From the NCBI GenBank assembly GCA_900128395.1, contig LT649326.1, positions 1 to 37,397 of the forward strand: 37,397 nt of DNA, given 5' to 3'. The translations under genes and the position numbers were made by a program. Source of the stretch: Stramenopiles sp. TOSAG23-2. Taxonomy: Eukaryota. Numbering within the stretch: position 1 is the stretch's first letter; each line of letters begins with the position of its first letter. The notes beneath the pieces were generated by a model, which saw only the letters and a program-made list of their open reading frames with translations, was not told the DNA's origin and did not search any database. Below, one piece after another: positions 1 through 37,397 of this stretch.

Positions 1-421
1 CTTTTAATTCTTTATTTTTCAAGTCGCTTTCAAAACATTCAATAAAATTATAATATTTATTTACAAACATTTCATTGTTCATTTCCCATATATCTTTTCG
101 TTTTAACATTTGTTCCAATTCATTTTTTACATTAATATTATTATCCTTATTATTTTTTACCATCAATGCTTTTAAGAAATTTGCACCAAGATATCTTGCC
201 AATTTTCCAGAGATACAATCAGATGCAGATGATGGAATCTTTTCAATATATCCAATTAATTTTCGCATTTTTTTAACAGTTATTTTATCTTGTACGCGAG
301 TCCATCTTCTAGCTAAACGAAAGGCTGTATTTGTTGCTTTATATTTTTCATTATTTTGGCTTTTAAGATAGTTATTATTAATGTTGTTGGAGGATTGATC
401 TAATTTGCGCTTTTTATTCAT
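1..421 (-). CDS. Hypothetical protein, N-terminal part (runs off the left window edge)
   Basis: Manual translation of the minus strand from ATG at 421 gives MNKKRKLDQSSNN...FESDLKNKELK with no stop to the window edge. It starts with an NLS-like KKRK. Confidence 0.7.
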   Translation of the reverse strand, partial: MNKKRKLDQSSNNINNNYLKSQNNEKYKATNTAFRLARRWTRVQDKITVKKMRKLIGYIEKIPSSASDCISGKLARYLGANFLKALMVKNNKDNNINVKNELEQMLKRKDIWEMNNEMFVNKYYNFIECFESDLKNKELK

Positions 422-819
422 TGAGAATTTTGATGCAAGAATAATTATTATTGAGAGAAATTGGGCTGGGTTGATAAAAATAAAGTTGATGACTTAAAAT
501 TGATAAAGAATTGATGTATGCTAAAAGTTCATAACACTTGATGAAATGTGCAAATTTAATTTTATTTTTGATGATGCTAGGATGATAAAAAAAGAAGTGT
601 AGTGCTGTACATGTTTATAATGTATGCCAGTATGTGTATTTATTATTATTTTCGTCTTATTATTTCGATTTGATGCGCAGCAGGCATATACCATTGAGTT
701 AAGGTATTATGATGCATAAAACTATATATATCATTTTTTCACACTTTTCAATAATCAGTGAACACCATCAGTAAAGCAATTTACTTTTCACCTGAACGCA
801 ATTTGCAAATTTTGCAATT

Positions 820-892
820 GCCGCTATAGCTCAGTTGGTAGAGCGTAAGTTTAGTAAGCTTAAGGTCTCGAGTTCAAATCTCGATGGTGGCT
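820..892 (+). tRNA. tRNA-Thr, anticodon AGT, intronless
   Basis: Full cloverleaf: acceptor GCCGCTA/TGGTGGC, D arm GCTC-AGTTGGTA-GAGC, anticodon arm TAAGT-TT[AGT]AA-GCTTA, T arm TCGAG-TTCAAAT-CTCGA, discriminator T. No encoded CCA. Confidence 0.97.
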
Positions 893-915
893 TCAACGGA
901 AATTCCTTCCGTTAA

Positions 916-924
916 TTTCTTTTT
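916..924 (+). terminator. RNA polymerase III oligo-T terminator of the tRNA
   Basis: TTTCTTTTT about 25 nt downstream of the tRNA 3' end. Confidence 0.6.
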
Positions 925-1290
925 GGTATTTTAATGAAAATTTAACAGGAAAATACCATGGATAAAAAAATTAAGTATTTTTTTTTTGGAAAATTGCTAC
1001 AAATTTTTTTATCCCGTAAATTGATATCCCTTAAATGCACATATAGGAAAGAAAGAATAATAAGTACAATTAAATTGTATACTATTATTACCAGTAGTTT
1101 TCTTGTGTGCCGTTATAATATATACCAGACGACTGGCAGAATGCCAGAGATGATAGATAAAAAAAGAATTAAAAAATAAAATTGTATATTTACAAATATA
1201 TATTCTACATGTCAAAGTGTAAAGAACCAAATACTAAAATGCACCTCGGCATGGAAACAAATAATATATACACACCTTCGATTCACAAAC

Positions 1291-4200
1291 ATGGCGGATG
1301 AGAAAAGAAAAACATCTAGCAGTGCTTCAGTACAAGTTGCAGTACGAATGCGATGTTTTATACATGCATATGAAATTGATAAAAAAACGGGTGTTCCACA
1401 CCCACATGTGAAAAAAATAGTACATATGGATCCACCATCAACGGTAATTACACATCCAGACACAGGGAAGGAGCATACGTTTACATACGATTATAGTTAT
1501 GATTCCTCTGATCCTAAATCAGATAACTATGCATCACAAGAAACGGTTTGGAATGATTTAGGTACAGTTGTATTGGATAACGCGTGGGATGGATATAACG
1601 TTACTTTATTTGCATATGGTCAAACTGGTTCTGGTAAAAGTTATTCAATGACTGGTGGGAATACACCAGATTCGGCAGGTATCATGCCACGTGCTACACG
1701 TGAAATTTTCCGTCGTATAAGCGAAAACAAAGATCCAGAGTTGACATATTCCGTTGAAGTCTCTATGTTGGAAGTTTATATGGAAAAAATACATGATTTA
1801 TTTGATCCAAAAAATGGTGGTAAAAATGGCTTGAAACTACGTGAAAATCCGAATATAGGTGTATACGTTCAAGGTTTAGAAGCAAGATTGGTTAAAAGTT
1901 ACGATGAGATAACAAATTGGATGGAAATAGGTATATCCAATCGTACAAAAGCGTCTACTCAAATGAATGCAGATAGTTCACGTGCACATACTTTATTAGA
2001 AGTTACGGTGAAACAAACACGTTGTAAAAAAGGTGAGAAAAAAGGTCAAGTGAAAAAAAGTAAAATTAATTTAGTGGATCTTGCCGGTAGCGAACGTTTA
2101 AATAAAACAGGTGCATCTGGGAAAACGATGAAAGAGGGACAAAAAATTAATTTATCCTTAACTACATTAGGACGTGTTATTACCCAATTAGCTATAAATT
2201 CAGATGAAACAAAAAAAGCTAGTCCAGTACCATATCGTGAAAGTAAATTAACATATTTATTGAAAAATTCTTTAGGTGGGAATAGTAAAACAATTATGAT
2301 AGCAGCGCTTGCGCCTAGTAATGTAAATTACGATGAAACACTTGGTACGTTGCGTTATGCATCACGTGCGAAAAAGATTAAAAATAAAGCTGTTGTTAAT
2401 GAAGATAGTACGACTAAATTGGTAAATAATTTAAAAGCTGAAATTGATGCATTAAAAGCACAATTAATGGGAGGTAATAATAATAATAATAATAATAATA
2501 ATGGTGGTGGTGGTGGTAAAAATGCTGATGAAGAGCGTAAAAAATGGGATGAAGAGAGAGAGGCATTGTTAGCGAAATTGAAGGAAAGTGAACAATTAGC
2601 ACAACGTGCTTCTATGACAGATGATGAGAGAGCAAAAGAAACTGCATTAGCTGCACAAGATCAAGGCATGGCGGAATTAGTTGCACAACGAGAAAAAGCA
2701 AAGAATACACCATGTTTATTGAATTTAAGTGAAGATCCGCAGATGGATGGTCGAATTATACATTTCTTAGAATATAAAAAAGATATATCATTTGGACGTA
2801 AAGATGCAAATCCACAACCAGATATTATTTTAGCCGGTTTAAATATTGCAAAGTTGCAATGCATTATACATTGTGGAAAAAATGCTAAAGCTGGGTTTAA
2901 AATTTCTAATCCTAATGGATCGAAAACGTATGTAAATGGTATACCAGTGAAAAAAGGTGCAAACGTCGATTTGAAGCCACATGATCGTATTATATTTGGT
3001 AGTAGTAATATATATCGAATACAAATACCTGGTTCATTGTTAAAAAGTAAATTAGGAAGACCGGAACATGTTACATGGACCCATGCCATTGAGGAATTGA
3101 ATCAAGGTCAAATGGCCGCATTTTCCGAGCAACATCGAGCAGAACGAGAAGAAGCAGAGCGAATGAGGAAAGAAATGGAAACGAAATTGAGGGAGATGGA
3201 ACAGATGATAAACCAAGAACGGCAAAAGGGTGGTACGTAATCAATAACCAACCGTGAACCAACTTGCACCGTGTTTGTGAAGCTACCAACCTGCACCGTC
3301 TACAACTAATCTTGCACCAGCTTCTTGACACTCACACAACCAACCTGCACCGTGTTTGTGAAGCAACCAACCTGCACCGTCTACCACTAATCTTGCCCAG
3401 CTATATATATATATACATACTACATCATAAATATATATTTTTTTTTTTTGCTCCACCAATATATATGCTTCCAACCTCCCCGTATCACTCCACCAACCTC
3501 AGGCAGGTCGTATCGCTACCAACCTCAGGCAGGACTAACACATTATAATCCATCTATCTATATTTTATACAGGTACTCGAGCCGCTGAATTAGAGGCACA
3601 ATTGGAGGAGCAACGCGAAAGGGCAGAACGATTGCAGCGTAGAAAAGCAAAGGAAGCACAGCAAGGTACTCGAGCCGCTGAATTAGAGGCACAATTGGAG
3701 GAGCAACGCGAAAGGGCAGAACGATTGCAGCGTAGAAAAGCAAAGGAAGCACAGCAACGATCGTTGATGGATCAACAATTGTTAAAAGCAATTGGTATGG
3801 TAGAAGAAGCAAATTCAATAGCACTTGAATTGGACCAAGGCATGTGCTTTAGTATTAAATTACGCGTGAACCAATCGCAAGCTGTTAGGGAAGCTACGGA
3901 GGATGATTTCGTAGCTGAAAAAGAAGTACATATTAAAGTAGATTATGATAAAGTAAATGTGCCATCTGCCATGTGGGAATATGAATCAAAATTTGTCAAT
4001 CGTCTATATTCAATGCGCGAATTGTATCAAGATTATGTCGATGTTGGTCGTAACTTATCAATGATTATGGACAATCTTCCAGTAGAAGACAACCCATTTA
4101 TTGATGATGCGACAGATCAATCCATTGGCAAAGCATTGATATATTTAGAACCATTAATGTACTTAATGGATGTTGAGGAACGCACATCGATTTATGATTT

Positions 4201-4846
4201 TAAAGGAAAATCAATGGGTGATTTAAGTGTAGAAATACGAGTATATGCAAATGAGCAATGTACAAAACGATTTGGAGAAATTGAAATGAGCGATGGTGTT
4301 GAAGATGAATTAACCATGTTGGCAGGTAATACTATTTACATCGCGGTGTTTGTTGATAAAGCACAAGGTTTACCACCTGAATTAAGTCGTGATGTATATG
4401 TTAAATTTTCATTTTGGCCTGCAGAAGGAAATGCATATGAAATACCACGATGTAAGACAAAAACTATTAATCCTGTTTTTAACCATACAAAAGTATTTGC
4501 CATTCGTGTTACAGATGATTTTATTAAACATGTACAACAAACTGCATTAGAATTTGATGTGATGGGAAGTGGTGGTGATGATAATCATAATAATATCAAT
4601 ATGACACGAAATGGTATTGGTGGCAGTATGTCAGGTAATAATACCATGGCTGGTAATAAATATAATGAGGATGATAAGAAACGTATTGCAGAATTGGAAG
4701 CACAAGTTGCGGAAATGAAACGTCAAGAAGAAGAGATGAAAAAAATGCAAAATAAATTAATGTCTCACCCAGAAGCAAAAAAACATGTACAAGCAGCACT
4801 GGAAGTTGCTGGAGTTGATAATTCAAAAGTATGTGTTGTTATGTAA
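1291..4846 (+). CDS. Kinesin-3 family motor protein (motor, FHA, coiled coil, C2-like domain, C-terminal CaaX); join(1291..3232,3573..4846), about 1071 aa
   Basis: P-loop GQTGSGKS, switch motifs SSRAH and DLAGSE, then VPYRESKLT. LLNLSEDPQM followed by an FHA domain (FGRKD...NGSKTYVNG) is typical of kinesin-3. The second ORF has a KIF1B/KIF28-like stretch (FVNRLYSMRELYQ) and a C2-like region, and ends in CVVM. The two ORFs join in frame across a GT-AG intron. Confidence 0.92.
3233..3572 (+). other. Spliceosomal intron, 340 nt, phase 1
   Basis: Donor G|GTACGT, branch point GACTAAC at about 3533-3539, acceptor TTTTATACAG|G. Removal skips the TAA at 3238 and joins G+GT (Gly) into the frame of the 3602 ORF. 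Confidence 0.88.
3257..3402. repeat. Intronic direct repeat: two imperfect ~65-nt copies at 81-nt spacing, built from ACCAACCTGCACCGT sub-units
   Basis: AACCAACYTGCACCGTGTTTGTGAAGCWACCAACCTGCACCGTCTACMACTAATCTTGC at 3257 and 3338. ACCAACCTCAGGCAGG also occurs twice, near 3492 and 3518. Confidence 0.9.
3571..3757. repeat. Perfect 93-bp tandem duplication (31 aa) at the start of kinesin exon 2
   Basis: AGGTACTCGAGCC...GCACAGCA is identical at 3571 and 3664. Confidence 0.95.
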
Positions 4847-5059
4847 TATATATGTGTACGAAACTTCGTATAATATTGTACAAGATCCTCTTGTTTGGCA
4901 ATGCTTTGAAAAAATGGGGTGGTATGATATGTGTGTATGATAATATTTAAATTTAACGCACATCATTAATTTATACTTTTTTTAAGTAAATTTACGAAGC
5001 TCACAGCAGCAAATTCCTACTTCCATGGGGATATATATCCTCTTTTCGTATTTTTTTTT

Positions 5060-5692
5060 TTACAATCCTGTTGTCTTTACAACTTTAGTTGCTATTAATC
5101 CAAGCATCCATTTAGGCGCAGGTAGACCAATTTGTACCATATTTTTAAATGCTTCCAATGACATACCTGAAAATATACCATTATTATCATCACCAGTTTT
5201 CACAATTAATGCATAGAAATCATTATTGTTTTTTCCAGAAACAGGTTGAAAACGCCATCCTATATGTGTATTCTTTCCGTTACAATCACTGCAAATTAAA
5301 ATTGACCAACGATAATTAACAAACCAACTATCCAAACCTTGTTTATCGTCAACTTCGATATCAATAACTTCATTTAAATTTGGTAGACTGGATTGCAATA
5401 CTATCTTAAATGGCAATTGCAAAGAACTAATACGTTCTGGCTGTTTAAATTGATAAATTGGTACGGTAAATTCAGCAATTTTCACTTTTTCCATTGATAA
5501 GAATGTATCTGGTTGCAATTGTGTTGGCGATACAATAGTATTTTTTGCTTGAAGAGCTTGTGCTGTACATAAACATTGACCATTATTCGAAGACATATGT
5601 GGATTTGGTATTGGTTTCACTGTACTAGCAGCGAATGTATTTGTGAAACATATTGTCGCAATGATATATAATATTATTGTTAAACGATTCAT
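5060..5692 (-). CDS. Signal-peptide-bearing CULT (cereblon thalidomide-binding/Yippee-fold) domain protein
   Basis: SWFVNYRWSILICSDC...HIGWRF matches the cereblon motif SWFPGYAW...CxxC..HIGWKF with three cage tryptophans. The N-terminus is hydrophobic and signal-like (MNRLTIILYIIATICFTNTFA). Confidence 0.8.
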   Translation of the reverse strand: MNRLTIILYIIATICFTNTFAASTVKPIPNPHMSSNNGQCLCTAQALQAKNTIVSPTQLQPDTFLSMEKVKIAEFTVPIYQFKQPERISSLQLPFKIVLQSSLPNLNEVIDIEVDDKQGLDSWFVNYRWSILICSDCNGKNTHIGWRFQPVSGKNNNDFYALIVKTGDDNNGIFSGMSLEAFKNMVQIGLPAPKWMLGLIATKVVKTTGL

Positions 5693-6439
5693 TTTGTTTG
5701 TTTAATGGTTCTTTGTTTTTATATGTATAATATATATATTATTGTTTCTTCTACTATATCGATATATAGACAGTAAGACTTCCATTTATTAATATTATTA
5801 TATTTGTAAATACATTTTAATCCACTTATTATTTAGACTTATGCAACAACAAAAACAACAATTATTTATTATTTTTTCTGATTCGTGCATTCTTCCGCAA
5901 CAAACGTGCAAACGTGCAAACCCCAGCAAAATTCAGCATCACCACATCACCACCTCTTTTTTCTTCTTTCTTCTTCTCGAGATCCAGAGATCCCACGGCA
6001 CAGAGGATCTTCCTATACTGTATTGTACATTTCATACAATAACGATGAAATATACTGAAATCTTAGTCATTTCCCCCCTATATCAATACCTCATCTCCTT
6101 CTATGTACATTAACATGGAGATACTATTGTTTTGCATTCTATCCCCATGTTAATGGAACCTTTAGCCAGTCAATTTGAATTCATTATTTTTTGAAAAGTT
6201 TTATCAAGTTTTATCCCTATATATATAGTGCCCTCTACCACCAGGTTAATACTATTTAGTATTACAAACATATAGATTATTTAGAGTTTAAATATTTTAA
6301 AAATATAATATAGAACAACACAAACATATCTATCTATCTATATCTATATATATATTATTCAAATTATTTGAAGAAGCATTATATATATATATATATATAA
6401 TAAGAAGAACATATAAATAATAATAAATACAAATACATA

Positions 6440-8065
6440 ATGAGTGGACAATATTTAGGTATCGATGGAACACGGGAATCTGGACAAGATGTTAGAGAAG
6501 CAAATGTTACTGCAGCTGGTGCCATTGCTAACGTTGTAAAATCTTCTCTTGGACCAGTTGGTTTAGATAAGATGTTAGTAGACCAAATTGGTGACGTAAC
6601 CATTACCAATGATGGTGCCACGATTTTGAAGCAATTGGAAGTTGAACATCCTGCGGCGAAAGTTTTAGTAGAGTTATCTCAATTACAAGACCAAGAAGTT
6701 GGTGATGGTACAACAAGTGTTGTTATCATTGCTGCGGAGTTATTACGTCGTGCAAACCAACTTGTTAAAAATAAAATTCACCCTACTAGTATTATTGCTG
6801 GGTATCGTCTTGCAATGAAAGAAGGTGTGAAATATATCAAAAAGAACATGACTGTAGCAGCGGATACGTTAGGCCGCCAAAATTTATTAAATGCTGCAAA
6901 GACATCCATGTCCAGTAAAATTATTGGTAACGAAGAAAATTTCTTTGCTGAAATGGTTGTGAACGCTGTAACTTCAGTTAAATATACGAAAAGCAATGGA
7001 AAAATTGTATATCCCGTACGTTCTATTAACATTTTGAAAGCACATGGTCGTAGTGCTTTGGAGTCGAAATTAGTAGATGGTTATGCATTGAACGGTACAC
7101 GCAGTGCACAAGGTATGCCACGTCGTGTTGAAAATGCTAAAATTGCATTTTTGGATTTCAACATTACGAAACATCGTATGCAAATGGGAGTGGAAATTTT
7201 ATTGAATAATCCAGGTGAAGCAGAAAAAATTATGCAACGTGAGAAAGATATTACGAAAGAAAGAATTCAAAAATTATTAGCTGCAGGTGCCAATGTTTTT
7301 TTGACTACCAAAGGATGCGATGATATGGCACTTAAATATTTCGTAGAGGCAAAAGCAATTGCCATTCGCCGTGTGAACATCCAAGACATGAAACGTTTAG
7401 CAAAAGCTACAGGTGGTAAAATCTTGAAATCATTATCAGATATGGAAGGTGAGGAAACCATTGATCCTGCATGTTTAGGTACTGCACGTGAAGTGGTGGA
7501 GGAGAAAGTTGGTGATGGTGAATTGACATATATTAAAGGTTGCGTATCTAAACGCGCAGCTACCATTGTTCTTCGCGGTGCAAATGAATTTATGTTGGAC
7601 GAGATGGATCGTTCATTGCATGATGCATTGATGATTGTCAAACGTATGTTGGAAAGCAACACATTGACTGTTGGTGGTGGTGCAGTAGAAGCGGCATTGT
7701 CCATTTACCTTGAAAATTTTGCAACAAGTTTAGGTTCAAGGGAACAATTGGCAATTTCCGAATTTGCTGAAGCATTACTAGTTATCCCACGTACATTGGC
7801 AGTTAACGCTGCACAAGATGCGACGGAATTAGTGGCTAAATTACGCGCATACCATCATAAATCACAAACAAAAGAAGATTGTGGCGATTTGAAATGGATG
7901 GGTTTGGATTTGATCAATGGTGTTGTACGTGATAATATGAAAGCAGGTGTAGTTGAACCAGCTATTAGCAAAGTTAAAAGTATACGTTTTGCAACTGAAG
8001 CTGCGATTACAATTTTAAGAATTGATGATATGATCAAATTGAATCCACCACAACAACAACAATAA
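6440..8065 (+). CDS. TCP1: T-complex protein 1 subunit alpha (CCT1)
   Basis: KSSLGPVGLDKMLVD, ITNDGATIL, GDGTTSVV, INILKAHG and FATEAAITILRIDD are CCT-alpha signatures; 541 aa. Confidence 0.98.
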   Translation: MSGQYLGIDGTRESGQDVREANVTAAGAIANVVKSSLGPVGLDKMLVDQIGDVTITNDGATILKQLEVEHPAAKVLVELSQLQDQEVGDGTTSVVIIAAELLRRANQLVKNKIHPTSIIAGYRLAMKEGVKYIKKNMTVAADTLGRQNLLNAAKTSMSSKIIGNEENFFAEMVVNAVTSVKYTKSNGKIVYPVRSINILKAHGRSALESKLVDGYALNGTRSAQGMPRRVENAKIAFLDFNITKHRMQMGVEILLNNPGEAEKIMQREKDITKERIQKLLAAGANVFLTTKGCDDMALKYFVEAKAIAIRRVNIQDMKRLAKATGGKILKSLSDMEGEETIDPACLGTAREVVEEKVGDGELTYIKGCVSKRAATIVLRGANEFMLDEMDRSLHDALMIVKRMLESNTLTVGGGAVEAALSIYLENFATSLGSREQLAISEFAEALLVIPRTLAVNAAQDATELVAKLRAYHHKSQTKEDCGDLKWMGLDLINGVVRDNMKAGVVEPAISKVKSIRFATEAAITILRIDDMIKLNPPQQQQ

Positions 8066-8438
8066 AGGAAAAGTTGGATGGAGATGTGATGTGATTTCGT
8101 AATGTTTTACGTACATTAATATTTTAAATGTGATCTGTGTACATGAAAATTTTCAACACATTCAATTTTAAAAATAATACACACACGTGTATTTTTATAT
8201 ATAAAATATATATATATATGTTCGTAGTAATGGACAAGAGAGTATATTTAAAAAGACGGTTCGCAAGTTCCTCGAATTTTTTTAAATAACGTGCTAAAAA
8301 TTATTTTTATAAAAAAATATATACGAGAGAAGAGGGGTATAAAAAATATACACACGTCGTACGAAGCGTAAAATATTAAAAATATCTTTTTTATAATATT
8401 ATATTATATTATAATATACATATACTCTTCCTCAACAC

Positions 8439-8825
8439 TACCAAAAAGCATCAAATTTTTAAATATCTACAATTACATAAATTTCAGATGGTGCACCTGC
8501 TCTTTCTTGTATTTTTGCTTTGACTTTTCCATTCATTTCCTCCTCCTCATTCGTCTTCTTATTATTATCAGATGATGTATTCAATAGTACATGATTTGAA
8601 TAAATTTGCATATGGCTATATGTAATCGCTTTACCAAAAAGCATCAAATTTTTAAATATCTACAATTACATAAATTTCAGATGGTGCACCTGCTCTTTCT
8701 TGTATTTTTGCTTTGACTTTTCCATTCATTTCCTCCTCCTCATTCGTCTTCTTATTATTATCAGATGATGTATTCAATAGTACATGATTTGAATAAATTT
8801 GCATATGGCTATATGTAATCGCTTT
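8439..8825. repeat. Perfect 193-bp tandem duplication of the archease 3' end and stop region
   Basis: TACCAAAAAGCATCAAATTTTTAAATATC...GTAATCGCTTT occurs at 8439 and 8632. This explains the spurious 62-aa ORF 8459..8647. Confidence 0.95.
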
Positions 8826-9377
8826 CACTTCCGTGCCAACTGGTGCGTGTTTTTTTACATCAAACAATTCTCCATAACCAATTGCTTCTATATTAAATGA
8901 TTTTATATCCAATTTTGTAATGCATATATGATTGCATACAATACCTTCTCCAGAAAATAGATACAAAAATTCATTTAGATAGTTATAAAGTAAGGATAAA
9001 ATATCATGTCCCGAAGCTGTTATTTTGTATTCATTTGTTAATTCTACATTATCTAAAGTTGTTTCATATGCAAACATAGCTATGGCAACTTGCTCAAAGG
9101 ATTCTATTAAATGTTCGCCCCAAGCATGCAGTTGTACATCTGCTGGATGATCATTTGTATATTCAAACTTTGGGGAGAAGTAGGATGAGCCACCTTGTAT
9201 ATTTGTAATTAAATTATTATTATTATTATTATTATCATCTTGCTCTTCTGTTTTCAATTTTTTATCATTATTACTATCATCATTACCTTTGGTATCATTT
9301 TCTATTTGTTCTCCTTCTCTTCTTCTTCGCCTTCTTCGTGTATTATGGCGTTGTGGCAATGGGAAATTGTTCGACAT
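8652..9377 (-). CDS. Archease (activator of the RtcB tRNA ligase)
   Basis: DHPADVQLHAWG, GHD..SLLYNYLNEFLYLF and GTEVKAITYSHMQI motifs; C-terminal YVIVDI. Confidence 0.93.
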   Translation of the reverse strand: MSNNFPLPQRHNTRRRRRRREGEQIENDTKGNDDSNNDKKLKTEEQDDNNNNNNNLITNIQGGSSYFSPKFEYTNDHPADVQLHAWGEHLIESFEQVAIAMFAYETTLDNVELTNEYKITASGHDILSLLYNYLNEFLYLFSGEGIVCNHICITKLDIKSFNIEAIGYGELFDVKKHAPVGTEVKAITYSHMQIYSNHVLLNTSSDNNKKTNEEEEMNGKVKAKIQERAGAPSEIYVIVDI

Positions 9378-9537
9378 TATCTTTTACACTTTTTTATTTA
9401 CAATTTGTTTATTTGTTGTTTTATTTTTTGTTTTTCTGGTATCATGGCGTTGTGGCAATGGGAAATTGTTCGACATGTTCTTTTACACTTTTTTATTTAC
9501 AATTTGTTTATTTGTTGTTTTATTTTTTGTTTTTCTG
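9340..9537. repeat. Imperfect 99-bp tandem duplication spanning the archease start codon and 5' leader
   Basis: Copies at 9340 and 9439 differ at about 3 positions (GTATTATGG vs GTATCATGG; CATTATC vs CATGTTC). Confidence 0.92.
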
Positions 9538-9769
9538 TTTTCTAGGTTTTCTATAAATTGTTTTTGGATAAATATTTATTTTTTGATGACCTCCGATTCC
9601 ATTATAATATTATTGCCGCACATTTTATTAGATAATATGGCCATATATTTTGTTTTTGATAATACGGGTAGTGTATATAAAATATGTGATGCTATGTTCA
9701 TGCTAATTTGTATAAATAATTAGCTATAATATAAAATAAAAATTAATATACAACACGAATATAATAATT

Positions 9770-12013
9770 TTAATAATTAGCACCCCATTCTTCATCACCA
9801 TAATCAACTTTATCCCCACTACCACTACCACTACCATTCTCTAAATCATCTTCTTCACTTGATGGTTCATCCTTATACTTTCCAAATTTACTAGTAGCAC
9901 TCATTCCACCACCACGATAGCCACCTGTATAATCGCTGCGCCTATTATGATCAAAGCTATCTGTACCAAATTTACTAGTAGCACTCATTCCACCACCACG
10001 ATAGCCACCTGTATAATCGCTGCGCCTATTATGATCAAAGCTATCTGTATTTAAACTACGTGTATCAAAACCATCTTTGGTTTGGCGATTATTTCTATTA
10101 TTACGACGACCGCCAATTGAATTTTTAATAATACGATCACGACCAGAATTACGATCATCGCCACCAAAATCATTATCTGTATCATCGTCGCTACTTCCAA
10201 ATAAATAACCACCTGATTCTCCATTACTTCTTCTAGTCGTGCGCATATCTCCACGTGCATTTAAACTTATTCCAATATCTTCATCATCTTCAAAGTCTGT
10301 TGTTAAAAAATTTGGTGATTTTTTACCACACATACCATTACAGGTAAGACTTACGATAAAAATTAATACAAAGAACCATGACGAGGCGAAAAATACATGA
10401 GAAAATATTGGATATATTTTAACCATTTGGATCAACAACAACGCAACTTGTGACATTGTACAATGCTTCATGCCTTTACCAATGTTGACACCTTTTTCGT
10501 TCAATACAATACCTTCAAGATCATTTTCCAAAGTGCATCGTTTAACTTTCACAGTACCTTTTGCACCTGGTACTGCCATATCATCACTAAAGTGCTGTGG
10601 ACCAAAGGTAGTGTATTGTGGAGCAATGGAACCAAGTTGCACAATAATTGCCAGGCTTATAAACATAAAAATAGCACTTAAGACTAAAACAGCAGTGCCA
10701 CTTGATTGTTTCTTACGATAGCTGTATACTGAGCAACATAGACAACGTATACCCATTCTAGTCAAACCGACGAAAGATGCCAACGCTAAATAAATTAAGC
10801 ATATACCAAGCAAAACTAAATCTAATGGGAAAGAACTTGCTAAATCTACTAATAAATGATCCAATGGGTTATACATACGTTTTTTATGCACTAAGGTTCC
10901 TAAATATCCTGTATTCATCGCACATAAAATACCATTTGGATCATCTAAACATGCTTTTGGCACATGACCTTTCCCATTTGCCTGTTGCCCTTTCGTTGTT
11001 GCTTTGCTATTTTTATTACCACCTGGATGACCCATTGCTTTCAAGTCATTGCTGCTAACACCACTGCCTAATCCGGTATCATTCGCACTTAAAAGTAAGG
11101 CGGATGTAATTAAAATCGATACCAATAATAAAAACATACCTAATATCACTTTTGAACGTTTACCACATCCGTTTAATGCCCCGTACCCACCCCCAAATGT
11201 ACTTGCATCTTGTAAATCTTGCAATGCTTGCGTATGCCTTTTTAATGCATGGGATTTACGCTTCAATTTAATTGCACTTGCTTTTTCATATTCGCTAGTA
11301 TAACTTGATGATTTGCGTTTCATTTCAAGTGTTCTTTCCCTTGATTTAATTTTCAACAATTTAGTTTCTATTTCTAAACGCTCTTCTTCTAATGAACGGT
11401 AGCCTCTAATCAAATTCAATGGAATCACTGCAAGTCCATACGCAGTAAATGTCATCCATGCGCATACACCCGCACTGGATAACATCCCTACTACAAATAA
11501 CATAGCAGATGCACCTGCATGTTTTGTATCAAATAATTTATTTGCCCAATGTTGTGTATCAGCTTCTTTCGCCCATTTTGTATGGCCAGGTCGAAATGCA
11601 AGACCAAGTAAAAATGCTGTTAACAAACCAGCAGCAAATATCGTCGTCCGTTTCATTGCACTAGCAAAACGTTGGCAACAACCTATTTCATTTGAATTTT
11701 GACGGTAAAAAAATATAGTAAATGGAATCACAATACCAATATACCCTGCTATCGTCGAAAATATAGTGTAATATAATTGTTTCACATTATCTGACGCAGT
11801 TTTATATTGACTAGTGGAAACATGCGTCGCTACGTATAAATCAAACGGTGGCATGGCACAACACGCAAAAGCAACGATCAAAGATGTTGTTGCAGTAAAC
11901 ACAACAAATGGATGCTTTTCTGGTCCATCTTTTAGAAAGTATTGTACCGTTTGGTATGAAACAAAAATAATTATTAAAAAAATTACAATAACTGATACGG
12001 AAAAGATTAGCAT
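9770..12013 (-). CDS. LMBR1-family multi-pass membrane protein, LMBRD1-like (lysosomal cobalamin export escort)
   Basis: Many hydrophobic helices; TAYGLAVIPLNLIRG, NPLD...FPLD and APQYTTFG.Q motifs resemble LMBRD1. Long acidic, Gly-rich C-tail. Confidence 0.8.
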   Translation of the reverse strand: MLIFSVSVIVIFLIIIFVSYQTVQYFLKDGPEKHPFVVFTATTSLIVAFACCAMPPFDLYVATHVSTSQYKTASDNVKQLYYTIFSTIAGYIGIVIPFTIFFYRQNSNEIGCCQRFASAMKRTTIFAAGLLTAFLLGLAFRPGHTKWAKEADTQHWANKLFDTKHAGASAMLFVVGMLSSAGVCAWMTFTAYGLAVIPLNLIRGYRSLEEERLEIETKLLKIKSRERTLEMKRKSSSYTSEYEKASAIKLKRKSHALKRHTQALQDLQDASTFGGGYGALNGCGKRSKVILGMFLLLVSILITSALLLSANDTGLGSGVSSNDLKAMGHPGGNKNSKATTKGQQANGKGHVPKACLDDPNGILCAMNTGYLGTLVHKKRMYNPLDHLLVDLASSFPLDLVLLGICLIYLALASFVGLTRMGIRCLCCSVYSYRKKQSSGTAVLVLSAIFMFISLAIIVQLGSIAPQYTTFGPQHFSDDMAVPGAKGTVKVKRCTLENDLEGIVLNEKGVNIGKGMKHCTMSQVALLLIQMVKIYPIFSHVFFASSWFFVLIFIVSLTCNGMCGKKSPNFLTTDFEDDEDIGISLNARGDMRTTRRSNGESGGYLFGSSDDDTDNDFGGDDRNSGRDRIIKNSIGGRRNNRNNRQTKDGFDTRSLNTDSFDHNRRSDYTGGYRGGGMSATSKFGTDSFDHNRRSDYTGGYRGGGMSATSKFGKYKDEPSSEEDDLENGSGSGSGDKVDYGDEEWGANY
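9882..10049. repeat. Perfect in-frame 84-bp tandem duplication (28 aa)
   Basis: TDSFDHNRRSDYTGGYRGGGMSATSKFG occurs twice; DNA copies at 9882 and 9966. Confidence 0.95.
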
Positions 12014-12502
12014 ATTATTTTAATTTTTTTTAATAAATAATATATATATATATATAAATTATTAGTTGTAATATTTACGTAAAATTGTAAATATATATAT
12101 ATATATATATATCTAAATTGAAATTATAAATATATAATAATTGATTCTTAGTAATTATTGTATGTTTGTTCTTTAGTTGGTAATGTTTGTCTATATGATG
12201 ATAAACGAGAAACTCAATATTAATTTTTTTGGGAGATATATATATATTTTAACTGTATCATCACTATTATTACATGTGATGATGGGATGATCATCACAAT
12301 ATTAGTACTAATATGTAGGAGTTAGAAATTGTATTACAGATGTAGTAGTTATATTGTGCTATTTGGTTTTTCAAAGTATAAAAGTATTAAAATAGACGAC
12401 TACTAAAATAATATAGTCTAAGAATTTACCAGGTACATAGTATTAATATTATAGTATTATAGTGGGTCTGGCAGTGTTTTAGTTTTAGTGAAAAATAAAA
12501 AT

Positions 12503-12562
12503 AGCTGGAAAGTTGGAAAGCCTGGAAAGCCAGAAAGCGGAAAGCTGGAAAGCTGGAAAGCC
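12503..12562. promoter_or_regulatory. Tandem array of about 7 AGCTGGAA-like units in a divergent intergenic region
   Basis: agctggaa agttggaa agcctggaa agccagaa agcggaa agctggaa agctggaa agcc. The reverse-complement motif recurs at 30991-31141. The regulatory role is inferred from position only. Confidence 0.5.
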
Positions 12563-12798
12563 ATAATAGTGTACTATACTAATAAACATATTATAGCTGG
12601 ATAGCCAGGCGGCTAGAGCTAGTATTCCTTTTATGTACATCATACACATGTGGTATGCCAGGTATGCCTGGTATATGCTGCAAATTGTTGCAAAAACAAT
12701 AACGTCTATTACTTCAATAAATAAATAATAATACCTTTCTGTTTAACATTTTTCTAACAAGAAGCGTTTAACAATAATACTTAGGGACAAAATACAAG

Positions 12799-15321
12799 AT
12801 GGTAGATGTGGATAAGAAGCATTTCCATTGGAAATCGCTGAAATATGATGGTGATCCATCGTCAAGGCCAGTGGAAGGACCATCTTTTACATCAATTGTC
12901 CCACGTTTTTTATTGCGAATTGAAGTATATAATAACGTGGAAGATAAAGTACCAATTGCTGTTGAAAGATGTCATAAATATGGTTTAAATGTCATTGGTA
13001 CATCACCGATGGATTCAACATATCGCTTACAACATCCTACCGTAGACGCTGTCCATGCAATAATAGCAATACATGAAAGCGATAATGATAATACATGTAT
13101 ATTATATGATTTCAAAAGTTTTAGAGGCACTTATGTTGGTACAATACGCTTTAAAACATTTGTAGCAAGAAAAATAAAACCATTTTATCCAATAGTATTA
13201 AAAGAAAAAACGGCAATTAAATTTGGTGGCGACCCAAAAATATATCTAATAAAAGGTGTACATAATCCTATAAGCAATGTGAAAACTGATAGAAATACAA
13301 CGAATGATGCTATACGACAATTTAGAATCGGTCCAACATTAGGTAGGGCAAATGAAGAAACGTGGACTGCTAGACATATGAATTCATGGCATTTACGTAG
13401 TAAAATAACATCGAAACTTACATTAAATCAATATGATAAAGTATTTCGAGCGTATAAACATCCAAGACAGGAAGATTTTATTAAAGGAATTGAAGTATTA
13501 TCATGTTTTACTTTTGATTGTTCAAAAATATTACAAGTGATATCAAATTTAAATGCTGATAGAGGTACGAAAACAGCAGCAAAGCGTGATTTATATGAAA
13601 TGGTTAATGTTGCATTTCGAGCTGGCAAATCTACCAAAGATGATAAGCAAGAGAAAGGGAAAAGTCGTCCAACTATCGGAGCATTACGCCGCTTTAAAAT
13701 ATTTTACAAATGTAAAAACATGCAACATGTAAGAGATTTATTACAAAAACTTGCCGATGGTATCGTGGCAACAGAATGGAGGCCAAAAGATGTTGATCAA
13801 AAAGGTATTGGTAAACGAACAGCTTGGAATTGTTTAGATGGGATGTACATGGATGACAATAAGAAGGAAAATATCAATGGAAATAATAACAACACAACGA
13901 CAGTATCAACAGCAATTATATTAAAAGAATCGTTAAAAATACCAAAATCATATTTAATACAATCAGTCGATAAAGATATATTGCGTCCAGAATACTTTCA
14001 ACATGTTCAACAACCAGAATATCCTATGTCTTTGACATTAACACGTAGAGATTTAAATGAAAAATGGGAAAATACTACTGTTAAAACAATCTCATCTAAT
14101 GGTAAAATTATAGATGCAATTGACTTATCTGGTTCTTCTTTAAGTGGTAAAATACCATGTCAAAAAATATTTAAATTACTACAAACAACGCAAAGTAATA
14201 ATTTACGAGTTTTAAGCTTGTCAAATTGTAAATTAATGCCAAAATCTGTTACTATACTTTCCAATGTATTGTTGAATAAAACGAATAAGCAATTATTAGT
14301 CTTACGAATTGGAAATAATCGAATAGTACAAGGTGAAAAAATTGATCCTGGGGATCCAAATTCTACATATCATTACGATTCCTCTGGTATTACTGCATTA
14401 TTTAGTGCATTGGGTAAAAATAAATTTTTACGTGTTTTAGATATTAAACGTAATAATATAGGCCCAAGGGGCGTAAAATTGTTTACTACATGGATGAAAG
14501 GTAATAAATCCTTGACAGAGTTAGATGTATCATCAAATGGCATTGGTAATAAAGGTGCATTAATGTTGGATGGTATGACACGAGGACCAAATAGTACATT
14601 AGCACATTTATTTATCGGTCGTAATCAAATAGAACATCATGGCTTCCATGTTCTCTTTCAACCTCCTGCACCGATACCAGCTTCAAGAGATTTATATGAA
14701 AGGCGTTCTTTGCGTTGTTTATCAACACGTGCAAATAAAGGTTTAACTGGTGAAATGGTAGCAATTTTAGTTACAAATTTAAAATATGGATGGAACGACT
14801 TAGTTGCAATTGATTTTTCATGGTGTACCATCGGTTCACGTGGTGCGACACAATTAACATTTTTGCTTCGTCAATGTAAATGTTTAAAATCATTAAATGT
14901 AGGACATTGTAATTTAACAGATCAAATGACATTTTTTGAACCAATGATCAAGTTAGTAGATTCATTAAAGAGAAACCAAACATTAACTGATTTAGATTTA
15001 TCATACAATAGCCTTGTACATAGAAAATTAGGTTATAAAAACGATGGTGAAGATGTTATTAAACATTTAATTATTTCTTTGGAAGAAAATGCATCTTTAA
15101 TCACTTTAAATTTAAAAGGCAATGCTATAGGCAATGCTATTAGACTTCGATTGCAAAAGTTATGTTTGAAAACGAATCGCTTGCCATTACCAAATCGCAT
15201 AGCATTTTGGATGGTAACCCAACCACGTTTAGGATATAATAGCCCAGCAAAAATTTTGCATCGTGGATTAATTTTGTATATTTTATCTTTTTGTGATAGT
15301 TATCGCGTTATATCTGTTTGA
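12799..15321 (+). CDS. Protein with a divergent N-terminal FHA domain and C-terminal RI-like leucine-rich repeats
   Basis: LQHPTVDAVHAII...LYDFKSFRGTYV is FHA-like. Repeated LxxLxLxxNxIGxxG units (LRVLDIKRNNIGPRG, LTELDVSSNGIGNKG, LTDLDLSYNSL). Confidence 0.8.
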   Translation: MVDVDKKHFHWKSLKYDGDPSSRPVEGPSFTSIVPRFLLRIEVYNNVEDKVPIAVERCHKYGLNVIGTSPMDSTYRLQHPTVDAVHAIIAIHESDNDNTCILYDFKSFRGTYVGTIRFKTFVARKIKPFYPIVLKEKTAIKFGGDPKIYLIKGVHNPISNVKTDRNTTNDAIRQFRIGPTLGRANEETWTARHMNSWHLRSKITSKLTLNQYDKVFRAYKHPRQEDFIKGIEVLSCFTFDCSKILQVISNLNADRGTKTAAKRDLYEMVNVAFRAGKSTKDDKQEKGKSRPTIGALRRFKIFYKCKNMQHVRDLLQKLADGIVATEWRPKDVDQKGIGKRTAWNCLDGMYMDDNKKENINGNNNNTTTVSTAIILKESLKIPKSYLIQSVDKDILRPEYFQHVQQPEYPMSLTLTRRDLNEKWENTTVKTISSNGKIIDAIDLSGSSLSGKIPCQKIFKLLQTTQSNNLRVLSLSNCKLMPKSVTILSNVLLNKTNKQLLVLRIGNNRIVQGEKIDPGDPNSTYHYDSSGITALFSALGKNKFLRVLDIKRNNIGPRGVKLFTTWMKGNKSLTELDVSSNGIGNKGALMLDGMTRGPNSTLAHLFIGRNQIEHHGFHVLFQPPAPIPASRDLYERRSLRCLSTRANKGLTGEMVAILVTNLKYGWNDLVAIDFSWCTIGSRGATQLTFLLRQCKCLKSLNVGHCNLTDQMTFFEPMIKLVDSLKRNQTLTDLDLSYNSLVHRKLGYKNDGEDVIKHLIISLEENASLITLNLKGNAIGNAIRLRLQKLCLKTNRLPLPNRIAFWMVTQPRLGYNSPAKILHRGLILYILSFCDSYRVISV

Positions 15322-15619
15322 GAATGAAAAACGGGAGACGAAATATATACTTAAGAGACGGATCATGTGTAGGTGTATCATATATGCATATGATATTACC
15401 TAAACTTGACGTGTTACAAAAGAGAAAAATTTGTGTTTACACCCGATATACAAACGTCGTGTATATATACGTTCGTAATATTTTGTACTCTCGTAAAAAA
15501 TATTTTTCAGAATTTTTAACAATATCACAAAATACACAATACTTCACTTTATCTCTCTCTAATTTTATACGAAGCTTCTTTACGAGAAACGTAAAAGTTC
15601 TCTTCTAGAAATAAAGTTT

Positions 15620-16717
15620 TTAGCAATAACCTCGATTCCATCCCCTACTCTCTATTTCCTTTAATTGTGACTCCAATACACCTGTTAAATTTTCTGTATC
15701 AGCAAGTATTTGTTTTAATTCTAATAATACTTGTGGTCTGGAACGTTGTGATGGTCTTAAATTTTTTTGCTTTTCCTTATCACTCCCTTCACCTTTTGCC
15801 GCTGCAAACAAACCTTGCGCAATTGCATGTTTTTGTAACTTTGCATGTTCACGTTGAAATATTGCAGTTGATATAATACTTATATCTCCATCTTCCTCAA
15901 TTTTAATCTGTAAATTACCTTCAGCATCAAATATATGTTTGTATTTTTTATCTAAATTTAATACACGAGCGTATTTGGTTGCTTCTTGCGTACGTGAGAT
16001 TAAATCTTGTTGTATTAAACGTTCCTCTTCTGCCATTTGCATTGCAAAGTCTTGCGCTGCTTTTCTTCGTGCAGCTGCTCTACGACGTATATGATCACGT
16101 GAACTGATTGGTCTTTTTTTACTTTCCATTTGTATACGTGCCATGAAATCATTTGCATTTTGTCCAGTCATATTCATTCGAGCAACTAAATTTGCTTGTG
16201 CACTACCGGGCTTCGCATTACGTTTGCCACCCGGTGCAGACGATGGGCGGCCACTGCCGCGACGGCCACTGCGGTTGTTCCTGCGTCTATTATTCGCAGT
16301 TGGATAATGTAAATCATCTCTGCTCCTACTATCACTCATACTATTATTGTTATTACTGTTGTAAGTTGCAGCACTTTTTGGTCTTCGTCTATTACTATTA
16401 TTTTTTTTTGAAGCAGCCATGCGTGAACGTGACTCTTCGATGCGTTTTTGTTCTTGCCTTTCCTTGTAAAATTCACTAAAATTATCTGGATCAATCCCTG
16501 TCAATGGTTGTCCATCCAACATAACTGTATGTGATTTTGCCGTACGCCTTTGTCTTGTTCCACCAGCTGTATTTGGCCGTCTATCGTAATTTACATTAGC
16601 AGGTTTGAAACCTTGCATAATATTACCATTATCTACATATTGTTGTTGTTGCCCAGGAGGACGATTATGTCGAGTGACGACGGCACTCATCGGCCTTTGC
16701 TTTCTTCTACGTGGCAT
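15620..16717 (-). CDS. Hypothetical basic coiled-coil protein with repeated RPx[ST]A motifs
   Basis: Long ORF. The likely start is MPRRRKQ (ATG at 16717) because the upstream part is AT-microsatellite-like. Contains RPMSA, RPNTA, RPKSA and RPSSA. Confidence 0.75.
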   Translation of the reverse strand: MPRRRKQRPMSAVVTRHNRPPGQQQQYVDNGNIMQGFKPANVNYDRRPNTAGGTRQRRTAKSHTVMLDGQPLTGIDPDNFSEFYKERQEQKRIEESRSRMAASKKNNSNRRRPKSAATYNSNNNNSMSDSRSRDDLHYPTANNRRRNNRSGRRGSGRPSSAPGGKRNAKPGSAQANLVARMNMTGQNANDFMARIQMESKKRPISSRDHIRRRAAARRKAAQDFAMQMAEEERLIQQDLISRTQEATKYARVLNLDKKYKHIFDAEGNLQIKIEEDGDISIISTAIFQREHAKLQKHAIAQGLFAAAKGEGSDKEKQKNLRPSQRSRPQVLLELKQILADTENLTGVLESQLKEIESRGWNRGYC

Positions 16718-17285
16718 ATTGTCACTTGTTTGCGTATCTACGTATGTAAGTATGTATATGATTGTGTGTATAATATATATATATTGTTTTGTATCTCTTC
16801 TTATCATTTAATAATCAGAATCAAATAATATTAAATATATGAGGAACGAAAATTTTAACCGTCGTTGATGAGCACGCATGATTTGCACATTATTTGTTGG
16901 CCTTTTGTGTTTTTTTCCTCCTCCTGGTTTTAAAGCTTCTAGCCAAACCAACGTATAATATATGTACTTGGGAATTTAAAGTATACACAAGATATAGGAA
17001 TATCATTATACTCAATCCACCAAAAGCTGATATCCTCACACACTATTTTACAGCAATGATGTGCCGATATTAAATATGTTAATGTAGTAATATCATTATC
17101 CATCATCAATCTGGCGGTAAATTCCTAATTATATTGCATATTACTATCATTTTCAAAAAATATATAGATTTAGATGTACATGTAGAGAATAATAGAAAGA
17201 TATATATATACAAAGCATGATCTATATATACATATATACATAGAAATATACATATCATTATATCAACCAAAGCAGGAAAAAACAG

Positions 17286-18524
17286 ATGGGGAAACGTTCG
17301 AAAGTAGTAGCAAAGAAAAGCAAAACAGATGAGGTACCCAAAAAAAAAGTAAAAACAAATGGTCACCATGCTGCTGAAAATGGTAGTAAAGATAGTGGCA
17401 ACAGTGATAATAGTAAAAGAGGAAGGGCAAAAAAAGATGACCGTAAAAACCCTAGACCTGAAGGCATAGATGCAGATTTATGGCCAGAAGAAGACGATTT
17501 TGTACAATCAGACCTTGCAAATATGAAAATTGTTCGATCGGTATTGATTAAACAGATGAAACGAATTGAACAAGAATTATTTCGTGAAGATCATAATAAT
17601 GAACTAGCTGGAATTCAAACCCAAGTTGAATCTCCAAGCAAAGGACCAATAACAAAACCAAACGATGCTGAAAAGGATACGGGAAATAAAAATAATAATA
17701 ATAATGACAAAGGTCAAAATGCCAGCAGTAGCAGTAGTAGTTCAACAACGACAACAACTACCACTACCACCACCACTACGGCCACGGCGGTGACGACAAC
17801 AACAGCAAACTCAAATGCTCCAACACCAGATTCAGTAAAAGAAAATAAAGATTCTACAACATCTAAATCGAAAACGGAGGATGACAACAAGAAAGAAGAT
17901 GATATGTATGATGAATGGAAACCACCACCATTTAGTGTACCAATTTGTACCGATGTACGTCATTTACCAGTACAGCGTTTGAAAGACCAAATGTTAAAAA
18001 CACGTGGTCAATTGTTCGATGTAATCATGATGGATCCACCATGGCAATTAGCAACTGCTAATCCAACACGTGGTGTAGCAATTGGTTATCAACAATTAGC
18101 TGATTTTCATATTAAAGAATTGCCTGTTCGTGAATTACAAACAGATGGTTTTATCTTTATTTGGGTAATTAATGCTAAATTTAGATTTGCATTGAGTTTG
18201 TTGGAATATTGGGGCTATGAATTAGTAGATGAAATTGTTTGGATAAAACAAACAGTAAATCGTCGAATGGCAAAATCACATGGATTTTATTTACAACATG
18301 CAAAAGAAACTTGTTTAGTTGGAAGGAAAGGAAAACATCCAAAGAATATGGTTGGTGGAATTGCTAGTGATGTGATTTATAGTATACGACGTGGTCAAAG
18401 TCAAAAACCTGAAGAGATTTACAAATATGTTGAGCAACTAGTACCAAATGGACATTATTTAGAAATATTTGGTAGAAGAAACAATTTACATGATTATTGG
18501 GTAACTGTTGGTAATGAATTGTAA
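17286..18524 (+). CDS. AMT1: MT-A70 family N6-adenine methyltransferase, AMT1/MTA1 type (DNA 6mA at ApT)
   Basis: Catalytic DVIMMDPPW followed by PTRGVAIGY, DGFIFIWVINAK, HGFYLQHAKETCL, RGQSQKPEEIY and YLEIFGRRNN. This closely follows ciliate MTA1/AMT1 as I recall it, rather than METTL3. Confidence 0.87.
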   Translation: MGKRSKVVAKKSKTDEVPKKKVKTNGHHAAENGSKDSGNSDNSKRGRAKKDDRKNPRPEGIDADLWPEEDDFVQSDLANMKIVRSVLIKQMKRIEQELFREDHNNELAGIQTQVESPSKGPITKPNDAEKDTGNKNNNNNDKGQNASSSSSSSTTTTTTTTTTTTATAVTTTTANSNAPTPDSVKENKDSTTSKSKTEDDNKKEDDMYDEWKPPPFSVPICTDVRHLPVQRLKDQMLKTRGQLFDVIMMDPPWQLATANPTRGVAIGYQQLADFHIKELPVRELQTDGFIFIWVINAKFRFALSLLEYWGYELVDEIVWIKQTVNRRMAKSHGFYLQHAKETCLVGRKGKHPKNMVGGIASDVIYSIRRGQSQKPEEIYKYVEQLVPNGHYLEIFGRRNNLHDYWVTVGNEL

Positions 18525-19015
18525 TATAAAATGAATGCGCGTATTTGTTTTTGTTGTAATATTATCTATCATATATGCCATAAAATTAATGATTTGATAA
18601 ATGCATAGTATGCATATGCAAATGATAAATATATTTAAAGTTTTCATTATGTATATTTATATAAACGGGGAGATGAATGTAAAATTAGGAAAATATACAT
18701 ATATCACATATCATATAATATTTTAATAAATTGTGTTGTTGAATGGCGCTTGATACACATGCACACATGAGCGTCTTGTTTGATTTTTTAGTTTTTATAT
18801 AGCGTGTGCTCTCTCTCTCACGAGAACAAAAAATATTTTTTCTAGTCGTCTTCACCATATAAAATATATTCCACTTGAATGATATTTTTTAGTAGAGGAG
18901 AGAATATTTTAGTGTTGTACAATGATATATGTATGTTAAAATATTTTATAATAACAAAAATAATTATAAAACTTTTGACTATTTTATATTTATATATATA
19001 TATATAGCTTTTTAT

Positions 19016-19753
19016 TTATTTTGCAGCTGCAGCTTTACGGCTGGATCTACGACTAGAGCGTCTTTTAGCTATTTCAGACAATCTGCTTTGTCTTGCTTCC
19101 TTTTGTCTTTGTGCAAAAAGACGTGCATATTCAGCAGCATCAGCACGGGTTTGTGCTAATTTAGCTTTCTTTGCATTAGCTAAACGACGTTTACGTTGTA
19201 ATACAACTGGTGTCACCAATCTTTGGATTTTTGGTCTTTTTTGGTATGTTTTACCATTCTTTCTTGTTACTTCTCTGGATACAACAAATCTTCGTACATC
19301 ATCCTCTTTTGTTAAGTTGAACAATTTGCGGATTTTATTTGCACGTTTTGGTCCAAGACGACGTGGCTGTGCCTCGTCAGTTAATCCAGCTACTTCACCT
19401 TCACCAACTTCGGATACTACTAAATTTAAGATAGAAATATCTGGTCCAACAATACAACCACGAACACTTTTACGTTTACGTTCACCAGCGCGGCGGGAAC
19501 GGTAGCATGATGCACCTTTTTTCATCAAAAGTGATACACGTTTTTGTGCAAGTACACCTTGTTTCATTGGGAAACCTTGTTTGTCATTACCTCCACTGAT
19601 TCTGAAAACATAACCTTTAAATTCGTCACCTAGTACACCACCATCAACTTCTGCTCCCATACGTAAATCATAGAAAGCAGCAAGTTTTTTTTCATCATCA
19701 ATATCCAACAATTTTTGTTGTGCAGTTGCAGGGTTTGCAATATTAAACTTCAT
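19016..19753 (-). CDS. RPS6: 40S ribosomal protein S6 (eS6)
   Basis: [57 protein letters not shown]-terminal RRSSRRSS phosphorylation tail. Confidence 0.99.
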
Positions 19754-20587
19754 CTTAATTAAATAATAATTTTGTTGTTGTTGTTATTTATATATATATG
19801 TGTTGTTGTGTTGTTGATCTATTTCCACATCTATTGTTGTTATTATATATATCTAGTATTATTGTATATCTACTAATATATATTTAAATCTATGTAATCT
19901 TGATGGTAATCCTATGGTAGCTAGAGCTAGCTAGAGCTGGTGGTATTATTGCTAAGAACACCTGATCAAATGCAATTGGTGGTGGGGAGGGATCACCAGT
20001 GCTAATGTCATGGTAATTGATTGTTGATGGTTAGGATTAGGGTTCATACGATATCGGAATACCATTACAACATCGACACAGCACTATATATAGGGCTAGC
20101 TCTAGCTGGCTCAAATATCGTACGAGGATCCAACTCGGCTGGGTGGAAAATAGCATCCATCACTATACTACTGCACTGTATTCGCATGCTAGCTGGCTAG
20201 AGCTAGCTAGCTCTAGCTTAAGCTCCTACTGTATATTGTACTGTAGAAGAGAGAGAGACTGACTGCTGGACTGAATGAAGCAAACAGGCAAACCTTTTTA
20301 CGTTATAATGCAACTGCTATAAACTAAATATATTGTCAAAATCAGAAGTGGGATGGATGCCCAGGATGCAAAATGTTGAGACAGAAGAGGGAGAGACGAC
20401 AACAAAACAACAACTACTAAACTGCCAGGACTATAACAACTATAATAACAAAAAATCTACTATAAAAGAATTCAAAAAATAGAAACAATACAGTAGTGAA
20501 CTATATTATAGAACAATCAATCCAATCAAATCATTTTAATCAAATATAAACCGAAAAAAAATAATCAATATTCAAATATATACAAAT

Positions 20588-22267
20588 ATGAATAACAATC
20601 CAATAATCATCAACAAAATACCATCTACATTATTTCAACAATTATTATCTGCAACATCAACGGTTGAACGTCAAGTAATATTAAAAAAATACAACGAGTT
20701 ATCATTATCAACACCAACAACATTAACAGAAATTACCCAATCAAAATATTTAAAATGGATGGACGATTTCATAGAATCAATGAATTCAGAAAATTTAAAT
20801 AAAATTGAAACATTATTAAAAACATTTAAAGATAATAGCAATGATGATGATAATAATAATAATAATAATACCACGTTGATGAATGCTGAAAATATACCAA
20901 AATATTTAATTGAAACAAAATTATTATCAGAAGAAAATAAAGATAAATTTTATAGTTTACTTGTATCTAGTTTTGAAAGACGTCAACATCAAATCGAATC
21001 ACTTTATATTGAAGTTGAAAATCAATTAAATTTATGGTTATCATTATGTAAAGAAAATGAAACATTATCATTTTTACTAAAAACTGCTTCAAAAAATAGT
21101 ATAAATAAATTGATTCAATTGATACAAGATAAAATTACGTCCTCCAATAATAATAATAATAATAATAATAACGATGATGATGTATTAAACGAAATCAAAG
21201 AAGAGGAAGAGCTGCAACAACAAGATACGGATATTATTATATATGATTTAATTAAAAATCATGGTGAAAAATATCAATTTTTAATTTATCACATCAATAT
21301 ATTAACATCTATATGCAACATGTATGTACAAATTCAAAATTATGATAAATCAATTGTATTGAAAATTAATGATATTTTACAAATATATCAAGACAAATTA
21401 ATTGAGAACCGTATGCTACACATGAATAATCTTGTCATTCAATCGATTTTATCGGAAGAATGGAGTCATTTTAAAGATCCAAGGGATAAATTTAAACGTT
21501 ATTCAAATGGTTTGGCAATGTATATTGTGCATATGTCTACATTATGCAATGAATTGAATGATTTGAAGGTATATTCCAATATTTTTATTCAGATTTTTGA
21601 AGCTACGTTTCATAAATTGACATTATTATATGTTCATTTAGTAAATGTTGTAAATCGTGCACGTGTAGTTCAATATCGTGTAGATATTTTATCCTTAATT
21701 TCAATTGGTTTGCATTTTTTATATAGTGATTATGGTTGCTCAATAACTAATAATATTAATAAAATGTTGAATAAATTAATGATAACATTAACATTATTTG
21801 TTGGTCCCGTTGAACCAATTATACAATATTTAAAATCAAAACCTAATAGTAACGACACAAATGTTACTGATGATAATAATGACATTAGCTTTTTACAACA
21901 AAATGATTTCAATAATATATTTGATATTGAATATATATCGATGGATCAACGATTCCAAAATAGACGAAATAGTAATCCTATTCAACTTGTACAAACAATA
22001 TTTTCCAAAGGTAAAAAAATAAAATTGGAAAATATAATGGAAACAATTGATTTAAATCATTCATTATGGTCAAAAACATTAATAGCTGCTATGGAACATA
22101 CGAGTGATAATTATATTAATCTTAGCAAGGCGGACAGCATCTTAATTGTTTCACGTAGGCATGAATTACAAGATATTGAATATCCACCTATGACAAAAGA
22201 TGATGAAATAGTGAAAAAAAAATTAGAGATGTATTTTAAAAGTATTGGTAATAATCAGACGATCTAA
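20588..22267 (+). CDS. Alpha-helical hypothetical protein, possibly KIAA0825/DUF4495-like
   Basis: 559-aa ORF. The segment QSILSEEWSHFKD...KRYSNGLAMY...LTLLY...RARVVQYRVDILSLI resembles my recollection of the DUF4495 core; the family call is tentative. Confidence 0.7.
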   Translation: MNNNPIIINKIPSTLFQQLLSATSTVERQVILKKYNELSLSTPTTLTEITQSKYLKWMDDFIESMNSENLNKIETLLKTFKDNSNDDDNNNNNNTTLMNAENIPKYLIETKLLSEENKDKFYSLLVSSFERRQHQIESLYIEVENQLNLWLSLCKENETLSFLLKTASKNSINKLIQLIQDKITSSNNNNNNNNNDDDVLNEIKEEEELQQQDTDIIIYDLIKNHGEKYQFLIYHINILTSICNMYVQIQNYDKSIVLKINDILQIYQDKLIENRMLHMNNLVIQSILSEEWSHFKDPRDKFKRYSNGLAMYIVHMSTLCNELNDLKVYSNIFIQIFEATFHKLTLLYVHLVNVVNRARVVQYRVDILSLISIGLHFLYSDYGCSITNNINKMLNKLMITLTLFVGPVEPIIQYLKSKPNSNDTNVTDDNNDISFLQQNDFNNIFDIEYISMDQRFQNRRNSNPIQLVQTIFSKGKKIKLENIMETIDLNHSLWSKTLIAAMEHTSDNYINLSKADSILIVSRRHELQDIEYPPMTKDDEIVKKKLEMYFKSIGNNQTI

Positions 22268-22477
22268 AATAGATACGAACGTATACGTATTATTATAATT
22301 AATTTGGGTGGCTCAGTCACTGTATGTACTCTTTTGAGAGTAGGAATTGTCATGTGAGTAGAAATAAAAAATAAAATTATATAGCGTATATATACACACA
22401 TTTTTTTAAAAAATATTGTACGTATCATACAAAATATACATTCCACACTATGTACACACGCACACATATTTAAATTA

Positions 22478-23011
22478 TTACCCGCCCTCATCATCACTTC
22501 TTGGTTTTTGTGTTAATTTTTCTTTTACATTTTTTTCTTGTTGTTGTTGTATTTTTAATTTTTTTTCTAATTCTTCATCAATAATTTTAAATGTATCTTT
22601 TGCCATAACAAATGCATACGATAACCCAGCACCAATAATAGAGCCCTGTAACGCAACTGCTGGGCCGCCTCTTAATGAAAACAACAAACCAGTTATACCA
22701 CCTGATGTAATTTTATTTACCACATTATCAGGTTTATTATTACGTATATATTCTAATCCAAAATCAAGTGCAAGATAAGTTGTTAAAAATGCAGAGATCT
22801 TAATACCTCCTAAACAACTTTTACTAGCCATACGCATTAACCGTTCATTTCGAATGGCTTTACTATTTGGTGGCTTTTGTATATTCAATTCAGCATTCTC
22901 ACGCAAAGCTGTAAATCCATAAATCATACTACCAAATACCATGCTACCAGCAACAAGTGCTTTCCATTCAGCAATTCTTGAATCTTTCACTTCTTTATCA
23001 AATATTTTCAT
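22478..23011 (-). CDS. Tim17/Tim22/Tim23-family membrane protein
   Basis: Four hydrophobic segments; LEYIRNNKPDNVVNKITSGGITGLLFSLRGG fits the R...D..N...[AS]G..TG family pattern. Confidence 0.75.
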   Translation of the reverse strand: MKIFDKEVKDSRIAEWKALVAGSMVFGSMIYGFTALRENAELNIQKPPNSKAIRNERLMRMASKSCLGGIKISAFLTTYLALDFGLEYIRNNKPDNVVNKITSGGITGLLFSLRGGPAVALQGSIIGAGLSYAFVMAKDTFKIIDEELEKKLKIQQQQEKNVKEKLTQKPRSDDEGG

Positions 23012-23351
23012 TTTATAACAAAAAACGTTTTATTATAATATCACCCGTATCGTATATGATAGCCTTATTAAATTAAAGGGTTACAACGCCAATATCATAA
23101 GTAGATCCCTATCTATGTACAGTATATGTTGATATAGATAAAATGAATATTTGGAGATGTATTTGGAGGTTGGCCTGTGGTTGATAATCAAAGTTGAGTT
23201 GATTATGTCGAAGAATGTTGATTTGTCGATTAGAATCTAATAAATGTTCGATTTATGTTTAGTGTTGCCAGTTTACCTTAAAATAATTCCAAAAATGTAT
23301 ATATAACAAAAGTATACACTGTGAAGCGGGTTCCTCTGATCAACGGAGTTC

Positions 23352-23789
23352 ATGATGAACCAATATGATGGAGCATCAGCAACATCTATTCTAACAACAC
23401 CATTTAAAGAATCCATGTAGTTTCTACTTTCTATATCATTATGATGGTATGATATAATTATCGAAAAATGTAAATAATTTTTTTATTGTTTTTACTTCAA
23501 TGAACCAAGTGTAACATCATTTATAATACAGACTATATATATTGGATTGTATGGCATATCATCAATATTGCAAGTGTTTCAAGCTCAAGTAGATGGTTCA
23601 TTGAGTACATCTGCGCAATGGATTCTTTTAGCAGGATCTTTTGCTGGCGTAATATTTTTTATCATGACAAAAAATTTTATGTTACTTTTACCACCATTAA
23701 TGAATATACTGTATTGTTTTTTATTACTTTGGGGAATATATTGTAATGAGAATGAAAATATTCAATGTTTGTTGCCTAATTTTTTTTAA
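23352..23789 (+). pseudogene. Possible decayed gene for a small membrane protein
   Basis: One frame from ATG 23352 reads protein-like through stops at 23418, 23442 and 23475 into the hydrophobic 80-aa ORF (WILLAGSFAGVIFFIM...LYCFLLLWGIY). Confidence 0.3.
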
Positions 23790-24091
23790 CCTAATAAAAG
23801 TGGAAATTTTTATTTATTTTATTTTTTTGACGAAACAGAATTCAAAAGAGATAAAATGGAATATTTATGACATTGTATTTTTTATTATATGATATATTCA
23901 TCTAAAAGTTTATTTTAAAAAGTGGAAATTTATTACTTTTATATCTGAAAATATATTTTATTCTATGTAAAGATTATGACATATTTAGTACGAATGAGTA
24001 TGCTAAGTATAATATTTGTTAAACAAACGTCATTTTCCTATATGTGCAAAATAATCGGTAAAAAAATAGCAGGTAAATATGCCCAAAATAA

Positions 24092-24265
24092 AATGCCACA
24101 CCAAGTGTAATTTTTGATAACACTGTGTACATGCTAAAATAAAAATCAATCAAAAAACTCGACTGGAAACCCCATTTCCAAGGTCTGTAAAAAAAAGTTT
24201 GAAAAAAAAAAATAGACTTGTGCCAAAACACGACTGGAAACCCCATTCCCAGTCGTGTTTTGAAG

Positions 24266-24307
<42 letters not shown>

Positions 24308-24403
24308 CTAGACTGGAAACCATGTTTACAGTCGTATTTTTCATCCTTAAATATTATTTAGGCTTACACATCATCTTTTAATTATTACACTTGGTGTGGC
24401 ATT
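24092..24403. mobile_element. 312-bp segment bounded by perfect 20-bp inverted repeats (MITE/HINE-like non-autonomous element candidate)
   Basis: AATGCCACACCAAGTGTAAT (24092-24111) and ATTACACTTGGTGTGGCATT (24384-24403). No target-site duplication is evident. Confidence 0.5.
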
Positions 24404-24562
24404 CGGTTTTTTCATTTTTTTAGCATAATCATACCATGAAAAATCCAGAATCAAGTTTTAGATACTATTTTTATGCTAATATAATTTTAAGTATTTTTTG
24501 ATGGATTTTCACCAATTTTCAAGCAAAACTCGACTGGAAACCCCATTCCCAGTCGAGTTTTG
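24154..24562. repeat. Four copies of a GACTGGAAACC hairpin motif
   Basis: Copies at about 24154 (partial), 24224-24262 (14-bp perfect stem), about 24300-24340 (bulged stem) and 24524-24562 (14-bp perfect stem). Confidence 0.9.
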
Positions 24563-24683
24563 TTCTACTCTGATTTATTTAGTAAGACATTATCATTGAC
24601 AGCAATTAAAAAAAGTGTGACATTTAAAGAAAAAAATAAGCATAAAATGTCATACTCTTTTCCTTCTTTATTTACTTTTTTAA

Positions 24684-24908
24684 ATTATCCTTAAGAGGAT
24701 CAAAGATTTGTATGAATATGCTGAGAAAAAATTAAACAGTTCTGAAAAAAAAGAAATAGATAGGCTGAAACTACATTTGCAAGATTCATTAAAAGGATTA
24801 CAATCTTTACAAAAGACATATGAAGACGATGTCACATTGAAAGCAAGAATAGATTGTCTCATAGACTATGTAAACACTCTTTTAGAAACAGAGAGTATTA
24901 ATAAATAA
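24684..24908 (+). pseudogene. 5'-truncated gene fragment resembling the C-terminal half of a conserved giant-virus (Nucleocytoviricota) hypothetical protein
   Basis: The frame has no ATG. LKLHLQDSLKGLQSLQKTYEDDVTLKARIDCLID matches, from memory, the L.GL..L..TY..D......ID.+I pattern of a Mimiviridae/Phycodnaviridae family. Confidence 0.5.
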
Positions 24909-24954
24909 AAAAACCAAAATATTAAATAAAAAATATTATATAATTTTTTTTTGT

Positions 24955-25125
24955 CTGATCCCCCCACCAAATTTTCAACCATGGATGAAGGATCAAAATT
25001 TAAAAACAAGCAGCAATCGAAATAGCAACAAAGCATCAAATCTTATTGTAGCAAAAAAGAAAAAGTCCAGTGGATGGGGTGCGTTAAAATCGTTATTTAG
25101 AAATAATAAAAAAAAGAAGAAATAA
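24955..25125 (+). pseudogene. Orphan 3' coding end of a host-like gene
   Basis: The frame reads LIPPPNFQPWMKDQNLKTSSNRNSNKASNLIVAKKKKSSGWGALKSLFRNNKKKKK* and is followed by a CpG-rich spacer like the other convergent 3' regions. Confidence 0.4.
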
Positions 25126-25586
25126 AAAAGAATATTAGGAAACTCGCAGTCATATTTCATACAAATGTAATGCATACGCGTATTTTTATATATATATTAT
25201 ATTGAGGAACAAGGGAGAGCGAAGAGCGAGGGAAAAGGACTCAGGGGGTGAGTTTAAGAGTGTTAATATTGTGACACAATTTAAAAAATATTATTTAAAC
25301 ACACCTCAGAGTTTTAATTGAGAGTATTTTTTTTTTGGAGAGTGGAGAGTCGTATTCAGTAATAAAGAATTTTATCAAATGAGTTACCGATTCGCGTATT
25401 TAAAAAATTTAAAATAAAGGCGCGCAAGAAAAAATATTTTTTGTGATTTCCAGTTATAAAAAATAAAATATTTTACACGAAAGCACTAAAAATATGATAT
25501 CATACGAACGCGAATTATATAATATTATATATCACCGCCGCGCGCGTGTATTTTTACTTTTCATCCCTCTCTCTTTCCCCCTTTGT

Positions 25587-27506
25587 TCATAAATGCAATG
25601 GGCTCAATGGGCGATTATCTCCTCGTACATCATTATCATTAAAAATAGCAGTATTTAATGGAGATGTAATCGTATGTTTATGTGCTTGTAATTTTGCAGA
25701 TTCGCATATAATACCAATTTCATCATCTAAATTACGTGGATTCGATGAATATAAGTTATATCGTCTAATGTGATTCAAAACTGTTGCTGGAACTAATCCT
25801 TCCAACGATCTCGGTACAAATCCATCAATATCCGCTGTTACTGCTAATCGCCTTCTAACTTCTGAACTGCTATTATTAGATAAAATAATGTTACCACCAG
25901 GTAATGGACTGTCAATCATCGCTATGTTTGGTTCATTTTTCCATTTATCACTTACTGGATATTCAGGTCGTTCTATGATTAAAAAATTTTCTTTTAAATA
26001 CCAATCTTTATCATCCATCCCTGTAGCCCAATTATGGAAATCATTTAATAGATCCGAACCGCCAATAAATGAAAAATCGATTTCTGGATATCGTACATGT
26101 AATAATTTCAACAACGCAGGTGTTGTCTTTGCTTCATCTTCAAAAATTTCAATTGGGCTTACTTTAATTGGGAAATTCGATGAAAAAGTTGTATGTATTG
26201 CAAGATGGCACATAATATATCTATCAATAGGAGATGTTTTCAAATCTGGTAAATCTTTACGTGGTCCACAAGGTACTAGCCATACTTCATCAACTGCATT
26301 TGCATGTAAACATTCTGCAGCCATTTTACAATGACCATCTGTAATTGGATTAAAAACACCACCAAAAATACCAACTCGTCTCCTATTTACACTATCATCA
26401 CTTCGATGAATCGTAATATTTAATGCTCTTGTACCAACACGTATTTTTCCATCCATTGATACAGAACGCAACAATGATACATTTTTATTTTTATTCTTAA
26501 TACCATCTTTATTACCATCAGCATCGTCAGTCTTATTATTGTTATTATAGTCATTATCATTATTATTAGACAATGCACTTTTTTTCTCCGGAGTGCCAAC
26601 AATGTCACTTAATAATGTATATTTTGCTATATGTTGATTCACAGATAATGGTAATAAACCTTCAACTTTACGTGCAGTTTGTCCTAATACAGTTTCCAAA
26701 TTACCATTCATGCTTGTTACACGACGTCTGATTTCAGAACTAGATAAATTACTACTTATAATCTTTCCAGCTTTTGCAACTGGTTTCAATATTTTCACCG
26801 TACCTCGTTGTGCCCATTCATGTGGTATAGTATATCCAGGCCTTGAAATAACAATAAATTCTCGTTTCCAATACCATTGATAATCTTTTACTGGATCACC
26901 TCCAGTCCAACCAGGTATGCCTTCCAATAAATCACTACCAACTACGAAACAAATTTCATATTCCGGATATCGCCTATCTAACTCTGGCAAAAGTTCAACG
27001 GTAGGTGCGGCAGCTGGTCTACCAAGCTCAACGCCACTGACTTTGACAGGAAATGTGCTACTAAATGTCGTATTTACTGCTAAATGACACATTAAAAAAC
27101 GATCCAATGCTGATGTTTTTAATGAAGGTTTATCTGGACGACTACCACACGGTGTTATCCAAACTTCATCTGCTACACTTGCATGTATAACTTCCGCTGC
27201 CATTTTTAAATGTCCATCTGTTATTGGGTTAAAACTGCCTCCTAAAATTGCAACACGTCTTTTTCTTCCACCATTTGTCTTTATCATAGAGCTATTGTTT
27301 TTTATATTATTATTATTGTGGTTTGTATTATTATTTGTATTATTATTATTGTTATTATTAACAATAGACGAAGAACTTTGCATTAATGCATTTAATATAT
27401 TATTTTTCACTTCATTATAATCATCTTCTTGAATTAATTTCTCATCTAACATGGAACGTGCAGCTCTTAATTTTTGTATTAATTTTTCTTCCTCCATGGC
27501 TGACAT
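25587..27506 (-). CDS. SHOCT-like N-terminus plus two tandem nicotinate/nicotinamide-nucleotide adenylyltransferase (NadD/NMNAT) domains
   Basis: GGSFNPITDGH and GGVFNPITDGH (T/HxGH), two GSDLL...W and two SSSE[IV]RRR motifs. N-terminal KLRAARSMLDEKLIQEDDYNEVKNNIL is SHOCT-like. Confidence 0.88.
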   Translation of the reverse strand: MSAMEEEKLIQKLRAARSMLDEKLIQEDDYNEVKNNILNALMQSSSSIVNNNNNNNTNNNTNHNNNNIKNNSSMIKTNGGRKRRVAILGGSFNPITDGHLKMAAEVIHASVADEVWITPCGSRPDKPSLKTSALDRFLMCHLAVNTTFSSTFPVKVSGVELGRPAAAPTVELLPELDRRYPEYEICFVVGSDLLEGIPGWTGGDPVKDYQWYWKREFIVISRPGYTIPHEWAQRGTVKILKPVAKAGKIISSNLSSSEIRRRVTSMNGNLETVLGQTARKVEGLLPLSVNQHIAKYTLLSDIVGTPEKKSALSNNNDNDYNNNNKTDDADGNKDGIKNKNKNVSLLRSVSMDGKIRVGTRALNITIHRSDDSVNRRRVGIFGGVFNPITDGHCKMAAECLHANAVDEVWLVPCGPRKDLPDLKTSPIDRYIMCHLAIHTTFSSNFPIKVSPIEIFEDEAKTTPALLKLLHVRYPEIDFSFIGGSDLLNDFHNWATGMDDKDWYLKENFLIIERPEYPVSDKWKNEPNIAMIDSPLPGGNIILSNNSSSEVRRRLAVTADIDGFVPRSLEGLVPATVLNHIRRYNLYSSNPRNLDDEIGIICESAKLQAHKHTITSPLNTAIFNDNDVRGDNRPLSPLHL

Positions 27507-28144
27507 GTTATTCTTCTCTATTATTATTTTTCAGCCGATGTAAATATGTATATTGTATATAATTATGTTCAATATATAGTTTCTTTCTTTGCATAGACGA
27601 CTAAGTATGTATTTTTTAATTTTTATTCTTGCTCTTCTTTATTCAAGAAAAAGTTCGGAAGAAGAGAAGAGGAGTTGCATCGGAGGAGGAGGAGGAGCTC
27701 TGGAGCTCCAGACCACCTGCTCACATCATTTTTCCATTGGTTTCAATAGTTCCGATCATCAGCACTGAAATACCATTATATCCTTATTGGAGATGATATT
27801 TAAAATTATAATCCAAAAATAATGAATAATAATGAATAATACTATAAAGAAGACAACAACAACACAGCACCAAAAAATATTAAGTATTTTTTATATATTT
27901 ATATGTATTATACAGTATAGTTGTTGGTGGTGAGTAAATACATGTATATGTAGATATCCATACAGAGGTAAAATATTGAAATAGAACCAAATACATATAG
28001 AAAATTGTGAATATCTTCATTGCTTCATTTCTTTCATTCATTTGTGAAATATAGAAAGTGTGCGTGTGTGTTTGTGTATATATTATATTTTATATTATAC
28101 AACATTATTACATAAATATAAAATATAATAGTATATTCAAAAAG

Positions 28145-29098
28145 ATGGATTTAACAACAGGTAAAGGTGATCCAGAAGGTATGGTCTTTTCAGTGGAGAT
28201 TGAAAAATTATATAAAGGTGATACATTAACTGAAGAAACGTTGAAATCAATATGCGCATCATGCCGTGAAATATTAACCGAGGAGAAAAATGTTGTTGAA
28301 GTTGCTTGCCCAGTAACTATTGTTGGTGATATACATGGACAGTTTTTTGATTTGTTAGAACTTTTCCGTATTGGTGGTAAAATGCCGGAAACAAATTATT
28401 TGTTTCTCGGCGATTATGTAGACCGTGGATATTATTCATTACGTTGTATAGCATTACTAGCATGTTTGAAAGTGCGCCACAAAGAGAGGATTCATATGTT
28501 GCGAGGTAACCATGAAAGTCGTCAAATTACACAAGTCTACGGGTTTTATGACGAGTGTATGCGTACATATGGCAACGCTAATGTATGGCAATATTTCACG
28601 GACTTGTTTGATTGTCTACCAATAGCAGCAAGTGTTCAATCGTCATATAATTTATTTTGCCCACATGGTGGCCTATCGCCATCTCTTGATACACTTGATC
28701 ATATACAAAATTTACAACGAAAAATGGAAGTACCACATGAAGGGCCATTGTGTGATTTGGTTTGGTCAGATCCAGATGATCGTTGTGGATGGGGTATCTC
28801 TCCAAGAGGGGCAGGATATACATTTGGTGAAGATTGTTCACAACAATTTAATCATATAAATAAATTTTCAAAAATTGTAAGAGCGCATCAATTAGTTATG
28901 AATGGATATCAAAACACACATAACGATCAAGTAGTGACACTATTTAGTGCACCAAATTATTGTTATCGTTGTGGAAATAAAGCTGCAATTATGGAGATTG
29001 ATGAGACTGGAAAACAGGATCTTATATCATTTAATCCAGCACCACGAGATGAAACTACAAAACCAACAGAGAAAAGAATTCCAGATTATTTTATGTAA
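28145..29098 (+). CDS. Ser/Thr protein phosphatase catalytic subunit, PP2A type
   Basis: [31 protein letters not shown] and [12 protein letters not shown]-terminus RIPDYFM. The first ATG is at 28145. Confidence 0.95.
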
Positions 29099-29466
29099 AA
29101 AACAAATTGTTTCTATCTTTGCTCTCTTTCTCTCTAAACAACACCAAAAAAAAAGGTGTGTGTGTGTGCGCGCGTGTGTGTATGAATATTGTGCGTGCGT
29201 GTGTATTGAACAGGACGTGATTTCGTGTTAGTGTATTTATTTATCTAGTTTAATATTACAATTTTTTTTTCTGTTAAGAGAAAGGTGTGTGTAGTGAGTG
29301 TGTGTGTATTGGAAAATATATTTCGTATTTAAAAAATTTACGTATTTAGATAGATCTATTTTTTAAATTAATTTTAATAAATATAAAATATTAACGTATA
29401 TTATTATTTTTCAAGTAAAAAACCAAACAGCACTGTATTATACGCTTCGTACACACACCTCTCAAA

Positions 29467-30750
29467 TCAATCATCAAAAGATTTCAAATATTGTCGTTTT
29501 TGTTCAATAATTTTCTTTTTTTGTTCTATCCAACGATTTAATTTTAACAACATTTTATTTTGTATGATAATCATTTCTTGTGGATTGCGTCTTGTTGGAT
29601 CTACCATTTGTTCATGCCTTTGTATATTTCTAGCTACGATAGCGGCACGTGCAGCAGCAGCAGCTTTTTCATCCGCTTGTTGTTTTCTGAAATCAGCCAT
29701 TATTTTTCTTCTTTTTGCAGCTTGGTCTCGTTTAAACCGGCTCTCATCAATATTAGCAAATTGTTTACTAGAATTATTGGTATATTGGCTTCCACTATTA
29801 TTTTGCTTACTATCTGAAAACAGAGGCGAAGATGATTTAATATCATTGATTGGTGTATTAAATACAATTTCTGTAGTTGTATTTGTATTGCCCCAATCTA
29901 TTGTTTTCTCTGCCTTTTGTTTTTTCCCATTATTACTACTACCATCATCATTTATGCCAATGCTACTACTACTGCTATTATTATCATTCATACTTGGTAC
30001 ATTATTATTATCAGAAGCACGTGGTGGCAATGATGACGATTCCCCAGAAATAAACTTCGAACTAATTTTTAAACCATTTAAATTTAATATTACACTTTTT
30101 CGACCTTTCGATGGAAATAATTTAGACATTTGACGACATCGATGTTCTAATTTTATCGGTCGTATACGTTTATACATATTTGAAGGAATTGAACCAAGGT
30201 TATTCGATTCAATAGTATGTTTTGCACATATAAATTTTGTTGTGGACAATTCTAAAATAGCTCTTGGAATGCATTTTCGACAATATGCTGCCGTACATCG
30301 AAAGCATTTTAACAATTTTCCTTTATCATCATCTTCCGGTATTTTACAAGTTTGGCATTGATGCATTGGACAAATATATTTGCTAAAAAACTCATCTTCA
30401 TTTAAAGGTTCGGGTTTTTCATCCTCCCGCAAAGTTTTTAGAATACATTTTTTATGAAAACGATGTCCACAAATTTTATTACATTGAACGACTGATCTTT
30501 GTTTATCATGGGCGTATTCTTTACATATGAAACAACGATGTATCCCATGGGTGCAATCAAAACATGCCCAATATTCATTTTTATCATCAGATGGTCTTCC
30601 ATCACCAACTTCAATACAATCAGAATGATAACTTTTTAAACAATATCCATCACATGTTTTTAAATCATCAGTTGTTTCACATATTGCACATATATCATCT
30701 GCAAAATTATTCGTAATTTCTTGTGGCACGTCCATTGCTAATGTTGCCAT
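29467..30750 (-). CDS. Multi-PHD-finger chromatin protein (NSD-type PHD cassette, no SET domain seen)
   Basis: DICAIC...CDGYCLKSYHSDC...CFDC, CFIC...CGHRFHKKC, CPMHQCQTC...CFRCTAAYCRKC...CAKH. Confidence 0.82.
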   Translation of the reverse strand: MATLAMDVPQEITNNFADDICAICETTDDLKTCDGYCLKSYHSDCIEVGDGRPSDDKNEYWACFDCTHGIHRCFICKEYAHDKQRSVVQCNKICGHRFHKKCILKTLREDEKPEPLNEDEFFSKYICPMHQCQTCKIPEDDDKGKLLKCFRCTAAYCRKCIPRAILELSTTKFICAKHTIESNNLGSIPSNMYKRIRPIKLEHRCRQMSKLFPSKGRKSVILNLNGLKISSKFISGESSSLPPRASDNNNVPSMNDNNSSSSSIGINDDGSSNNGKKQKAEKTIDWGNTNTTTEIVFNTPINDIKSSSPLFSDSKQNNSGSQYTNNSSKQFANIDESRFKRDQAAKRRKIMADFRKQQADEKAAAAARAAIVARNIQRHEQMVDPTRRNPQEMIIIQNKMLLKLNRWIEQKKKIIEQKRQYLKSFDD

Positions 30751-30990
30751 TTTCCCCGTCTTTTTTCGTCACTAAATCGATGATAGCCTATATATACTAG
30801 ATATATAATTATCTTTTCTGTTGTTCTTTGTATATATATCTTGCCATGGTTGCTCTTCCTTTTTCCAACTTCTTCCAACAACATCTCTCATTGTTGTGCA
30901 CTTTTGTTGGTTAGGATGGGGCCACCATAGCCGTTATAATAGGATGAGCTAGTCTCTTTAGATTACAATACCAGGCACCAAGTACAGTAT

Positions 30991-31141
30991 AGCTTTCAGC
31001 TTTTTGGCTAACTTTTATAGGCTTTCTGAGCTTTCCAGCTTTCCTGGCCTTAGGGCTGGCCCAGCTGGCTTTCCTGGCTTTCCTGGCTTTCCATCAGCTT
31101 TCCGTGTGGCTTTTCCTGGAGGCTATATAGCTTTTTTCAGC
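30991..31141. promoter_or_regulatory. GCTTTCC-rich array in a divergent intergenic region
   Basis: Roughly ten GCTTT cores (e.g. gctttccagctttcctggc, gctttcctggctttcctggctttcc), the reverse complement of the 12.5-kb array. The role is inferred from position only. Confidence 0.5.
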
Positions 31142-31356
31142 AATTTTATACTTGGTACATATCACTTGCACACTTCAATATTTATTCTATTGCTAATATG
31201 CTGATGCCTTTATTTAGGGCTGGATTGAATATATATATATGTATACTATTTATTTAGATATACACAATATTATATTATATTATATACATACATACATACA
31301 TACATACATACACAAACACAAACACAATCAGTAAACACTTATCAATAGAATTCATC

Positions 31357-33225
31357 ATGGCAACGTTAATCGTTCATACCGTTAGAAATATTCAAGACAT
31401 ACGTCAAAATACAGAAGAAGGCGGCATTCAAGTTGATATCAAAACGACAGGTAAGCGTAAGAAACAAATTAAAAATTTCTTCTATCGTATGTTGTTACCA
31501 AATAAAACGTATACATATTATACAATTGAAGTAACTTGTCCTGGTCATGAAACTTATACAATAGAGAGGCGATATAGTGAATTTTATATTTTAAATACAT
31601 TATTAAAAAGAAAATTTTCTATGGTGAAGTTTCTAAATTTTCCGGGTAAAATGTATTTCTTTTTTAATACATTAAAGGAAAGTACAATAGAACAAAGACG
31701 AAAAAAATTTATATTATATTTGCGAGGATTATTAACTTTGCGCCCCCGTCCTTTTGATTTGAGAAGATTTCTAGCGTTACCTGATACGCATACAGAATAT
31801 AATGTTACTGCCGGCAAGCCATTTGCTACAGATGAAGAAAGGGCGATGATGAACACTACAAAACCTACTAGAAAGAAAGATAAATATTCCATCGATGATT
31901 TTGAACTTCTACGTATGTTAGGGAAAGGTGCTTATGGTAAAGTATTTTTAGTACGACTATTGGAAACCAAAGAAGAATTTGCTATGAAAGTTTTACAAAA
32001 AGATATAATTAAAAAGAAAGATCAAGTCCAACATACAAAATCAGAAAGAAATGTAATGGCAAGTAATACATATCATCCATTTATTGTTACATTACGATTT
32101 GCATTTCAATCAACAGCACATTTATATATGGTAACCGATTTCATGCGTGGTGGTGAATTGTATTATCATATAAATAAATTTCTAAAAAAAGGTAGAGTAT
32201 TTACAGAAAAAATGGTATTATTATATTTAGCTGAAATTACATGCGGCCTATTGCATTTGCATAAACATCAAATCGTGTACCGGGATTTAAAACCAGAAAA
32301 TGTGTTAATGGACGAATTTGGTCATGTACGTATAGCAGATTTTGGATTAGCGCATGACAATTTAACAGATGCGGAACATGGAGCGACAACTTTCTGTGGG
32401 ACACCTCACTATGTATCCCCAGAAATGCTTGATAATCATTATTATAAGAATGATCTTGCAGGATATGGAACAAGTGTTGATTTTTGGGCACTAGGTGTGA
32501 TGGCATATGAAATGTCTCAGGGTGCATTGCCATTTTATGATAAGAATTATAAAAAAATGTTTATCAAAATATTACGTCAACCCTTAACATATAGGAGAAA
32601 TGTTAGTAGGAATTTAGAAGATTTAATTGAGTCATTATTAGAACGCAACGTGGATAAACGATTAAATGGAGATGATATTATGGATCATATTTTCTTTAAA
32701 TCTATTGATCCTGTTAAATTGTATAATCGAGAAATTACTCCAACGTACATTCCATCCAAAGGCATAAATGTTGATGCAAAACAAGTACCACAAGGCAAGG
32801 CGCCTTCAAAGTTAAGCGATGCAGAAGAGATAGCAAAGCTGCGTGATTCTGAATTGCCACATTTTGATAATTTTACATTTACTGATGGTGTGCTTGCAAA
32901 TGCTGATGGTAATGATGATTTGAAAACACAACAAGATGAAGATAATTTAATTGATTATTTAGTAAAAAGTTTAGAGAAAGAGGATGAAGCAATATTTAAA
33001 CAACGGGAGATGGAAAATGAAATTGATCAGAAATCACGCAAGGATTCTTTAGCTGCATATAGGGAAGTTAGAGCCTCCATTAAGGAAGTTTACGCATCTG
33101 GGGGAACACCAAACAAGGAATTTTTTGAGCGTGTAACTAGTCAAGATCAATCTGAAAGGAGTAGTGAAAATGAATATGTTTACAAAACACCGCCAGAACC
33201 TGTATCGTTGTTGAAAGAAACGTGA
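31357..33225 (+). CDS. PX-domain AGC-group Ser/Thr kinase (SGK/AKT-like)
   Basis: PX motif IERRYSEF...FPGK...IEQRR; kinase motifs GKGAYGKV, AMK, YRDLKPEN, DFG, TFCGTPHYVSPE; hydrophobic motif FDNFTF. Confidence 0.93.
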   Translation: MATLIVHTVRNIQDIRQNTEEGGIQVDIKTTGKRKKQIKNFFYRMLLPNKTYTYYTIEVTCPGHETYTIERRYSEFYILNTLLKRKFSMVKFLNFPGKMYFFFNTLKESTIEQRRKKFILYLRGLLTLRPRPFDLRRFLALPDTHTEYNVTAGKPFATDEERAMMNTTKPTRKKDKYSIDDFELLRMLGKGAYGKVFLVRLLETKEEFAMKVLQKDIIKKKDQVQHTKSERNVMASNTYHPFIVTLRFAFQSTAHLYMVTDFMRGGELYYHINKFLKKGRVFTEKMVLLYLAEITCGLLHLHKHQIVYRDLKPENVLMDEFGHVRIADFGLAHDNLTDAEHGATTFCGTPHYVSPEMLDNHYYKNDLAGYGTSVDFWALGVMAYEMSQGALPFYDKNYKKMFIKILRQPLTYRRNVSRNLEDLIESLLERNVDKRLNGDDIMDHIFFKSIDPVKLYNREITPTYIPSKGINVDAKQVPQGKAPSKLSDAEEIAKLRDSELPHFDNFTFTDGVLANADGNDDLKTQQDEDNLIDYLVKSLEKEDEAIFKQREMENEIDQKSRKDSLAAYREVRASIKEVYASGGTPNKEFFERVTSQDQSERSSENEYVYKTPPEPVSLLKET

Positions 33226-33571
33226 GGAAGAGAGAGAGAGTGCGTGTGTTGTGGTTCTCCAGTACGAGTCGTAAATTACACAAATAAATATTAGTATATT
33301 ATCTATAATGTGTATCATGTATGATATGCATATATATAGTATGATATCATATATATATTAGTGCACCTGGGATATATACGTGTATATTTTATATATTTTT
33401 TTAGATTTTAACCATCATTTATTATTAATATTTTTTATAAATAATAATTTTATATATATATCTCATTTTTATTTATTATTATTAATTTAAAATATTTAAA
33501 TAATTTATAATTATACGAAGTCGTAAAAAAAACATCATTACGCACACGGAATAATATTATCCCTCCATTTT

Positions 33572-35557
33572 TCAAATTCGACTATAATTTGGCGCATTCG
33601 GGTCACGTATAGCATCAGCTTTATCTGGTTGTATTGCTATCAATGCTTGTACGGCTAAACCAGCTGTACGTAAGTCTTTTCTTAATTTACCAGCTTTTTT
33701 AGCTTCCTCACTTAGTTGGCCTTTTTGTTGGCTACCTTGTGAATTTGCAAACGCAACAAATGCATTTCTTGAAGGATATTGCATTGTTGCAATTTGATCA
33801 TAGTGAACGTCGCCTACAAGAGTATAAACATGTCTACCAGAAGAGAATTTTAAGCCACCACTACCACCTTCATGTCCTGGAACCTTACCCGAAGTTATAA
33901 CGCCACTAGCACGTTTACCATATTGTGCATAAAATGAGTTATCTTCCAATTTTAACAAATTTAATTTCCATATTCTACCTTCACTAAATTTATTATCTTG
34001 AATATATTTAATAAATGGTCCCGGCGATCCACCAATTTGCTGCATGAGTTGTTTGTTTTTTGCTTTTTCCTCTGCAAGATGCGTTGCTTCTGCAAAATCA
34101 ATATCAGTTTCCACCTGGGCGTTTTCCATCAAGGGGGTTCTTTTCCCCTTACTTGGATCAATCCAAAACCCATCAAATGCATGTACTTCATATACATCAG
34201 TAAATTCTGTATGTGATCTATGAGAACTATCTCCAGACCATGTTTTGAATGCATCAATTGATGGAAATTCTACAATTGAAACTCCATCCCATTCTGGTAC
34301 TAATCCTCCTCCATTTACCACTGTTCGAACATAGTCAAATGCTTTGAATATTGTTTTTCCACCAGCATTACGAACAACTGATTCTTGATTATCGAAATAT
34401 GTATTATACGCTGCAGCCAACTCATTACTTTTAAATTTTACTAAAGTCATAACCCAAAAAGGAGTATGATTAGGAAACACTTTCCCATTTACAAAATCAT
34501 TCATACGACTATTTGATGATGCTGATGATGATGCAGTAAAATTTTTAGAAATGCCATATTCTTCCTCGTATTTTGGAGTAACAAACATCAATTTCCCTGT
34601 TACTTTTCTATTTTGAAACATATCAAAACCTTCGATGGCACTTTTAAATGGCAATACATTTGTTACCAACGGTTTGTATTTCCCATCCCGAAACATATCT
34701 AATACTTCTTGCCGCTCAGCTTGTGTTTGCTCTGGGTATACACGTTGAGATTCTGCCAATGCAGAGCCTAATATACTAGCTTCTTTCAATAACAATAAAT
34801 TAATAGGAATTCTTGGTATTTCTCCAGCTGCAAAACCAATCACAATAAGTCTTCCTCGAAATGCTAATGCTCTAACAGCAGGCTCGCAATATTTATCCCC
34901 AACAGGATCATAAACTACATCAGCACCTTTCCCATTTGTCAACTCGCGTACTTTTAATTTAAGATTTTCTGAGTCATAATTAATTAAGTGATCTGCGCCA
35001 AGGTTTTTGCATACGGATAGTTTTGCTTCTGTTGATGCACAAGCAATTACAGTTGCTCCCAATATTTTGCCAATTTGTATTGCAGTACTTCCAACTCCAC
35101 CACTTGCTCCTAAAACAAGTAATGTTTCCCCTGCTTTTATTTTTGCGCGATATTTCAATGCATGCAAAGAAGTGACATAAGAATATGGGGATGGTGCATA
35201 TATTGGATCAATATCACGGTCCAGCTTTAATACACCTAAGCTATTTAAAATTTTGTATTCACAAAACATTCCATTACCTGCACCTATAACCATATCTCCC
35301 ATTTCAAGTCCTTTCACATCTGTTCCTAGTGCTATAATGCGCCCACAAGCTTCGCCTCCCAGCGTAAACGGCGGTTTCTGTTTCAATTGATATTTATTTT
35401 GCATCAATAATAATTGTACAAAGTCACATCCACACGCCAACACTTCAACAAGTATTTCTAGTGGTTTTAACTCATTTTTTGTTGGTTTTCTTATTAAATT
35501 GGATTTCACTGCTTCTGATGCAGTCGGTCCATAATTGATACATTGTATACTTTGCAT
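33572..35557 (-). CDS. NADPH:quinone oxidoreductase (MDR/zeta-crystallin-like) fused to two DUF1330-like domains
   Basis: PPFTLGGEACG, LVLGASGGVG, GKGADVVYDPVG and GFAAGEIP. The C-half has WDGVSIVEFPSIDAF and YDQIATMQYPSRNAF (DUF1330-like). Ends in SRI. Confidence 0.85.
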   Translation of the reverse strand: MQSIQCINYGPTASEAVKSNLIRKPTKNELKPLEILVEVLACGCDFVQLLLMQNKYQLKQKPPFTLGGEACGRIIALGTDVKGLEMGDMVIGAGNGMFCEYKILNSLGVLKLDRDIDPIYAPSPYSYVTSLHALKYRAKIKAGETLLVLGASGGVGSTAIQIGKILGATVIACASTEAKLSVCKNLGADHLINYDSENLKLKVRELTNGKGADVVYDPVGDKYCEPAVRALAFRGRLIVIGFAAGEIPRIPINLLLLKEASILGSALAESQRVYPEQTQAERQEVLDMFRDGKYKPLVTNVLPFKSAIEGFDMFQNRKVTGKLMFVTPKYEEEYGISKNFTASSSASSNSRMNDFVNGKVFPNHTPFWVMTLVKFKSNELAAAYNTYFDNQESVVRNAGGKTIFKAFDYVRTVVNGGGLVPEWDGVSIVEFPSIDAFKTWSGDSSHRSHTEFTDVYEVHAFDGFWIDPSKGKRTPLMENAQVETDIDFAEATHLAEEKAKNKQLMQQIGGSPGPFIKYIQDNKFSEGRIWKLNLLKLEDNSFYAQYGKRASGVITSGKVPGHEGGSGGLKFSSGRHVYTLVGDVHYDQIATMQYPSRNAFVAFANSQGSQQKGQLSEEAKKAGKLRKDLRTAGLAVQALIAIQPDKADAIRDPNAPNYSRI

Positions 35558-36080
35558 GTTGAAAATTTATATATAAAAGAATATATATTTGTTTGTGCGT
35601 TTATTTCGTATAAATTTTTGTATACCCTATATATACCTTTTATATTCCTTCTTTTTCTTCTTTTATTACGGTATATGTGCATGCATATAAAATATTCATG
35701 TTGTGTGTTGGCAACAACAAAAGAAGGGTAGGACATTAACATTGACATTAAGATTAAGAATTAAGAGGATCACAGCACCAATTTTTTATTATTATAATAT
35801 AATAAATTATATATACAGTATACACCAATTTATACATGTATAATACCCGTACCTTAATTCTAGAAGAAGAAGAATATATATACATTCGAAATACATGTAG
35901 TACTGTATAAAATAAATCACTGAATAATACTTTTGTTGTTTTCTTGTTGTTATATTGTGTGCATCAATGTATACCAGGTATTATAATATGTATGTTATGT
36001 ATTGTAAAGATTTACATAATATTCATACATACCATATTTGATTTCATATTATTTATATCATCATTAGAAACAATATAATC

Positions 36081-37031
36081 ATGCGTCGTGCCGCTGCTAT
36101 TAATGTTGCTTCTGCTGGAAAGCAACAACAGTTTAAAGGAAGGAATGCTAATTATTTAATATCAATGTTATTAAACAAAATTGCAAAATATGGTGTTTTA
36201 CCATCTGTTGGTAAAAATATCATCGCTTATTCAGGTGGTATTGACTCTACTGTTACTGCAGCATTAGTATATCGTATGTTTCCACAAAATACCATTGCAG
36301 TCACTGGTATATCGTCGTCTTTGTCACAAACGCAGCTAGATCAAGCAAGAGATGTTGCAAAATTTATTGGAGTGAAACATGTAGAAACTGAAACAAATGA
36401 AGGAGAAAAAGAAGGTTATATCAAAAATGTAGGTAATGCTTGTTATTATTGTAAAACAACTTTATATGAACGATTGAAACAAGTTCAAGAATATGCGATT
36501 GCAGAAACAATGGACATGAAAAATAATAACGATAATAATGATAATGCAATTGGTAGACAACCAGAAGTTGTCTTATTTAATGGTACAAATAGCGAAGATT
36601 TATTAGATGATACTCGCGTTGGTTTAATTGCTGCTAAAGAATTTTCTGTGTTTTCACCATTGGAAAATATAACAAAAGATGAAGTACGAATAGTTGGGCA
36701 ATATTTAAATTTACCAAATTATAATGCAGCAGCAAGTCCATGTTTGAGAAGTAGATTAGCATTTGGTATTGAAGCAACTGAGGGGCATTTAAAAGCAGTT
36801 GAATTAGCGGAAGATAAAGTTAGGTTACAAATGAAATTATTACCTGAAGAGAATATGCGTGTACGACTATTACCGAAACATCAAGCTGCATTAGAAGTAC
36901 ATGAAGATAGACTGATTGATGCTCAAGAGACATTGAAGATCATTCAAGATGATTTGGAAATATTAGGATTCACCAATATATATGCAAGAGCTTTTAAAAG
37001 TGGTAGTGTTAGTGGTTATGTAAAAAAGTAA
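36081..37031 (+). CDS. larE: LarE-like ATP-dependent sulfur transferase (PP-loop family)
   Basis: AYSGGIDS PP-loop, ACYYCK, NGTNSED..D.TRVGLIAAKE, SPL...TKDEVR, ASPCLRSR, NMRVR and a terminal FKSGS. Confidence 0.85.
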   Translation: MRRAAAINVASAGKQQQFKGRNANYLISMLLNKIAKYGVLPSVGKNIIAYSGGIDSTVTAALVYRMFPQNTIAVTGISSSLSQTQLDQARDVAKFIGVKHVETETNEGEKEGYIKNVGNACYYCKTTLYERLKQVQEYAIAETMDMKNNNDNNDNAIGRQPEVVLFNGTNSEDLLDDTRVGLIAAKEFSVFSPLENITKDEVRIVGQYLNLPNYNAAASPCLRSRLAFGIEATEGHLKAVELAEDKVRLQMKLLPEENMRVRLLPKHQAALEVHEDRLIDAQETLKIIQDDLEILGFTNIYARAFKSGSVSGYVKK

Positions 37032-37397
37032 AAAAAAAAAGTGGCATGTTAACATATATATGATACACACATGTTTTAAAAGTAATATGTATACATTTTA
37101 TATTGATTAAGACCCGATGTATCTGAGAGAGGACTTTTCTGGCCGATATTGATAAATAACATATTATATAGGTAAATATCTCTAGTATACAACTACTCCG
37201 TACTTAGACCAGAGATTTCAACCAATATTTGAGGGGAAAAATAAATAATTAAAAAATAAAAAACAAACATGTAAATATGATGGGAAAGTGTGAAAATGTC
37301 ACCAATGTAACTTTTGTGTGATGGATTACTTAATGGAGATGCACAACTTCACCATTGTGTCATTTCACTTTCTGTTGATCAAAAAAAATATTCTTTA

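What the first reader, a model, noticed from the sequence alone, without database searches (positions are those of the whole stretch)
24224..24562. Repeated 39-nt hairpin with a compensatory base-pair change, one copy followed by A38
Seen: CAAAACACGACTGG-AAACCCCATTC-CCAGTCGTGTTTTG (24224-24262) and CAAAACTCGACTGG-AAACCCCATTC-CCAGTCGAGTTTTG (24524-24562) lie exactly 300 bp apart. The A-T pair becomes T-A on both arms while the loop is invariant. A third variant keeps pairing (GACTG/CAGTC, AAAC/GTTT). An A38 run (24266-24303) follows the first full copy. Known: Mimiviridae transcripts are polyadenylated at hairpins, and HUH enzymes recognise stem-loops. Inference: a structure-selected cis signal (viral 3'-end signal, nicking/replication site or REP-like element) that I cannot assign to a known family.
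Basis: partly seen in the sequence, partly recalled or inferred. Interest (0 to 1): 0.72.

Follow-up and report, generated by a model that had tools for sequence, protein, structure and literature searches.

The report
Hairpin repeats inside a giant-virus-derived insert
Two perfect 39-base hairpins and two worn copies form a strictly local repeat cluster inside a stretch of giant-virus DNA in a marine protist's chromosome; they look like repair or replication by-products rather than a working signal.

Summary
There are two 39-nt hairpins with one swapped A-T/T-A pair and an identical loop, 300 bp apart, and an A38 run 3 nt after the first. There are also two degenerate copies. The window is cellular eukaryotic DNA (kinesin, CCT, RPS6e, Tim17), not a virus.

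The cluster lies in an AT-rich, lineage-specific segment of about 1.46 kb (23503-24959). This segment holds the 3' halves of two giant-virus genes and a piece of a viral intergenic repeat. One piece (24691-24959) is 97% identical to a giant-virus-like contig.

Three hairpin copies separated by A-tracts sit at the centre of a roughly 313-bp imperfect palindrome. The fourth copy lies 183 bp away. I found no further copy in the other 37 kb, in related viral contigs, or in three public collections. Covariation over four copies is not significant. The related virus contig shows no hairpins at its gene ends.

Best reading (0.45): a local DNA-level palindromic repeat in a decaying viral insertion, whose arms are kept complementary by arm-to-arm templating. 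Rivals are a viral cis element carried in with the DNA, a retroposed hairpin RNA with a poly(A) tail, and a dispersed mobile element. The host genome could not be searched.

The parts
24224..24262 (+). c1: intact 39-nt hairpin (14-bp stem, 11-nt loop; A-T at stem position 7), near the centre of the long palindrome
24524..24562 (+). c3: intact 39-nt hairpin (T-A at stem position 7). Its flanks are unrelated to those of c1. It is confirmed in a second sample.
   Evidence: (X2 record 12)
24153..24203 (+). c0: degenerate copy. The 5' arm and loop match c3 at 26 of 27 positions; the 3' arm is broken by +AG, -G and a 9-nt A-rich insertion. A11 and TAGACT follow it.
24298..24341 (+). c2: degenerate copy. 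Outer stem AAAAATAC/GTATTTTT, 4-nt bulge, GACTG/CAGTC, and a loop changed to a better palindrome (AAAC CAT GTTT).
24266..24303 (+). A38 homopolymer, 3 nt after c1. Its last bases form the outer stem of c2.
24202..24218 (+). Left copy of the direct repeat A11-TAGACT. Its partner is 24293-24309, A11-TACACT (16 of 17); alternatively TAGACT 24213-24218 matches 24309-24314 (6 of 6). The pair brackets c1 plus the A-run.
   Evidence: (D5)
24091..24404 (.). Imperfect palindrome of about 313 bp. The outer arms 24092-24111 and 24384-24403 are perfect (20 of 20). The arms 24091-24152 and 24342-24404 are identical in 45 of 65 columns. c0 lies 41 nt inside the left arm end, c2 lies 42 nt inside the right arm end, and c1 lies 112 and 121 nt from the arm ends.
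23503..24959 (.). Lineage-specific, AT-rich segment (25.7% GC against 30-31% in the flanks) that holds the cluster. A relative's contigs leave the window at 23502 and 24960.
23505..23789 (+). 5'-truncated copy (C-terminal roughly 90 aa plus stop) of a 190-206 aa membrane-protein family found in giant-virus-like contigs. The N-terminal 99 residues are absent from the window.
24590..24640 (+). Stretch of about 50 nt homologous to the core of an intergenic repeat of the virus-like contigs (G001 C4, C76, C72)
24691..24959 (+). 3' half of a conserved giant-virus gene of about 120 aa, plus 51 nt downstream. It is 97% identical over 269 nt to contig G001:C84 (L015). The N-terminal 57-69 codons are absent from the window.

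Best explanation
The hairpins are a four-copy, strictly local family of a 39-nt palindromic repeat. It lies in the AT-rich middle of an insertion of giant-virus DNA pieces, about 1.46 kb long, in the nuclear genome of a marine protist.

Shown:
- The host context is cellular.
- The segment is absent, or replaced, in a close relative.
- Two 5'-truncated viral gene copies and a piece of a viral intergenic repeat flank the cluster.
- Three hairpin copies separated by A-tracts occupy the centre of a roughly 313-bp imperfect palindrome, and the fourth copy lies 183 bp to the right.
- No other copy is found anywhere I could search.

Inferred mechanism:
- The copies arose at the DNA level during replication or break repair in a decaying insertion, by local copying of the hairpin alone or of a hairpin plus A-tract unit.
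- The two arms of a palindrome can template each other through strand switching or snap-back synthesis. A change or copying error in one arm is therefore transferred to the other arm in a single event. This yields the 'compensatory' A-T to T-A swap, and the improved loop palindrome of c2, without selection for structure.
- The A-tract grew by slippage.

On this reading the element has no function in the host. Whether the first copy came in with the viral DNA or formed afterwards is open.
For: - Cellular context: kinesin, CCT, RPS6e, Tim17, MT-A70 and others.
- Local only: four copies within 24153-24562, all on the + strand. None is found elsewhere by pattern or by covariance model with filters off (next best E 0.61).
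- No copy in viral contigs, genome contigs or metagenome contigs. None in virus-like genome G001 (best E 0.39), 10 viral loci (best E 0.043) or 5 whole viral records (best E 0.07).
- Mosaic insertion: 24691-24959 is 97% identical to L015. The N-terminal halves of both gene families are missing from the whole window. A viral-repeat piece scores 57, with 0 of 200 shuffles reaching it.
- The segment is more AT-rich than its flanks.
- Other local duplications occur in the same segment (D6, D3, D8).
- c0 and c1 share not only the hairpin but also TTTG + A-run + TA(G/C)ACT, which indicates unit duplication.
- c2's loop differs from c1's at several adjacent positions, and these changes together make it a better palindrome. 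That is the pattern of a single templated event.
- c0 aligns best with T at position 7 and T at its partner, a mismatched intermediate (alignment; my reading).
- The palindrome symmetry is 41/42 and 112/121 nt.
- Covariation is not significant.
Against: - c1 and c3 share an identical 11-nt loop while their flanks are unrelated. Arm-to-arm templating cannot preserve a loop, so a recent copy event limited exactly to the hairpin is needed. That fits a discrete mobile or RNA-borne unit at least as well.
- The pure A38 bracketed by a 16-of-17 direct repeat looks like a retrocopy tail.
- G-U pairs that extend the stem only on the - strand, and G-U to A-U / U-G to C-G changes between c1 and c2 on that strand, are what RNA-level constraint would give.
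- The host genome was not searchable, so 'local only' holds for 37 kb plus foreign collections, not for the genome.
- A relative's run has a contig that matches the window from 24511 onward with unlike DNA before it. This could be a second locus.
Confidence: 0.45

Rival explanations
1. The hairpins and the long palindrome are a cis element of the donor giant virus, carried into the host with the viral DNA and now decaying. Candidates are a transcript 3'-end hairpin, an origin-like palindrome, or a duplex copy of a hairpin genome end (concatemer-junction type).
For: - The cluster lies between viral pieces on both sides.
- X2 record 12 joins c3 to the viral gene fragment in one contig.
- Mimiviridae use structure-defined hairpins for 3'-end formation (PMC4402537 passages), so pairing-preserving change would be expected.
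- The palindrome has perfect outer arms and an imperfect AT-rich centre. From memory, this recalls poxvirus concatemer junctions.
- A relative virus contig encodes a Pox_A22-type resolvase (L010).
Against: - No copy in G001 (1.5 Mb), in 10 viral loci or in 5 viral records of 80-179 kb.
- The 23-mer and a loop-free pattern give 0 family hits in IMG/VR.
- The 14 ORF ends of the 97%-related contig have no unusually stable hairpins (z from -1.9 to +1.2).
- The hairpins are 364 nt or more downstream of the only viral stop codon to their left.
- In Mimiviridae the hairpins are not sequence-conserved and poly(A) starts inside the hairpin.
- The spacers between c0, c1 and c2 are A-rich on both sides, so they are not mirror images.
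Confidence: 0.22
2. c1 (and earlier c0) are retrocopies of a short, hairpin-ended, polyadenylated RNA, either a small RNA or the extreme 3' end of a longer transcript. They were inserted by target-primed reverse transcription into an A-rich site. c3 or an unseen copy is the source.
For: - A pure A38 starts 3 nt after a complete hairpin and is the only run above 12 in the window.
- An imperfect direct repeat, A11TAGACT / A11TACACT (16 of 17), brackets c1 plus the tail. It is the only such pair in the window.
- c0 is also followed by an A-rich tract.
- Insertion into an older copy's A-tail is typical of such elements (recalled).
- All copies share one orientation.
Against: - c3 has no A-tail and no flanking repeat.
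- c1 differs from c3 by the swapped pair, so c3 is not its direct source.
- The unit would be only 39-47 nt long.
- The repeat is mostly homopolymer, and TAGACT also resembles a hairpin 5' arm.
- No reverse transcriptase is found among the 42 window ORFs scanned.
- The two viral gene fragments are 5'-truncated but the right one ends without poly(A) and continues as viral genomic DNA does.
Confidence: 0.13
3. The 39-mer is a small mobile palindromic element (MITE-, REP- or HUH-substrate-like) that is dispersed in the host genome. It happened to land several times in this insertion.
For: - Similarity between c1 and c3 stops exactly at the hairpin base, with the loop identical.
- The clustering resembles REP arrays (recalled).
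- A contig of a relative (X7) matches from 24511 onward with unrelated sequence before it. That sequence is absent from the window.
- Two metagenome contigs leave the window at 24156, the 5' edge of c0 (agreement 0.63, weak).
Against: - 0 copies in the remaining 37 kb.
- No target duplication or terminal inverted repeat beyond the hairpin itself at c1 or c3 (my reading).
- No transposase, HUH or Rep gene in the window.
- No predicted protein shares three 5-residue words with the ORF read through c3.
Confidence: 0.12
4. Part of the structure (c0, c1, A38, c2, or the right junction of the insert) is an amplification or assembly artefact of a single-cell-type assembly.
For: - The window holds perfect tandem duplications of 84-193 bp that could be assembly artefacts.
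- X2's contig leaves the window after 24959 (record 13).
Against: - c1 differs from c3 at two positions and the palindrome arms are only 69% alike, whereas chimeras would be identical copies.
- c3 and the left breakpoint of the viral fragment are confirmed in X2.
- The left flank and the first 634 nt of the insert are covered by X2 contigs with 0 differences (records 9 and 11).
Confidence: 0.04

Closest known systems
Quasipalindrome / template-switch mutation (strand switching within inverted repeats; recalled from the literature, not read here)
   Same: Clustered or paired changes that make or keep a palindrome perfect in one event. The swapped pair in c1/c3 and the multi-base loop change in c2 fit this pattern.
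   Different: It does not explain how a discrete 39-nt unit with an identical loop came to lie at two places with unrelated flanks.
Mimiviridae 'hairpin rule' for transcript 3' ends (PMC4402537, passages seen; Byrne et al. 2009 not held)
   Same: A hairpin-forming palindrome in AT-rich, giant-virus-related DNA, with an A-run beside one copy.
   Different: - In Mimiviridae the hairpins are not conserved in sequence, lie just after genes, and are cleaved and adenylated inside the hairpin.
- Here the copies share sequence and are not next to a stop codon.
- A38 follows the whole hairpin and is encoded in DNA.
- The related virus contig shows no such hairpins.
Endogenous giant-virus fragments in protist and algal genomes
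   Same: Truncated viral genes flanked by host genes, AT-skewed, and lineage-specific.
   Different: This one is very small (about 1.5 kb) and is a mosaic of two gene halves that lie 17 kb apart in a related viral record. Its centre is a palindrome.
Bacterial REP/BIME and eukaryotic MITE or foldback elements
   Same: Short extragenic palindromes, clustered, with pairing kept.
   Different: No dispersal is seen, there are no target duplications, and there is no cognate transposase. The host is a eukaryote.
LINE-mediated retrocopies (A-tail plus target duplication; recalled)
   Same: A pure A-run, flanking direct repeats, and an A-rich target.
   Different: The unit is only 39-47 nt. One intact copy has no tail, and no reverse transcriptase is seen in the window.
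Poxvirus-type hairpin telomere / concatemer junction (recalled)
   Same: An imperfect AT-rich palindrome flanked by perfect inverted repeats. A relative virus contig encodes an A22-type resolvase.
   Different: The central spacers are not mirror images. There is no evidence that this virus clade has hairpin ends, and no copy is found in viral contigs.

Membership tests
Mimiviridae-type 3'-end hairpin signal | Lies directly downstream of the stop codon of a viral gene | tested here: not met
   The nearest viral stop to the left is at 23787-23789, and c0 starts at 24153. c3 lies upstream of the truncated gene at 24691.
Mimiviridae-type 3'-end hairpin signal | Defined by structure, not conserved in sequence between genes | tested here: not met
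   c1 and c3 are identical at 37 of 39 positions, with identical loops. The defining feature is taken from PMC4402537.
Mimiviridae-type 3'-end hairpin signal | Poly(A) is added at a cut inside the hairpin and is not template-encoded | tested here: not met
   A38 is in the DNA and starts 3 nt after the complete hairpin. The feature is taken from PMC4402537.
Mimiviridae-type 3'-end hairpin signal | The virus lineage shows stable hairpins after most genes | tested here: not met
   In L021, 14 ORF ends gave best energies of -1.6 to -8.2 kcal/mol and z from -1.91 to +1.16. The sample is small and the shuffles were simple.
Dispersed palindromic repeat (REP/MITE-like) | Many copies at unrelated loci | tested here: inconclusive
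   0 copies in the other 37 kb and 0 in three collections. The host genome is not held.
Dispersed palindromic repeat (REP/MITE-like) | Target-site duplication or terminal inverted repeats at the ends | tested here: not met
   The flanks of c1 (TGTGC / AAG) and c3 (TCAAG / TTC) share nothing.
Dispersed palindromic repeat (REP/MITE-like) | Cognate transposase or HUH enzyme in the genome | not testable with these tools
   None among the window ORFs. The genome is not available.
LINE-type retrocopy | 3' A-tail | tested here: met
   A38 follows c1, and an A8...A11 tract follows c0.
LINE-type retrocopy | Flanking target-site duplication | tested here: inconclusive
   A 16-of-17 direct repeat brackets c1 plus the tail, but 11 of the 17 positions are A. 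There is none at c3.
LINE-type retrocopy | Reverse transcriptase source in the genome | not testable with these tools
   None in the window.
Endogenous giant-virus element (the surrounding segment) | Sequence derived from giant-virus genes | tested here: met
   - 269 nt are 97% identical to G001:C84.
- That contig is 91% coding and carries an AEP_C962R domain.
- Homologues lie in IMG/VR contigs of 80-179 kb next to an M16 peptidase, with Pox_A22 in one locus and VLTF3 in another.
- The second family is found in G001:C76 and in viral record G004.
Endogenous giant-virus element (the surrounding segment) | Embedded between host genes and variable among relatives | tested here: met
   Tim17 lies to the left and a cytidylyltransferase to the right. 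The relative X7 joins 23340 to 24960 through 898 other letters (shorter side 30 letters, so it is borderline).
Any Rfam family | Match at the gathering score | tested here: not met
   Only a tRNA at 820-892 reaches the gathering score. Around the hairpins every hit is far below it.

The most novel reading that the evidence does not exclude
The roughly 313-bp imperfect palindrome with the hairpins at its centre is a duplex copy of the hairpin end (a concatemer-junction-like form) of the donor giant virus, captured in the host chromosome. If so, it would be the first view of the genome-end structure of an uncultured marine giant-virus lineage, and the pairing-preserving changes would reflect constraint on a telomere hairpin.
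Probability: 0.08. Interest if true: 0.75.

Novelty: new member of a known kind. Interest (0 to 1): 0.42.

Why it matters
As a cis signal the hairpin has little support, so its own weight is modest. It is a worked example of how a 'compensatory' pair in a DNA palindrome can mislead.

The surroundings matter more. A 269-nt stretch 97% identical to a giant-virus-like contig, plus a second truncated viral gene, sit between housekeeping genes of an uncultured marine protist. That is a direct, sequence-level host-virus link for organisms known only from single cells and metagenomes.

It also flags a public bacterial genome bin that holds giant-virus-like contigs. If the palindrome proves to be viral, it would bear on how such viruses end or replicate their genomes.

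Tried and rejected
- **Giant-virus window:** rejected. The genes are cellular.
- **General hairpin rule in this window:** rejected. Hairpins are not found at other gene ends.
- **Helitron 3' end, Tc1/Stowaway/other MITE ends, HUH or CRESS origin loop:** no CTRR end, target duplication or nonanucleotide at c1 or c3, and no Rep gene (my reading).
- **ORF 20588-22267 as a tyrosine recombinase:** the Pfam hit is below cut-off. An atlas lead points to exocyst/COG-type proteins instead.
- **A spliced gene model placing c3 in an exon (24501-24581 joined to 24696):** dropped. Homologues are unspliced proteins of about 120 aa whose N-terminus is not in the window.
- **Templated copies of nearby host sequence in the insert:** matches are no better than shuffles.
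- **Capsid search in G001 and three viral records:** no match, and the control was silent, so it is uninformative.
- **The search for related loci with the single 103-aa ORF:** one low-complexity hit only. With the profile A4 in viral contigs there were none, although genome search found the family in G001 and G004.
- **Protein-word search through c3:** nothing. 'Longer' relatives of the 103-aa ORF: none.
- **Read-laying, parts without cover (no conclusion drawn from any of these):**
  - No contig of X2, X3, X7 or X15 covers 24238-24351. The tool also skipped 24255-24318 as a repeat.
  - X2 has nothing on 24136-24425 or on 24960-25020.
  - The RNA run X15 has nothing on 23098-24807 except one low-complexity bin.
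- **The two loose-end consensus strings:** not in the window.
- **Literature:**
  - 'MAST-4' + 'single-cell genom' + 'hairpin': 0 papers.
  - 'palindromic' + 'miniature inverted-repeat' + 'stramenopile': 2 papers, listing seen only.
  - I found no description of this repeat, and these are the only searches behind that statement.

Full report
**Observation**

- c1 (24224-24262) and c3 (24524-24562) are 39-nt hairpins with a 14-bp stem and the loop AAACCCCATTC. They start 300 bp apart and differ only by A>T at stem position 7 and T>A at its partner.
- A38 occupies 24266-24303.
- The 23-nt core occurs twice, and 0 of 100 shuffles gave two matches.
- The folds are far more stable than shuffles (-20.7 and -20.9 kcal/mol, 0 of 200 shuffles; as DNA: -14.5 and -14.2).
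- On the - strand the RNA stem extends to 18 pairs through two G-U pairs (-25.0 and -25.2).
- Two worn copies exist. c2 (24298-24341) keeps an 8-bp outer stem of different sequence plus GACTG/CAGTC and AAAC/GTTT, with a 4-nt bulge. c0 (24153-24203) has a 3' arm that carries indels.
- By my own arithmetic, two differences in 39 nt land on one pair and restore it about 0.6% of the time. The coupling is therefore real, and the open question is its cause.

**What the window is**

The long ORFs encode kinesin, a CCT subunit, LMBR1, MT-A70, ribosomal protein S6e, Tim17, a PP1-type phosphatase, a PX-kinase and similar proteins. There is one tRNA and no other Rfam match. GC is 32%. This is nuclear DNA of an AT-rich, intron-poor eukaryote. 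Runs labelled marine or seawater metagenome hold about a third to a half of its words. No whole genome is held for it.

**How far the family reaches**

Within the window there are four copies, all on the + strand and all between 24153 and 24562.
- GACTGGAAACC with up to one mismatch finds these four plus two one-mismatch sites without a palindromic partner.
- A covariance model built from the four copies, run with filters off, finds nothing else. The next best hit has E 0.61.

Outside the window I found no family member:
- the 23-mer has 0 hits in viral contigs and in genome contigs;
- an arm-only pattern gives one GC-rich chance hit in viral contigs;
- the 19-mer core gives four unrelated hits in metagenome contigs.

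The pair-count test on four copies has no power: 223 of 500 shuffles reach the observed count. Stable hairpins are not a general feature of this window's gene ends.

**Local anatomy**

The cluster is not a simple pair.
- A perfect 20-bp inverted repeat (24092-24111 and 24384-24403) bounds an imperfect palindrome of about 313 bp. Its arms are identical in 45 of 65 columns, and 0 of 500 shuffles score as well.
- c0 starts 41 nt inside the left arm end and c2 ends 42 nt inside the right one. c1 sits 112 and 121 nt from the two arm ends.
- Between the hairpins both spacers are A-rich, so the centre is a direct array (hairpin, A-run, hairpin, A-run, hairpin) rather than a mirror image.
- c0 and c1 share the hairpin and also TTTG + A-run + TA(G/C)ACT.
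- c1 plus A38 is bracketed by A11TAGACT and A11TACACT (16 of 17). This is the only such pair in the window, and A38 is the only A/T run above 12.
- c3 shares nothing with the others beyond the 39 nt.

**The unexpected context**

*The right-hand viral gene fragment.* The ORF at 24684-24908 is the C-terminal half of a small protein of about 120 aa with 33 homologues (alignment A3). Their well-conserved N-terminal 57-69 residues have no counterpart anywhere in the window.

The family lies in giant-virus contigs:
- six IMG/VR contigs of 80-179 kb at 49-55% identity, and three more distant ones, one of them named as a giant-virus bin;
- in four of the loci scanned the gene lies next to or near an M16 peptidase (L006, L011, L015), with dUTPase and PLD genes, a Pox_A22 resolvase in L010 and VLTF3 in L012.

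An 18.3-kb contig filed under a bacterial genome bin (L015/L021 = G001:C84) has these properties:
- 32% GC and 91% coding;
- an AEP_C962R primase domain;
- the same M16 neighbour.

It carries the intact gene. Window 24691-24959 is 97% identical to it over 269 nt, from mid-gene to 51 nt past the stop. Nothing else of the window matches it.

*The left-hand viral gene fragment.* The ORF at 23478-23786 matches only residues 100-188 of a 189-206 aa membrane-protein family. That family has a full-length member in G001:C76 (E 1e-70; 45% identity) and one in viral record G004, which also holds the small gene 17 kb away.

*The viral repeat piece.* Window 24590-24640 aligns to the core of a repeat of at least 424 nt shared by G001 contigs C4 and C76, with a 49-nt core in C72 (score 57, 0 of 200 shuffles).

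*Summary of the segment.* Segment 23503-24959 has 25.7% GC against 30-31% beside it. I read it as a small, rearranged endogenous giant-virus fragment. The hairpin cluster lies between its recognisable pieces.

**Evidence from other runs**

- A second sample of the same organism (X2) has contigs identical to the window over 22300-24135. One contig (24426-24749) carries c3 and crosses the left breakpoint of the viral gene fragment.
- Another X2 contig matches 24729-24959 and then runs on for 321 letters that are not in the laid stretch. The right junction is therefore not independently confirmed, and the viral piece may have a second context in that sample.
- A close relative (X7; 13 differences in 840 nt of the Tim17 region) joins 23340 to 24960 through 898 other letters, with a shorter side of 30 letters. 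Another of its contigs follows the window to 23502 and then departs, which is where the first viral fragment begins.
- X7 also has a contig that matches from 24511 onward with unlike DNA before it, and that DNA is not in the window. This may be another hairpin locus or a rearranged orthologue; I could not tell.

**Testing the viral-signal idea**

Passages of Priet et al. 2015 (PMC4402537) state that the Mimiviridae hairpin signal is not conserved in sequence and that cleavage and polyadenylation occur within the hairpin. Byrne et al. 2009 is not held.

The present case differs:
- the copies share sequence;
- they lie 364 nt or more from the nearest viral stop codon on their left;
- A38 is encoded in the DNA after a complete hairpin.

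The 14 ORF ends of the 97%-related contig show no unusual hairpins. Model R1 finds nothing in G001, in 10 viral loci or in 5 whole viral records. The viral context is real, but the signal reading is not supported by what could be tested.

**Reading**

I favour, at 0.45, a DNA-level origin. In a decaying, AT-rich insertion that shows other local duplications (D3, D6, D8), hairpin units or hairpin-plus-A-tract units were copied locally.

Because palindrome arms can template each other, single events produce paired changes. These would be the A-T/T-A swap, and in c2 a run of loop changes that perfect the palindrome. c0, read by its best alignment, has T opposite T at the swapped pair, which is a possible intermediate.

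What this reading explains poorly is the identical 11-nt loop of c1 and c3 with unrelated flanks, and the retrocopy-like look of c1 + A38. I therefore keep three live rivals:
- a viral cis element carried in with the DNA (0.22);
- a retroposed hairpin RNA (0.13);
- a dispersed mobile palindrome (0.12).

An artefact seems unlikely (0.04), because the copies and the palindrome arms differ from one another.

**Limits**

- Only one read-laying run was allowed.
- bioRxiv and other supplementary files were not consulted.
- Statements about template switching, LINE retrocopies, REP/MITE features and poxvirus telomeres are recalled knowledge, not results of calls.

Noticed in passing
window 3571-3757, 8439-8825, 9882-10049 (100% identical) and 9340-9537 (96%): Tandem duplications of 93, 193, 84 and 99 bp, several of them inside long ORFs (kinesin tail, archease region, LMBR1). 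They are either very recent in-frame duplications or assembly/amplification artefacts.
   Followed up: no
G001 (genome bin reached through L015): contigs C84, C76, C4, C72: A genome bin titled as a Legionellales bacterium holds giant-virus-like contigs. They are 91% coding, carry an AEP_C962R primase domain and viral-family genes, and share an intergenic repeat of at least 424 nt. This looks like mis-binning.
   Followed up: partly
L015 2529-2948; L006-L011 about 3001-3340; window 24691-24908: A conserved giant-virus protein of about 120 aa with no Pfam family (motifs WVNLK, RWW, SDF.RIKDLY, LQKTYE.D.T.KARID). It usually lies near an M16 peptidase gene, and 33 clusters were found.
   Followed up: partly
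L018 1300-1760; L027 2081-2507 (- strand); G001:C72:6607-6655; window 24590-24640: An intergenic repeat in the virus-like contigs, with a core of about 50 nt (ATTGTCAGCA ... AAAGTGTGACATTT). The core recurs in a third contig and in the window's insert. TGACAT-type motifs occur four times in the insert (23866, 23975, 24616, 24647 on the - strand).
   Followed up: partly
window 23796-23944: A diverged direct repeat of about 122 bp period (AAAAGTGGAAATTT...; 78% over 27 nt) in the AT-rich part of the insert, downstream of the first viral gene fragment.
   Followed up: no
window 25526-25531: In the relative X7, one contig leaves the window after 25531 and another enters at 25526, with unrelated letters outside. 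This suggests an insertion or rearrangement at a TATATA site in that organism, but low complexity makes the overlap uncertain.
   Followed up: no
window 24926-24959 with 25499-25532: A 34-nt inverted repeat (76% complementary) whose arms end at the same two places where the relatives' contigs break (24959/24960 and 25531/25532).
   Followed up: no
window 23100-23420, - strand: A probable small host gene in two ORF pieces (MDSLNGVVRIDVADAPSYWF...) between Tim17 and the insert. It has no Pfam match and is conserved in the relative X7.
   Followed up: no
window 20588-22267: A 559-aa ORF with N-rich runs. A weak integrase hit lies below cut-off, and a language-model lead points to exocyst/COG-type tethering subunits. 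It is probably a host gene.
   Followed up: partly
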